Shown here piece after piece: positions 1-64,000 of a stretch of DNA of 64,000 bases. The DNA lies in assembly GCA_041855505.1 (NCBI GenBank), contig JBHAEI010000011.1:15452-79451 (forward strand). Direction: 5' to 3'. Every line of letters begins with the position of its first letter. Position 1 is the stretch's first letter. The notes under the pieces were generated by a model that was given only the letters and a program-made list of their open reading frames with translations, ran no database searches and was not told the DNA's origin. Origin of the DNA: Prevotella sp. (lineage in GTDB: Bacteria; Bacteroidota; Bacteroidia; Bacteroidales; Bacteroidaceae). A program made the translations under genes and the position numbers.

Positions 1-30
1 TACTCTTACAGATTAAGATTTTCGTTTTAT

Positions 31-103
31 GCACCCTTAGCTCAGTTGGTAGAGCAACTGACTCTTAATCAGTGGGTCTAGGGTTCGAATCCCTAAGGGT
101 GTA
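31..103 (+). tRNA. tRNA-Lys (anticodon CTT)
   Basis: 73-nt cloverleaf: acceptor GCACCCT/AGGGTGT plus discriminator A; D arm GCTCAGTTGGTAGAGC; anticodon arm ACTGA-CTCTTAA-TCAGT; T loop GGTTCGAATCC. CCA is not encoded. Confidence 0.97.
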
Positions 104-104
104 C

Positions 105-132
105 AAAAGAGAGGCTTCTGCTTCTCTTTTTT
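105..132 (+). terminator. Intrinsic terminator after the tRNA
   Basis: AAAAGAGAGGC-TTCT-GCTTCTCTTTT stem followed by a T run. Confidence 0.75.
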
Positions 133-211
133 GTTTTATATCCATTTGAATATTATTCCTAAATTAATGATAATATAGGCATGCCTTCTCCCATGCTCAA
201 GATTTTATTTA

Positions 212-219
212 TACTTTTG
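212..219 (+). promoter_or_regulatory. Bacteroidota sigma-A -7 box upstream of the PBP gene
   Basis: TACTTTTG matches TAnnTTTG, about 40 nt before the ORF. Confidence 0.6.
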
Positions 220-260
220 CAGTTGAAATATAAGGCTGAAAGAATATAGAATTTATAAGG

Positions 261-1460
261 ATGCGTAGATATAGTATAATGAAAATATTTCATAAACTAA
301 GGTATAACAGAAGAGGTTGTGGCAGGAGAATACCTGTACGTAGCTTGCTGATGGCGTGCTTCATGTTTGGCTGGCAACAGGGAAAGGCACAGGAATTTGT
401 GCTTGAAGCACCTACCACCTTCAATACAATGCTGCAAGAACTGGGCGAGAGACTGCTAAAAGGCAAGTCGGGAAGCATTGTTGCCGTGAATCCGCATAAT
501 GGAGAAGTTGTTTGTTTGGTAACCAACTCACCCGAGGGGCCTAACGATAACCTTGCTATAGGGAAGGCTTATGCTCCGGGCTCAACGATAAAACCGGCTA
601 ATGCTTTGGCATTTTTGTCGGAAGGAATAGTCGTTCCTACTACGAAATGGATCTGTAATAACGGTTATAGAAATGGGAATATCAAGGTGGGCTGCCATAA
701 GCATCCTTCGCCATTAATGCTGGAAGATGCCATAGCCATATCTTGCAATACTTGGTTTTTAAAGTCGTATATAGCGATGCTGGGCAATAGAACGAAGTAT
801 TCTACCAAGGAAAATGCGATAACGGTATGGGATGAATATATGCGGAGCATGGGGCTTGGAGGCCCGTTGGGGATAGATATGGAGGGGGAGCGTGGCGGTA
901 TAGTTGCTAACGTGAACTATTTGAATAGAAGATATAAGGATGGTTGGACACCACCAACTATTATGTGGGCAGGAATGGGACAGGGAGACATTACCGTAAC
1001 TCCGCTGCAGCTATGTAATCTGGCTGCTTCCATAGCGAATAGGGGTTATTACTATATTCCTCACATCCATCAAGACTGCGATTGGAACCCCCTGCCCACC
1101 AAATATACCGTGAGGCACCAAACGAAAGTTCCAACCGTTTTCTACACTCCCATCGTTAATGCTATGCGAAAAGTTGTTACGAAAGGTACGGCTACAAGTA
1201 TAAATACTCCTTTATATCCGGTGTGCGGGAAGACCGGGACTGCCGAGAATGGAGGAAAGGATCATTCCGTATTTATGGGATTTGCCCCGATGAACAACCC
1301 GAAAATAGCCATAGCGGTTTATATAGAACATGGCGGTTGGGGAGCTGATGTTGCCGCTCCTATCGCATCGCTTATCATGGAAGAATATCTTAAAGGCAGG
1401 CTGGCGCCAAAGTCTTTAGCTTTAGCGAAGCGTCTGGAAGCAATGGTTACGGATAAGTAA
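261..1460 (+). CDS. Penicillin-binding protein, transpeptidase domain only (PBP2-like)
   Basis: SxxK (GSTIK), SxN (SCN) and KTG motifs in order. The N terminus looks like a signal peptide and there is no pedestal/dimerisation domain. Start codon uncertain. Confidence 0.85.
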   Translation: MRRYSIMKIFHKLRYNRRGCGRRIPVRSLLMACFMFGWQQGKAQEFVLEAPTTFNTMLQELGERLLKGKSGSIVAVNPHNGEVVCLVTNSPEGPNDNLAIGKAYAPGSTIKPANALAFLSEGIVVPTTKWICNNGYRNGNIKVGCHKHPSPLMLEDAIAISCNTWFLKSYIAMLGNRTKYSTKENAITVWDEYMRSMGLGGPLGIDMEGERGGIVANVNYLNRRYKDGWTPPTIMWAGMGQGDITVTPLQLCNLAASIANRGYYYIPHIHQDCDWNPLPTKYTVRHQTKVPTVFYTPIVNAMRKVVTKGTATSINTPLYPVCGKTGTAENGGKDHSVFMGFAPMNNPKIAIAVYIEHGGWGADVAAPIASLIMEEYLKGRLAPKSLALAKRLEAMVTDK

Positions 1461-1573
1461 AGTTAGGTGGCAGATTATTCTGCACAGGTAACTTTTCCGG
1501 AAAGAACTGTAAGAAAATAAGGAAAAGCATTCGAGAAAGACTGATAAAAGTGCTTTGTAGGATATTTATTTTG

Positions 1574-1581
1574 TAATTTTG
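1574..1581 (+). promoter_or_regulatory. -7 box upstream of sdaA
   Basis: TAATTTTG (TAnnTTTG). Confidence 0.55.
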
Positions 1582-1608
1582 CGATGCAAATAAGATAAAA
1601 ATGCGATA

Positions 1609-2826
1609 GTGGAATCATTAAGAGAAATATTCAGAATAGGTAAAGGGCCGTCAAGCAGCCATACAATGGGACCTCAACGTGCAGCCAAAATATTTCTGGC
1701 AAAGCACTTGGATGCAAGTCGTTTTGAGGTAACACTTTACGGAAGTTTGGCAGCAACAGGTAAAGGTCATATGACCGATGTTGCCATCTTTGATGTATTA
1801 AAGGATGTTGCACCGGTAGAAATTAAGTGGCTTCCTAAAACATTCCTTCCTTTTCATCCCAATGGCATGGTGTTTCGTTCGTATGATGAGCGGAGCAAGA
1901 TATCCGATGAGTGGACCGTTTACAGCATTGGCGGTGGTGCTTTATCGGAAGGTAAGGGAGAGGACGATATGTTTGCCGTGAAACCCATTTACGATTTGCA
2001 TACGCTGGAGGATATACAGCACTGGTGCGAAACGACAGGTAAGGGTTATTGGGAGTACGTAGAACAATGCGAAGGTGTGGAAATTTGGGATTTCCTGAGA
2101 GACATCTGGCATGCCATGCAGGAAGCTGTGAGGCGAGGGATAGATGCAGAGGGTGTGCTACCCGGTCCGTTGAAACTAGCTAGGAAAGCATCAACCTACT
2201 ATGTTAAGGCACGTGCTTATAAGCCTGCTCTTCAGAGTAGGGGGCTTGTTTATGCATATGCTTTAGCTGTTAGCGAGGAGAATGCAGGTGGTGGAACTAT
2301 CGTAACGGCTCCTACATGTGGTGCTTGCGGTGTTGTACCTGCGGTATTATACCATCTTTCTACAGGTCATGACTTTAGTGAAACAAAGGTACTTCATGCT
2401 CTTGCGACGGCAGGATTGTTCGGAAATGTTGTGAAAACAAACGCATCTATATCAGGAGCCGATGTGGGATGTCAGGGCGAAGTTGGCGTTGCCTGTGCTA
2501 TGGCATCGGCTGCTTCATGCCAATTGTTTGGAGGAAGTCCATCGCAAATAGAGTATGCAGCAGAAATGGGACTGGAACATCACTTAGGTATGACCTGCGA
2601 TCCGGTGTGCGGTTTGGTGCAAATTCCTTGTATCGAGCGTAATGCTTTTGCTGCTTGTCGTGCCTTGGATGCGCAGCTTTATGCTTCTTTCAGCGATGGT
2701 ATGCACCATGTTTCGTTCGATAGAGTGGTGGAGGTAATGAAGCAGACAGGCCACGATATCCCCTCATTGTATAAAGAAACCAGCGCGGGCGGGTTGGCAA
2801 AGGATTTTGTCAGGAAGTCGAAATAA
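1609..2826 (+). CDS. sdaA: L-serine ammonia-lyase, Fe-S dependent, single chain
   Basis: IGKGPSSSHTMGP N-terminal motif; APTCGACG, GCQGEVG, TCDPV and PCIERN motifs. GTG start. Confidence 0.93.
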   Translation: MESLREIFRIGKGPSSSHTMGPQRAAKIFLAKHLDASRFEVTLYGSLAATGKGHMTDVAIFDVLKDVAPVEIKWLPKTFLPFHPNGMVFRSYDERSKISDEWTVYSIGGGALSEGKGEDDMFAVKPIYDLHTLEDIQHWCETTGKGYWEYVEQCEGVEIWDFLRDIWHAMQEAVRRGIDAEGVLPGPLKLARKASTYYVKARAYKPALQSRGLVYAYALAVSEENAGGGTIVTAPTCGACGVVPAVLYHLSTGHDFSETKVLHALATAGLFGNVVKTNASISGADVGCQGEVGVACAMASAASCQLFGGSPSQIEYAAEMGLEHHLGMTCDPVCGLVQIPCIERNAFAACRALDAQLYASFSDGMHHVSFDRVVEVMKQTGHDIPSLYKETSAGGLAKDFVRKSK

Positions 2827-2941
2827 GAGGAGCATGTTACATACTTTTCTTAAGCGATAGGTTTATAGATACGAATAAGCAGTTGGTTACTATCAGAATA
2901 TTTATAATAAAGGTTTGCATTTAAACTATATACGAAGAGGT

Positions 2942-3868
2942 ATGGGTGTATTATATGAATTCTTTAATCGGCAATTAGAGGGCTGGCAAGCAGCTAAGCA
3001 GCGCTTTACCGACCTAGAACAGGTGGAGATAAAACCTCTGGGAATGGTAAAAGCACAGTTTAATCCTGCCAGAATGGTGAGTACAGGGGCAAAAATAGAT
3101 AAAGCAACGTTGGCAAAACGTCCTTGTTTTCTTTGTGCCAAAAACCGTCCGTCCGAACAGATTGTAAAGGAGTTTAATGGCAATTTTGATATTCTTATCA
3201 ATCCTTTTCCCATTCTTCCTGTGCATTTCACTATTCCATCCTGTACCCATGAGCTCCAAAAGATAGCGGGAAAATTCGGAGATATGCTGCATTTTGTGCG
3301 TCAGTACCCGGAAGTTCTTATCTTCTATAATGGGCCGAAGTGTGGCGCGAGTGCTCCCGATCATTTGCATTTCCAAGCCGGAACAAGAGACATTCTTCCT
3401 ATTTTTGAACAGTGGCAACAGCTGGAAGCGACAGCGGCAGTGCTAAAGGAAGTACAAAATACAGGTAAGATACTGTACGTTAAGGATTATATTTCTCCCT
3501 TACTGGCTATAACCTGCAATAATATAGATGAATCCCAAAGATTGTTCGAGGTTGTATATAACTCACTTCCCTTACCAGAAAACGACATAGAACCAAGGAT
3601 GAACATAGTTGTTTGGAAGCAAAAAGAACAATATGTTATCCTTGTTTTTCCACGCTACAAGCATCGCCCTGATTGCTATTCGGCAGAGGGTGAGGCGCAA
3701 TACCTGGTAAGTCCGGGTGCCATTGATATGTCCGGCCTTCTGATAATGCCACGGAAAGAGGACTTTGATAGGATAACTCCTTCAAAGGCTGCTGCCATTT
3801 TGCGTGAGGTTAGCTTACCAAAGTCTGCTATGGACGAGGTAATCGAGAGAATAAAGAAAGCTAAGTAA
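2942..3868 (+). CDS. DUF4922-like protein with an HxHxQ (GalT/Apa-type nucleotidyltransferase/phosphorylase) motif
   Basis: QFNPAR, RPCFLC, NPFPI and YNGPKCGASAPDHLHFQAG motifs. ATG at 2942 preferred over TTG at 2915. Confidence 0.8.
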   Translation: MGVLYEFFNRQLEGWQAAKQRFTDLEQVEIKPLGMVKAQFNPARMVSTGAKIDKATLAKRPCFLCAKNRPSEQIVKEFNGNFDILINPFPILPVHFTIPSCTHELQKIAGKFGDMLHFVRQYPEVLIFYNGPKCGASAPDHLHFQAGTRDILPIFEQWQQLEATAAVLKEVQNTGKILYVKDYISPLLAITCNNIDESQRLFEVVYNSLPLPENDIEPRMNIVVWKQKEQYVILVFPRYKHRPDCYSAEGEAQYLVSPGAIDMSGLLIMPRKEDFDRITPSKAAAILREVSLPKSAMDEVIERIKKAK

Positions 3869-3891
3869 ACCCGATAATTGCAATTAATGTT

Positions 3892-5220
3892 ATGTTAAGT
3901 TTCGATAAAGAGCCCCTTGTTCATGTTGGGATTGTAAGCGCCAGAAGTATCTCGTTTACCCTTAATGGCGCGTTTGTTTTGGCGGAAAGCAGTTTGGAAG
4001 GCAATCAGGAGGTATGCTTTCAAGGGGGGAAGATTGCTTACAATGGGAAAGAATATACAGAACTGATCTTTAGTCCGTTGCAGAAATCATCTACATTTAC
4101 ACTTCAGGATGTAACGATAGGCGTGAATTTCCACTGGGAACGGCATGAAGCCCAGACTTTCGAAGGCTCTTTACGCCTTATCGTTGATGGCGTTAAGATT
4201 TGTGCCATTAATATTATTCCCCTTGAGGAATACCTGAAAAGTGTTATTTCCAGTGAGATGAGTTCTACCTCTTCATCTGAGTTGCTGAAGGCACATGCTG
4301 TTATTTCAAGAAGCTGGCTGCTCTCCCAGATAAGAAACCGACAGCAGAAACAACCAAAGCAATCGGCTATCCATCAGTTTATAGAAGATGAAAGCACCCT
4401 CATACGATGGTTTGACAGAGAGGATCATACGCTCTTTGATGTTTGTGCCGACGACCATTGCCAGCGCTATCAGGGCATAGGCAGAATGCACAACGATTAT
4501 GCTTTGTCTGCTATTGAGGCGACAAGGGGGCAGGTACTTACAAGCAATGGCGATTTGTGCGATGCCCGTTTCTCGAAATGTTGTGGTGGAGTGTCGGAGG
4601 AGTTCCAATATTGTTGGGATAATATCAAATATCCTTATCTGCGGGCTGTAGCCGATGTTGCTCCGAAAAAAGAGTTGGATATTCCCGATTTAACCAATGA
4701 AAGCAATGCCGAGAAATGGATTATGGGTAAGGAAGATGCCTTCTGTAATACTGGCGACAAGGCTATCCTGCAACAGGTATTGAATGATTACGATCAGGAA
4801 ACAGCCGACTTTTATCGCTGGAAGGTAAAGTTTTCGCAAGATGAACTTTCGGCTTTGCTTCGTAAAAAATTAGGAATAGACTTTGGGAGCATCGTCGATA
4901 TGATTCCCTTAAAACGGGGAAAGAGTGGCAGAATTTACGAATTAAAGATTGTAGGAACAAGGAAAACGCTGGTTTTGGGCAAGGAATTAGAGATAAGACG
5001 TGCCCTAAGCGAGTCGCATTTATACAGTTCAGCCTTTGTTGTGTATAAGGGAAATGAGCAGAGTGGCATACCGCAAGCCTTCACACTGATTGGTGCCGGA
5101 TGGGGACATGGTGTGGGATTATGCCAGATAGGAGCTGCCGTTATGGGGGCACGAGGATATGACTATCTCTCTATATTGAGACATTATTATCAAGGTGCAG
5201 CAATAGAAACATTATATTAG
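3892..5220 (+). CDS. SpoIID/LytB domain protein (putative lytic transglycosylase / amidase enhancer)
   Basis: LEEYLKSVISSEM, LKAHAVISR, DVCADDHCQRYQG and GWGHGVGLCQIGA motifs. Confidence 0.9.
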   Translation: MLSFDKEPLVHVGIVSARSISFTLNGAFVLAESSLEGNQEVCFQGGKIAYNGKEYTELIFSPLQKSSTFTLQDVTIGVNFHWERHEAQTFEGSLRLIVDGVKICAINIIPLEEYLKSVISSEMSSTSSSELLKAHAVISRSWLLSQIRNRQQKQPKQSAIHQFIEDESTLIRWFDREDHTLFDVCADDHCQRYQGIGRMHNDYALSAIEATRGQVLTSNGDLCDARFSKCCGGVSEEFQYCWDNIKYPYLRAVADVAPKKELDIPDLTNESNAEKWIMGKEDAFCNTGDKAILQQVLNDYDQETADFYRWKVKFSQDELSALLRKKLGIDFGSIVDMIPLKRGKSGRIYELKIVGTRKTLVLGKELEIRRALSESHLYSSAFVVYKGNEQSGIPQAFTLIGAGWGHGVGLCQIGAAVMGARGYDYLSILRHYYQGAAIETLY

Positions 5221-5237
5221 ACAAGTTTTGAAACTTT

Positions 5238-6578
5238 ATGGATGTAAATAATGATATAATATATGGTATTCCCGTTTTCGAGAAACGGCATTATCATCTT
5301 ATATGGTTACCCACATTATATCTAATGAGGGGACTGCCTTATATATTATTATTTTTCACCTCGATAGTCTTTTATTCACAGTTACGTGTCGATACAAGCT
5401 ATATTACCTTATCTACTTCTTGGTTTATCGTTCCATTTATCTTGCGTCCTTTTCTTGGCAGACTGGTACTTAGTTTTGAGAGTAAGCGTTATTGGATATT
5501 GCTTTGCGAATTTATTATCGGAATGAGTCTGTTCGGAATAGCTCTTTCTATACCCCTAAAGCAGTGGTATGCTGTAAGTTATGCTTTCTTTTGTATTATA
5601 GGAATAGCCGCAGCTATTCATGATATAGCCATAGAACGCTTCTATAAACGTAGCGCAAATATAAAGCGGAAATCGGCTTTTGTCGGGTTACGTTCGTTTT
5701 TTTATTTGCTTTCCGTAGTGGTAGGCTTCGCAATGCCCATTATATTTGTGGGTAACTTAGAGGTGATGGACAGGCTTATAAGAACGCCATGGATAAAAGT
5801 CTTCAATCTGTTAGGTATCTTTTCGCTGTTGATGATGGTATATCACGCCATCTTTTTGCCGCCGGCCTATGTCCATTCTAACATGCCTTTGGTGAACGGA
5901 CTGACGATAAAATGGATTAAAGACATTGTAGAGGGGCAAAAGAAACGTCCATATTTTCAAAATCATTTTATTTTTCTCTTGTGTTTCATGCTGCCAAATT
6001 TTATGACGTTAAGGACACTTACCGCTTTCTTATTGGATGTTCCAAGTGGTGGAGGCTTGGCTTTTTCTCCACAGGAAGTGGGATACATACAAGGGACGAT
6101 AGGACTGTTCGCTTTCATTTTAGGCTTGGTTGTAGGGAACAATGGCGTAAAAACCTATGGGTTATACAGATTGCGGTGGCCTATGTTTCTGGCCTTGTTC
6201 CTACCCAAGATATTGTTTGTGTACCTTAGCTTCTCCTATAATCATTCCATCGAGATAGCCTCTATAGCTGTTTTCTTGGATCATTTTGGTTTGGGAGTAG
6301 GAGCAAACATGTACGCGTTACCTTTACTATACTTTACCAATGCCAAGCACCCAACGTTTACTTATGCCATGGGAGCTTCCGTTTTCGGAGCTTCAATACT
6401 CATGGCAAGTTTGCTGACAGGCTTTTTACAGGAGTATTTCAGTTATAGACAGGTATTTATATTTATTATTTTTACCAACCTGATAAGTATGCTTATTCTG
6501 AAATTTCAGAATTTTGACGAAGGTTTGGACAATAAATTCAAGAATTTTACGATTAAAAGGAAGATGGATATTCTTTAA
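5238..6578 (+). CDS. MFS transporter, AmpG-like muropeptide permease
   Basis: About 12 hydrophobic segments; 'PTLYLMRGLPY' and 'AAAIHDIAI' resemble AmpG-family motifs; lies directly after the SpoIID gene. Confidence 0.7.
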   Translation: MDVNNDIIYGIPVFEKRHYHLIWLPTLYLMRGLPYILLFFTSIVFYSQLRVDTSYITLSTSWFIVPFILRPFLGRLVLSFESKRYWILLCEFIIGMSLFGIALSIPLKQWYAVSYAFFCIIGIAAAIHDIAIERFYKRSANIKRKSAFVGLRSFFYLLSVVVGFAMPIIFVGNLEVMDRLIRTPWIKVFNLLGIFSLLMMVYHAIFLPPAYVHSNMPLVNGLTIKWIKDIVEGQKKRPYFQNHFIFLLCFMLPNFMTLRTLTAFLLDVPSGGGLAFSPQEVGYIQGTIGLFAFILGLVVGNNGVKTYGLYRLRWPMFLALFLPKILFVYLSFSYNHSIEIASIAVFLDHFGLGVGANMYALPLLYFTNAKHPTFTYAMGASVFGASILMASLLTGFLQEYFSYRQVFIFIIFTNLISMLILKFQNFDEGLDNKFKNFTIKRKMDIL

Positions 6579-6688
6579 ACTTTTTCGTAAATAGCCAATC
6601 TTAAAGTAAGTAGGGGTTGTGCAGGGAGGGGAAAAAATGAGTAAACAAGATTTATAATTTAATTAGAATACAAATAAATATTAGAGAG

Positions 6689-7612
6689 ATGAAAAAGATT
6701 AAATTTCTATTAGTAGGCACTTTACTTGCGGTATTGGCGTCATGTGGAACATCGGAACGTGTTCCATTGACAGGTCGCACGCATCGTATAGCTGTTTCGG
6801 ATCAGCAGATCCTTAGTTTAAGTAATCAGGAATATAGGAAATTTATGGCGAGTGCCAAGAAATCGACAGATGCCACAAACACAGCTATGGTACAACGTGT
6901 TGGCAGGCGTTTGGCGACAGCTGTTGAAACATATCTGCGCAATAATGGCTTTCAGAACGAGATCCAGAACTTCCAATGGGAGTTTAATCTTATCCAAAAT
7001 AAGCAGGCTAACGCTTTCTGCATGCCCGGAGGCAAGATTGTTGTATATGAAGGTTTGCTTCCATATACACAGAATGAGGCAGGTTTGGCAATTGTATTAG
7101 GTCATGAGATAGCACATGCAGTTGCAAAGCATAGTGCAGAACAGATTACAAAGCAGCAGAATCAAAGTATTGGTACATCTGTTTTAGGCACGGTGTTGAA
7201 CTCCACTGTTGGAGGGGGAGTAGGCGATATTGCCTCTCAGGTGGCAAGTGGCGTGTTCACTTTTCACAATCTGAAGTATAGCCGAGAGAATGAAAGTGAG
7301 GCAGATTACATGGGACTTATCTTTGCAGCTATGGCAGGCTACGACCCCGCCAACGCCGTATCTTTCTGGAAACGTATGGCATCAGGACAACAAAACAGTG
7401 GCTCTGATGTATTAAGCGATCACCCATCTGATGAAAAGCGTATTGCAAATATTCAGAAATGGTTGCCGGAAGCAGAAAAATATTATCATGGAAATTCTGG
7501 TGCAAGAGCCTCATCTACTACACGAAAAAATACTGTCGGTACCAAATCGAAGACTACGACAAAGGCATCAAAGAACAAATATTCTTCCGGTTCAAGACGT
7601 ACCAGCATCTAA
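6689..7612 (+). CDS. M48 family zinc metallopeptidase, lipoprotein
   Basis: Lipobox LASC; NAFCMPGG, HEIAH (HExxH), YSRENESEAD and DHPSD motifs; basic Ser/Thr-rich tail. Confidence 0.9.
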   Translation: MKKIKFLLVGTLLAVLASCGTSERVPLTGRTHRIAVSDQQILSLSNQEYRKFMASAKKSTDATNTAMVQRVGRRLATAVETYLRNNGFQNEIQNFQWEFNLIQNKQANAFCMPGGKIVVYEGLLPYTQNEAGLAIVLGHEIAHAVAKHSAEQITKQQNQSIGTSVLGTVLNSTVGGGVGDIASQVASGVFTFHNLKYSRENESEADYMGLIFAAMAGYDPANAVSFWKRMASGQQNSGSDVLSDHPSDEKRIANIQKWLPEAEKYYHGNSGARASSTTRKNTVGTKSKTTTKASKNKYSSGSRRTSI

Positions 7613-7676
7613 ATTCATAAGTATCTGATAGAGAAAATGTTATCAACTTAATCAGACTTCGAGAAATAATTCCTTT

Positions 7677-7764
7677 TAAAAGGTGCCCTTTTGCCGAGCA
7701 AAAGGGCACCTTTTTCATTGTAAAAGACGGTCTTTAGCCAAGGAATAGGTGGCCTTTAGCAAAA
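7677..7764. repeat. 22-bp-period quasi-palindromic array A (4 units)
   Basis: TAAAAGGTGCCCTTTTGCCGAG / CAAAAGGGCACCTTTTTCATTG / TAAAAGACGGTCTTTAGCCAAG / GAATAGGTGGCCTTTAGCAAAA. Units 1-2 form a perfect 16-bp stem with a CCGAG loop. Confidence 0.8.
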
Positions 7765-7885
7765 TAGAGATAATGTGGTATATCCCCAAGCCCGGTTCCT
7801 TACTCATACTTTTTTAACCAAACACTTGGTGCATATTACTTTTTTGTATAACTTTACATCATCATCTTGTTAAATATAAAAGGCT

Positions 7886-8338
7886 ATGGCAGAATTTTTT
7901 GCAGAAAATATGTGGTCGGCGTGGATACTTTTAACCTTAGCCTGCCTTATCATAGAACTTACGAGTGGAGACTTTTTTGTGATGTGCTTTGCTATAGGCG
8001 CATTGTGTACGGCTATTATTTCGGCGTTTACCGACAGCTTAACGGTACAGATTATCTCCTTTGCCGTATTCAGTGTTCTTTGTATTTTATTCGTGCGACC
8101 GGTAGCTTTGAAGTATTTTCATAAGGCAGGAGAGCACCGAAAGAGCAATGTCGATGCGCTTATAGGCAGAGTGGGAAAGGTTGCCGAGACAATTGAAACA
8201 AATGGTTTCGGCAGAGTTCAGGTGGATGGCGACTACTGGAAAGCCAGAACAGCCGACGGCTCTTCTATCAAGAGCGGACAGGAAGTGAAAATAAAGTCGG
8301 TCGATTCAACTATTATTGAAGTGGAACCTGTAAAGTAG
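7886..8338 (+). CDS. NfeD-like C-terminal (OB-fold) membrane protein
   Basis: Hydrophobic N terminus; SNVDALIGRVGKV and GRVQVDGDYWKA motifs; lies upstream of the SPFH gene. Confidence 0.88.
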   Translation: MAEFFAENMWSAWILLTLACLIIELTSGDFFVMCFAIGALCTAIISAFTDSLTVQIISFAVFSVLCILFVRPVALKYFHKAGEHRKSNVDALIGRVGKVAETIETNGFGRVQVDGDYWKARTADGSSIKSGQEVKIKSVDSTIIEVEPVK

Positions 8339-8362
8339 TTATTAACTAAAAACATAAGAATT

Positions 8363-9316
8363 ATGGATATTGTAAGTTATGTATTGATAGCCATTGTAGT
8401 GTTGGCTATTATCTTTATTAAGAAATCGTTGGTGATTATTTCTCAAAGTGAGACGAGAATTATAGAACGTTTGGGTAAGTATTATGCTACCCTTCAGCCC
8501 GGTATCAACGTTATTATTCCTTTTATCGACAGGGCAAAAGAAATAGTTTCTATCCGTTCCGGCAGATACGTATATACCAGTTCTATCGATTTGCGGGAGC
8601 AGGTATATGACTTCGACCGCCAGAATGTGATTACGAAAGACAATATCCAGATGCAAATCAACGCCTTGTTGTACTTCCAAATCGTCGATCCGTTCAAGGC
8701 TGTTTATGAAATCAACAATCTTCCCAATGCGATAGAGAAACTGACACAGACCACGTTGCGTAACATCATTGGTGAGATGGAACTCGACCAGACCCTTACT
8801 TCACGCGATACCATCAATACAAAGCTGCGTTCCGTACTCGACGATGCTACCAATAAGTGGGGTATTAAGGTGAACAGAGTAGAGCTGCAGGATATTACTC
8901 CGCCGGAAAGCGTTCTTCAAGCAATGGAGAAGCAGATGCAGGCCGAGCGCAACAAGCGTGCCACCATCCTTACAAGTGAGGGCGAAAAGCAGGCGGCCAT
9001 CCTACAGTCGGAAGGCGAAAAAACATCTATGATTAACCGTGCCGAAGCTGATAAGCAGCAGCAAATCCTTATTGCCGAAGGGCAGGCACAGGCCAGAATA
9101 AGAAAGGCTGAGGCCGAAGCCATAGCCATTCAGAAGATAACGGATGCCGTAGGGCAGAGCACTAACCCTGCCAACTACCTCATTGCCCAGAAATACATAC
9201 AGATGCTTACCGACTTGGCAAAGAATGGCAACCAGAAAACGGTTTATCTTCCATTCGAAGCAAGTAATCTGATGGGCTCTATAGGAGGTATCAGGGATAT
9301 GTTTAAGGAAAAGTAA
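8363..9316 (+). CDS. SPFH/Band 7/prohibitin domain protein (QmcA-like)
   Basis: N-terminal TM segment; IIERLGKY, QNVITKDN, TTLRNIIG and KWGIKVNRVE motifs; AE-rich coiled coil. Confidence 0.92.
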   Translation: MDIVSYVLIAIVVLAIIFIKKSLVIISQSETRIIERLGKYYATLQPGINVIIPFIDRAKEIVSIRSGRYVYTSSIDLREQVYDFDRQNVITKDNIQMQINALLYFQIVDPFKAVYEINNLPNAIEKLTQTTLRNIIGEMELDQTLTSRDTINTKLRSVLDDATNKWGIKVNRVELQDITPPESVLQAMEKQMQAERNKRATILTSEGEKQAAILQSEGEKTSMINRAEADKQQQILIAEGQAQARIRKAEAEAIAIQKITDAVGQSTNPANYLIAQKYIQMLTDLAKNGNQKTVYLPFEASNLMGSIGGIRDMFKEK

Positions 9317-9330
9317 TAAGTAAAATAATA

Positions 9331-10479
9331 ATGGTAACAAACACACTGAATATTTGTATTTTCTGTGGTGCCCGCCCTAATTTCATGAAGGTGGCACCGA
9401 TTATACGCGTCATAGAAAAGAGTAAAGAAAAGTCTGTATCATCGGCAGAGCACAAGGTACCGGCATACACATTGGTGTATGCCGGCAAGGAAGACGATCC
9501 TACTTTGGAAGGCTCTTTGTTCGAAGACCTTGGGATTTCACGTCCTACAACCTATCTGGGTGTGGATTGTGAAAACCTGAACGAGCTTACAGGGCAGGTA
9601 ATGTCGAAGTTTGAAGGGTATTTGCAGACACATCCTACCGACGTTGTGGTGGTGGTAGATGATTTGGCCTCTACCATGGCAGCAGCCATTGTTACCAAGA
9701 AACAGGTCATAAAGCTGGTACATATTGCAGCGGGTACCCGTTCGTTTGATATAACGATGCCAAAGGAAATCAATCGTTTGGTTATCGACGGACTGTCGGA
9801 TGTACTGTTTACAGCCGGTGTCAGCAATAATAGTATTGCTAATAAAGAAGGAGCCGAACTTTCGAAAGTATATATGGTGGGGAACATCCTGATTGATAAC
9901 ATCAGATGGAACCGTGGGCGATTAGCCGACATGTCGTTCGATGCTATAGATGAAGTGAAAGACCTACAGCTGCAAAAAAAGGGATATGTGCTCTTTACCT
10001 TAAATCGTAAAAAGCTATTAGGGAACGAGGAAGAACTGGAAAACTTGTTGAAAGCTATTGTTGATGGAGCAGGGAACACCCCGATAGTAGCCCCCTTGCG
10101 CAAGTCGGCTGCAGAGGTAATCGGGAAACTTATGGCTAAAGGCAGGATCGATTTCTCTAACTTTCACATCGTAGCTCCCTTGAACTACATGGCTTTCAGC
10201 TTTGTGAGCGCTCATGCAAAGGGCGTTATAACCGATTCGGGCAATGTGGCAGAAGAGGCAACCTTCAATAATGTTCCCTGTATAACCTTGAACGGTTATA
10301 CGGAACATATAGAAACGGTTAAGCAAGGCTCCAATGTTCTTGTAGGTGAAGACCCCAAGATTCTGCTAACAATGTTGCAAGATATGGTTGCAGGGAAATG
10401 GAAAAAATGCGGTATTCCCGAACGATGGGACGGCCGTTCCGGTGAACGAGTCGTTCAGACTTTGCTTGAGTTGAGGTAA
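9331..10479 (+). CDS. UDP-GlcNAc 2-epimerase (WecB)-like protein with a degenerate active site
   Basis: GARPNFMK, AGTRSFD, EINR, VGNILID and TDSG motifs are present. HVEAG has become HIAAG, TxHR has become TLNR, and HTGQH has become YAGKE. Confidence 0.8.
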   Translation: MVTNTLNICIFCGARPNFMKVAPIIRVIEKSKEKSVSSAEHKVPAYTLVYAGKEDDPTLEGSLFEDLGISRPTTYLGVDCENLNELTGQVMSKFEGYLQTHPTDVVVVVDDLASTMAAAIVTKKQVIKLVHIAAGTRSFDITMPKEINRLVIDGLSDVLFTAGVSNNSIANKEGAELSKVYMVGNILIDNIRWNRGRLADMSFDAIDEVKDLQLQKKGYVLFTLNRKKLLGNEEELENLLKAIVDGAGNTPIVAPLRKSAAEVIGKLMAKGRIDFSNFHIVAPLNYMAFSFVSAHAKGVITDSGNVAEEATFNNVPCITLNGYTEHIETVKQGSNVLVGEDPKILLTMLQDMVAGKWKKCGIPERWDGRSGERVVQTLLELR

Positions 10480-10552
10480 CTCAATCTATATTTACATTAT
10501 AGGCGAGCAGCAGAAACACGAATAGTCGAGGAAAGACTATAGAGAAAAAGGG

Positions 10553-10590
10553 AAAGGAATATACGGCGATTGCCGCATATTCCTTTGTTT
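10553..10590 (+). terminator. Hairpin terminator after the NfeD-SPFH-epimerase-like operon
   Basis: AAAGGAATAT-A-CGGC-GATT-GCCG-C-ATATTCCTTT followed by GTTT. Confidence 0.65.
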
Positions 10591-10618
10591 CCCACATAAT
10601 AGAGCGAGAGGATAACAA

Positions 10619-11986
10619 ATGCATAATCACGTAGATAACTATACATTCTTAACGCAAGGGCCATTGCACAAAGTCATTATAACGATGGCAGTGCCGACGA
10701 TTCTTACCATGTTGATATCCGGTTTATACAATATTGCCGATACTTACTTTGTGGGACAGTTAAGTACGCAGGACACGGCTGCGGTGGGTATAGTGTTTTC
10801 TATGATGTTCTTTATTCAGGCAGCAGGTTTCTTTTTCGGACACGGATCGGGTAACTATATATCCAGAGAGTTGGGGGCAAAGCGTAAGGGGAATGCTCAA
10901 ATCATGGCTTCTACGGGTTTTGCCTATTCGTTTGCCTTCGGACTGCTGATAACGATATTGGGAGAAATATTCCTGTATCCTTTGGCAAAGCTGCTGGGGA
11001 GCACCCCTACCATTCTTCCATATACCGTCAGTTTCTTGCGGATTATTCTGTTAGGCGCGCCCTTCCTTACCTCTTCGCTTACACTGAACAACCAAATGCG
11101 TTTGCAAGGCAATGCTGCTTTTTCCATGTATGGAATTGTATCAGGAGCCATTATCAACATTATATTGGATCCAATTCTTATCTTTACATGTGGAATGGGC
11201 ATCTCAGGAGCAGCATTGGCTACTGTTATCGGTCAGTTTGCATCCTTTCTTATTCTTTTTATCATGACGCATCATGGTGAAAATATCGGTATTTATGCCA
11301 AGAATGTAAAGCCCTCATGGAATACGCTGAAAGAGATTTTCCTCGGCGGCAGTCCTTCCTTGTTACGGCAGGGGCTGGCTTGCGTTGCCACCATGGCACT
11401 GAATGTAACAGCCGGTTACTACGGCGATTCGGCTATTGCAGCCATGAGTATTGTTACAAGAATAGCCATGCTGGTGTTTGCGGTAGTAATTGGCTTGGGA
11501 CAAGGCTTTCAGCCGGTATGTGGTTTCTGCTATGGAGCAGGTCTGTATAAGCGCCTTACCGATGCTTTTAAGTTTACTGTTGCTCTCGGAACATCTTTCC
11601 TGATAGTCTGCTCGCTTGTAGGTTGGGTATTCTCGAACGACTTAATCGGCATCTTCAGGAACGACCCTGAGGTGATAGCGATTGGCACAAGAGCCTTGCG
11701 TTATCAACTGATTGCCTTCCCTTTGAATGCATTTATCCTTGTAAGCAACATGATGGCGCAAACCTGCAGGAAGCCTCTGCGGGCCAATTTCTTGGCCGCT
11801 GCCCGTCAGGGACTGTTCTTTGTGCCCCTTATTCTGATGCTGCCACGCTTCATGGGCTTGCAGGGTGTGGAGATTTGTCAGAGCATCAGCGATGCGTTAT
11901 CTTTCCTTGTTACAATCCCAATCATTATTTATACATTCGCGGAGTTTAAGAAAGAAGAAAAATTAATAGCACAGAAAGGAGAATAA
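10619..11986 (+). CDS. MATE family efflux transporter
   Basis: 12 TM segments; MAVPTILTMLISGLYNIADTYFVG, NIILDPILIF and GFQPVCGFCYGA motifs. Confidence 0.9.
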   Translation: MHNHVDNYTFLTQGPLHKVIITMAVPTILTMLISGLYNIADTYFVGQLSTQDTAAVGIVFSMMFFIQAAGFFFGHGSGNYISRELGAKRKGNAQIMASTGFAYSFAFGLLITILGEIFLYPLAKLLGSTPTILPYTVSFLRIILLGAPFLTSSLTLNNQMRLQGNAAFSMYGIVSGAIINIILDPILIFTCGMGISGAALATVIGQFASFLILFIMTHHGENIGIYAKNVKPSWNTLKEIFLGGSPSLLRQGLACVATMALNVTAGYYGDSAIAAMSIVTRIAMLVFAVVIGLGQGFQPVCGFCYGAGLYKRLTDAFKFTVALGTSFLIVCSLVGWVFSNDLIGIFRNDPEVIAIGTRALRYQLIAFPLNAFILVSNMMAQTCRKPLRANFLAAARQGLFFVPLILMLPRFMGLQGVEICQSISDALSFLVTIPIIIYTFAEFKKEEKLIAQKGE

Positions 11987-12550
11987 ATGTCGAACATATA
12001 CATAAAGAATATGGTCTGCGACCGCTGTATTATGGTGGTAAAGCAGGCATTAGACACACTGAAGATACCTTATGAAAAGATAGATTTAGGAGAGGTTTTC
12101 ATTCGGGGAGAGCTTGCGGAAGATATACGATTACAGCTTAAAAACCGATTGGAGACTGTAGGCTTTGAGCTGTTGGACGACCGTCGTCATCAGCTGATCG
12201 ACCAAATAAAATCGGCCTTGATAAAGTTGGTACATCGTCAGGATAATCGTTCTAATCAGACCATGAGCGACTACTTGGCTGCAGCGCTTCATCAAGATTA
12301 TAGCTCATTATCAAAGCTTTTCTCAGAAGTAGAAGGCAAAACGCTGGAACATTACTTTATGGAACTGAAGATAGAGCGTGTAAAAGAGCTGATAAAATAT
12401 GATGAACTCACGCTTACACAAATAGCATTGCGACTGAATTATTCATCTACAGCTTATCTCTCGTCTCAATTTAAGAGCATAACGGGAATGACGCCAACCC
12501 AGTTTAAGAACATAGATGTTAATTTAAGAAAAGGATTAGATAAGCTATAA
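11987..12550 (+). CDS. AraC family regulator with an N-terminal HMA-like CxxC domain
   Basis: N-terminal NMVCDRC; C-terminal AraC double HTH (LSKLFSEVEG ... IALRLNYSSTAYLSSQFKSITGMTP). The ATG immediately follows the MATE stop codon. Confidence 0.88.
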   Translation: MSNIYIKNMVCDRCIMVVKQALDTLKIPYEKIDLGEVFIRGELAEDIRLQLKNRLETVGFELLDDRRHQLIDQIKSALIKLVHRQDNRSNQTMSDYLAAALHQDYSSLSKLFSEVEGKTLEHYFMELKIERVKELIKYDELTLTQIALRLNYSSTAYLSSQFKSITGMTPTQFKNIDVNLRKGLDKL

Positions 12551-12587
12551 GAGGGGTTTACCCCATCTTTAGAAACTCTGTTTATTG

Positions 12588-13103
12588 TTAAAGAGGGGTG
12601 TAGCCGGCGTAGTTAAACATATCGTGGAGCAATTCAAGTCCGGCTTTAGTTTTGAAGATGTTCTTCTTGGCAGCATCAATTGCATGTTGAGAGAGGTTAT
12701 CCTCATAGATATTAACTAAAAAGTCGGCTTCTATCAGTATCTGATAATCTAAGCCATCAATGTTTTTGTAGGTGTGGTGATGTCCTATCAAGTAGCATAT
12801 TCGCTCTATTTCTTCTTTGGAATAGCCACCTAACTTTTCCAAGAGAGCTCTGGCTTCGCCCGGTCCTTCTATCTCTTGATACTTGCCATTGCTTGAGCCA
12901 TACTTCTTTTCACTTATGTGTATGCCTATGTCATGTAATATACAGGCAGATTCCAGTATGTCTAATGTCTTGACATCAATGCCCTCCAAAACGCCAATGG
13001 TTGCAGCAAAGTCATGTACTTTAGCCAAATGATGAATACGCATAGGGTCGCCGGCATTGTATTTAATTATTGCTGCCATTAGTTTTGCATGTTTTTTATC
13101 CAT
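12588..13103 (-). CDS. HD domain metal-dependent phosphohydrolase
   Basis: H...ILHDIG...HH...D pattern. ATG at 13103 preferred over 13142. Confidence 0.85.
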   Translation of the reverse strand: MDKKHAKLMAAIIKYNAGDPMRIHHLAKVHDFAATIGVLEGIDVKTLDILESACILHDIGIHISEKKYGSSNGKYQEIEGPGEARALLEKLGGYSKEEIERICYLIGHHHTYKNIDGLDYQILIEADFLVNIYEDNLSQHAIDAAKKNIFKTKAGLELLHDMFNYAGYTPL

Positions 13104-13170
13104 AACTTTTACCCTTCCTTTATTTATATTGCTAAGCAACATGAGCTATACCTGTTGTTTAGCGTCAATG

Positions 13171-13178
13171 CAAAGGTA
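13171..13178 (-). promoter_or_regulatory. -7 box for the HD-domain gene
   Basis: The minus strand reads TACCTTTG. Confidence 0.55.
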
Positions 13179-13312
13179 ACATTTAAAACGATATGGGAGG
13201 AATTGTTATAACATTAAATAACAGTTACCTTTAGAATGTCAGCACCCTTGAGTAACCGGAAAGTTATAATCTTTTCCCATAATTCTATAAAAGAATATTA
13301 GAGATATCCTAC

Positions 13313-13320
13313 TAACTTTG
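13313..13320 (+). promoter_or_regulatory. -7 box for copZ-copA
   Basis: TAACTTTG about 75 nt upstream of copZ. Confidence 0.6.
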
Positions 13321-13395
13321 CACTAAGAAATAAGAAAGCTCGTAGAATACAAGCATTATCGTTGGATATAATTATTAAAAGAAAGGAAAATTATT

Positions 13396-13608
13396 ATGGC
13401 AAAGAATGTTTTTTCTGTAAGTGGAATGAGATGTAATAACTGTAAGGCTCATGTAGAAGCGGCACTTAAAGAAGTAACCGGGGTTAGTGTGGCAGAGGCA
13501 AGTTTAGAGGATGCAAATGTAACGGTAGAGTATGATGAGACTATGGTTACTCCTGCACAGCTAAAGGATGCTGTAGATAATGCCGGCCGTTACGAGATGA
13601 ATCTCTAA
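13396..13608 (+). CDS. copZ: Heavy-metal-associated (HMA) copper chaperone
   Basis: 70 aa with VSGMRCNNC (GMxCxxC). Confidence 0.9.
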   Translation: MAKNVFSVSGMRCNNCKAHVEAALKEVTGVSVAEASLEDANVTVEYDETMVTPAQLKDAVDNAGRYEMNL

Positions 13609-13751
13609 GCAGCAGATTGACATATTAAAACAACTTTAGCAAAGGTGCACCATTGAAATGATAACTCTTTTATTAGCATTCTGCGGTGTATCTTTTAAAA
13701 TCCTTCAGACAATGGTGTCGTAAAGTATAACGAATGAAAGGAAAGTAATGC

Positions 13752-15671
13752 ATGAAACAAATATTACCGGTTGTTGGAATGGCTTGTGCCTCTTGTTCTG
13801 CAAATGTAGAAAAGAAACTTAACTCATTGAAGGGTATTACTTCTGCATCTGTTTCTTTACCGGGTCGGTCGGCCGTTATAGAGTTCAACCCTGATGAAAT
13901 ATCCTTGGAGGATATGAAGAGGGAAATTAATGGTATTGGTTACGACCTGATTATTGAAAAAGATACTTCGACAGAAGAAATTGAAAAGCGAAGTTATACC
14001 TTGTTAAAAAGAAAAACACTGCTTTCTTGGGTATTCTCCATTGCCGTAATGGCCGTGTCTATGGGTTGGGTTAGTGTTGGTGGAAAGGACATCGCTAATC
14101 AAATAGCCATGATTATAGCTTTGGCCAACATGTTCTATTGTGGTCGCCGGTTTTATGTAACTGCTTGGAAACAACTGCTTCACGGAACAGCCAATATGGA
14201 CTCGTTGGTGGCTCTTTCCACGCTGATAGCTTTCCTGTTCAGTGTCTTTAATACTTTTTGGGGCGATGCAGTTTGGACACAATACGGCATTACATGGCAC
14301 ACCTATTTCGATGCTTCGGTAATGATTATAACTTTTGTGCTGACAGGCAGGCTGTTGGAAGAGAAAGCGAAGGATGGTACGGCATCCTCTATTCGCCAGC
14401 TGATGGGTATGGCTCCCAAGATGGCTCATATCGTAGATGGCGATAGTGTAGAGGAAGTTCCTATCTCGACAATCGAAGTGGGCGATGTGCTTGAGGTACG
14501 CCCCGGCGAGAAGGTGCCGGTAGATGGTGTCGTTACATGGGCTGAAAGTTTCATGACCGCCGATGCCGCCTATATAGATGAGAGTATGATAACAGGCGAG
14601 CCTACCCCTACCGAGAAAAAGAAAGGCTCGAAGGTGTTGGCCGGGACAATTCCCTCGCAAGGCAGGTTCAGAATGAAAGCGCAGCAGATAGGGGAGAACA
14701 CCGCCCTTGCTCATATAATAAGGATGGTGCAAGAGGCACAAGGCTCAAAGGCCCCTGTACAGCGAATCGTGGATAAAGCAGCCTTGATTTTTGTGCCGGT
14801 AGTAACAGGTATAGCCCTGCTCACCTTTATTTTATGGTGGGCGATAGGCGGTAATGCTGCGCTCCCACATGCTATTATCTCGGCAGTGGCCGTACTTGTG
14901 ATAGCTTGTCCGTGTGCCATGGGACTGGCCACGCCGACGGCTTTAATGGTAGGTATTGGCAAAGCTGCCGAAAAGAAGATTCTCATTAAGGATGCAGCGG
15001 CTCTGGAAAGTTTACGGAAAGTGAATGCCTTGGTTACCGATAAGACAGGAACTCTGACCATTCCCAACAAAGACATTGATTTCACCAAGGCTGATAATCT
15101 TCCTTTAGACGACCGAGAACACCTGAAGCCCAATGCGAAAGAAGCGATGATGTACTTGCAAGATAACGGTATAGAAGTGTATATGATGAGTGGAGATAAA
15201 GAGGAAGCTGCGAAATATTGGGCCGATAAAGCTGGTATCGAGCATTGCTATAGCAAGGCTTTGCCGCAAGATAAGGAAAATCTTGTAAAGAAACTGAAAG
15301 AGGAAGGAAAGACTGTGGCCATGATAGGCGATGGTATCAATGACACTCAGGCACTTGCCCTTGCCGATGTAAGCATAGCTATTGGTAAAGGAACCGATGT
15401 AGCGATGGACGTAGCACAGGTTACTTTGATGGGGGATGACTTGAGAGCTATTCCCGAAGCCATCCATCTAAGCAGGAAAACTGTCAGGATGATTTGGCAA
15501 AACTTATTCTGGGCGTTCATCTATAACTTGGTATGTATTCCTTTGGCTGCAGGTTTGCTTTATGTTTTTGGTATTGATTGGCAGATTACCCCATCATGGG
15601 CCGGTGCGCTGATGGCATTCTCCAGTGTAAGTGTAGTGCTGAACAGTTTGCGATTACGTTGGGTTAAGTAA
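13752..15671 (+). CDS. copA: Cu(I)-type P1B ATPase lacking the nucleotide-binding N domain
   Basis: GMACASC metal-binding domain, TGE, CPC, DKTGT, SGD, GDGIND, YN and MxxSS motifs. Only 28 aa separate the DKTGT Asp430 from LKP. Confidence 0.88.
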   Translation: MKQILPVVGMACASCSANVEKKLNSLKGITSASVSLPGRSAVIEFNPDEISLEDMKREINGIGYDLIIEKDTSTEEIEKRSYTLLKRKTLLSWVFSIAVMAVSMGWVSVGGKDIANQIAMIIALANMFYCGRRFYVTAWKQLLHGTANMDSLVALSTLIAFLFSVFNTFWGDAVWTQYGITWHTYFDASVMIITFVLTGRLLEEKAKDGTASSIRQLMGMAPKMAHIVDGDSVEEVPISTIEVGDVLEVRPGEKVPVDGVVTWAESFMTADAAYIDESMITGEPTPTEKKKGSKVLAGTIPSQGRFRMKAQQIGENTALAHIIRMVQEAQGSKAPVQRIVDKAALIFVPVVTGIALLTFILWWAIGGNAALPHAIISAVAVLVIACPCAMGLATPTALMVGIGKAAEKKILIKDAAALESLRKVNALVTDKTGTLTIPNKDIDFTKADNLPLDDREHLKPNAKEAMMYLQDNGIEVYMMSGDKEEAAKYWADKAGIEHCYSKALPQDKENLVKKLKEEGKTVAMIGDGINDTQALALADVSIAIGKGTDVAMDVAQVTLMGDDLRAIPEAIHLSRKTVRMIWQNLFWAFIYNLVCIPLAAGLLYVFGIDWQITPSWAGALMAFSSVSVVLNSLRLRWVK

Positions 15672-15717
15672 ATCAAGGAATTATCGATGCTTGCAGTATA
15701 GTTTATAGATAGCAAAA

Positions 15718-15805
15718 CAAAAGATGGCCTTTTACCGAGTAAAAGGCCATCTTTTTCATTGTAAAAGGGCACATATAGCTAAGCAATCTGCCACATATTG
15801 CTGAG
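15718..15805. repeat. 22-bp-period array B (4 units, last two degenerate)
   Basis: CAAAAGATGGCCTTTTACCGAG / TAAAAGGCCATCTTTTTCATTG / TAAAAGGGCACATATAGCTAAG / CAATCTGCCACATATTGCTGAG. Perfect 16-bp stem with a CCGAG loop. Confidence 0.8.
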
Positions 15806-15836
15806 CAGTATCTGCGCCCCTTAAAATAAAGGGATT

Positions 15837-16526
15837 TTATTGTGTTACTTTTTCCACCTGCTCTAAGATCCATTGTTGCTGTTCGGCAATGGTAAGATTA
15901 CTGTTATCGAGCAGGATTGCATCATCGGCTTGGCGTAGTGGAGAGACCTTTCTATGGGAATCGATGTAGTCCCTTTCCTGAACATTCTTGAGAATTTCTT
16001 CGTAGTTTACTTGCTCACCTTTAGCTTTTAGTTCGTCGTAACGACGTCGGGCACGTACCTCGGCCGATGCTGTTACGAATATTTTAAGTTCGGCATGTGG
16101 AAAAACTACTGTACCGATATCGCGACCATCCATTACTATTCCTTTCTCTTCGCCCATTCTTTGCTGCTGTTCTACAAGGGCAGAACGTACAAAGGCAAGC
16201 GTTGCAATGGGAGAAACGTGCGATGATACTTCCAGCGTGCGAATGGCTTCCTCCACATTTTTATCATTCAGATAGGTTTCAGGACGGCCTGTTTCCTTGT
16301 TTAGCTTGAAGGAGATATGGATGTCGGGCATAGCAGCTTGCAGCTCCTTCTCCTTAATGCTGCCATCGGGATTAAAGAAGCCATGCTCCAAAGCATAGAG
16401 GGTTACTGACCGATACATTGCCCCGGTATCTACATAGATATAGCCAATTTCCTTTGCTAAACTCTTTGCCATAGTACTTTTGCCACATGATGAATGGCCA
16501 TCGATGGCTATCACAATCTTCTTCAT
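15837..16526 (-). CDS. cmk: Cytidylate kinase
   Basis: [19 protein letters not shown] and [13 protein letters not shown] motifs. Confidence 0.96.
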
Positions 16527-16546
16527 ATTTTCATTTAAGTGTTTAT

Positions 16547-18667
16547 CTATTTCCTTATTTTATTCCCTGCGGTAAAATTGGGATTATAGCTGGCACGTTT
16601 CCGCTTACCCTTATCCTGTCGTTGGGTGCTGTGCCCTGTCTGTGATGCACTGTACCCCTTATAAGAAACTTCTTTTTCTTTGTATGAGGCAGGCTTGTTT
16701 TTGCGAGCGTTGGCCTTCTTTGTCCTCTTTTGTTCCGGACTGCTGCCTATGGCTCTTGGGTCATAGTTCACCTTTGTTCGATAGTTCGTAGCCTTGCCAT
16801 CGTATAAACGTTCCAATAAATCGGTTCTTCCGATGCGTCGAAGTTCCTGTTCTATTCCTCTGCGGGCTTCCGGTTTATACCAGAAAAAGAACTGACGCTG
16901 TGCCAGTTTCTCTTTAGGAGTCTTGGCAGAGTAAATCGGTTCGAGAGTATATGGGTCGTAACCCGTGTACCAAGCCTCGGTGGAAACAGTCATGGGAGTA
17001 GGAGTAAAGTCCTGCACCTGCTCCAAATGGAAATCCAAATCCTTGGTCAGTACGGCAAGTTCTGCCATGTCTTCCTCGTGGCAACCGGGGTGAGAAGAGA
17101 TGAAATAGGGTATAATTTGTTGGCGTAAATGCTCCTCTTTATTAATTCTATCGAATATTTTTTTGAAGGCATAGAACTGTTGGAAAGGCGGCTTTCTCAT
17201 GGCCATGAGCACACGGTCGGACGTGTTTTCGGGTGCAACCTTCAGTCGCCCACTCACATGTTTGGTAATGAGCTCGCGTGTATATTGGCGTGCCGCCTCA
17301 TTATTTTGCTCATCCTTACTCTTATAAAGCAGTAAATCGTAGCGCACACCGGAGCCGATAAAGCTCTTTTTTACCTCCGGGAGGGCATCTACAGCATGGT
17401 AAATGTCCAGCAACTTAGAATGATCGACATTTAGATTCGGGCAAATCTGCGGATGCACACACGAGGGGCGCTTGCAATGTTCACAAGCCTTTTGTACTTT
17501 TCCTGCCATACCGTACATGTTGGCCGATGGCCCTCCCAAATCGGAAATATAGCCTTTAAAGTCGGGCATTTGTACGACCTGCTTTACTTCTTTCATGATA
17601 CTCTCCTTAGAACGGCTGGCAATGAATTTCCCCTGATGGGCAGATATCGTACAGAAGGAACAGCCTCCGAAACAGCCACGGTGCAGATTAACGCTGAATT
17701 TAATCATTTCGTAAGCAGGAATGGTCTTTCCTCTGTACTTGGGATGTGGCTGGCGCGTATAGGGAAGGTCGAAGGTAGCATCGACTTCTGCCGTGGTGAA
17801 GGTAGGATAAGGTGGATTAACCACGATATATTTCTTATCTACTTCCTGTATCAGGCGCAGTGCGTACTTCTTATTACACTCCTCTTCGATGTGCCGGAAG
17901 TTCTCGGCTTGGAATTTCTTGTTGTGCAAACATGCTTCGTGTGAGTGCAAGACGATGTCGTCCTCGGTAATCCCATTTAGGATATCTTCCTTTTTACAGT
18001 AATAAACTGTTTGCGGAATATTTTTTATATCCTTGATGGAACTACCCTGTTCCAACTTTTGTGCCAAGTCCACCACCTGCTTTTCCCCCATTCCATAGAT
18101 GATCATGTCGGCTTTAGAATCTACCAAAATAGATTTTTTCAGACAATCCTTCCAATAGTCATAATGGGTAAGCCGCCTTAAAGAGGCCTCGATTCCACCT
18201 AAGATAACAGGTACATCCGGATACAACTGCTTGAGAATATGGCTATAAACTATGGTCGGATACTCCGGCCGCAGGTCATGGCGGCCATCGGGAGAATAGG
18301 CGTCCTCCGAGCGAAGACGCTTGTTGGCAGTGTATTTGTTTACCATAGAGTCCATGGCTCCCGGTGCAATGCCGAAGAAAAGACGCGGCCTGCCAAGTTT
18401 TTTGAAGTCTCTGAAATCGCCATGCCAGTCGGGTTGCGGTACAATGGCCACCTTATAGCCGGCTGCTTCTAAGTATCTGCCGATTACGGCCACGCCGAAA
18501 GATGGGTGATCGATGTAGGCATCACCGGAAAAGAGGATGATATCCAACTGGCTCCACCCTCTCAGTTCTACCTCCTTTTTTGTAGTAGGAAGAAAGTCGG
18601 TAAGTTGGAATTGCCCGGTTTTTATTCCTTGTTGATGGTCTTTTTGTTGATTTTTTTTTGTATCCAA
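16547..18667 (-). CDS. ygiQ: YgiQ family radical SAM protein (UPF0313)
   Basis: [22 protein letters not shown] (CxxxCxxC) and [10 protein letters not shown] motifs; basic C-terminal tail; TTG start. Confidence 0.9.
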
Positions 18668-18683
18668 TGTATGTTATCTTGTA

Positions 18684-19025
18684 TTATAATGGTTGTTCTG
18701 CCGTTTCGTCCGACTTCTTTAATGCTTCCGGATGAGTAGCTATCCACTCTTTATAGAGCTTCGATAAATTTGTTAAGCCAAGCGCTTTCATATCTGAATT
18801 ATAGACAACGTCGAGGCAAAGGTCGAGCAACTCTTTATTGTTTCCTTCTTCGCTTTCAAGAAGACTGCGGACATTTAGCTTTAGACGGTTGAGCGTTTCT
18901 TCATCGACAATGCCTGTAGAATCGATTAGTCCCTTCAAGAGAGAATACTTGGCAATGACTTTCAAGTGGTTGTCGGTTACTTGAATACTTCTTGTACCAC
19001 TGGCATTTGCTTGAATTTTATACAT
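18684..19025 (-). CDS. Hypothetical protein (113 aa)
   Basis: Fills the gap between co-oriented genes with tight spacing; ATG start. Confidence 0.75.
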   Translation of the reverse strand: MYKIQANASGTRSIQVTDNHLKVIAKYSLLKGLIDSTGIVDEETLNRLKLNVRSLLESEEGNNKELLDLCLDVVYNSDMKALGLTNLSKLYKEWIATHPEALKKSDETAEQPL

Positions 19026-19052
19026 AAGCTGATAGATTAATAGTTAGGTGTT

Positions 19053-21629
19053 TTATTTTAAAAGATAGGCAAGAATACCTCTCATGATTTTGTTTCTTAG
19101 ACTTGCATCTTTGATACATTCGATAGGGAACCCCATTGTAAAGGTAGAATAATCGGCACCTTGGTAGGCTATGGCAGCCGAGTTTCCATCGGCATATTGC
19201 ATTACGTTCAATCCGGAAGCGTCTGCCGCTGTCAGGTTATCCGGCGAATAAGCTCCATAATGTCGGCTGTTCATCTGGCGATAAATATCAAACGTCATGC
19301 CCAATCCGGACATTTGCTCATTATAGTTGTTCTGATTTGTGCCGGCATAAGCTACTTTTAAAGTTTGTGCCAGCCAATTTCTATCATCGTTTGTAAGCAT
19401 ATCCGATGCTATATAAGCACCGCTTACAAGTAGTTTGCCCCTGTGTTGTAGATAAGAAGTAAGTTGCTTCTTTAAAGAGGGGGTGAACGTCTTATAGTAA
19501 TATAAACTATGACCATCATCTTTTTGTAATCCAAAGGCCAAATCGACGAGGGCATATTTTGATAAATCTATCAGTCCGCCCTCGATGGCTTTGCTGCTAC
19601 AGCTGACGATGTTGTACTTTCCTGCCGACCTGATAGCTTCGGCATGCTCTCTGACATAGTCGAAATCGTTACCGGCAATCAACTTTCCTATAAGTTCTTC
19701 GCCACCATAGCCTAATGCTGTATAGCCCTCTTTCCCCATATAAGCCGTGTCGAAATTACTCTGACGCCCGGCCCATCCCAGTGTCGGACCATAGGTAACA
19801 CCGGGGTCGGCTTCAATATTAAAACCTTGTGCACCTATAGAATCGACTACTGCGGGTGATGATAAGCGGTGGAAGCCATTGACGACGAGCACGGTTTTTG
19901 AGGCTCCCGGCTGATAATAAGCAGATAAAACCTCGGAAGGAAAGCTCTCTCCCCCCCGGTTACAAGCCGTTACCTTAAAGTTGAATTGCTTGCCCGGCTC
20001 CAGCAGAATATCTATATAGCTTTGGGTAACATTCACGCCATTGTCGAAACCTCCTTTGTCTGTAGAGGTATAAACGTTGTAAGAAGTAGGAGCAGCCGAA
20101 GGCTCTGAAGAGTCTGTAACAGGTGTCCATTGTAAGCGTATTTTATTGGCTGCTATATAATCCATTCGGAAATGGGTTGGGGCTAATGGAGAAACCGTGT
20201 AGGATGTTCGATGAAGTCGTGCCTCATATTTCAGAATTGTCTTATAAATGGAGCGCGCCAATACAAATTTAAAGTTTGGGTCCTGTCCTAATTTTATATC
20301 GGGAAAGTTCTGATGCGACAGCGTTTCGATAATGGCCGAAGGCACATCGGGAAGACGTGTCTCGCTGTAATTTTTGTCCCATACCGATCTTGTCTGCCAA
20401 TTTAAGTGAAATGTACTGTTGATATCATTACGAACATTGTTCACCAATTCGGTAGCGAAAGTCTTGGAAACCGTTCGAGACAGGTGATCTCCTAAGTACT
20501 CATCGCCGGTTTGGGTCGTACAAATTCCCAACGTTCCTACGAAACTGCCATCAGCTTTATATCCGGCATCGCTATGAACTGCCAGCGACAGGTCGAACGG
20601 AACCTTGCCTCCTTTGCCTTCCGGTACGTATTCAGAGCCTGCTGCGAGCCAGTTTGTCATTAAAGAACGAACGTTGATATCGTCGTTATAGTCGTTGGTT
20701 CCATTACTTTTGCTTACCACATCACGGGGAGCGCCGGCCCACTGGGCATAGTAGCGGGCTCCCTCCAATGCACGAGGAAGACCACTTGTCCTGCCTCCAC
20801 GTGCTATATTTCCTCTACCTCCACCAAATCTTATAGCGTCGGCAGTAACAACTCCTCTATGACTACTGTGGTTGGTAAGTACGACAGAGTTCAGAATACT
20901 GGATCCTTTATCAAACTCGAAAGTTCCAAGATAGACCCATGTTCCACCTCCCATCTTTTGGTTTACCTTGAAGTGGGTCTCCTGTCCTTTATGGAAGACG
21001 ATGTATTCTGCATCATCTACACTCTTTTTCTCGGTCTGATAGCTTACATACACAGCGTATTTACCTGATTCCGGCAGGTAAGGCTGATAAGTAACAGAGC
21101 TTAACCTGTTATCTTTTTTACGGGCTTTTATCTTTCTTGCCGTTCCTGCTGTGAAAGGATTTTCTCCGTCAGTATAGGCCCCGGCATGATAGTTGAACCC
21201 AGCTTTATTGGTACTTCCCCATCGTTTTTTATCATTGTATTCTGAATAACCGTTCCTCGTATCATTATCTACTATTACTTCATTGGTTTGCCAATCGCGT
21301 TCTCTTGGTGAGAAAACAATGGCTCCCGCATTCTGTAGCATGGGTATCAAGTAGGGTAGGACGATGGCTTGAGTATATAAATCCTCTGTGGTAGAGAATA
21401 ATAAAGGACGTTGCCACTTCCATATTCCTTTGTTAATATCATAATATCGGCCATGAGAAGCCCATAGCGAGATGTGTCTTCCCTGCAACCCGTTGGTTAC
21501 TTTATTTGGTTTAGATGTATTAAGCGTCCATGGCTGGCCGTTGTATTCCGTTCTCCATGTCTGATTTTGAGCATTAACCGTAATTCCCGAAAGAAGTATT
21601 GTTAATGCTAAAAGCAAGTTTTTTTTCAT
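19053..21629 (-). CDS. Secreted multidomain protein: Amidase_3-like domain, golvesin/xanthan-lyase-like insert and FN3 domain
   Basis: Signal peptide; SHG...TTED...VHSDA...IIET zinc-amidase-like residues; GKYAVYVSY...ADAIRFGGG golvesin-like segment; FN3-like LQWTP...YNVY...FKVTACN. ATG at 21629 preferred. Confidence 0.7.
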   Translation of the reverse strand: MKKNLLLALTILLSGITVNAQNQTWRTEYNGQPWTLNTSKPNKVTNGLQGRHISLWASHGRYYDINKGIWKWQRPLLFSTTEDLYTQAIVLPYLIPMLQNAGAIVFSPRERDWQTNEVIVDNDTRNGYSEYNDKKRWGSTNKAGFNYHAGAYTDGENPFTAGTARKIKARKKDNRLSSVTYQPYLPESGKYAVYVSYQTEKKSVDDAEYIVFHKGQETHFKVNQKMGGGTWVYLGTFEFDKGSSILNSVVLTNHSSHRGVVTADAIRFGGGRGNIARGGRTSGLPRALEGARYYAQWAGAPRDVVSKSNGTNDYNDDINVRSLMTNWLAAGSEYVPEGKGGKVPFDLSLAVHSDAGYKADGSFVGTLGICTTQTGDEYLGDHLSRTVSKTFATELVNNVRNDINSTFHLNWQTRSVWDKNYSETRLPDVPSAIIETLSHQNFPDIKLGQDPNFKFVLARSIYKTILKYEARLHRTSYTVSPLAPTHFRMDYIAANKIRLQWTPVTDSSEPSAAPTSYNVYTSTDKGGFDNGVNVTQSYIDILLEPGKQFNFKVTACNRGGESFPSEVLSAYYQPGASKTVLVVNGFHRLSSPAVVDSIGAQGFNIEADPGVTYGPTLGWAGRQSNFDTAYMGKEGYTALGYGGEELIGKLIAGNDFDYVREHAEAIRSAGKYNIVSCSSKAIEGGLIDLSKYALVDLAFGLQKDDGHSLYYYKTFTPSLKKQLTSYLQHRGKLLVSGAYIASDMLTNDDRNWLAQTLKVAYAGTNQNNYNEQMSGLGMTFDIYRQMNSRHYGAYSPDNLTAADASGLNVMQYADGNSAAIAYQGADYSTFTMGFPIECIKDASLRNKIMRGILAYLLK

Positions 21630-21639
21630 GTTAATCTTT

Positions 21640-22188
21640 TTACTCAATCGTGAAATTCCCAGGGTTTTTACCTTGAAAATCCTTAAAATAAAGTTTTATC
21701 TCCTGCATATCCTTATCCACATCGCCGGACGGAATCATGATTTTGGTGCAATGGATAGTCTTTGTAGCATAGTCTAATCCATATAGTAGGATAGGCATGC
21801 CGGCCTTTTGTGCAATAAAATAAAATCCCTTTTTCCATTCGGAAGTCCTTGAGCGGGTACCTTCCGGAGTAACACATAGCTGGAAAGAGTCCGACTGAAG
21901 AGCCAAATCGGCAAGCCTATCGGTCATGCTTGTATGCTTGGAACGCCATACGGGAATTCCTCCCAGATGTTTGAACAAGATGCCAAAAGGCCAGAAAAAC
22001 CATTCTTTTTTCATTAAAAACTGGCTCTTCATGCCTTCGGCTTTGGCATACATCTGGCCTATTATAAAATCCCAGTTACTGGTGTGTGGGGCTAAACAGA
22101 TAATGTATTTCTGAGGAAGTTCTATGGTTATATCCAGCTTCCATCCTAACACTTTATATAAAAGCCACCTGTTAATTTTCTGAAACAT
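21640..22188 (-). CDS. 1-acyl-sn-glycerol-3-phosphate acyltransferase (PlsC-like)
   Basis: APHTSNWD (HxxxxD) and PEGTRS motifs. Confidence 0.88.
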   Translation of the reverse strand: MFQKINRWLLYKVLGWKLDITIELPQKYIICLAPHTSNWDFIIGQMYAKAEGMKSQFLMKKEWFFWPFGILFKHLGGIPVWRSKHTSMTDRLADLALQSDSFQLCVTPEGTRSRTSEWKKGFYFIAQKAGMPILLYGLDYATKTIHCTKIMIPSGDVDKDMQEIKLYFKDFQGKNPGNFTIE

Positions 22189-22198
22189 TCTTTTCTAT

Positions 22199-22471
22199 CT
22201 ATGCAAGATTACTGATTTGATCGATAATCTCGCCGGCTTCCTTATTAAAGTTTTCAATAAGATCTTTGAAATATACTTTTGGTTTCATTCCGGGCTCTAT
22301 ATGCGAAACCCTCCGAATATAATGGTCGTGCATCACAATGATAGATGCCAACAGAGCATCAACATTCTCAGCGTTATTCTTGTTGCCATATAATGATGCA
22401 GCAACTCCTTCTGCAAACAAGTCACTGGTAACATAGTTAATAGTGTGCTTTAAATCTCTTTTGTTGCTCAT
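22199..22471 (-). CDS. Hypothetical protein (90 aa)
   Basis: ATG start, lies 10 nt upstream of the acyltransferase gene and has its own upstream promoter-like box. Confidence 0.75.
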   Translation of the reverse strand: MSNKRDLKHTINYVTSDLFAEGVAASLYGNKNNAENVDALLASIIVMHDHYIRRVSHIEPGMKPKVYFKDLIENFNKEAGEIIDQISNLA

Positions 22472-22679
22472 AATTTTCGTTATTAATTAGTCTTTCGATT
22501 AAATCTAATATCGTTCAAAGATAAGAAAAAAATAAGAATCCATGAAATCATCATAAGAAAAATAGGTGTTATTTTCTTATTTTAATGTTTTTGCTTTTGA
22601 TTATCAGGGAAAACCCTTACTTTTGCAATTATAATATTAATTATTTTATTCTATAAAACAAATAAACATCAAATCATTT

Positions 22680-24323
22680 ATGGAAATTAGTGCATTGCAA
22701 AACGAAAGAGCTAACTATCAGCCTAAGTTGCCGGTAGCGCTCCAAGGTGCAGTAAAGGTAAAGGAAGGCGCTCCTACTCAGAGCGTGGACAATCAGGAAG
22801 ATATTAAGAAATTATTCCCAAACACTTACGGTATGCCTCTCGTTGAGTTCGAACCGGCTACAGAGGCTAACAGCAAAAAGATGAACGTTGGTGTAATTCT
22901 TTCCGGTGGTCAGGCTCCCGGCGGTCATAATGTAATTTCGGGTTTGTTCGATGAAATAAAGAAATTGAACCCCGAAAACCGACTATTTGGTTTCTTAATG
23001 GGTCCCGGTGGTTTGGTCGATCACAAATATATGGAGATTACGGCTGAGAATCTTCAAGCTTATCGTAATACCGGTGGTTTTGACATGATTGGTTCCGGTC
23101 GTACAAAGCTTGAGAAAGAAGACCAGTTCGAGAAAGGTTTAGAAATTATCCGTGAACTTGATATCAAGGCTATTGTTATTATTGGCGGCGATGACTCTAA
23201 TACAAATGCTTGTGTACTTGCAGAGTATTATGCAGCAAAACAATATGGAGTACAGGTAATCGGTTGCCCGAAGACCATCGATGGCGACTTGAAGAACGAC
23301 CAGATTGAGACTTCTTTCGGTTTTGATACAGCTACCAAAACATATGCTGAACTTATCGGTAATATCGAGCGTGACTGTAACTCTGCCCGTAAATACTGGC
23401 ACTTTATTAAGTTGATGGGACGTTCTGCCTCTCACATCGCTTTGGAATGCGCACTGCAAACACAGCCAAACATCTGTCTTATTTCAGAGGAAATCGAGGC
23501 TAAGGACCAGTCTTTGAACGAGATTGTTGAATCGATTGCCGAAGTTGTAGCTTACCGTGCCAGCCAAGGTAACAATTTCGGAGTCGTTCTTATCCCGGAA
23601 GGTCTTATCGAATTTGTTCCTGCTATCGGCCGCCTAATTCAGGAGTTGAACGACCTGTTGGCTGCTCATGGCGCAGAATATCTTAACCTCGACAAGGCAG
23701 CTCAGCGTGAATACATCTTGAATCACTTGTCGGCAGAGAACAAGAATACGTTCGAAACCCTTCCGGAGGGTGTTGCCCGTCAGCTTTCTCTCGACCGCGA
23801 CCCGCATGGAAATGTACAGGTTTCATTGATTGAGACCGAGAAACTGATTTCTGAAATGGTTGCAGCCAAGTTGGATCAGTGGAAGAAAGAAGGTAAGTAC
23901 GAGGGTAAATTTGCTCCACAGCACCACTTCTTCGGTTACGAAGGTCGTTGTGCAGCTCCTTCAAACTTCGATGCTGATTATTGCTATGCCTTGGGTTCTT
24001 CTGCTGCTCAGCTTATTGCCAATGGTAAGACCGGTTATATGGCAATCGTAAAGAATACTACAGCGGGCACCGATCAGTGGAAAGCAGGAGGTGTGCCTAT
24101 TACTATGATGATGAACATGGAGAAGCGTAATGGTGAGATGAAGCCTGTAATTCGTAAGGCTTTGGTCGAGCTGGAAGGCGCTCCTTTCAAGGCTTTCGCT
24201 GCTCAACGCGAGAAGTGGGCCAAGGAAACATGCTATGTTTATCCCGGTCCTATCCAGTATTGGGGTCCTTCTTCAGTATGTGATTTAACAACAAAGACAT
24301 TGATGCTGGAGCAATCTAAGTAA
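22680..24323 (+). CDS. pfp: Pyrophosphate-dependent phosphofructokinase (long clade)
   Basis: SGGQAPGGHN, GGDDSNT, PKTIDGD and MGRSASH motifs. The GGDD Asp is typical of PPi-dependent PFKs. Confidence 0.95.
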   Translation: MEISALQNERANYQPKLPVALQGAVKVKEGAPTQSVDNQEDIKKLFPNTYGMPLVEFEPATEANSKKMNVGVILSGGQAPGGHNVISGLFDEIKKLNPENRLFGFLMGPGGLVDHKYMEITAENLQAYRNTGGFDMIGSGRTKLEKEDQFEKGLEIIRELDIKAIVIIGGDDSNTNACVLAEYYAAKQYGVQVIGCPKTIDGDLKNDQIETSFGFDTATKTYAELIGNIERDCNSARKYWHFIKLMGRSASHIALECALQTQPNICLISEEIEAKDQSLNEIVESIAEVVAYRASQGNNFGVVLIPEGLIEFVPAIGRLIQELNDLLAAHGAEYLNLDKAAQREYILNHLSAENKNTFETLPEGVARQLSLDRDPHGNVQVSLIETEKLISEMVAAKLDQWKKEGKYEGKFAPQHHFFGYEGRCAAPSNFDADYCYALGSSAAQLIANGKTGYMAIVKNTTAGTDQWKAGGVPITMMMNMEKRNGEMKPVIRKALVELEGAPFKAFAAQREKWAKETCYVYPGPIQYWGPSSVCDLTTKTLMLEQSK

Positions 24324-24347
24324 CTCATGTCTATAATATGACAATTT

Positions 24348-24388
24348 AAGAAGAATGGGGCAATCTTTATTTACTCCATTCTTCTTTT
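24348..24388 (+). terminator. Intrinsic terminator after pfp
   Basis: AAGAAGAATGGGG...CTCCATTCTTCTT stem followed by Ts. Confidence 0.65.
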
Positions 24389-24446
24389 CTATAAAAATTA
24401 TATCTGAGAAACTATAGGAATAGATAAGACAGTGATATAACAACCT

Positions 24447-25316
24447 ATGTCAAAGGATACACCGAAAATATTCCGCCGATTGAAGCATATCATCAGGATA
24501 TTGCCACTCTGGGGTAAATGGACTCTGGGGATTGGTTTAGGTGTTATCTACACCTTATTGGTATATATCATGCTCGTATCTCCTACAGGTTTTCGTTGGC
24601 GAGCTATCTATGGTGAGCCTAATTATCCGAAGGGATTTAACATTCATGGTATCGATGTAAGCCGTTATCAAGGCACAATCAATTGGAATCGTCTTCGTAA
24701 TGCATTGGTGGATGGTAACCCTATTCGTTTCGTTATTATTAAATCTACGGAGGGCGATAGCCACTTGGATGTTAAGTTCAAGGAAAACTTCGTAAAAGCA
24801 AAGGAAAATGGCTTTATAAGAGGTGTTTATCACTTTTGGAGTAATGTGTCTTCAGCGCGCAGGCAAGCCTATTACTTTTTAGCTATGGTTAAGTTACAAC
24901 CCGGTGATTTGCCTCCTGTTTTGGATGTGGAAACGAAGCCTGCCAACTTATCTACCGAAGACTTTCAGCAGAATATCCTAACTTGGCTTCACATAGTAGA
25001 GGATAAATACCATGTGAAACCCATCATTTACACGTATTATAAATTCAAGACCCAATATCTGTCTGACCATCGCTTCGATGATTATCCCTATTGGATAGCT
25101 CATTATTATGTCCCCCAGATGGAGTACAAAGGGCGCTGGAAGCTGTGGCAACATACCGATGCCGGTCGTTTGCCGGGTATATCAGGATATGTAGATCTTA
25201 ATATTTATAATGGAAGCTATTACGATTTGCAACGTTTGTTAATACCTAAGAAGATTAATATCTTTGGAGAACCAGACAGCACCAGTTATGATTCACTCTC
25301 CGTTGATACTCTTTAA
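24447..25316 (+). CDS. GH25 lysozyme/muramidase with an N-terminal TM anchor
   Basis: GIDVSRYQG, IKSTEG, GVYHF, VLDVE (DxE) and WQHTD motifs. Confidence 0.9.
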   Translation: MSKDTPKIFRRLKHIIRILPLWGKWTLGIGLGVIYTLLVYIMLVSPTGFRWRAIYGEPNYPKGFNIHGIDVSRYQGTINWNRLRNALVDGNPIRFVIIKSTEGDSHLDVKFKENFVKAKENGFIRGVYHFWSNVSSARRQAYYFLAMVKLQPGDLPPVLDVETKPANLSTEDFQQNILTWLHIVEDKYHVKPIIYTYYKFKTQYLSDHRFDDYPYWIAHYYVPQMEYKGRWKLWQHTDAGRLPGISGYVDLNIYNGSYYDLQRLLIPKKINIFGEPDSTSYDSLSVDTL

Positions 25317-26115
25317 GATGAAGTTCGGTAGCTTTTTCCAGCAGGATAGGTGCATCGGCCTCGTAAAACCCACTAAGGATTAATATTCCATCATTGGTCA
25401 AAGCTTCCACGAAAGTGGCCATATCGTCGAGTAAAATATTCCTGTTTATGTTTGCCATCACCACATCAAATAGCCCATTGATGTGTGATAATACTTTTCT
25501 GTCGCCTTCATACACTTCTATCTTAACGTTGTTGAGAGCAGCATTATGCTTTGTATTCTCAACACTCCATTCGTCAATGTCGTATGCAATAACCTCTTCT
25601 GCGCCGAGCTTGGCAGCAGTAATCCCTAAAATACCCGTGCCACAACCACAATCGAGCACCCGCTTTGCCTCAATATTCATGTCGAATAGGGTTGTAACAA
25701 TCATTTGGGTTGTTTCATGTGTACCTGTTCCAAAGGCCTGCTTGGCATCTATAACAATATTGATAGGAGCTGTGCTTGTATTGGTGTCATGCACTTGTTC
25801 CTTGTTATAGCATGAGATAACGCATTTCCCTTCTATGATAATTGGATCAAAGCCCTGATTTTCCCATTCCTCGTTCCAGTTCTTATATTCTGCATCAGAC
25901 ATCTCATATCTGATATTCACGCCTTCTAAAGGAATATTATTCAAAGCCTCCTTCAGGCTGTCTTCATGAAATAAAGTGTCTTGACAATAGCCTATAAGGC
26001 CTTCTTCATTGTCGGTAAAAGACTCAAAGCCACATTCCCCCGCAAAAGCCATGATCAAATCCCTTGCGGTTTGAGAGTCAGGTGTAATATTAAATTTTAC
26101 TTGAATATACTTCAT
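25255..26115 (-). CDS. prmA: Ribosomal protein L11 methyltransferase
   Basis: AFGTGTHETT, VLDCGCGTGIL and ANIN motifs. Confidence 0.95.
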   Translation of the reverse strand: MKYIQVKFNITPDSQTARDLIMAFAGECGFESFTDNEEGLIGYCQDTLFHEDSLKEALNNIPLEGVNIRYEMSDAEYKNWNEEWENQGFDPIIIEGKCVISCYNKEQVHDTNTSTAPINIVIDAKQAFGTGTHETTQMIVTTLFDMNIEAKRVLDCGCGTGILGITAAKLGAEEVIAYDIDEWSVENTKHNAALNNVKIEVYEGDRKVLSHINGLFDVVMANINRNILLDDMATFVEALTNDGILILSGFYEADAPILLEKATELHLKEYQRRVNHNWCCLVLQRY

Positions 26116-26291
26116 AATGTTTAAATTATAGAATACAAAAGTATAAAAAATAGGGAAAACCTACAACGGATTAGGGAAAATCCGTATATTTGTACCTAAT
26201 TTATAGGTACTTTTGTGAAATAAAAACAAATAACCATTAGAAGATTGATATAGATATTCAAAATAATATAAAATAAATGAAGGGGATAATT

Positions 26292-27221
26292 ATGAAACGT
26301 AGCCTATTTCTTTCAGTCCTATTTGGCGCATTGCCATTGCTTTCGATGGCTCAGGATGACATGTATTTCACTCCATCCAAGAGTAATCAGGAATCCAGCA
26401 AAGAAACTGTAAAAGAAGCACCGTCTTATTATAGCGGCATTAAGAAAACCAATGATGCCTATAACCGACGTGGAGTCTTTCAAAGCTCTTATCAGGTTAT
26501 CGGTAAAGACTCATTGGGAAACGATATCATAGAGTATAAAAGCCTAAGCGGAACTACTCGTCGTGATACTGTTTATGGTGGTTTGCAACGTAAATATGAG
26601 GAGAGGGATGACTTTGCCTATAGTCGCAGAATGAGTCGTTTCGACGACTTCTATGGCTATTATGACCCATGGTTTGCAAGTTCATTTTATTATGGCGATC
26701 CGTTCTTCTATGACAGATGGCGATGGCGTTCATCGTTCTACTATGGCGGGTGGTACGATCCATGGTATTACAGTTCATTCTATGGAGGCTATCCGTATTA
26801 CTACTATGGCTCGCCTTATTACTATGCAGGCATAGGTTGGGGTTATCCTTGGTATTATGATTGGAGAGGATATTATCGCCCGTACCGTAATGTTTACTAC
26901 TATTACAATGGGCATACAGGTACGGCTAATCATTGGGGACGTCGTGCCGATAATACCTATCCATCAAATTCTTCTCGTGTATTTGGTACTCGTCGCCAGC
27001 GTACAACCCAAACTTTCCCGGAACGCTCTATGCAGGATTATCGAGATCGTTTCGCGGGCTCTAGAAGCATAGAAGCTCCTACTCGTACTTATTCTCAACC
27101 CAATTCCGGCTTTGGAAACACCTCTCGCGGTAGTTTTGGTGGAGGTAGTTTTGGAGGCTCTCGTGGCAGCTTTGGCACAGGAGGTGCCGGAGGAGGCGGT
27201 AGCTTTAGAGGTCGTCGATAA
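26292..27221 (+). CDS. Secreted Tyr/Trp-rich protein with a Gly/Ser/Arg-rich tail
   Basis: Signal peptide then QDDMYF; low-complexity Y/W/G core; C-terminal FGGGSFGG...RGRR. ATG at 26292 preferred. Confidence 0.75.
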   Translation: MKRSLFLSVLFGALPLLSMAQDDMYFTPSKSNQESSKETVKEAPSYYSGIKKTNDAYNRRGVFQSSYQVIGKDSLGNDIIEYKSLSGTTRRDTVYGGLQRKYEERDDFAYSRRMSRFDDFYGYYDPWFASSFYYGDPFFYDRWRWRSSFYYGGWYDPWYYSSFYGGYPYYYYGSPYYYAGIGWGYPWYYDWRGYYRPYRNVYYYYNGHTGTANHWGRRADNTYPSNSSRVFGTRRQRTTQTFPERSMQDYRDRFAGSRSIEAPTRTYSQPNSGFGNTSRGSFGGGSFGGSRGSFGTGGAGGGGSFRGRR

Positions 27222-27284
27222 ACCTTTTGAAGATACATCGAATGAAAGAAAAATATAATAAAGAAATATAGTATAGATACTAAT

Positions 27285-28934
27285 ATGAAAAAGAAGCATT
27301 TATTTTTTGCAGTAGCTCTTTTGGCAGCAATGTCGGCTAATGCGCAAGAAACTTATGAGAATGCACGCCTGACGGAACAGGATTTGAATGGTACTGCCCG
27401 TTACGTTGGTATGGGTGGTGCGCTCGATGCATTAGGAGCTGATATTTCAACTATCAGTAGCAACCCCGCCGGTCTGGGTCTTTTCCGTCATCACACTTTG
27501 AGCGTTAGCGGAGGCTTGTTGATGCAAAGCAATGCAACCAAGTTCAACGGTGATGGTAAGACGAATGTAAGTTTCGACCAAATCGGTGGCGTTTACTCTA
27601 CACGTACAGGCAAGAACTCTTATCTTAACTTTGGTTTCAATTACCATAAGAGTAAGAACTTCGACCAGATACTTAATGCAGCTGGTACTTTGAATGGCAG
27701 TTCATTAAACCGTCAAACCTATAACAAGGCATTGATAGGTAGAGAGGCTGATGGCGGTTTTTATGCAGCCAAGAATACAAAGGGCGAGTATAGCGGTTAT
27801 GTTGATGCAACAAGTAAGGATAACGCTTATACATTTAATCAGTTAGACTACATTAATATGAATGGTCTTGTAGCAGATGCCAATGGTGTCTTCGGCTATT
27901 TTGATGCAAAAGACTATGCGTACGACCGCTCTCAAAAGGGCTATATAGGCAATTATGATTTCAATATCAGCGGTAATATTCACGACCGTGTTTATCTTGG
28001 TGTTACTTTTGGTTTGAAAGATGTGCACTATAAGGCTTATAGCGAATACTCAGAAGGCTTTGTAAACAACTCTGCGGGCTATACTTGGGCTGGTTATACC
28101 AACTCTCAGAAGATTACCGGTACAGGTTTCGACGTAGCTGTAGGTGCTATTGTTCGTCCTGTTGAAGATTCTCCTTTCCGCATCGGTGCTTATGTAAAGA
28201 CACCGACATGGTACGATTTGACGACAACCAATACAACAGGGTTAACCATCGGTACAGCAAGTGGCAGAAATACACCGGGTGGAATCAGTAACTCTTATGA
28301 CTATAAGTTCTATACACCTTGGAAGTTTGGATTATCTCTTGGACACACGGTAGGTAACTACTTGGCTCTTGGAGCATCATGGGATTATGAGGATTACAGC
28401 CGTATTAACAGCCGTATTAATGATGGCGGTTCTTACGATTGGTTCTATGATGAGTATTATGAATCGTCGTCAGCCGACCATGTTATGAACAATCACACCA
28501 AGCATACACTGAAGGCTGTCAGCACTTTGAAATTAGGTGTAGAGTATAAGCCTGTAGAAAACCTTGCTCTTCGCTTTGGTTACAATTATGTAAGTCCGGC
28601 TTATAAAGAATCAGGTCAGAAAGATACACGTTTGGCATCATTGGGCAATGCTTATAGCTCTGATGCTTCTTATACAAATTGGAAAGCAACAAATCGTGTA
28701 ACGGTGGGTGTCGGTTATCAGATTAAGAAGTTTAATATTGATTTGGCTTATCAGTATAGTGCACAGAAAGGCGACTTCTATCCATTCTCCAGCTACAGTG
28801 CCCAGACGTTTACGACTCCTGCTGTTGGTACAACTCCAGCTTCTTCTGTTACAACGATTGCGAATGGTGCAACAGCAACAAGCGTAAAGAACAATCGAAG
28901 CCAGTTGCTATTAACCTTGGGTTATCGCTTGTAA
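27285..28934 (+). CDS. Outer-membrane beta-barrel, OmpP1/FadL/TodX-like (often annotated 'hemin receptor')
   Basis: Signal peptide; GTARYVGMGGALDALGADIS...NPAGLG FadL-type N terminus; alternating beta-strand pattern ending in LGYRL. Confidence 0.8.
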   Translation: MKKKHLFFAVALLAAMSANAQETYENARLTEQDLNGTARYVGMGGALDALGADISTISSNPAGLGLFRHHTLSVSGGLLMQSNATKFNGDGKTNVSFDQIGGVYSTRTGKNSYLNFGFNYHKSKNFDQILNAAGTLNGSSLNRQTYNKALIGREADGGFYAAKNTKGEYSGYVDATSKDNAYTFNQLDYINMNGLVADANGVFGYFDAKDYAYDRSQKGYIGNYDFNISGNIHDRVYLGVTFGLKDVHYKAYSEYSEGFVNNSAGYTWAGYTNSQKITGTGFDVAVGAIVRPVEDSPFRIGAYVKTPTWYDLTTTNTTGLTIGTASGRNTPGGISNSYDYKFYTPWKFGLSLGHTVGNYLALGASWDYEDYSRINSRINDGGSYDWFYDEYYESSSADHVMNNHTKHTLKAVSTLKLGVEYKPVENLALRFGYNYVSPAYKESGQKDTRLASLGNAYSSDASYTNWKATNRVTVGVGYQIKKFNIDLAYQYSAQKGDFYPFSSYSAQTFTTPAVGTTPASSVTTIANGATATSVKNNRSQLLLTLGYRL

Positions 28935-28977
28935 AGGAGCGTATAGTACAGTTTGAACTTTATATTATATCATTCTT

Positions 28978-29013
28978 AAACCTCTTGAAGCAAAACTTTC
29001 AAGAGGTTTTTTT
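28978..29013 (+). terminator. Intrinsic terminator
   Basis: AAACCTCTTGAA...TTCAAGAGGTTT followed by a T run. Confidence 0.8.
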
Positions 29014-29136
29014 ATGGATGTTATAGTAGTTTAGGACAAGCAAGATGGTTAAACAATGCAAATGTTAATTGCAGAGACGAGGAGTGTATTTGCCTCTTTG
29101 GGAAGTTTAAAAAATAATCAGGTTGAGACTGTTTTG

Positions 29137-29224
29137 TAAAACATGCTCTTTTGGAGACTAAATAGGCATCTTTAGCATGGTAAAAGAGCCTCTTTTACAG
29201 CGTAAAACATGCCCTTTTTTAAGT
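29137..29224. repeat. 22-bp-period array C (4 units)
   Basis: TAAAACATGCTCTTTTGGAGAC / TAAATAGGCATCTTTAGCATGG / TAAAAGAGCCTCTTTTACAGCG / TAAAACATGCCCTTTTTTAAGT. Confidence 0.78.
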
Positions 29225-29420
29225 CGTTGTCAGTCAAATGATTAGAAAAGGGTGGAGATGTTGCCGGGTAAGCCGATTGTTTCTACTATTTGGATGAGGT
29301 AAAAAGTATAGAGAATAAAAGATTGTTAATACTTGCTGCGAGGATAATTCTTTTTGTTAATTATAGCTAACAGCTCAGTAAAAGGGGATGATGGTATAAA
29401 TAGAATTATCAAAATATCAG

Positions 29421-29428
29421 TAACTTTG
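29421..29428 (+). promoter_or_regulatory. -7 box of the rplU-rpmA promoter
   Basis: TAACTTTG about 85 nt before rplU. Confidence 0.7.
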
Positions 29429-29513
29429 CAACCGATTATGCCGTTTGGGCTCGAATAAGCGCAGGAAAGATGCTCTGCCGCCCGGCGGTGAAACCCGTTT
29501 ACAATAATAAAAA

Positions 29514-29831
29514 ATGTACGCAATTGTAGAAATTAACGGTCAGCAGTTCAAGGCTGAGGAGGGCAAGAAGCTCTTCGTAAACCACATTAAGGATGCGGAA
29601 GAAGGCAAGACTGTTGAGTTTGACAAGGTATTGTTAGTAGATAACAATGGCAGTGTCACAGTAGGCGCACCAACTGTTAGCGGTGCAAAAGTTGTAGCTG
29701 AGGTTGTAGCCCCATTGGTAAAAGGCGACAAGGTAATCGTTTTCAAGATGAAACGTCGTAAGGACTACAGAAAGAAGAACGGTCATCGTTCACAGTTCAC
29801 TCAGGTAGAAATCAAATCAATTAACGCTTAA
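29514..29831 (+). CDS. rplU: 50S ribosomal protein L21
   Basis: [13 protein letters not shown]...[10 protein letters not shown]. Confidence 0.97.
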
Positions 29832-29851
29832 AAAAGAGGAGGACTTTAAGA

Positions 29852-30142
29852 ATGGCTCATAAAAAAGGTGTCGGTAGTTCTAAGAACGGTCGTGAATCAG
29901 CTTCAAAGCGTTTAGGTGTAAAGATCTGGGGTGGCCAGAAGATTAATGCCGGTAACATTATTGTTCGCCAGCGTGGTAATCGTCACTATCCGGGCGAGAA
30001 TGTAGGTCAGGGCAAGGACGACACATTGTTTGCTCTTGCAGACGGTGTTGTTTACTTCCACAAGGGTAAGTTCAACAAGAGTACAGTTTCTGTACTTTCT
30101 GAAGAGGCTTACGCTGCCAAGACTGCAAAGCCTGAAGCTTAA
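29852..30142 (+). CDS. rpmA: 50S ribosomal protein L27
   Basis: [16 protein letters not shown]...IIVRQRG. Confidence 0.97.
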
Positions 30143-30175
30143 GCAATAAAACAAACTATTCCAAACAAACAACAT

Positions 30176-30206
30176 AATCCCGATTTCTTTTATAGAAGTC
30201 GGGATT
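30176..30206 (+). terminator. Hairpin after rpmA
   Basis: AATCCCGATTTCT-TTTAT-AGAAGTCGGGATT. Confidence 0.65.
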
Positions 30207-30262
30207 CATGCGTTTTAATGGGGATATGTCTATAAGAATGACCTTTATAAGATAAGTATTGC

Positions 30263-30832
30263 ATGGAAAATTTAAGACTGTTAATGCTATTGCTCCCTGC
30301 TATTTTTATGATACACGACTTTGAGGAGATAATAATGTTTCGCTCGTGGTTGGCTAAGAATAGAGAAGAATTGCACAAGCGTTTTCCTGCAATAGCTACT
30401 TTTATGGAAAGACAGCAGTTGTTTGAGTTATCTACTTCTGCTTTTGCGGTAGCAGTGGCACATGAATTTGTGCTGATAACAGCCGTTTCCACTTTGGCTG
30501 TCTTCGCGCAATCGTATGGCTGGTGGTTTGCTGCTTTTATGGCCTACTTCCTGCATTTGTTTGTTCACATAGCTCAATGGATAGTTTATCGCAAGTATGT
30601 GCCGGTTATTATTACCAGTTTGGCCACCCTTCCTTATTGTGTTTATGTGTTTTGGCAGTTTGAGTCAGCAGATTTATTGTCCCCTCTTCAAATGTCCGTA
30701 TGGACTTTAATAGGTATTGTTGTAACAATTTTATCATTTCCATCAGCCTTTTATTTTTCAAAGAAGTTCAATCGGTGGGAGAAGACTCAGAGGAGGAATA
30801 AGTGGTTAAAGAAAACAAAAAGAAGGAATTAG
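30263..30832 (+). CDS. HXXEE domain membrane protein
   Basis: HDFEE motif near the N terminus; about 5 TM segments. Confidence 0.85.
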   Translation: MENLRLLMLLLPAIFMIHDFEEIIMFRSWLAKNREELHKRFPAIATFMERQQLFELSTSAFAVAVAHEFVLITAVSTLAVFAQSYGWWFAAFMAYFLHLFVHIAQWIVYRKYVPVIITSLATLPYCVYVFWQFESADLLSPLQMSVWTLIGIVVTILSFPSAFYFSKKFNRWEKTQRRNKWLKKTKRRN

Positions 30833-30916
30833 CAAGTTGTTAATGCCATTTTAATTCTATCTTTGTTTTCAATAAGCCTATTATTCGACAGTTTTTTACA
30901 TTAACCTTATTAATAT

Positions 30917-31630
30917 ATGAATGTACTAATAATTGGAGCAACTTCCGGTATCGGTAAAGCCTTGTGCGATAAATATGCTACCCTACATCATAAAATAGCA
31001 ATTGTAGGGAGAAGAGATCAGTTATTAAAAGAACTGTCTGCCAACTATCCTGAGTCGGTTACAGCTTATAAAGCAGATATTTCTGATGTTTTTGGATTTC
31101 GGCAAGTGTTGGATGAAATCTTTGATGACATGAAGGCAATAGATTTGGTTTATCTGTGTGCCGGGATAGGAGAGCTTAATCCTTCGCTGAATTATGAACT
31201 TGAAAAAGCTGTTATTCAGACCAATGTTGTTGGATGGACAGCAGCGGTAGATACTGTATTTAATTATTTTTATCTGCAGAAATACGGATATTTGGCTATT
31301 ATCAGTTCTGTAGGTGGATTACGTGGCGAGCCTGCAGCTCCATCCTATTCAGCTTCAAAAGCCTATCAAATGAATTATGCAGAAGCATTAAGAAAAAGGG
31401 CTATTAAGGAAAAGTTACCTATTTATATTACAGATATTCGTCCGGGACTTGTCGATACAAGAATGGCTAAAGGGGAAGGCTTGTTTTGGGTTATGCCGAC
31501 AACAAAAGTAGCATCACAAATAGTCAGAGCCATAAACAAGCGGCAAAAAATAACTGTTGTTACGCGGAGATGGAAGGTAATACATTATATTATGAAGCGC
31601 TTGCCGAATTGGCTTTACGATAGATTATAG
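30917..31630 (+). CDS. Short-chain dehydrogenase/reductase
   Basis: IIGATSGIG Rossmann motif, ISSVGG and YSASK (YxxxK). Confidence 0.9.
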   Translation: MNVLIIGATSGIGKALCDKYATLHHKIAIVGRRDQLLKELSANYPESVTAYKADISDVFGFRQVLDEIFDDMKAIDLVYLCAGIGELNPSLNYELEKAVIQTNVVGWTAAVDTVFNYFYLQKYGYLAIISSVGGLRGEPAAPSYSASKAYQMNYAEALRKRAIKEKLPIYITDIRPGLVDTRMAKGEGLFWVMPTTKVASQIVRAINKRQKITVVTRRWKVIHYIMKRLPNWLYDRL

Positions 31631-31752
31631 TTGTATAAGGAGAAAAGATGGTAGGAAAACCTTCTCTTCCACAAGATGAAAAACAATGAATTAAAATATT
31701 TCAGGCTGTTATTAAACTTCCGATTTGCTTCCTGTTTTAAAACGATTTTTTG

Positions 31753-31760
31753 TAACTTTG
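31753..31760 (+). promoter_or_regulatory. -7 box of serS
   Basis: TAACTTTG. Confidence 0.6.
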
Positions 31761-31796
31761 CTTTTATAAAAGTAAATATAAAAAGGAAAAGAGATT

Positions 31797-33086
31797 ATGC
31801 TTACATTGAAGCTCATCAGTGAAGAGACTGAACGTGTAATTAAAGGGCTGGAGAAGAAACACTTCGCCGGTGCTCGTGAAGCTATTGAAAAAGTTTTGGA
31901 ATACGACCGTTTGCGTCGTGAGACTCAGCAAAAGTTGGATTCCAATAAGCAGGAACAAAACCGGTTGTCGAAGCAGATTGGCGGTTTGATGAAGGAAGGC
32001 AGGAAAGAAGAGGCAGAAGCCATTAAGAATAATGTAGCAGAACTAAAGGCAGCCGATAAGGCTCTTCAGGAGATAATGGATAAAGCACAGGAGGATATGA
32101 CCGAAGTTTTGCTTACCATTCCTAACGTTCCTAACGATGATGTTCCGGAAGGTAAGGATGCTTCCGATAACGTTGTGGTGAAAGAAGGTGGAGTAAAACC
32201 CAATCTCCCGGAGAATGCTCCATGCCACTGGGACTTGCTCAAGAAGTTTAATCTTGTGGATTTCGACCTTGGTGTAAAGGTTACAGGGGCTGGTTTCCCC
32301 TTCTATATCGGTAAGATGGCACGTTTCCAGCGTGCTTTGGAAGCCTTCTTCCTCGATGAAGCCCGTAAGAGTGGCTACTTGGAAGTGCAGCCACCTTTGG
32401 TTGTTAATCAGGCTTCAGGGCAGGGAACCGGTCAGCTTCCGGACAAAGAGGGACAGATGTACCATGCTAATCTCGATGACCTTTACTTGATACCGACGGC
32501 CGAAGTGCCTGTAACAAACATCTTCAGAGACGAAATTCTCGATGAAAAGGATCTTCCCATCAAGCGTTGCGCCTACTCGGCCTGCTTTCGTCGCGAGGCC
32601 GGTAGCTATGGTAAGGATGTTCGCGGACTAAATCGTCTGCATCAGTTCGATAAGGTAGAGATTGTGCGTATCGACAAGCCGGAGCACTCTTACGAGTCGT
32701 TAAGCGAGATGCTCGACCACGTGGAAGGACTTTTAAAGAAGTTGGAGTTGCCTTATCATATTCTTAAGCTGTGTGGCGGCGACATGAGTTTCACCTCTGC
32801 TATCTGCTATGACTTCGAAGTTTGGAGCGCAGCACAGCAGAGATGGCTGGAAGTAAGCTCTGTAAGTAACTTTGAAAGCTATCAGGCCAACCGATTACAC
32901 TGTCGTTTCCGCCATGCTGCCGATAAGAAGATAGAGCTTTGTCATACACTGAACGGCTCGGCTTTGGCACTTCCGCGCATCGTTGCTGCCATTATAGAGA
33001 ACAACCAGACGCCTGAAGGTATCAGAGTACCCAAGGTGCTTATTCCTTATTGCGGTTTCGAAATTCTTGACGACAAGAACTTCTAA
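31797..33086 (+). CDS. serS: Seryl-tRNA synthetase
   Basis: N-terminal coiled coil; LIPTAEVP, FRREAGS, HQFDKVE and LNGSALA motifs. Confidence 0.97.
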   Translation: MLTLKLISEETERVIKGLEKKHFAGAREAIEKVLEYDRLRRETQQKLDSNKQEQNRLSKQIGGLMKEGRKEEAEAIKNNVAELKAADKALQEIMDKAQEDMTEVLLTIPNVPNDDVPEGKDASDNVVVKEGGVKPNLPENAPCHWDLLKKFNLVDFDLGVKVTGAGFPFYIGKMARFQRALEAFFLDEARKSGYLEVQPPLVVNQASGQGTGQLPDKEGQMYHANLDDLYLIPTAEVPVTNIFRDEILDEKDLPIKRCAYSACFRREAGSYGKDVRGLNRLHQFDKVEIVRIDKPEHSYESLSEMLDHVEGLLKKLELPYHILKLCGGDMSFTSAICYDFEVWSAAQQRWLEVSSVSNFESYQANRLHCRFRHAADKKIELCHTLNGSALALPRIVAAIIENNQTPEGIRVPKVLIPYCGFEILDDKNF

Positions 33087-33092
33087 ATATAT

Positions 33093-33130
33093 AATCCCTC
33101 TTATGCCTTGTTGCGTAAGAGGGATTTTTT
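33093..33130 (+). terminator. Intrinsic terminator after serS
   Basis: AATCCCTCTTATGC...GCGTAAGAGGGATT followed by Ts. Confidence 0.8.
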
Positions 33131-33185
33131 CCTTTTTACCGGTAACCATTCAATTAAAATTCTAACTTAAACCTTGATATTTCCT

Positions 33186-35531
33186 ATGAACAAGATTATT
33201 AGTAAAAAGCAATTTTCAGAGAAGGTTTTCTGTTTGGAAATCGAAGCACCTCTGATTGCTTATAGCTGTAAGGCTGGTAACTTCATCATTATTCGTGTAG
33301 ATAAGAACAGTGAACGTGTGCCTTATACGATAGCGAAAGCCGATGCCGAAAAAGGTATTCTGACGGTGGTTGTACAGGAAGTGGGCTTGTCTTCAACCAA
33401 ACTTTGCCAACTGGAGGAGGGCGATGAAGTAGCCGATATCGTAGGCCCATTGGGTACTCCCTCGCGTATCGAGAACTACGGTACAGTGGTTTGTGCCGGA
33501 GGAGGCATAGGTATTGCTGCCATCTTGCCTATTCTTACAGCTTTGAAGAAAGCCGGTAATAAGGTTATCTCTGTCTTGGCAGGCAGAACAAAGGAACTGG
33601 TTATCATGGTGGATGACGTAAAAGAGTATTCCGATGAAGTCATTATCATGACCGATGATGGCTCGATGGGGGAAAAAGGTGTTGTTACCGTTGGTGTAGA
33701 AAAGGTTATTCAGCGCGAGCATGTAGATAAAGTGCTGGCCATAGGCCCTCCTATGATGATGAAGTTTACTTCTTTGTTGGCAAAGAAGTATAACATTCCG
33801 AACGATGTCTCGCTGAATACCATCATGGTAGATGGTACGGGAATGTGTGGAGCCTGTCGTCTGACGATAGGCGGGAAAACGAAGTTTGTATGTATTGACG
33901 GCCCAGAATTTAATGGAGATGAAGTAGATTGGGATGAGATGTTCAAGCGTATGAGTACATTTAAGAATGTAGAACGCAATGACATGGAACATCTTTTGGA
34001 ACATCAATGCAAGGCAGAAAGTGGAAAGACTGTAAATGAAAGTATAGAGAGAGGAGGAGAGAAAGGGCTACCAACTGCTTCGTTGGCAGAGCTGACCGAC
34101 CGAAATGCGGAATGGCGAGAGGTGCTTCGTAAATCAATGAAGCCTAAGGAGCGTACCTCCTTGCACCGAGTGAATATGCCGGAACTCGACCCTACCTATC
34201 GTGCAACTACCCGTTTAGAGGAGGTAAATAAGGGATTGACACTCGAAATGGCAATGCAGGAGGCCAAACGCTGCCTTGATTGCGCAAAACCATCGTGTGT
34301 AGAAGGCTGTCCTGTGAACATAAACATTCCCGGTTTCATTAAGAATATAGAGCGTGGCGAGATACTGAATGCTGCCAAAGTACTGAAAAGTACTTCTGCT
34401 TTGCCGGCTGTATGTGGTAGGGTTTGCCCACAGGAAAAGCAGTGTGAAAGCAAGTGCATCCACCTGAAAATGAATGAACCCGCAGTGGCCATTGGTTATT
34501 TGGAGCGCTTTGCTGCCGATTATGAGCGTGAAAGCGGGAATATAGCTCCGCTGGAAGTAGCTCCTTCCAATGGCATAAAGGTGGCTGTGATAGGGTCGGG
34601 GCCGGCCGGATTGAGCTTTGCCGGCGACATGGTGAAGCTGGGATTTGAGGTTCATGTGTTCGAAGCCTTGCATGAGGTGGGTGGTGTATTGAAATATGGC
34701 ATTCCCGAATTCCGCCTGCCGAATAAGATTGTTGATGTGGAAATAGATAATCTGAAACGGGCAGGTGTGCATTTTCTCACAGATACGATTATCGGTAAGA
34801 CCATAACGATAGACGAGTTGAGGGAAAAAGGATTTAAAGGATTTTTTGTAAGTTCGGGTGCAGGCCTGCCGAATTTCATGGGTATTCCGGGCGAAAATGC
34901 CATTAACATTATGTCGAGCAATGAGTATCTTACCCGTGTAAACCTGATGGATGCAGCCAATCCTTTAACCGATACGCCTATCAATATCGGAAAGAAAGTA
35001 GTAATTGTTGGCGGTGGAAACACGGCAATGGATTCGTGTAGAACGGCTAAACGCTTGGGGGCGGATGTAACTTTAGTATATCGCAGGTCGGAAGCCGAGA
35101 TGCCTGCACGATTGGAAGAGGTGAAACATGCCAAGGAAGAAGGCATCCGTTTCCTGACACTCCATAATCCCAAAAAGTATCTTGTGGATGAGGAGGGGAA
35201 GGTAAAAGCTGTGGTACTGGATATAATGGAGCTTGGCGAGCCCGATGAGAGTGGCAGACGATCGCCGCAACTGACGGGACAGACAACTACTTTGGAATGC
35301 GACCAAGTAATCGTTGCTATAGGTGTATCGCCCAATCCACTTGTCCCAAAGTCTGTAAAAGGCCTTGAGCTTGGAAGAAAGAATACAATAGTGGTAAACG
35401 ACCGGATGCAAAGCTCATTCCCAGACATATATGCCGGCGGGGATATTGTTCGCGGCGGTGCTACCGTTATCCTCGCAATGGGAGATGGAAGGCGTGCAGC
35501 AAGGAATATGACGAAAACTCTTTTAGGATAG
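33186..35531 (+). CDS. Fused NfnA/NfnB-like protein (PyrK-like NAD-binding subunit plus GltD-like oxidoreductase)
   Basis: N part: GPLG, GGGIG, DGTGMCGACR and CIDGP. C part: RCLDC...C...CP, CGRVCPQEKQC, GSGPAG, GGGNTAMD and AGGD. ATG at 33186 preferred. Confidence 0.88.
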   Translation: MNKIISKKQFSEKVFCLEIEAPLIAYSCKAGNFIIIRVDKNSERVPYTIAKADAEKGILTVVVQEVGLSSTKLCQLEEGDEVADIVGPLGTPSRIENYGTVVCAGGGIGIAAILPILTALKKAGNKVISVLAGRTKELVIMVDDVKEYSDEVIIMTDDGSMGEKGVVTVGVEKVIQREHVDKVLAIGPPMMMKFTSLLAKKYNIPNDVSLNTIMVDGTGMCGACRLTIGGKTKFVCIDGPEFNGDEVDWDEMFKRMSTFKNVERNDMEHLLEHQCKAESGKTVNESIERGGEKGLPTASLAELTDRNAEWREVLRKSMKPKERTSLHRVNMPELDPTYRATTRLEEVNKGLTLEMAMQEAKRCLDCAKPSCVEGCPVNINIPGFIKNIERGEILNAAKVLKSTSALPAVCGRVCPQEKQCESKCIHLKMNEPAVAIGYLERFAADYERESGNIAPLEVAPSNGIKVAVIGSGPAGLSFAGDMVKLGFEVHVFEALHEVGGVLKYGIPEFRLPNKIVDVEIDNLKRAGVHFLTDTIIGKTITIDELREKGFKGFFVSSGAGLPNFMGIPGENAINIMSSNEYLTRVNLMDAANPLTDTPINIGKKVVIVGGGNTAMDSCRTAKRLGADVTLVYRRSEAEMPARLEEVKHAKEEGIRFLTLHNPKKYLVDEEGKVKAVVLDIMELGEPDESGRRSPQLTGQTTTLECDQVIVAIGVSPNPLVPKSVKGLELGRKNTIVVNDRMQSSFPDIYAGGDIVRGGATVILAMGDGRRAARNMTKTLLG

Positions 35532-35552
35532 CTGGTTGATATTATATATAAT

Positions 35553-35591
35553 AAAAAAAGCTTCTTACAAAAACATGTAAGGAGCTTTTTT
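35553..35591. terminator. Bidirectional terminator between convergent genes
   Basis: AAAAAAAGCTTCTTACA...TGTAAGGAGCTTTTTT. Confidence 0.75.
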
Positions 35592-35669
35592 ATAATGTAA
35601 GGGTTATCTCTTAAAAAGGGATTTGACGGACAACCCTTACCTATGGTATTATATTAATGTGGCGAAAGG

Positions 35670-36557
35670 TTAGTCTAAATCGCCGGGAGCAAAGGTGGTT
35701 GTGTTCCAGTCTCCGGTTTCTATTCCCTTCTTTAACCAATACATTCGTTGTTCGGAAGTACCGTGAGTAAAGGTTTCGGGTTGTGAATAGCCACGTGCTT
35801 TTTCCTGAAGATAATTGTCTCCAATCTTTTCTGCGCAATCAATCGCCTCTGCTAAGTCGCCATCCTCCAGACTTTGATATTCAGAATTGTCGTAATGTGC
35901 CCAGCAACCGGCATAGTAATCGGCCAAAAGCTCTAACTTCACACTTAATTTATTGGCTTCAGCCTGTGGTAAGCGAGCCATTTTTGCGTGTGCTTTAGCC
36001 AGAATACCTCGAAGATTTTCTACATGATGTCCTACTTCATGAGCTATTACATAGGCATGTGCAAAGTCTAAGTCGCCTTTAGCCTGTATGCCAAGTTCTT
36101 TCCGCATATTGATGAAGAAATCTAAGGCAAGGTATAGCTTTTGGTCGCCACTGCAATAGAAAGGCCCCATGGCTGCCGAGCCATTGCCACACGCAGTTTG
36201 CGTAGAGCCTCTATAGAGCACGATGGTAGGGAGCTGATATGTCAGTCCATGCTCCTCAAACTGTTTCTGCCATACATCCTCTGTACTTGCCAGAATCTTT
36301 TGAGAGAACTCTTTTAGCTTTTCTTCTTCCGACGAAGACTGTGTCTGACTGCTGCCATTTGTTTGATCTACCACCTGACTTTGCATTTGCTGCTGTACAA
36401 CATTAGACACAACATCTCCCAGATTTCCTCCACTCATAAAGGTCATTAAAGCAATGATAATGATACCTCCGATACCACCGATACCTGCTTTTGCACCGGT
36501 ACTCATGCCACGGCGATCCTCAATGTTATTACTCTTTCTACGTCCTGTAAGTCTCAT
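35670..36557 (-). CDS. Neutral zinc metallopeptidase (YpfJ family)
   Basis: GRRKSNNIEDRR N terminus; GPFYC, HEVGHH, ELLADYYAG and FTHGTSEQR motifs. Confidence 0.9.
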   Translation of the reverse strand: MRLTGRRKSNNIEDRRGMSTGAKAGIGGIGGIIIIALMTFMSGGNLGDVVSNVVQQQMQSQVVDQTNGSSQTQSSSEEEKLKEFSQKILASTEDVWQKQFEEHGLTYQLPTIVLYRGSTQTACGNGSAAMGPFYCSGDQKLYLALDFFINMRKELGIQAKGDLDFAHAYVIAHEVGHHVENLRGILAKAHAKMARLPQAEANKLSVKLELLADYYAGCWAHYDNSEYQSLEDGDLAEAIDCAEKIGDNYLQEKARGYSQPETFTHGTSEQRMYWLKKGIETGDWNTTTFAPGDLD

Positions 36558-36587
36558 AATATGAAATTTAATATTTAATTTAGTTTC

Positions 36588-37619
36588 TTATTTCTTTTGT
36601 TTGTCAAGTTTTATCAGTAATAAGCCGATAGCAGTCCAAATCAGTTCGCGAACTCGAACTATCAAAGCAACGAATGCACCGGCACTACCTGTCAGACCAA
36701 GTGCCGATACCGACATCATAAAGCCGCCTTCGCGTCCACCCAGTTGTAATGGGATAAAGAAAAGGAGGTTTGCAAAAAGCGTTGTAAAGGCTATGATAAG
36801 AATACAGCTAATGAAGTTTACACCGGGATAAAGTACCAAGAGAATGAACATAACTTCCAGTGCACTGCATACCCTACAGGCAAATTCAAGTCCTACTACA
36901 GTAATAAATATTTTCGGATTCTGGTTGTGTAATGATGCCACCTGCATGTCGATATCCTTCAGTTGTTCTGCGTGCGACTGGATAAATTTAGCTGCCCATC
37001 CTTTTACAAAAGGGATGTATTTAAGCATATTGAATAGTCTTACAGCCAGTCCCTTTTTATATCCGGAGAGGAAAAACCAAATAGCTGACAGGCAGAAAAC
37101 GGTTGTTAAGGTTAGAATAATGCCTTCGATAATGCTTACACGCTGCGTGCAAATAAAAAGAATGCAGGATAACAACCAAAACCAAAAATGGCTGAAGATA
37201 TGCGTCATGGCGTACAGTAAGACAGATGCTGATGCTTTCTCTGCTCCAATCTTGGGTGTTAAAGCCATAATTCTGTAGGGCTCGCCCCCCATTAAGCCTC
37301 CCGGAGTTGCGTAGTTGAGCGCAAAGCCGGAAACAGTTATCTTGTAAAGCCATGCATAGGATATTCTCTCCGAATGCTGTTCTGCATTGCTTTTTTTATT
37401 CCCGGCGTATTCTTCTTTCCGTTGCAAGCTACGGATAATGGTGTACCATGCACTTGTATTGAAATTATACAGGAGGCCCCACAATACGATTACAGCAAGA
37501 AACCAATAGCCGGCATGCTGCAGCCCTGCCCATACTTGCTTGAAGTCTAACTGCCAAATCATAATGGTCAGGACGACAATACCAAAGATGAAAAAGATAT
37601 TTTGGTATTTACTCTTCAT
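36588..37619 (-). CDS. Lysylphosphatidylglycerol synthase TM-domain (UPF0104 flippase-like) protein
   Basis: Multiple TM segments; NYATPGGLMGGE and PLQLGGREGG motifs. Confidence 0.8.
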   Translation of the reverse strand: MKSKYQNIFFIFGIVVLTIMIWQLDFKQVWAGLQHAGYWFLAVIVLWGLLYNFNTSAWYTIIRSLQRKEEYAGNKKSNAEQHSERISYAWLYKITVSGFALNYATPGGLMGGEPYRIMALTPKIGAEKASASVLLYAMTHIFSHFWFWLLSCILFICTQRVSIIEGIILTLTTVFCLSAIWFFLSGYKKGLAVRLFNMLKYIPFVKGWAAKFIQSHAEQLKDIDMQVASLHNQNPKIFITVVGLEFACRVCSALEVMFILLVLYPGVNFISCILIIAFTTLFANLLFFIPLQLGGREGGFMMSVSALGLTGSAGAFVALIVRVRELIWTAIGLLLIKLDKQKK

Positions 37620-37667
37620 AACTTTATTTCTCCTGTGGAGATGATGTTTCAGCTGATAAACTTTATC

Positions 37668-38783
37668 TTATTCTCCTTTTTGTTCTTTAGGAGCTGTATC
37701 GCGCTTTTTCACAGAGAAGCGCGCTTTCTCACAGTCTTCTTTTCTTTCTTTGTAAAGCTTGGGCAAAGGGTTAGCCATAGGGGCATCATAGAAAGCACGA
37801 TTACGATAGATGTCGATAGCCAAGAAGATAGCATGGCGAAAAGATTCTACGTCTGCAATATTCTTTCCTGCTATGGCAAGGCTGTTAGGAATGTCGGGGG
37901 CTGTTCTTATCAGTGGTAAACCTGCCGTATAGTTGATACCTCCGCTGCAAGTTAATGTCCTAAAAGGAATAAAGGCCTGTTCGTAATACATGGCAAGTAC
38001 TCCATCGAAAGCATCGAATTGGCAGTTTCCAAAAAAGGTATCGCCGGCATACGGCCCAAAAGCCTGTACACTGTGGGCGTCGGCAAGTTGCTCTATTGCA
38101 GGAAGGATGATATCCGTTTCTTCTGAGCCGAGTAAGCCATTATCTCCAGCCTTGGGATTGAAAGCCAATATGCCAATGCGTGGAGATGATAAACGGAAGT
38201 CGCGTTTCAGACTCTCATGTAAAATCTTGACCTGCTTTATAATCGACTCTTTTGTAAGACACTCGCTTACATCCTTTAATGGAAGATTGCGTGTACACAT
38301 ACCTATACGTAATCTTTCATTAACCAACATGGTTAAACCTTGTTCCTCAATGCCAAGGTGATCGGCTATATAACGGCTTTGCCCGCTGAAATGGAACTGT
38401 TCGTTATTATCTAAAGGTGCTGTAACAAGAACGTCGAATAATCCTTTCTGATAATCTTCCAACACTTTATCTATAGCCTTTAATGCGGCGTGTCCTGATT
38501 CTTCTGACGGTACACCAAGTTCAACCTTGATTTCCTCGTCGAAGATAGGGAGCAGGTTTACCCTTCCGTCCTTAGCTTCGGATGCATCGTTTATTATCGT
38601 GAAGTTAGCTTCTATATCTAAGGCATTACGATGATAAGTAGCTACTTTAGGCGAACCATAAATAATTGGAGTAAAGATATCCAGTATCTCGGCATCGGCA
38701 AATGTCTTGAAAATTAACTCGTAACCTATGCCGTTTGTATCGCCATGAGTTATTGCTATACGTATTTTCCTGTTATTTTCCAT
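37668..38783 (-). CDS. pdxA: PdxA-like protein lacking the metal-binding histidines
   Basis: AITHGDTNGIGYE, VTAP and NYTAGLPLIRT identify the PdxA family. GHTE has become GQSR, NPHAG has become NPKAG, and YHDQ has become YYEQ. ATG at 38783 preferred. Confidence 0.75.
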   Translation of the reverse strand: MENNRKIRIAITHGDTNGIGYELIFKTFADAEILDIFTPIIYGSPKVATYHRNALDIEANFTIINDASEAKDGRVNLLPIFDEEIKVELGVPSEESGHAALKAIDKVLEDYQKGLFDVLVTAPLDNNEQFHFSGQSRYIADHLGIEEQGLTMLVNERLRIGMCTRNLPLKDVSECLTKESIIKQVKILHESLKRDFRLSSPRIGILAFNPKAGDNGLLGSEETDIILPAIEQLADAHSVQAFGPYAGDTFFGNCQFDAFDGVLAMYYEQAFIPFRTLTCSGGINYTAGLPLIRTAPDIPNSLAIAGKNIADVESFRHAIFLAIDIYRNRAFYDAPMANPLPKLYKERKEDCEKARFSVKKRDTAPKEQKGE

Positions 38784-38805
38784 CTGTTTCAAGTATCTAT
38801 TTATT

Positions 38806-39747
38806 CTATGAATTATTATATTTTATATTTAATGTATATAAGGATGCTTCTGCGTTCCTTATCAGGTTTCTTTTGCTTCTTTCGGGTGCAAAGATAAACG
38901 CTTCGGCAATAAGAACCTTTTTCTCTTTGCTGTGATGAGCAGGAATATAAGCAACAAAAGGGCCGGCCATGGCATCTCCTTTCATTTTCCATAATCCCCG
39001 TATCGTTGTTGAGCCGGTTTTACTATTGGTATGGGATAGAATGGTATCTGTTGTCATATACATGCCAGCATGCTCTCCGGAAATATTTTTTCTGAAAACG
39101 CTATCTCTTTCTGATAGAAAGTCGTTTGGATTGGCTCTGTATAAGCAGATGTTTATCATCCCTTCCGGTGTGTTGTTCGAAAGCCATACAAAGTCTCTTC
39201 CCTCTTTATTGAATGTTAAATCCCTTGGTATCAACATACGTCTATGAAAGACTTTTTGGATCAGTTGCTCGGCTTTGGGATTATGTTCCTTTATCAACCG
39301 CTTCTGTTCTCTGATTATTTCAAACTTGACAACGAGATGTTGAATGCTTGGCAGCTGACGAATCAAACCATCCTTGTTGGCAACTGCTATGTTGATGATA
39401 TAAGGTTTTGTTGTATCTTTCGTATCAGAGGCAGACATTGTTACACCACCATTTTTTCTGATAGTCTCATCATGTTTTACCTTTATAATTGTTCTATACA
39501 TGGACAGGTCAGTGGGAGCAGTCTTATTTTTAACGACATCTACTAAAGGCTCTTGCTGCGGTAGTCCGGGAGTGGGCTTATTTAGGGCTTTATAAACAAT
39601 GTTATTGATGTCGCCTATCAGCAAAACTTGATAAGGTTTTCCCTTTGGTTTATTTTTCTTTCCTAAAAGATTGCAGCCAGACAAAGCCCATACTCCTGCT
39701 ATTAACAGGAGCATAGAAAGTACTTTATGATAGCCGGTAATTCTCAT
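38806..39747 (-). CDS. DUF4837-like lipoprotein
   Basis: Lipobox LSGC; PGLPQQEP, RGLWKM...AGPFV and EAFIFAPERSKRN motifs; lies between rlmN and pdxA. Confidence 0.75.
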   Translation of the reverse strand: MRITGYHKVLSMLLLIAGVWALSGCNLLGKKNKPKGKPYQVLLIGDINNIVYKALNKPTPGLPQQEPLVDVVKNKTAPTDLSMYRTIIKVKHDETIRKNGGVTMSASDTKDTTKPYIINIAVANKDGLIRQLPSIQHLVVKFEIIREQKRLIKEHNPKAEQLIQKVFHRRMLIPRDLTFNKEGRDFVWLSNNTPEGMINICLYRANPNDFLSERDSVFRKNISGEHAGMYMTTDTILSHTNSKTGSTTIRGLWKMKGDAMAGPFVAYIPAHHSKEKKVLIAEAFIFAPERSKRNLIRNAEASLYTLNIKYNNS

Positions 39748-39783
39748 TGTTGGGGAAAAGTCAATTGAAAAAGAAAAATATTT

Positions 39784-40818
39784 TTATAAATTATCAGCTT
39801 TTCTTGCTGTTGATAAGAGTCCACAAGCGGCAAATATATCCTGCCCACGACTGGCTCTGATGGTCGTAAAGACACCATGTTCGGTAAGATAATTGCGGAA
39901 AGTTTCCATTTTATGCTCATCAGCCCCCTTCAAAGGGACGTTAGGGATAGGATGAAAACGGATCAAATTAATACGGCACTCCAATCCTTTTACAAGGTCG
40001 ATAATAGCTTTAGCATGCTCTATACTATCGTTCAACCCTCCAAAAACAATATACTCGAAAGATAATCTGCGCTGATGTGTAAAATCGTAGTTACGTAAAA
40101 GCTCTACTACCTGTTCTATTCTCATGCCACGTTCGGCAGGCATCAGTTCCTGTCTTTGCACATGTAGGGGGGAATGCATGGAAATAGCTACATGGCAGTT
40201 GCTTTCTTCCAAGAAACGTTTTAGCTTAGACTTTACGCCAACACTGCTGACTGTTATGCGCTTGGGCGACCATGCATACCCATAGTCGGCTGTCAATATC
40301 TCTGTAGAACGGAGTACATTGTCGAGATTATCCATAGGCTCTCCTTGCCCCATGAATACAATATTTGTCAGCTTATCACGTTCCGGCAGGGCATAGATCT
40401 GATTCAGAATATCGGTGGCAGATAGGTTTCCTTCGAAACCCTGCTTGCCTGTCTGACAAAAAAGGCAGTTCATCTTACAACCTACCTGCGATGATACACA
40501 CAATGTAGCCCTGTCTTCGTCCGGGATATAGACCGTTTCCACGAATTTGCCATTATCGGTTGGAAACAGGTATTTTATCGTTCCGTCTTTCGAATGCTGC
40601 GCGTCAATCGGTTTCTTGGCTCCAATCTTATATTTTTCCTTTAATTTTTCTCGATTTACTTTCGAGAGATTCGTCATCTCATCTATGCTTTGTACGTGCT
40701 GAGCATAAAGCCATTTAGCCATTTGTCCACCGGCAAAAGAAGGTAGCCCCATCTCGTTTGCCACCTGTTTCAGCTCAAAAAGTGTTTTGCCTAACAAAGA
40801 CTCCTTCTCCATTTCCAT
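39784..40818 (-). CDS. rlmN: 23S rRNA (adenine2503-C2)-methyltransferase RlmN
   Basis: CVSSQVGCKMNCLFC, MGQGEP and AACGLL motifs. ATG at 40818 or 40812 preferred. Confidence 0.95.
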   Translation of the reverse strand: MEMEKESLLGKTLFELKQVANEMGLPSFAGGQMAKWLYAQHVQSIDEMTNLSKVNREKLKEKYKIGAKKPIDAQHSKDGTIKYLFPTDNGKFVETVYIPDEDRATLCVSSQVGCKMNCLFCQTGKQGFEGNLSATDILNQIYALPERDKLTNIVFMGQGEPMDNLDNVLRSTEILTADYGYAWSPKRITVSSVGVKSKLKRFLEESNCHVAISMHSPLHVQRQELMPAERGMRIEQVVELLRNYDFTHQRRLSFEYIVFGGLNDSIEHAKAIIDLVKGLECRINLIRFHPIPNVPLKGADEHKMETFRNYLTEHGVFTTIRASRGQDIFAACGLLSTARKADNL

Positions 40819-40947
40819 ATTTCTTGCTTTTGTATAGTGTGCAAAGGTACGAAAAAGGAAGGGATCTATCATGCTTTTTCCCTATTTTATATACAATAAT
40901 GTATATGAATGTGGTATTCGTGTATCGTTTAATAGGTAGGCTAAAAA

Positions 40948-41394
40948 CTATAAAAGAACTTTCCCGATGAGTTTTCTTTGTTTTCCATTGCCGATAATGG
41001 GCGCATGTGCATCTTCAGGAAAGAATATGGCAAATTGTCCGAGGCGAACAGTAAAATAGCTTTCTGCAGGGCAGGTGTAAAGTCCATAGTCCTTGGTTTC
41101 ATCGTATTCTATATCCGCTTTTCCCAAGTTATTCAGATCGGCCCATCCCATTTCCTCCGATTGAAGAAGGGGAACTTGAATGTCGATATATTTACGATGA
41201 AACTCAAGTTTCTGCTGGCTTCGGGGAATCAGGTCAGGCTCATCGACATTGATGAACAACCTCTTGCCTTCCAGCTCTATTCTTTTAGACATAATATTGC
41301 TGAAATCCGTCTGTTTAATGTATTCCAATACTTTCTGAATGCCGGGATGAATAGAGTAATATCGATGGCAATTTTTCAAATCAGCTACTATCAT
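40948..41394 (-). CDS. YhcH/YjgK/YiaL family protein
   Basis: EFHRKYIDIQ and FFPEDAHAP motifs. Confidence 0.9.
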   Translation of the reverse strand: MIVADLKNCHRYYSIHPGIQKVLEYIKQTDFSNIMSKRIELEGKRLFINVDEPDLIPRSQQKLEFHRKYIDIQVPLLQSEEMGWADLNNLGKADIEYDETKDYGLYTCPAESYFTVRLGQFAIFFPEDAHAPIIGNGKQRKLIGKVLL

Positions 41395-41662
41395 TGTTGT
41401 TGAATATTATGGTTTATAGTGCAAACTTACGAATTTAATATGACATAGAAATTCAAATATCAGATATTTTGTTATATTGGATTTGTGTATTAAAAGGGAT
41501 GATATTTCCGATGAGCTAAATCTATTTGGTAGGTAATTATTCTGCATAATATTTGTAAAATATAATACAAATCGCATAATTCTTTTGATATATAATAATA
41601 AATTGCTTATATATTTGCGTATATTAGTAGATATAGTTATATTTGCCAAAAATTGAAAGCTT

Positions 41663-43924
41663 ATGAGTTTAGATGTTGAATTGTTGAGAAAGTTCTATGC
41701 AGGGTATGAACAGAAGTTGAGTAATGTAAGAAAAGTTTTGCGGCGTCCGCTTACTTATGCCGAAAAAGTACTATACACTCATTTATATGATCCGGCAGCG
41801 ATGAAAGACTATTCCCGTGGTAATAGCTATGTTGATTTTCGCCCGGATCGTGTTGCTATGCAGGATGCTACAGCGCAAATGGCTCTCTTGCAATTCATCA
41901 ATGCCGGAAAAGATCGTGTTGCTGTGCCTACTACGATTCATTGCGATCATCTCATCAAAGCTGATAACGGTGCAAAGGACGACCTTGCCAATGCTGTTAA
42001 AACCAATCATGAAGTATATTCTTTTCTTCGTTCTGTCGCAGCAAAGTTCCATATAGGTTTCTGGGGACCGGGTTCAGGTATTATCCATCAGGTTGTTTTG
42101 GAGAACTATGCTTTCCCCGGAGGTATGTTGATTGGGACAGATTCGCATACTCCCAATGCCGGCGGATTGGGTATGATAGGTATTGGAGTAGGGGGAGCCG
42201 ATGCTGTAGATGTGCTGACCAATCAACCTTGGGAACTTAAAATGCCCCATATTATAGGTGTACATCTCACAGGAAAGCTATCGGGCTGGGCAGCTCCTAA
42301 AGATGTTATATTAAAAATTCTGGGGTTGCTTACAGTGAAAGGTGGTACGAATGCTATTTTGGAGTATTTCGGAGAAGGCGTAAAAAGCATATCGGTTACG
42401 GGTAGAGCTACTATTTGCAATATGGGAGCAGAGCTGGGAGCTACCTGCTCCTTATTCCCATACGACGATGTTACCGATGAATATTTGCGCAAGACCAATC
42501 GGGACGATGTGGCCGATATGGCACAAAAAGTAGCCAAGGAACTGGCAGCCGACGAGGAAATCACTTTGCAGTATGCACAATATTATGATCAGATAATAGA
42601 GGTGGACCTTTCAGACTTAGAGCCTTATTTGAATGGCCCGTTTACTCCCGATGCTGCAACACCGGTAAAAAGAATGAAGGAAGTCGCAGCAAAAGAGGGC
42701 TTCCCCTTGGATATGGAAGTTGGCTTGATAGGAAGTTGTACCAATTCATCTTATGAAGATATCGCCCGTGCTGCCTCAATAGCTCGACAAGTGAAGGATA
42801 AAAAGTTGGAGGTGAAAGCCCAACTGATTATTAACCCGGGCTCAGAACAGATAAGATACACAGCAGCAAGAGATGGGTTACTTGGCGATTTAGAGGCCAT
42901 AGGTGGGGTTGTGATGACCAATGCGTGTGGCCCTTGTATAGGTCAGTGGCATAGACATACAGATGATAATGAACGAAGGAATTCTATCGTTACGTCATTT
43001 AACCGTAATTTCCGGCGTCGTGCCGATGGAAATCCAAATACGTACGCTTTCATCGGGTCGCCGGAACTAACTGTAGCACTGACTATAGCAGGGCAATTAG
43101 ACTTTAACCCTGTAACGGATTATCTTACTAATAAAGATGGTGAGCAGGTGAAACTGGACGAGCCTACGGGAAACATCTATCCGCCTAAAGGATTTGCCGT
43201 AGAAGATAAACGGTTTATAGCACCGACCACATCGGCTAAAAACGAGCCGATAGCAATTGATCCCAAGTCGGAGAGATTGCAGCTTTTACAACCGTTCGAG
43301 GCATGGGATGGCAATGATTTCAAGGAACTTCCATTACTGATTAAAGTAAAAGGAAAATGTACAACAGACCATATCTCGATGGCTGGTCCGTGGCTTCGCT
43401 ACAGAGGGCATCTTGAGAATATATCGAATAACTTGTTGATGGGGGCTGTAAATGCCTTCAATGGTGAGGCTAATAAGGTAAAGAGTCTGTTGTCGGGTAC
43501 TTATGCAGAGGTTTCTACTGTAGCAAAAGAATATAAAAACGCCCATATAGGCTCGGTGGTTATAGCAGAAGATAACTACGGAGAAGGCTCCAGCCGAGAG
43601 CATGCTGCGATGGAACCGCGCTTTTTGAATGTGAAAGCTATTATTGTTAAGAGCTTTGCAAGAATTCATGAAACAAATCTAAAGAAGCAGGGAGTACTGG
43701 CTTTGACCTTTAAAAATAAGGATGACTACGACAAAGTGCAGGAGAACGACAAAGTTTCCATTAATGGATTAAATGCTTTTGCTCCGGGTAAAACGTTGTC
43801 GGTAGCCTTGCAGCATATCGATGGAAGCGTGGAAAATATTGAGGTAGAGCATAGTTATAATGATATACAAATCGAGTGGTTTAAGGCAGGATCGGCGTTG
43901 AACTATAATAAGAGAAAGGGTTAG
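41663..43924 (+). CDS. acnA: Aconitate hydratase (mitochondrial-type)
   Basis: [33 protein letters not shown] and TTDHIS motifs. Confidence 0.95.
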
Positions 43925-43926
43925 AC

Positions 43927-45273
43927 ATGAAGAAAGAGTATTTAATTTACAAGCTAAGTGATGAAGTAAAGGTATCGTCGAAAATTCCAATGGAAGCCTT
44001 TTCTGAATATGGTGTAAAGCGAGGACTGCGCAATGAGGATGGTTCCGGTGTTTTGGTGGGTTTAACCAATATCGGTAATGTTGTAGGTTATGAGCGTGAT
44101 AAGGAAGGGAAAACTCATCCCATACCGGGAAAACTCTTTTACCGTGGGTATGAACTGAACGATATAGTATCGCCTTTATTAGCCGAGAAACGCTTTGGTT
44201 TTGAGGAAGTAGCTTTCTTAATTCTATCGGGACAACTGCCCGACAAGGAGGAATTGGCCTCGTTTCGTGAGCTGATTAATGATAACATGCCGTTAGACCA
44301 CCGTACCATTGTTCACATTATCGACTTAGAAGGCTCGAATATCATGAATATTTTAGCTCGCTGTGTGCTCGAAATGTACACGTTCGACCCTAATCCTGAT
44401 GATATTTCCCGCGATAACTTAATGCGACAGAGTATTGGGTTGATTGCAAAAATTCCAACGATTGTGGCTTATGCCTATAATATTTATCGCCATTCCGTAC
44501 AGGGCAGAAGTCTGAATATCAGGCATCCAAAGGAGAAACTTAGCATAGCCGAGAACTTTCTATATATGCTTAAGGCAGATAACTATACAGAACTGGATGC
44601 CAGAATGTTAGACCTTTTGTTGATTATACAGGCTGAGCATGGAGGTGGTAATAACTCTACCTTTACTGTACGTGTAACCTCCTCTACCCGTACAGATACT
44701 TATAGCTCGATTGCTGCTGGCATAGGGTCGCTGAAAGGGCCTTTGCATGGAGGGGCTAATATAAAGGTAATTAATATGTTTCATCACCTTAAAGGGCAGA
44801 TACAAGACTGGACAAGCAAATCGGAGATTGATACCTATTTAACAAGGATGCTGAAGAAGGAGGCATACGATAAATCCGGACTTATTTACGGTTTGGGGCA
44901 TGCCGTTTATACCATGTCCGACCCAAGAGCTGTACAATTGAAGAAACTCGCCCGTGATTTGGCTAAGGAGAAAGGAAGGGAAGACGAGTATAACTTCCTG
45001 CAAATGATAGAGGAAGAGGGTATAAAGTGTATAAAAGCCGTTAAGGGAGATGGTAAAGTGATATGTGCCAACCTTGATTTCTATACAGGTTTCATCTATG
45101 AAATGATAGGACTGCCACAGGAAATATTTACTCCTATCTTTGCCATGGCGAGAATAGTAGGGTGGACGGCTCATCGAATAGAAGAGCTGAATTTTGAGGG
45201 GCACCGGATTATTCGCCCGGCTTATAAGAATATGTTGGAACAGAAAGGTTATATATCAATTAATAAGAGATAA
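43927..45273 (+). CDS. gltA: Citrate synthase
   Basis: LFYRGY, AEHGGGNNST, LHGGAN, GLGHAVY and NLDFY motifs. Confidence 0.93.
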   Translation: MKKEYLIYKLSDEVKVSSKIPMEAFSEYGVKRGLRNEDGSGVLVGLTNIGNVVGYERDKEGKTHPIPGKLFYRGYELNDIVSPLLAEKRFGFEEVAFLILSGQLPDKEELASFRELINDNMPLDHRTIVHIIDLEGSNIMNILARCVLEMYTFDPNPDDISRDNLMRQSIGLIAKIPTIVAYAYNIYRHSVQGRSLNIRHPKEKLSIAENFLYMLKADNYTELDARMLDLLLIIQAEHGGGNNSTFTVRVTSSTRTDTYSSIAAGIGSLKGPLHGGANIKVINMFHHLKGQIQDWTSKSEIDTYLTRMLKKEAYDKSGLIYGLGHAVYTMSDPRAVQLKKLARDLAKEKGREDEYNFLQMIEEEGIKCIKAVKGDGKVICANLDFYTGFIYEMIGLPQEIFTPIFAMARIVGWTAHRIEELNFEGHRIIRPAYKNMLEQKGYISINKR

Positions 45274-45363
45274 TTAATGTTATTTTGTTGAAGTGATACT
45301 TTATTTAGGATTGGGGTTGATATGGGCTTATAAAGTTATTCCTTTATCACCCCTTGGTACATA

Positions 45364-45400
45364 AACAAGCGCATTATGGTAAAAGCATAATGCGCTTGTT
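45364..45400. terminator. Perfect 15-bp hairpin between convergent genes
   Basis: AACAAGCGCATTATG-GTAAAAG-CATAATGCGCTTGTT. Confidence 0.6.
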
Positions 45401-45571
45401 CAATATCCATAGTCCGAAAAAAACCTTAGGAAAATAAGGGAATACATCTCCTTTTATAAGATATAACGCCCCTTGATTATATTTAATTTGGCATAAACTT
45501 TATAGTATTCTGTGGCAGAATACCGCAGTATTAGTTGTAGAATATAGGCCTGTCGGCCTATATCTATAGTG

Positions 45572-45967
45572 TTATTGGTAATCTTTAGAAGTAAAAGTCT
45601 CGTCTAATAGCACAAGCGTAGGCTTACTATGGGAATGGTAGGTATATTGAAAATTAAAGCTTGCCTCTTTGTAAAGCTTACTGCTTGTCTCAGCCTTTAA
45701 AGCAGTAAGCAGTATGTTTCGCAATTGCTTTTGTTGAGTTTTGATTGCCTGTTCATTATCGGCCTGTCCGGAAAGGGTGTAATAATAATGAAAGGTATTT
45801 GAGTTTGCCTCAAATATCAGACTATCCGTCCTTGTGTTATTTACAAAAGGAGTAGGGCATTTTGTTTCCGTATATTCCCGACATGCTTTGGCTGCCTTCT
45901 CCTGAAGCGACTCTTGGCAAGACGCTACCAAGACTGTTAAACCTAATAATGCTATTATCTTTTTCAT
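45572..45967 (-). CDS. Hypothetical lipoprotein
   Basis: MKKIIALLGLTVLVASC lipobox. ATG at 45967 lies just downstream of a TAACTTTG box. Confidence 0.8.
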   Translation of the reverse strand: MKKIIALLGLTVLVASCQESLQEKAAKACREYTETKCPTPFVNNTRTDSLIFEANSNTFHYYYTLSGQADNEQAIKTQQKQLRNILLTALKAETSSKLYKEASFNFQYTYHSHSKPTLVLLDETFTSKDYQ

Positions 45968-46074
45968 ATACTTTTTATGCAAAGTTAGATGTTTTATTGT
46001 AAAAAAACAATACCATCATAAGATTTTCCATTTTTTCTTCTTATTTTTGCATGGAATAAAATGATAGAAAATTT

Positions 46075-47859
46075 TTGATGGAACATATAAGAAATTTCTG
46101 TATTATAGCGCATATTGACCACGGAAAGTCCACTTTGGCCGACCGTTTGCTTGAACATACTCAAACGATTCAGATTACCGAAGGCCAGATGCTCGATGAC
46201 ATGGACTTGGAAAAGGAGCGTGGCATTACCATTAAGAGCCATGCTATACAGATGGAGTATGAAAAAGATAATCAGAAATATGTTCTAAATTTGATAGATA
46301 CTCCGGGACATGTCGATTTTTCTTACGAGGTATCTCGAAGCATTGCAGCATGCGAAGGGGCTTTGCTGATAGTAGATGCCACGCAAGGGGTGCAGGCGCA
46401 AACTATCTCGAACTTGTATATGGCCATTGATCATAACTTGGAGATTATTCCCATTATCAACAAGATTGATATGCCCAATGCCATGCCAGAAGAGGTGGAG
46501 GATGGAATTGTCGATTTGATAGGATGCGATCCGGAAGATATTATCCGTGCCAGCGGTAAGACGGGCGAGGGAGTTGATAAGATTTTAGATGCTATCATTG
46601 ATAAGATACCTGCACCTAAGGGAGATACAGAAGCTCCTTTGCAGGCTTTGATTTTTGACTCTATCTTCAACTCGTTTCGTGGGATTATCACTTTATGTAA
46701 AGTAGAAAGCGGCGTGATTCGCAAAGGCGATAAGGTGAAGTTCGTGCAAACAGGTATGGAATATGTGGCCGATGAGGTAGGAGTTTTAAAGATGGATATG
46801 AAGCCGACAAAGGAACTTTCTACGGGAGAAGTAGGCTATATTATCTCCGGAATTAAGAATGCCACAGAGGTAAAGGTAGGCGATACGGTAACTTCGGTAC
46901 TGAATCCATGCGAGAAAGCTATCTCCGGATTTCAGGAAGTAAAGCCAATGGTGTTTGCCGGTGTATATCCTATTGATCCGGCCGACTATGAAAACCTTCG
47001 TGCCTCATTGGAGAAACTACAGTTGAACGATGCCTCTTTAACCTTTTCGCCGGAAAGTTCTACGGCACTTGGGTTTGGTTTTCGATGCGGTTTTCTCGGA
47101 CTTCTTCACATGGAGATTGTGCAGGAACGCTTAGATAGAGAGTTCAACATGGATGTGATTACCACCGTTCCCAATGTAAGCTATAAGGTATTCGATAAGC
47201 AAGGTAATGAAAGGGAAGTACACAACCCTTCCGGCTTACCCGAACAAATCATGATAGAGCATATTGAAGAGCCTTATATAAAGGCTTCTATCATTACAAC
47301 AGCCGACTATATAGGGCCTATCATGACGTTGTGTCTGGATAAACGAGGCGAGCTCGTCAGCCAGAATTATGTAAGCGGAAACAGGTTGGAGCTTATCTTT
47401 ATGATACCTTTAGGAGAAATTGTTATCGACTTTTACGATAAGCTGAAAAGTATTTCGAAGGGATATGCCTCGTTTGATTATCACATAGACTCGTTCCGTC
47501 CATCGAAACTTGCTAAACTCGACATTCTTTTAAATGGAGAGCCTGTTGATGCCTTGTCTGCCTTGACACATGAGAGTAATGCTGTAGCCTTTGGAAGAAG
47601 AATCTGCGAGAAACTAAAGGATTTGATTCCAAGACAGCAGTTCGACATCGCTATTCAAGCTGCCATCGGTGCAAAAATTATTGCAAGAGAAACGGTAAAG
47701 CAGGTACGTAAGGATGTTACCGCCAAGTGTTATGGTGGTGATGTGAGCCGTAAAAGGAAACTTTTGGAGAAACAGAAAAAGGGTAAGAAAAGAATGAAGC
47801 AGGTGGGAAATGTACAAGTCCCACAGAAAGCATTCTTAGCCGTATTGAAATTAGACTAA
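46075..47859 (+). CDS. lepA: Translation elongation factor 4
   Basis: [24 protein letters not shown] and [10 protein letters not shown] motifs. Confidence 0.97.
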
Positions 47860-47913
47860 CAAAAACAATAATAGAATCTAATTACACCTAATATTAAAAA
47901 AGGAGGTACAATA

Positions 47914-48513
47914 ATGAGTATCGATAATTCAAATGAAACAAGAAATGTTGCCAGAGAATTAGCTCGTAAGTACAGTACTATGACCCACGACGAACTGAAT
48001 GTTCTGGAAAGTATCTTAGAGCCTATGCACTTTTCAAAAGGACAGATGATTCTGAAAGAAGGAGAAGTTTGCAAGCATATTTACTACATCGAACATGGGC
48101 TGATTCGCCAATTCTATTTTAAGAACGAGAAACAGATTACGGAACATTTAGGCGAAGATAGAAGTATCTTCATGTGTATAGAAAGTTTGTTTAAGGAAGA
48201 GCCTACCAGACTGCAGGTGGAGGCTTTGGAGCCTACAACAATCTATGCTATTCCTAAAATTCGGTTGGAACAGGTGGCTATTCACAATGTTAATATTCAG
48301 ATACTCTATCGTAAGATCCTTGAGGAGAGTTTGATTATCTCGCAGGTACATGCCGACCTTGTTCGCTTTGAGACGGCACAAGACCGTTATAAGAAAATGT
48401 GTAAGTTGAACCCACAGGTAATTCTGCGTGCTCCATTGGTTTATATAGCAAGCTACCTGCAGATGACTCCGGAAACATTGAGCCGTGTCAGGTCGAGCAC
48501 TTTATTGGAATAA
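47914..48513 (+). CDS. Crp/Fnr family regulator
   Basis: cNMP-binding domain (ILKEGEVCKHIYYIEHG) and C-terminal HTH (IASYLQMTPETLSRVR). Confidence 0.9.
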   Translation: MSIDNSNETRNVARELARKYSTMTHDELNVLESILEPMHFSKGQMILKEGEVCKHIYYIEHGLIRQFYFKNEKQITEHLGEDRSIFMCIESLFKEEPTRLQVEALEPTTIYAIPKIRLEQVAIHNVNIQILYRKILEESLIISQVHADLVRFETAQDRYKKMCKLNPQVILRAPLVYIASYLQMTPETLSRVRSSTLLE

Positions 48514-48591
48514 GAAGCTGTTGTCCCGATTCGGAAAGGGAAGTTCGGGTCGGGATATTATAACAGATATACTGATTGGAAGTTATTTTTA

Positions 48592-48803
48592 TTTGCTGTC
48601 ATTTTTAATAATTCATATAAACAGCTGATAAATAGAGACTTGTAGATACTGTTTTAACAATGGTATGATAGCACAAGTACAAAAATCAATGGTAGAAGAA
48701 TTATAAGAGACTTGTGGAAATTGCTGTCATACCCTCACGTGTATTTTTGTCATAACCCCATGTTTACCAGCATTTTAAAGGAACTGTTAAAAATGACAGC
48801 AAA
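48592..48803. repeat. 212-bp element bounded by a perfect 17-bp inverted repeat (MITE-like)
   Basis: TTTGCTGTCATTTTTAA at 48592-48608 and its exact reverse complement at 48787-48803; an internal third TTGCTGTCAT at 48721. Confidence 0.65.
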
Positions 48804-48826
48804 AGAAATTAAAATTAAATTCTTTG

Positions 48827-48936
48827 TAATATATATCCTTTTACCAAATAAAATATGTCCTTTTGCCGAATAAAATATGTCCTTTTGCCGAATAAAACAT
48901 GCTCTTTTACTTTGTAAAACATGCTTGTTTATGCAG
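48827..48936. repeat. 22-bp-period array D (5 units)
   Basis: TAATATATATCCTTTTACCAAA / TAAAATATGTCCTTTTGCCGAA x2 (exact) / TAAAACATGCTCTTTTACTTTG / TAAAACATGCTTGTTTATGCAG. Confidence 0.85.
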
Positions 48937-49035
48937 CAATACATGCCGAAAACTTAACCGGTTTTTCTTTATTCCAGTCTCTATTATAAGCAGTATGCTG
49001 TGCAGACGAGATACAGAAATTTGCCTAAAACATGG

Positions 49036-50820
49036 TTAGGCAAACTCTGAGAGCTCAAGCCATCTCATTTCGGCCTCGTCAATTTCCTCCTTAATGAGGG
49101 GCAGACGCTTGCTCTTTTCTGTAAGTTCTTCCACAGAAAGCGTACCGGAGCACAGAGCTTCTTCTATTTCCTTTTGTTCTTTCTCCAGTTCCTCTATCTT
49201 TGCAGAGAGCTGTTCGTATTCATATTTTTCTTTAAAAGTAAGTTTGCGTCGAGTGTCGTTTCTATAATTCTTTTTAGGGGATGGGGCTGTGGAAGCCTTT
49301 TGAGGGCTGCCCGTTTCATCATCTTTCGACTTCATTTTCTGGTAATCCCTGTATTGGGTATAATTACCGGGGAAGTCTTGTACCTTGCCATCTCCCTTAA
49401 ACACAAGCAGATGATCTACCACTTTATCCATGAAATATCTGTCGTGCGATACTATGATTACACAACCGGGGAAGTCTTGCAGATACTCTTCCAATATCTG
49501 TAACGTTTGTATATCCAAATCGTTCGTAGGCTCGTCCAGCACAAGAAAATTTGGGTTTTTCATTAAAACCGTGCAAAGGTATAACTTACGTTTCTCGCCA
49601 CCAGACAGTTTATAAACATAATTATGTTGCTGCTCGGGAGTGAACAGAAAGTGATTTAGGAATTGAGATGCCGTCATGTGCCACCCTTTTCCAAGGTCGA
49701 TATAATCCGCTATTTCCGTAATTACATCAATAATTTTCTGATCTTCGCGGAACTTTAAGCCTTCTTGTGAGAAATATCCGAAGCGAACGGTTTCGCCAAT
49801 ATCGAACTTACCACTGTCAGGAGTAACTTTCCCCAGTAGCATTTTAATGAAAGTACTCTTGCCCGTTCCGTTGTTTCCAACGATACCCATCTTCTCGAAA
49901 CGTGCAAAATTATAATAAAAATCTTTCAGGATAACCTTGTCGTCGAATTGTTTTGAGACATATTGGCATTCAAAAATCTTACTACCGATATATACATTCG
50001 AGGACTTTAGGCGTATCTGTCGCTCTTCAATTCTTTGCTTAGCCTTTGCTTCCAATTCGTAGAAAGCCTCTTCCCGATAGCGTGCTTTATGACCTCTGGC
50101 TTGTGGTTGGCGACGCATCCAGTCGAGTTCTGTACGGTATAGATTGTTGGCACGGGCTATCTCTGCCCGTGTATTATCTATTCTTTCCTGTCGTTTCTCT
50201 AAGTAATAGGCGTAGCTTCCTTTATAGGTATAGATGGTATGGTTATCCAATTCTATGATAGTATCGCATACATTATCTAAGAAATAACGGTCGTGTGTAA
50301 CCATTAAAATGGTTTTGTTTCCACGTGTCAGGTAGCCTTCAAGCCATTCTATCATCTCTAAATCCAAATGATTGGTAGGCTCATCCAAAATAAGTAAGTC
50401 GGGCTCAAGGATAAGGATGTTGGCCAGTGCTACGCGTTTCTGTTGTCCTCCCGACAGTTGTCCCATCGGTTGATGAAGGTCGGTGATGTTAAGCGTCGTA
50501 AGAATCTGCTTTGCTTTAAGTATTCGCTCTTCGCTGCCTTTCTTATTGAAGCAGGCTTCCAATACGGTTTCTTCCGGATTGAATTGGGTTGATTGTTCTA
50601 ACAAACCTATGCGAATATCGTTCCTGTAAATGATAGAGCCGCTTTCGTATCCTTCTTTTTTATTGAGGATGGAAAGCAGAGTAGATTTCCCTGTTCCGTT
50701 TTGGGCAACCAAACCTACATGCTGTCCTTCTGCTATTGAAAAAGAAATATCATTGAAAAGAATCTGTGCACCAAATCTTTTAGATAGATTTTGTACATCA
50801 AGATAAGGTTTCTGAGCCAT
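49036..50820 (-). CDS. ABC-F family ATPase (Uup-like)
   Basis: Two ABC domains (NGTGKST/LSGGQ/LDEPTNHLD and NGTGKST/LSGGE/LDEPTNDLD), no TM segments, C-terminal coiled coil. Confidence 0.92.
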   Translation of the reverse strand: MAQKPYLDVQNLSKRFGAQILFNDISFSIAEGQHVGLVAQNGTGKSTLLSILNKKEGYESGSIIYRNDIRIGLLEQSTQFNPEETVLEACFNKKGSEERILKAKQILTTLNITDLHQPMGQLSGGQQKRVALANILILEPDLLILDEPTNHLDLEMIEWLEGYLTRGNKTILMVTHDRYFLDNVCDTIIELDNHTIYTYKGSYAYYLEKRQERIDNTRAEIARANNLYRTELDWMRRQPQARGHKARYREEAFYELEAKAKQRIEERQIRLKSSNVYIGSKIFECQYVSKQFDDKVILKDFYYNFARFEKMGIVGNNGTGKSTFIKMLLGKVTPDSGKFDIGETVRFGYFSQEGLKFREDQKIIDVITEIADYIDLGKGWHMTASQFLNHFLFTPEQQHNYVYKLSGGEKRKLYLCTVLMKNPNFLVLDEPTNDLDIQTLQILEEYLQDFPGCVIIVSHDRYFMDKVVDHLLVFKGDGKVQDFPGNYTQYRDYQKMKSKDDETGSPQKASTAPSPKKNYRNDTRRKLTFKEKYEYEQLSAKIEELEKEQKEIEEALCSGTLSVEELTEKSKRLPLIKEEIDEAEMRWLELSEFA

Positions 50821-50860
50821 TTAAATTCCTTATTTTGTATGTGTCAAGTTTGAAATCAGA

Positions 50861-51457
50861 TTAATAGCCGGCATTAATTTCTTCTATATAGTTAAGTACT
50901 TCCTCTCTGCCCGTTTTCTTTTCTGAAGAGGTTATGAAGTAAGGAGGCAACTCTTCCCAGCTATCTTCCAGCTTTTTCATCCATTGTAGGGCATTTGACT
51001 TTGCAGCACCGGGTGATAATTTATCGGCTTTTGTGAAAATAATGGAGAACGGAATCTTGCTGGCTCCCAGCCAATCTACAAACTCTCTGTCTATTTTCTG
51101 TTGCTCATGGCGGATATCGATAAGGACAAAGACATTGGCCAACTGCTGCCTGTTAAGGATGTATTGAGCAATCATCTGCTCTAATTTATTACGAACAGTC
51201 TTTGAACTTTTGGCAAACCCATATCCCGGAAGATCGACAAGGTACCATTCATTATTGATAATGAAATGGTTGATAAGCAATGTTTTACCGGGTTTCGATG
51301 AAGTTTTGGCCAAGCCTTTATGATTGCATAACATATTGATAAGGCTCGATTTTCCTACATTCGAACGACCAATAAAGGCGTATTCCGGTTTGGTATCTTG
51401 CGGACATTTTGTTATGGTAGGAGAGGAAATAGTGAATTCCGATTTCTTGATAATCAT
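50861..51457 (-). CDS. engB: Ribosome biogenesis GTPase YihA/YsxC
   Basis: [19 protein letters not shown] and TKADK motifs. Confidence 0.95.
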
Positions 51458-51557
51458 AAAATATAATCTTTTTGTGTAGGTACAAAGTTACTAAAAAGTA
51501 TAGAGAGGAGGTTTGTAGATACGGACTTTTTAGTAAATTTGCAAAAAATCGAAGTTC

Positions 51558-52541
51558 ATGAAAGAGATAAATTGGGGATTTATTGGATGTGGCGAGGTTA
51601 CGGAAAAGAAGTCCGGCCCGGCTTTTAATGAGGTTCCCGGCTCCCGTGTAGTGGCAGTCTTTAGCCGAAAGGAACAAAAAGCCCGCAAATATGCCGAACA
51701 ACATAATATCCGTAAGTGGTACACGGATGCTCAGGCATTGATAGATGACCCTGATGTGAATGCTGTTTACATAGCGACACCACCATCTGCTCATGCTACA
51801 TTTGCTATCATGGCGATGCAAGCAGGTAAACCCTGTTACATAGAAAAACCACTTGCAGCATCTTATGAAGATTGTGTGCGTATCAACCGAATATCGGAAA
51901 ATACAGGTGTTCCGTGCTTTGTAGCCTATTATAGGAGGTATCTTCCTTACTTTCAAAAGGTGAAAGAGCTGATAGGAAACAACGCTATCGGCAAGATACT
52001 TACGGTAGAAGTGCGATTTGCCGTCCCTCCTCGTGACCTTGATTATGAACGTCCTGTAGAACTTCCTTGGCGTTTACAGTCGAATATTTCAGGTGGAGGA
52101 TATTTCTATGATTTGGCTCCTCATCAGTTAGACTTGTTGCAAGACATCTTTGGAGTAATCGTTAAGGCACATGGCTATACATCCAATCGCCGGGGATTGT
52201 ATCATGTGGAAGATACCGTAAATGCTGTTTTCCGTTTTGAGGATGGGATGACAGGCAGCGGAGCATGGTGTTTTGCTGCCCATGAAAGTGCGAGAGAAGA
52301 CCGAATAGAGATATTCGGAGACAAGGGAAGACTATCTTTCTCGGTATATACCTACGACTCTATCCATATTCAAACCAGCGATGGAACAAAGGATGTTATC
52401 GTCGAAAATCCCGATTATGTTCAATTCCCAATCATCAAATCGGTTATAGAAGACTTGCAAGGACTGGGTGTTTGTGAGAGTACAAGTATAAGCGCTACCC
52501 CCACGAACTGGGTGATGGATCGTATTTTAGGTAAGATATAA
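51558..52541 (+). CDS. Gfo/Idh/MocA family oxidoreductase
   Basis: WGFIGCG, YIATPP and YIEKP motifs. Confidence 0.9.
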   Translation: MKEINWGFIGCGEVTEKKSGPAFNEVPGSRVVAVFSRKEQKARKYAEQHNIRKWYTDAQALIDDPDVNAVYIATPPSAHATFAIMAMQAGKPCYIEKPLAASYEDCVRINRISENTGVPCFVAYYRRYLPYFQKVKELIGNNAIGKILTVEVRFAVPPRDLDYERPVELPWRLQSNISGGGYFYDLAPHQLDLLQDIFGVIVKAHGYTSNRRGLYHVEDTVNAVFRFEDGMTGSGAWCFAAHESAREDRIEIFGDKGRLSFSVYTYDSIHIQTSDGTKDVIVENPDYVQFPIIKSVIEDLQGLGVCESTSISATPTNWVMDRILGKI

Positions 52542-52564
52542 GGCATACCTCTTATAAAACACGT

Positions 52565-53749
52565 ATGTATAAACTTGTATTTCGCTTCATTGTGCTGTTT
52601 TTTCTTGGCTTGTTTGCTCTCTCTACATCGGGTAATACGATAAGAGAGAATCTGATGGACGAGGCCTATAGGGATTCTGCACGTAAAGTAAAATCCGATA
52701 CTTTGACGAAATGGATGAAGCAGAAGGTATCGGATACGAAGAAGGTTGTGCATAAGTTTAATGATATCGATACTACCTACATAGAGCCACAAAAGTATAA
52801 CTTTACTTTTATGCTGCAGAATACCACTACTTATGAGATTTATAAGTTGAATGGTTCTACAGGACAAAGTATTACCTTTGCTCCTGAAAGTAGTATAAAA
52901 ATAGGTCCCTACTTTGGCTGGCGATGGCTGTTTTTAGGTTACACGATAGACGTTCGTCATTTGGATCTGTTCAAAAAGAATAGTCAAAGATTGGAATACG
53001 ACTTGAGTCTGTACAGTTCTATGATTGGTATAGATATCTATTACCGTAAATCGGGTGATGATTACAAGATTACTCATGCCGACTTAGGCGAAGATATTGA
53101 TACCAAGCCCTTGAAAGGAGTGTCTTTTGGTGGACTTACTTCCAGTATTAAAGGTTTCAATGTATATTATATCTTCAACCATCGGAAGTTTTCTTATCCT
53201 GCAGCCTTTAGCCAAAGTACTATACAAAGAAGGTCGGCCGGCAGTCCTTTAATAGGTATAGGTTATACCAAACACATGTTGTCTGTTAATTGGGATAATC
53301 TTAACGATTTGGTAAAAGACAAGCTCCACAATACCTACTCGCAGGTTGGTATCGATACGACTATGATGTTTAATCGTATTAAGTATGTAGATGTATCGGT
53401 GAGTGGAGGCTATGCCTATAACTGGGTGTTTGCTCATAATTGGCTATTGGCAGGCTCCTTATCTCTTGCTTTGGCATATAAAACCAGTAAAGGAGATACG
53501 CGCAGCAAAAACCATATTGGCAATTTCGATTTCAAGAATATAAATCTGGATGGTATAGGACGCTTCGGAATTGTTTATAACAATAGTAAATATTATGCCG
53601 GCATGAGTGCAATTATCCATGCTTATAACTACAAGAAGAAAACTTTTTCGACCAATAATGTTTTCGGAAGTCTGAATATCTATGCAGGCTTTAATTTTGG
53701 CAGTAAGGCGAAACATCATAATCGAAAGAAAAAAAAGCCAAACAACTGA
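52565..53749 (+). CDS. DUF4421-like outer-membrane beta-barrel protein
   Basis: Signal peptide; KIGPYFGWRWLFLGY and FSYPAAFSQSTIQRRSAGS motifs. Confidence 0.75.
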   Translation: MYKLVFRFIVLFFLGLFALSTSGNTIRENLMDEAYRDSARKVKSDTLTKWMKQKVSDTKKVVHKFNDIDTTYIEPQKYNFTFMLQNTTTYEIYKLNGSTGQSITFAPESSIKIGPYFGWRWLFLGYTIDVRHLDLFKKNSQRLEYDLSLYSSMIGIDIYYRKSGDDYKITHADLGEDIDTKPLKGVSFGGLTSSIKGFNVYYIFNHRKFSYPAAFSQSTIQRRSAGSPLIGIGYTKHMLSVNWDNLNDLVKDKLHNTYSQVGIDTTMMFNRIKYVDVSVSGGYAYNWVFAHNWLLAGSLSLALAYKTSKGDTRSKNHIGNFDFKNINLDGIGRFGIVYNNSKYYAGMSAIIHAYNYKKKTFSTNNVFGSLNIYAGFNFGSKAKHHNRKKKKPNN

Positions 53750-53750
53750 T

Positions 53751-54767
53751 ATGAAACAATACATCTTTTATGGAATGATATTCGGGCTGTTTACAGCCTG
53801 TTCGGCCAAAACAACCAGTAAGCCTTCGGATAAAGCCTCGATAGATACAGAGCAAACTGTTCCGAAAGGGCAGGAATTTACTCGAGATACAGTGCTCCTT
53901 ACAGATTCTACTTTATCGATTAATCGGAAAAGCTATAAGCTCAATGAAGCAGATCGTGATGATAAGGAACTTGTAAAGGCGATTCTTACCGATGCTGCAG
54001 CGTATAATAAGCAGCATGGAGTAGGAGAGGTTATACTCTTTATTGCCGGAAAATTTATAGGAAAGCCTTATGTTTCACACACTTTAGACCGTACCGATGA
54101 TGAACGGATGGTTATCAATTTGCAGCAACTCGACTGTACTACGTATCTGGAAAATGTGGTTGCGCTGGCTTTGGCTTCGTATGAAGATAATCCTGATTAT
54201 ACTACTTTTGTGGATGTATTGCGTAATATTCGTTACAGGGGTGGGGAATTAAAATACGAAAATCGCCTGCATTATTTCGATTGGTGGCTGTCGGATAATG
54301 AGAAAATGGGGATGGTGAAAGAAATAATCCCAACCAATTCCCAATTATTGATGCGCCAGACATTGAAGATAAACTACATGAGTGAAAACTTTTCGAGCTA
54401 TGCCATGCTGAAAAATCACCCGGAACGTGTGCAGGCTATCAAGAAGTTGGAGGATGCAACGAATGGTAAGGTTGTCTCTTTTATCCCCAAACAGCGACTG
54501 AATAATCCAGCTTTACGAAAGGTTATCAAGGATGGAGATCTTATAGCATTGGTAACAAATAAGAAGAATTTAGACACAACACATCTCGGATTTGCCGTTT
54601 GGAAATCGGACGGTCTGCACCTTTTGAATGCGTCGAGTCTGAAGAAAAATGGCAAGAGGGTAATTGAGCCAACAGAAACACTGTATAAATACCTGATGGA
54701 TAGGTCATGGAATACCGGTATTCGGGTAGCGCGTGTCTGCGCAAAAGCTACCAAGCCAGATAAATAG
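53751..54767 (+). CDS. DUF1460 (AmiA-like, NlpC/P60 fold) amidase lipoprotein
   Basis: Lipobox FTAC at ATG 53751; PYVSHTL, LDCTTY, RLHYF and THLG motifs. Confidence 0.85.
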   Translation: MKQYIFYGMIFGLFTACSAKTTSKPSDKASIDTEQTVPKGQEFTRDTVLLTDSTLSINRKSYKLNEADRDDKELVKAILTDAAAYNKQHGVGEVILFIAGKFIGKPYVSHTLDRTDDERMVINLQQLDCTTYLENVVALALASYEDNPDYTTFVDVLRNIRYRGGELKYENRLHYFDWWLSDNEKMGMVKEIIPTNSQLLMRQTLKINYMSENFSSYAMLKNHPERVQAIKKLEDATNGKVVSFIPKQRLNNPALRKVIKDGDLIALVTNKKNLDTTHLGFAVWKSDGLHLLNASSLKKNGKRVIEPTETLYKYLMDRSWNTGIRVARVCAKATKPDK

Positions 54768-56643
54768 AGTTCCCCTCTGCTATTACGATTTCTTCAGAAA
54801 GTAACTCTTCCAAAACATGGGTAGAAAGGATGTAGTCATTATCTATCTTCTTAATTTCCAGCAGATTGTGTTTCTTCTTGTCGGATAGCAGCTCTAAGAT
54901 AAGTCTTTTTATTTCTTTAGAATGCCCCTTGTCTTCCTTATATGTAGCCGATTTGCATACATCGCATTGGTTACAATCGTGTGTGTCTTTTTCTCCAAAG
55001 TAGGCTAACAGTTGCCGACTACGACATACATGATTGTTTTCTACATAACCGATAATTGCTGAGATACGCTTCGAGAATTCCTCCTTGCGCTGCTCATAGA
55101 TTTCTTTGGAAATGTATAACTCTTCGCCATCTACTCTATTTACCAAATAAGTAATCAAGGGAATTTTCTTCCTTGGTATGAAGTCGATAATCCTTCGTTT
55201 GCTTAACTGTACTAAGTTTTTATACACCTCATTGATATCCAAGCCTGCTATCTGTGCCAAATAGCTTTCATCGATGAAGCCATAGTCGGAGAAAAGATTG
55301 CCGTATAGTCGGAGCAGACTGATAAGTATCTTGTTTTCGGTAGGGGATAATCCTTCTAAAAGGTACAGTTCGTCCCTTCGCAATAAGAAATGTACCCTTG
55401 CGGAATTATCGGGATTGGCATCATAGGAGATATATCCGGCTCTGTCGAGGAGGTTAAGTGCCGAATTGGTACGGACGGGAAAATGCTTAAAGTTATAGCA
55501 GAACTTATCGATAGGGAACTCAAAAGTATGCCCTGCTGCACTTCCTACACCTATCTGAAAGAAATATGCCAAGTGTTCATATACCGTTTTTATATAGTCT
55601 TTCGGAGGAAAAGTCTCTTCTATCCTGTTTTGTAAAGTAACCTTATCCCTTTTGTTGTAGAGTAATACGGCATAGGCTTTCTTTCCGTCTCTTCCTGCAC
55701 GCCCCGCCTCTTGGAAGTAGGCTTCTATCGAGCTGGGGCAATCTACGTGGATAACTACTCTTACATTGTCCTTGTCGATACCCATACCAAAGGCATTGGT
55801 AGCCACCATTACTCTGACCTTATTGTTCTGCCAATCGGTCTGTCGCTCATCTTTTGTGGCTGGTTCCAGCCCGGCATGATACCAAGTGGCCGAAATTCCC
55901 TCCTTTATTAATAGCTCTGCAATCTCTTTGACTCTTCGTCTGCTTCGGCAATAAACAATGGCTGTATAGGGTATGGATTGCAGAATATGAATCATTTCGC
56001 TGTTTTTATCCTCTGCCTCTCTTACAACATAAGCCAAATTAGTCCGTTCGAAGCTCATTCGGAAGACATTCTGCCTGGCAAAACCTAATTGTCGCTGGAT
56101 ATCATCTACAACGTCAGGAGTGGCTGTAGCCGTTAGGGCGAGGATGGGAGCAGCGGGCAAAAGTTGTCGGATGGTGGCTATTTTCAGATAGGAAGGCCGG
56201 AAATCATACCCCCACTGGCTGATGCAGTGTGCCTCATCAACCGTAATAAAGCAAATCTTCATGAACTTCAGCTTGGCTTGGAAAAGCTCGGAGCCGATAC
56301 GCTCCGGGGAGATATACAGGAACTTCACGCCACCGAACACACAATTATCCAAGATGGTGACGATTTCCTCATGACTTAATCCTGTGTAGATGGCTGCTGC
56401 AGGAATCCCCCTTTTGCGCAAATGTTCTACTTGGTCTCTCATCAAAGCAATCAAAGGAGTTACGACAAGACATATTCCTTCCATGGAAAGCGCCGGTACT
56501 TGGAAAGTAATCGACTTGCCGCCACCTGTCGGCATCAAACCCAATGTATCTTTCCCTGCTCCGATACTCTCGATAATGTCTTTCTGAATACCCCTGAAAT
56601 AGGTGTATCCCCAATATTGTTTCAGTATATCCTTGTAGCTCAT
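54748..56643 (-). CDS. recQ: RecQ family ATP-dependent DNA helicase (RecQ2-type)
   Basis: PTGGGKS, DEAHC, ALTAT, QEAGRAGRDG and a zinc-binding CR...C..CD.C motif. Confidence 0.92.
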   Translation of the reverse strand: MSYKDILKQYWGYTYFRGIQKDIIESIGAGKDTLGLMPTGGGKSITFQVPALSMEGICLVVTPLIALMRDQVEHLRKRGIPAAAIYTGLSHEEIVTILDNCVFGGVKFLYISPERIGSELFQAKLKFMKICFITVDEAHCISQWGYDFRPSYLKIATIRQLLPAAPILALTATATPDVVDDIQRQLGFARQNVFRMSFERTNLAYVVREAEDKNSEMIHILQSIPYTAIVYCRSRRRVKEIAELLIKEGISATWYHAGLEPATKDERQTDWQNNKVRVMVATNAFGMGIDKDNVRVVIHVDCPSSIEAYFQEAGRAGRDGKKAYAVLLYNKRDKVTLQNRIEETFPPKDYIKTVYEHLAYFFQIGVGSAAGHTFEFPIDKFCYNFKHFPVRTNSALNLLDRAGYISYDANPDNSARVHFLLRRDELYLLEGLSPTENKILISLLRLYGNLFSDYGFIDESYLAQIAGLDINEVYKNLVQLSKRRIIDFIPRKKIPLITYLVNRVDGEELYISKEIYEQRKEEFSKRISAIIGYVENNHVCRSRQLLAYFGEKDTHDCNQCDVCKSATYKEDKGHSKEIKRLILELLSDKKKHNLLEIKKIDNDYILSTHVLEELLSEEIVIAEGNSIYLAW

Positions 56644-56675
56644 GGTGCGAAGAATACGGTAATTTTTTCTTCTTC

Positions 56676-58406
56676 TTACTCCTCTTCCTTCGGACGAATA
56701 TCCTCTATCTGCAACTGGATAAATCCTTTTTTAAAGATATTTTCTTCCACGGTATAAGCGATGTCGAAAGCATGTTTCGATTTGATGTACCTTGCTGCAG
56801 CACTCTGCCCAAAGGCAATACCGTTCATTACGTTATTCGATTTGGAATCTACCAGTTCCAGCTTGATGTGCTCCTGTTCGCGTCCTACCACCTTGCTGGT
56901 ACCAAAATCGTACACTCCTTCGGTCGAGAAAACAGGCTTTGTATTGCCCGGACCAAAAGGAGCAAACTTCTTTAAGTCGTTGTATAGCTTCTTGGTAATG
57001 TCTTTAAAGTCTATTACCGTGTCAATTTCAAGGGTAGGTTCTTGTTGCTGTGGCTCGATATGTTCTTCTACGTATGCTTGGAAACGCTGTCGGAATTCCT
57101 TTACATCGTCCCATTTCATGGTTAATCCGGCAGCGTATGTATGTCCGCCAAAGTTTAAAAGAAGGTCTCTACAGCTTTTAATGGCCGCATAAATATCGAA
57201 ACCTGCCACACTGCGCGCCGAGCCGGTGGCCAGATTATCCTCTTTGGTAAGCACAACTGTAGGGCGATAGTAGATTTCCGTTAAGCGCGAGGCCACGATA
57301 CCTATTACACCTTTTTGCCAATGCTCATCATACAGGACGATGCTCGACTGGTGCTTTTGGTTTTCCAAACGCGATACGATATTATTGGCTTCTTCCGTCA
57401 TCTGCCTATCTACGCCCTTTCGCTTTTCATTGTAACCATCAATGTGCTTCGCCTCTTTAAGAGCATTTTGGAAATCGCGTTCTACCAAAAGATCGACACT
57501 CTCCTTGCCCGTCTCCATTCTTCCGGAAGCATTGATACGTGGACCAATCTTAAAAATAATATCGCTCATCTGAAGTTCCCGTTCACTCAGGCCACAGGTA
57601 TCTATGATCGCTTTCAGCCCGATACTTGGATTTACGTTCAGTTGTCGGAGACCATGATAGGCCAGAATGCGGTTTTCATCAATAACCGGTACCAAATCGG
57701 CTGCTATCGATACGGCACAGAAGTCCAAAAGAGGAATTAACCTTGAAAAAGGTATATTGTTATTCTTCGCAAACGCCTGCATGAATTTAAAGCCTACTCC
57801 ACATCCGCAAAGGTGCTTGAAAGGGTAGGAATCTCCCTGCTGCTTAGGATTCAGTATTGCTACAGCAGGAGGCAGAACATCGTCCGGCACATGATGGTCG
57901 CAGATAATGAAATCTATACCCAGCTCCTTTGCATAGGTTATTTCCTTTACGGCTTTTATTCCGCAGTCCAGAATGATGATGAGCTTTACACCAGTAGCCT
58001 TTGCGTATTCTATTCCTTTCTGACTGATGCCATATCCTTCCTCGTATCTGTCGGGGATATAGTAATCGATGTTCGAATAAAATTGTCTTAAAAACTTATA
58101 GACTAAGGCTACTGCCGTACAGCCATCAACATCATAATCGCCATACACCAGTATTCGTTCCTTACGACCTGTAGCGTCATTCAAACGATCGACGGCTATG
58201 TCCATATCTTTCATTAAGAACGGATTGATAAGGTCGGATAGCTGAGGCTTAAAGAAACGCTTTGCTGCACTTTCTGTAGTAATACCGCGACGGATTAGAA
58301 TTTTAGCGAGAATAGGGCTCATATTGATTTTCTCGCCCAATTCCTTCGCTGCATTTTCTTCCCCTTTAGCTGTTGAAATATGTTTCCACTTAAAATGCAT
58401 AGCCAT
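56676..58406 (-). CDS. recJ: ssDNA-specific exonuclease RecJ
   Basis: YGDYDVDG, DCG, DHH and GGHTYAAG motifs. ATG at 58406 or 58400 preferred. Confidence 0.95.
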   Translation of the reverse strand: MAMHFKWKHISTAKGEENAAKELGEKINMSPILAKILIRRGITTESAAKRFFKPQLSDLINPFLMKDMDIAVDRLNDATGRKERILVYGDYDVDGCTAVALVYKFLRQFYSNIDYYIPDRYEEGYGISQKGIEYAKATGVKLIIILDCGIKAVKEITYAKELGIDFIICDHHVPDDVLPPAVAILNPKQQGDSYPFKHLCGCGVGFKFMQAFAKNNNIPFSRLIPLLDFCAVSIAADLVPVIDENRILAYHGLRQLNVNPSIGLKAIIDTCGLSERELQMSDIIFKIGPRINASGRMETGKESVDLLVERDFQNALKEAKHIDGYNEKRKGVDRQMTEEANNIVSRLENQKHQSSIVLYDEHWQKGVIGIVASRLTEIYYRPTVVLTKEDNLATGSARSVAGFDIYAAIKSCRDLLLNFGGHTYAAGLTMKWDDVKEFRQRFQAYVEEHIEPQQQEPTLEIDTVIDFKDITKKLYNDLKKFAPFGPGNTKPVFSTEGVYDFGTSKVVGREQEHIKLELVDSKSNNVMNGIAFGQSAAARYIKSKHAFDIAYTVEENIFKKGFIQLQIEDIRPKEEE

Positions 58407-58752
58407 ATTTTTAATTTTAGGTGTAAAGTTACAAAAAATAAGTTTGAATATAAATAGCACAGATACATTTTCTAAATTCATGCCGAAATCTTTTTTAAAC
58501 AGCACCGATTAAAAAGGATATTTACTGTATATCGATAGGAATATGTGGTACTACAAATCTTCGATAGCGGTGGTATATAGCTGTCTTGATGGCAGAATAC
58601 TTTTTCTTATTGTGGCGACAGCAGTGTAACGAACGGTGCTTTGGGTTTTTATTGTTTGTTATATTGCACATTAATAATTATCTTTGCAGCGGTATTCCTT
58701 GTATTGGAATGGCGGAAAAATCTTTATGATGGATATTAATTCGAGAGTATAA

Positions 58753-59001
58753 ATGGATAAAGTTATCAATACGACAAATATGTGTTCGCACCTACAGCGA
58801 AAATTATTTGCCAAAGACGGCGTGTATCACCATCTGTGGACGGCGATACAGAATGATGAGGAACTGACGGCTGTAGTTCGTACACGCCAGTTACATATTT
58901 ATCGTAATGGCAAGAAGGTACTGATATTGGCTGGTAAGGCCGCACCTAAGATTATCAGAGAGGATGCCGTCTGTGCAATGGTTAGGCAACTGCAAGAATA
59001 G
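58753..59001 (+). CDS. Small hypothetical protein (82 aa)
   Basis: ATG start, a TATCTTTG box at 58679-58686 and no overlap with other genes. Confidence 0.65.
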   Translation: MDKVINTTNMCSHLQRKLFAKDGVYHHLWTAIQNDEELTAVVRTRQLHIYRNGKKVLILAGKAAPKIIREDAVCAMVRQLQE

Positions 59002-59113
59002 AGATATACAGGAATGGTAAGGATTGAATCTTCTTTACTCTATAGCAGGGTATCTTGTTATTGACAGAAATACCATCCTTGGCTATACCTAAGATAATAT
59101 ATTACTGAAGATT

Positions 59114-59209
59114 TTATTTTTATTGTATTGCTGTCAGCTTTAACACTTCGGGTAAACATCTATTAAATAATATCTTATGAAGATAAATGAGATGATGATA
59201 TGACAGCAA
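59114..59209. repeat. Second, degenerate TGCTGTCA inverted-repeat element
   Basis: TTGCTGTCA (59128) ... TGACAGCAA (59201). The left part aligns with 48583-48633. Confidence 0.5.
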
Positions 59210-59252
59210 CTTCTTGAAATCTTGTACTCTTCTTCTATAACAGTCGTCAATG

Positions 59253-59288
59253 TTTCGCAGCCATGCCATTTTTCGCAGCCATGCCATT
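59253..59288. repeat. Exact 18-bp tandem duplication
   Basis: TTTCGCAGCCATGCCATT twice. Confidence 0.9.
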
Positions 59289-59369
59289 ATGAAAAATATG
59301 CCAGAATCTATATTCAGAGATTTGTGTGAAAAGTGATGGTATGAGGAATTAAAAGTAAAGTGTTGCTAA

Positions 59370-61442
59370 TTATGTGAATTTTTCGATAAACTCCTTTTCC
59401 GAAAGAATGGGAATAGCCAGCTCCTTTGCTTTTTTGTTTTTTCCCGAAGTGCTCTCCACATCATTGTTAATAAGGTAGTTCGTACTCTTTGACACACTTC
59501 CCGTTACCTTTCCGCCTTGACTTTCAATGTATGCCTTTAGCTCGTTCCTGTTCTTATAATGATGTACATCGCCTGTGATAACGAAGGTTATCCCCTCGCA
59601 GAGACTTCCCTTGGGCTCGGCAGATTGCTGTGTTACTTTTAGCTCTTGCAGCAGATGGGATAGCTGAGCGTAGTTGCTCTCTTCTCTCATCCAATGCACA
59701 AAGGTGGCGCTTTTCTCCGGACCTATACCCGGAATGGATGCGAAGACATCCTCGGCAGAAAGGTTTTCGGTGTCGGTTGTGCCGGTTTCTTCGGCGAAAA
59801 GAGAGGGCTCTCCGATGTTTTGGGTAGCTGATGTTCCGACAGGGAGGCCTTCGCGGCTCTTGGAGATGAGTTCTTCTAATGGATAAGCTGCCAGCAATCG
59901 TGTGCAGACATCCTTTCCTACCAATGGGATATTCAAGGCAAAGAGCAGGCGATGCGCCTCGACATTGCGCGATTTCTCGATGGCTGCCAGCAATTTCTCC
60001 ACGCTCTTTACTCCGAAGCCCTCCATAACCTTCAGCTCGTCGGCATGACTGGCCAAATGGAAAAGGTCGGCATATTCCGAAACCCATCCCAAGTTGATGA
60101 ATTTCTGAACGGTTTGCTCCGATAAGCCATCAATGTTTACTCCCTCTTTCGATACAAAACGGGCAAAACGCTTTAATTGTTTGGCCGGGCAATGCTTATT
60201 GGTGCAGTGGAGTGTCTTTGTTCCGCTGGCCTCGCTTTCCATGACGTTTGTCGGGGCATGGCACACGGGGCATACTGTCGGTATGGTGAAGTTTCCCAGT
60301 CGTTCGGTAACCCCGATTACCTTGGGAATAATCTTATTAGCCTTAATGACCGATATTTTTGTTCCTTTACCGCCAATGCCCAGCCGTTCGCATTCGGAGA
60401 TGTTGCAAAGGCTGGCACGTTTTACCGTGGTACCTTCGAGTTCAACGGGTTTAAATACAGCCACAGGCGAGATAGTGGAGGTAGCGCACGACCACTCTAT
60501 ATACTCCAACTCGGTCGCGGCACTCTCATCCTGCCACTTGAAAGCATAGCCAGCTCTTGTGGCATGATGGCCTGTAACAGAGCCCGTTGCGGCATAATCG
60601 GTATCGTCGAAGGTAATTACCAGTCCATCTACCGGGAAGGGTTGTTGCTTCTCCGTCTTGCTTTGTCCGGTTACACGGTCGCTCCATCGTGCAATGACCG
60701 CATGGATATTTTCCGGATTAGGCTCTTCGATAACGTTGCGTTCTATGGTGTTGAAGCCCAGTTTATCGAGAAAATCCATTCGCTTTCCCCATGAAACAAT
60801 ATCCTGCTCGGTATGTACCAAGGTAAAGGGAATCCACTGAAGGTGGCGTAGCTTCACCTCATTGATGTCTTTCAAGGTAAGTGAGCCGGAAGCTAAATTG
60901 CGTGGATTGGCATATTCCTCTTCCGATTCCATATTGAATTGTTCAAAATCCCGATAGCTGATAACAGCCTCTCCACGGATAACAAGATGTCCCTTTTCAT
61001 TGATTTCGGGCAGAATTCCATCTATGGCCGGCGCAAGGTGGGTGATGTTTGTACCGATGTGGCCATTTCCTCGGGTAACCACCTTGGTCAGTTTTCCGTT
61101 ATCGTAGGTTACGACGAGTGTCAGTCCGTCCAGCTTCCACGACAGCCAAACAGGCTTTCCTTCCGCCCATTTCACCAAGTCGGCCTCGCTTTTGGTCTTG
61201 GCAAGCGACAACGCCGGGTACTCATGCTCCTCTTTCTGTCCCTTTACATCGTCGGCACTTACGTTCATTGTCGGCGAGTCGGGCAGTACTTTGCCCAGTT
61301 CCTCCTCTAAAGTTTTCAGTTTATCGAAAGCCTTATCCCACTCATAGTCAGTCATTAGCTCGCCCTTACCATTGTAGTAGGCATCCGATGCCTCATTGAG
61401 TTGCCGCACAAGCAACTTCATTTCATCTATTCTATTATCCAT
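59370..61442 (-). CDS. ligA: NAD-dependent DNA ligase
   Basis: LNEASDAYY, KLDG, RGEA, RNLASG, AFKW, C4 zinc finger, HhH motifs and BRCT (FVITG). Confidence 0.95.
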   Translation of the reverse strand: MDNRIDEMKLLVRQLNEASDAYYNGKGELMTDYEWDKAFDKLKTLEEELGKVLPDSPTMNVSADDVKGQKEEHEYPALSLAKTKSEADLVKWAEGKPVWLSWKLDGLTLVVTYDNGKLTKVVTRGNGHIGTNITHLAPAIDGILPEINEKGHLVIRGEAVISYRDFEQFNMESEEEYANPRNLASGSLTLKDINEVKLRHLQWIPFTLVHTEQDIVSWGKRMDFLDKLGFNTIERNVIEEPNPENIHAVIARWSDRVTGQSKTEKQQPFPVDGLVITFDDTDYAATGSVTGHHATRAGYAFKWQDESAATELEYIEWSCATSTISPVAVFKPVELEGTTVKRASLCNISECERLGIGGKGTKISVIKANKIIPKVIGVTERLGNFTIPTVCPVCHAPTNVMESEASGTKTLHCTNKHCPAKQLKRFARFVSKEGVNIDGLSEQTVQKFINLGWVSEYADLFHLASHADELKVMEGFGVKSVEKLLAAIEKSRNVEAHRLLFALNIPLVGKDVCTRLLAAYPLEELISKSREGLPVGTSATQNIGEPSLFAEETGTTDTENLSAEDVFASIPGIGPEKSATFVHWMREESNYAQLSHLLQELKVTQQSAEPKGSLCEGITFVITGDVHHYKNRNELKAYIESQGGKVTGSVSKSTNYLINNDVESTSGKNKKAKELAIPILSEKEFIEKFT

Positions 61443-61461
61443 ATTAGCGACGGTGTTCTGT

Positions 61462-61860
61462 TTAAAGGTTGAAGATGTTTTGTATCAATGCCGCGTCCGC
61501 TGCTGTCCATTCAAGGGAAGCCAGTTCCTCTTTCCTTATCCATTTGGCATCAATATGCTCCAATAACTTGTAGTTTTTGTCTTTAGCAAGACAGTCGAAG
61601 GCTGTAAGATGAACGATGAAGTCAGGGTATTCATGCGTAACTTCTCCTATCTTTTCCCCGATATAGATGTCCCAATCCATCTCTTCCTTTACCTCCCGGC
61701 GTAGCGCAGCTTCCATGCTCTCGTCCGATTTCACCTTGCCTCCGGGAAACTCCCAGTGCTCCGCCACATAGTCAGGTCCTTTTCTAAGGCGCTGTGTACA
61801 AAGTATTTTTCCGTCTATCTGTACAACGGCACAAACAATATCCATTTTTTTCTTTTCCAT
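61462..61860 (-). CDS. NUDIX hydrolase (MutT/NudG-like)
   Basis: WEFPGGKVKSDESMEAALRREVKEE Nudix box. Confidence 0.92.
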   Translation of the reverse strand: MEKKKMDIVCAVVQIDGKILCTQRLRKGPDYVAEHWEFPGGKVKSDESMEAALRREVKEEMDWDIYIGEKIGEVTHEYPDFIVHLTAFDCLAKDKNYKLLEHIDAKWIRKEELASLEWTAADAALIQNIFNL

Positions 61861-61958
61861 TTCTTATGCTTTTAGCCACAAATTTACGATAAAAGCATGA
61901 GAAAGTGTCACATCTTTTGTATATCTTTGCCCTAAAATTAAAATCAAATCAATAAAAA

Positions 61959-63350
61959 ATGTCATCACTAACAATTGCAATTATTGTTGCTTTCGTGTCA
62001 GGCTATGTGCTCATTGCTACCGAAAGTTTAAACAAAATCAACAAGGCAGCCATCGCGTTGCTCATGTTTGTGGTTTGCTGGACGCTCTATATGGTCGATC
62101 CCCAGCCCTTTGTTCAGTTAATGCATCCCGGTGTGAGGTTTGCTGCCGACGGTATATCCGACTTTGCCAACAAGCTGGTTACCGAGCATTTGGGCGATAC
62201 CGCTACTACGCTTTTCTTCCTGATGGGAGCCATGACGATTGTGGAAATAGTCGATCAGAATGGTGGGTTTAACTGGGTTAAGAATGTGCTAAAGTCGAAA
62301 TCGAAGCGAGGCTTGTTGTGGAAAATAGCCTTTATGACGTTTTTCCTGTCGGCAATTCTGGATAACCTCACCACCAGTATAGTGATGATAATGATTCTTC
62401 GTAAACTAATCAAGGATCACAATGACCGGATAGTATATGCCTCTCTGGTTATTATTGCAGCCAATTCCGGTGGCGCTTTCTCGCCTATAGGCGATGTTAC
62501 CACCATTATGCTTTGGAATTCCGGGGTAATTACGGCAGCGGGTGTTATCAGTGAGGTGTTTATCCCATCTGTTGTTTCGATGGTTGTACCGGCCTTTGTC
62601 CTGCAGTTTATGATAAAAGGCAATGTGGGTGATGGGGTAACGCAGGAAGATACCGCAGTACCGGCACAGACGGAAGAGGGAGAGTTTACGGAAGTTGAGC
62701 GCAAGATAATCTTTGCTACAGGTGTGGGAGGTCTGTGCTTGGTACCTGTTTTCCATACACTTACAGAACTCCCTCCGTTTGTAGGTATTCTTTTTGTGCT
62801 GGGTATTCTATGGACGATGACCGAAATTTTGTATCATCGCCTGCATAAAAAGATAGGTGGCAGCGAAGATTTCACAAAGCGTGTCGATAATCTTCTTCGA
62901 AGAATAGATATGTCCACTATTCTTTTCTTCCTCGGTATTCTGATGGCTGTTGCCTGCCTGGAGGAGATAGGGGTGCTCCATGAGTTAGGGAGAGGCTTGA
63001 ATGTAGCCTTTAATGGCAATCATTATGCAGTTACAGGTATTATCGGAGTATTGTCGTCTATAGTCGATAACGTGCCCCTTGTAGCAGGCAGTATGGGTAT
63101 GTATCCTGTTCGGGCAACGGGAGATATGGCCGTGGATGGTATCTTCTGGCAACTTTTGGCTTACTGTGCCGGTGTAGGAGGCTCTATGTTGATTATCGGA
63201 AGTGCTGCCGGTGTTGTTGTAATGGGACTGGAAAAGATTACCTTCGGCTGGTATATGAAGAAGATTTCATGGATAGCTGCCATAGGTTATTTTGCCGGAA
63301 TTCTGTCTTATTGGCTCATCAGAACTTTTGTATTCATCAGTCCTTTGTAA
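61959..63350 (+). CDS. nhaD: Na+/H+ antiporter NhaD
   Basis: INKA, FFLSAILDNLTT, ANSGGAFSPIGDVTT, DNVPLV and GGSMLIIGSAAG motifs. Confidence 0.9.
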   Translation: MSSLTIAIIVAFVSGYVLIATESLNKINKAAIALLMFVVCWTLYMVDPQPFVQLMHPGVRFAADGISDFANKLVTEHLGDTATTLFFLMGAMTIVEIVDQNGGFNWVKNVLKSKSKRGLLWKIAFMTFFLSAILDNLTTSIVMIMILRKLIKDHNDRIVYASLVIIAANSGGAFSPIGDVTTIMLWNSGVITAAGVISEVFIPSVVSMVVPAFVLQFMIKGNVGDGVTQEDTAVPAQTEEGEFTEVERKIIFATGVGGLCLVPVFHTLTELPPFVGILFVLGILWTMTEILYHRLHKKIGGSEDFTKRVDNLLRRIDMSTILFFLGILMAVACLEEIGVLHELGRGLNVAFNGNHYAVTGIIGVLSSIVDNVPLVAGSMGMYPVRATGDMAVDGIFWQLLAYCAGVGGSMLIIGSAAGVVVMGLEKITFGWYMKKISWIAAIGYFAGILSYWLIRTFVFISPL

Positions 63351-63421
63351 GCAAGAGTCGAAAGAGGCTATATATTTTTTAGTGTATTTAGCCCCTTTCA
63401 TATTATGTAATGGATAAAGAA

Positions 63422-63463
63422 AAAAGGAAGCAAAACTTCAGTATTGAGGTTTTGCTTCCTTTT
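63422..63463. terminator. Bidirectional terminator
   Basis: AAAAGGAAGCAAAACTTCA-GTAT-TGAGGTTTTGCTTCCTTTT. Confidence 0.85.
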
Positions 63464-63501
63464 ATTTTACACAGTTTGGCACAGAATACGTGCAGCCTTA
63501 C

Positions 63502-64000
63502 TTAGTTGGCAAATCTTATATTCTGCGCACTGTAGCCTACCGTAATGTTTCCTTGGATAAGTTTGCCGGTAGGATCGTAGCAGAATACCTTGCTGGGGGT
63601 AGTATAGCTTGGATTATCGATTACGTAAATATAGCCTCTGCTATCGACATTTACTTGTTGCGGACTCATTAATCCGGTTATGTCAAGGTCGGTTTCTTTC
63701 CCTGTATTTAAGTCATAAAAGAAAAATCTCTTTTCCTTATCATAATATGTAGCGTACAAACATACGAGTGAGTTGTTCTTGGCACTATATGCTATAGCGC
63801 TTGCTTTACATAGCTTTGTAACCTTATCGGTAGTAGCATCGATCATTTGTACCAAAGTATTTTCACTGTGGTAAAGTGATACAAAATATACTTTATTCCC
63901 GACCGAGATGTTTTGATTGTACGGGTTAAGCTCTACCTCCAACTCTTTGGTTTTTGTAAATGTTTTAAGATCGACTACAGATATACTCTTTCCCGTATTT
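63502..64000 (-). CDS. 3' part of a YncE/YVTN-type beta-propeller protein (5' end outside the window)
   Basis: The frame stays open to the window edge (NTGKSISVVDLKTFTKTKELEVELNP...), with repeated propeller-blade-like segments. Confidence 0.65.
   Translation of the reverse strand, partial: NTGKSISVVDLKTFTKTKELEVELNPYNQNISVGNKVYFVSLYHSENTLVQMIDATTDKVTKLCKASAIAYSAKNNSLVCLYATYYDKEKRFFFYDLNTGKETDLDITGLMSPQQVNVDSRGYIYVIDNPSYTTPSKVFCYDPTGKLIQGNITVGYSAQNIRFAN

Follow-up and report, generated by a model that had tools for sequence, protein, structure and literature searches.

A short A/T-tract array in Prevotella is probably one copy of a Prevotellaceae-wide intergenic repeat family that includes PINSR

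Between convergent genes for a Crp-like regulator and an ABC-F ATPase, the Prevotella DNA analysed here (a stretch of 64 kb, hereafter the window) carries a short tandem array of A- and T-tracts, one of four such arrays, raising the question of what kind of repeat this is and which of its features is maintained. Tandem Repeats Finder reports a period-22 array at 48827-48908 (3.7 copies, 88% matches, score 115) and, placed in register, the array consists of five head-to-tail 22-bp units, all direct (Table 1). The unit has an orientation and reads A4, a core of 7 bp (G-N5-C in most cases), T4, and a spacer of 7 bp. In order, the units are AATATATATCCTTTTaccaaat, AAAATATGTCCTTTTgccgaat (twice, identical), AAAACATGCTCTTTTactttgt, and AAAACATGCTTGTTTatgcagc; the first and last are degenerate, while the second and third, at 48850 and 48872, share the sequence AAAATATGTCCTTTTGCCGAAT and are the two exact copies claimed for this locus in the original prediction. 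The accompanying description of four arrays in the window with a common unit in a strict 22-bp register was also accurate, the same module and register being present at 7678, 15719, and 29138. The 22-bp family is real and lies far beyond chance, because in addition to the period-22 array, the top direct-repeat family in a repeat search of the 64-kb window (69 nt) joins 7678, 15719, 29138, and 48850/48872, and the two-unit pattern AAAAN6CTTTTN7AAAAN6CTTTT occurs seven times against 0.00 expected from 100 dinucleotide shuffles of the window (one-unit pattern, 19 observed against 2.4 expected).

Table 1. Coordinates of the 22-bp module arrays and of the neighbouring inverted repeat in the window
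Feature	Position	Details
Focus array, five units	48828-48937	Unit starts 48828, 48850, 48872, 48894, 48916; each unit A4-N7-T4-N7
Four-unit copy	7678-7765	Units 1 and 2 inverted; perfect hairpin 7678-7714, then T5
Copy with inverted unit pair	15719-15806	Hairpin 15719-15755 and T5, then two degenerate units
Four-unit copy	29138-29225	Mixed orientation
50-nt inverted repeat, left arm	48583-48632	Core TTGCTGTCATTTTTAA; upstream of the focus array
50-nt inverted repeat, right arm	48763-48812	

All four arrays fall outside long ORFs and two of them, at 15719 and 48828, lie between convergent genes, as originally predicted. The array neighbours in the window are housekeeping genes, encoding an M48 peptidase and NfeD at 7678 (same strand), a P-type ATPase and cytidylate kinase (Cmk) at 15719 (convergent), a 549-aa protein and ribosomal protein L21 at 29138 (same strand), and the pair named above at 48828, with LepA also among the neighbours. 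The Crp-like protein beside the focus array has 85–88% identity to proteins of Prevotella amnii, P. pallens, P. scopos, P. falsenii, and P. intermedia, and DNA identical or near-identical to the window is found in metagenomes from the mouth and gut of pigs and cattle. Short repeat-derived ORFs run over the focus array on the minus strand of 48750-48944 (e.g., one of 64 aa with ...FGKRIYITK.../...FIRQKDIFY...), and a 42-aa gene is annotated over the array in a close relative (L131, 10837-10965); short ORFs arising from arrays in this way are probably spurious.

Several established classes of sequence do not accommodate the arrays. A CRISPR array is ruled out, as the units abut and unique spacers are absent. 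Plasmid iterons and parC-type arrays are helix-phased runs of 22-bp or 11-bp direct repeats that bind protein cooperatively; plasmid or phage iterons are rejected on gene context, with no rep or par gene adjacent at the four chromosomal loci, and the arrays are further unlike iterons in occupying dispersed chromosomal loci beside housekeeping genes, with dozens of loci per genome. A Bacteroides-type promoter (consensus TTTG-N19-21-TAnnTTTG) was rejected by inspection, as the 22-bp spacing misfits that consensus, and we know of no fit between the array and the CTnDOT att consensus. At the gathering threshold of Rfam 15 the sole match in the window is a tRNA, and at E ≤ 5 no match overlaps the arrays.

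A second dispersed repeat family lies next to the focus array in the form of 50-nt inverted arms, which are 80% complementary, 130 nt apart, and covered at 5–9x depth in related assemblies. Other copies of this repeat join 48612/48614 straight to 48785, and the window copy therefore appears with ~170 nt of extra loop DNA; in other genomic copies, the stretch matching 48785-48843 continues into the first 22-bp unit. The second repeat recurs in degenerate form at 59128-59210 (TTGCTGTCAGCTTTAA ... GACAGCAA), just after which, at 59253-59288, there is a perfect tandem duplication of the 18-bp TTTCGCAGCCATGCCATT, within a gene-poor stretch of ~860 nt (58505-59370). Elsewhere in the window, an AT-rich imperfect repeat of ~30 bp (41544-41617; 2.4 copies, 70% matches) sits just upstream of a 753-aa gene that starts at 41663 and corresponds to an aconitase gene called in L131.

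When the two-unit pattern was scanned against one genome per prokaryotic species, at least 120 loci were recovered. Among the 120 matches listed, 62 belong to genomes named Prevotella, Prevotellaceae, Xylanibacter, or Hoylesella, several more, identical in architecture, come from unnamed Bacteroidales bins, and the remainder (Acinetobacter, Vibrio, Firmicutes, others) are single two-unit matches; the non-Bacteroidales matches look like chance or ordinary hairpins. Copies thus exist beyond the window in many Prevotellaceae genomes. The predicted abundance genome-wide is supported by these 62 loci and by depth in related assemblies, where the 7678 unit pair is covered at 5–8x baseline (54 versus 10.6, 137 versus 26.6, and 804 versus 105), indicating many more array copies in related genomes. 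In the viral collection, 12 matches were found in 2.9 million contigs, four of them Prevotella-type, and a metagenome scan with the CCGAG-loop hairpin returned six loci, none from the window species.

Throughout the Prevotellaceae, the arms and the register are constant and the core is lineage-specific (e.g., GACGGCC/GGCCGTC, GGAGTCC, CTGCCAC, GCTATGC, or ACCATAC), with the spacer tending towards GCAAYGC. Four units is the modal array size (49 of the 86 arrays with at least three units, among the matches listed). Among the matches listed, neighbouring cores agree at ≥6 of 7 positions as direct copies in 26% of pairs and as inverted copies in 21%, against an estimated chance level of ~0.1%. Based on crude ORF calls for the matches listed, 37 arrays lie between tandem genes, 24 between convergent genes, and eight between divergent genes, and those between tandem genes are mostly closer to the upstream stop codon (26/37), a bias towards gene 3’ ends that could be mere selection against promoter disruption. 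The potential to form hairpins varies widely across the family, with z from -7.6 to -0.35.

Among the matches listed, a one-sided tail hairpin (GCAAYGCRTTG..TATCAR....GTTRC) follows 21 of 90 arrays and is always confined to one side, compared to 0.7% of random 70-mers. An IHF-like motif (WATCAR-N4-TTR) in the tail adjoins 30 of 90 arrays, again among the matches listed, compared to 0.9% of random 70-mers; it was noted in the flanks of seven individually recorded loci and others, and may be a by-product of the tail palindrome. Six non-Prevotella Bacteroidales MAGs carry a variant of the 22-bp module with the spacer T/C-NGGGGTR (e.g., AAAAGTCTAACTTTTTAGGGTG), repeated two to four times and sometimes adjoined by other short direct repeats, which could be iteron-like or represent a sister family. 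Three Acinetobacter species share the same two-unit match (AAAATACTTTCTTTT..AAAATGATGGCTTTT) at what is apparently one orthologous locus, probably a chance match in conserved DNA that is unrelated to the Prevotella family.

The literature searched for this module in Prevotella or Segatella yielded only PINSR, an intergenic repeat of 188 bp with 177–184 copies in P. intermedia (Naito et al. 2016, DNA Res 23:11, PMC4755523). By PCR, PINSR was detected only in P. intermedia, P. nigrescens, P. falsenii, and P. disiens; coding capacity, inverted ends, and a known function were all reported as absent, and three-quarters of the sites were common to two strains (PMC4755523). One copy, PINSR_0006 (P. 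intermedia OMA14, AP014597 83387-83574, within L137), resolves into 58 nt, four perfect 22-bp units (AAAACCTATTGTTTTgcattcc AAAAGCGTAGGTTTTacacggt AAAAGCGGCTGTTTTgcgacgt AAAATAGCCGCTTTTgcaatgc, each A4-N7-T4-N7), and 42 nt, and in P. falsenii (L034) a four-unit 22-bp array is flanked by the sites of the PINSR primers (150 bp versus 149 expected). PINSR is thus built on the 22-bp module. The text of the PINSR paper searched here (PMC4755523) mentions neither the 22-bp structure nor a family-wide spread, and the suggestion that the arrays were possibly undescribed is therefore only partly right: a published element is made of four of the same modules, and it is the 22-bp structure and the spread across the family that were not found in the literature searched.

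PINSR and the window arrays share a genus, an intergenic location, the absence of coding sequence, a high copy number, and 22-bp units of A4-N7-T4-N7. They differ in that PINSR carries tails of 58 nt and 42 nt, whereas in the window copies the cores are different and unit number and orientation vary. The PINSR primers have no match in the window at ≤6 (forward) or ≤3 (reverse) mismatches and blastn-short with a full PINSR copy returned nothing in the window, so that the window copies constitute a sister subfamily and not PINSR itself. Given a module architecture common to both within one genus, we infer that the window copies are homologous to PINSR. PINSR was published as confined to four species, while arrays of the 22-bp module are present in numerous genomes of Prevotella, Xylanibacter, and Hoylesella. 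In three PINSR copies (L137, 7392-7608 and 17406-17623; L034, 2390-2620), conservation continues ~30 nt past the published left end (GTTTTATAG..GGAAA..AG).

The arms and the cores of the module have evolved at different rates. In three orthologous pairs, substitutions were counted at 3/96 arm positions (A4/T4), 17/84 core positions, and 25/84 spacer positions (arms, 3/96, versus core and spacer, 42/168; Fisher p = 1e-6), and in two close pairs at 0/64 arm positions versus 14/112 core and spacer positions (p = 0.002), with flanking intergenic DNA 9–12% diverged. For two PINSR copies in three strains of P. intermedia, the corresponding counts are 0/128 for the arms, 11/224 for core and spacer, 45/518 for the rest of the element, and 69/1330 for the flanks. 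Across the three orthologous pairs and two PINSR loci, for which arrays were chosen by the intactness of their arms in a single lineage, cores and spacers change at close to the flanking intergenic rate and the arms barely change, an effect of which ascertainment bias can account for at most about half. Units 2 and 3 have exchanged places between PINSR copies, so that two nested hairpins become interleaved; this swap, together with direct arrays that are unable to fold, points to a constraint on the phased A/T tracts and not on a single-stranded structure. A wedge model with Bolshoy-type parameters, rough in its values, predicts bends of 60–104 degrees per 110 bp at the four loci (88th–99.7th percentile of 110-bp segments in the window), the lowest at the focus array (60 degrees, 88th percentile). 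Arm conservation and above-background predicted bending fit the idea that the phasing of the A/T tracts matters.

The number of units changes by whole units, as contigs from four related strains each lack exactly 22 nt at 48847 of the focus locus and L131 has four units compared to five in the window, bearing out the polymorphism between strains for which the original prediction had proposed a check. Gain and loss of whole 22-bp units, with the register kept, fits replication slippage. On longer timescales, the 7678 copy is kept in L156 (M48 protein 90% identical), absent in L157 (77%), and represented in L158 (73%) by a degenerate array with its own lineage core at the equivalent place, and the 29138 array has an ortholog in L132 (7374-7483) with conserved flanks. 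Sites are kept among species at ~90% protein identity and differ in presence at ~75%. The retention in L131, L156, and L132, the absence in L157, and the degenerate array in L158 together indicate that most copies are old and inherited and that turnover occurs at longer distances.

Among the dispersed repeats known from other bacteria, the REP/BIME elements of enterobacteria and pseudomonads show both likenesses and differences. REP/BIME are associated with RAYT transposases, the BIME-1/RIP type carries an IHF site, and some copies act as terminators or mRNA stabilisers. Like the arrays, they are extragenic and high in copy number, form clusters of pseudo-palindromes in both orientations with short linkers, and are biased towards 3’ ends; extragenic clusters of alternating orientation are what was found here, and the IHF-like motif in the array flanks recalls the IHF site of E. 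coli BIME-1/RIP. The arrays are unlike REP/BIME in the strictness of their 22-bp register and in having AT-rich arms where REP/BIME have GC-rich stems. No RAYT was found within 2.5 kb of the arrays at 68 loci, and the 5’ GT[AG]G or CGTC foot of a REP, an imperfect palindrome of 20–40 bp, is missing, the units starting with A4 and ending with T4. The description of the arrays as a dispersed intergenic family resembling REP/BIME, in which the arms are conserved, the cores vary, and the register is strict, is supported. BOX elements of Streptococcus pneumoniae and MIRU-type VNTRs are also modular dispersed repeats in which the number of modules varies between copies or strains, but they differ from the arrays in sequence and host, have modules of ~45–53 bp, and lack phased A/T tracts. 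Within the Bacteroidales, BrickBuilt of Porphyromonas gingivalis (Klein et al. 2015, PMC4596501) is a MITE/minisatellite with a 23-nt unit (AGAYCATARTATCCTCTCRTRTG) that resembles the arrays in being intergenic, with a spacer-less tandem unit of strain-variable number and with leader and tail segments, and differs from them in its IS5-type terminal inverted repeats and its runs of up to 18 or more units (PMC4596501). Terminal inverted repeats of the IS5 type were not found at the arrays, and BrickBuilt is no more than an analogue, its unit being unrelated in sequence to the 22-bp module.

Three explanations compete with an inherited family maintained for its phased tracts. If the family consisted mainly of transcription terminators or of hairpins that protect mRNA 3’ ends, the A/T tracts would be the flanks of bidirectional terminators that were duplicated and diverged. 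In keeping with this, the inverted unit pairs at 7678 and 15719 (AAAAGGTGCCCTTTTGccgagCAAAAGGGCACCTTTTT and AAAAGATGGCCTTTTACcgaGTAAAAGGCCATCTTTTT) form perfect 16–17-bp hairpins followed directly by T5, the arrangement expected of an intrinsic terminator, at 65 nt past the stop codon of the M48 peptidase gene and 47 nt past a stop codon, respectively (z versus shuffles, -3.3 and -5.4), the latter hairpin was flagged as terminator-like, and arrays of the family favour 3’ ends and convergent pairs. Against it, the 29138 and 48828 arrays lack a stable hairpin of this kind and show no significant RNA fold (z, -0.45 and -0.35), so that hairpins are a trait of some copies and not of the whole family; moreover, a separate canonical terminator precedes the 29138 array by ~130 nt (rplU follows the array at ~290 nt), conservation extends to the arms of all units instead of only to the final T tract, arrays between divergent genes occur among the matches listed, and the unit order of PINSR can break the nested hairpins. 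Transcript data have little bearing on the matter, as the window organism is represented by only two low-coverage pig-gut RNA runs, neither spanning an array, and the rumen metatranscriptome contigs on L129, mostly cross-species fragments of a conserved upstream gene, say nothing on termination because they end before the stop codon of that gene. Taken as an account of the whole family, terminators are very unlikely. It is highly improbable that the arrays are neutral minisatellites, slippage products without any selected feature: the whole-unit indel between strains and the two identical units are what slippage would leave, but the same module and a four-unit mode are seen repeatedly throughout a bacterial family, the arms change less than cores and flanks, and arrays persist at orthologous sites even where the cores have diverged by ~43%.

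The remaining alternative, a selfish element of the REP/BIME or MITE type whose modules or tails would be recognition hairpins or ends for a transposase acting in trans (of the HUH/RAYT kind, or that of an IS partner), whose conserved arms would be the sites of this transposase, and whose function for the host would be incidental, draws on the high copy number, the strictly extragenic location, both unit orientations, the lineage-specific cores, the difference in presence between species, and the enrichment of the one-sided tail hairpin. The ends of PINSR are weakly inverted (TGTAAA...TTTACA), this being the only symmetry in a search for IS-type terminal inverted repeats, and the Bacteroidetes possess RAYT subclass 2.6 with atypical REPs (PMC6006769). 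Yet the published subclass 2.6 REPs are unrelated in sequence to the arrays and none are from Prevotella (PMC6006769), which removes them as a candidate, and the arrays lack a GTAG or CGTC foot. No partner was recovered either: when the ORFs lying up to 2.5 kb from 79 arrays at 68 loci were clustered all against all, no family recurred, and the HUH or tyrosine recombinase gene that the original prediction had proposed searching for was not found near the arrays at these 68 loci. The comparison of filled and empty sites (L157 and L158) yielded neither clean boundaries nor a target-site duplication and so does not demonstrate the mobility suggested in the original prediction, most sites are old and common to species, as are three-quarters of PINSR sites to strains, and the direct arrays do not fold. 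On balance, a selfish element is an unlikely explanation.

The best reading of the arrays is an old, mostly vertically inherited REP/BIME-like repeat, and we assign a probability of roughly 0.6 to the 48828 array being one copy of a Prevotellaceae-wide, non-coding intergenic repeat family, with PINSR as one branch and the phased A/T tracts as the selected feature. A copy of this family is a short array, usually of four 22-bp modules in either orientation, with a one-sided tail hairpin in many species, in which slippage would add or remove whole 22-bp units and so preserve the register. The maintained feature would be the A/T tracts spaced 11 bp apart on one face of the helix, a scaffold that may produce intrinsically bent DNA and/or a platform with a two-turn period for a putative abundant DNA-binding protein. 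The binding platform suggested in the original prediction gains indirect support, but a protein partner was not found near the 68 array-bearing loci. Copies with inverted units, such as those at 7678 and 15719, have an A-tract/hairpin/T-tract structure and should act as bidirectional terminators, while the all-direct 48828 copy cannot fold and, if it acts at all, probably does so only as double-stranded DNA. A more specific proposal, quite unlikely on present evidence, is that the phased A4/T4 scaffold is a selected architectural element of the chromosome, in which bent segments of ~88 bp with a two-turn period, bound cooperatively by a putative abundant DNA-binding protein, would mark transcription units at their 3’ boundaries or insulate them there.

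Prevotella and Segatella are dominant in the gut, rumen, and mouth, and their genome biology is poorly understood. PINSR has been without a known structure or function since 2016, and if it is a branch of a 22-bp-module family in which only the A/T tracts are constrained, the question of its function narrows to bent DNA, a platform, or a terminator. The arrays provide VNTR-like markers that step by 22 bp and account for the small spurious ORFs and the breaks between contigs that recur in assemblies of Prevotella. Should the architectural proposal be true, these genomes would contain dozens to hundreds of such segments, and PINSR and its relatives would be a nucleoid-organising system and not junk or a transposon relic.
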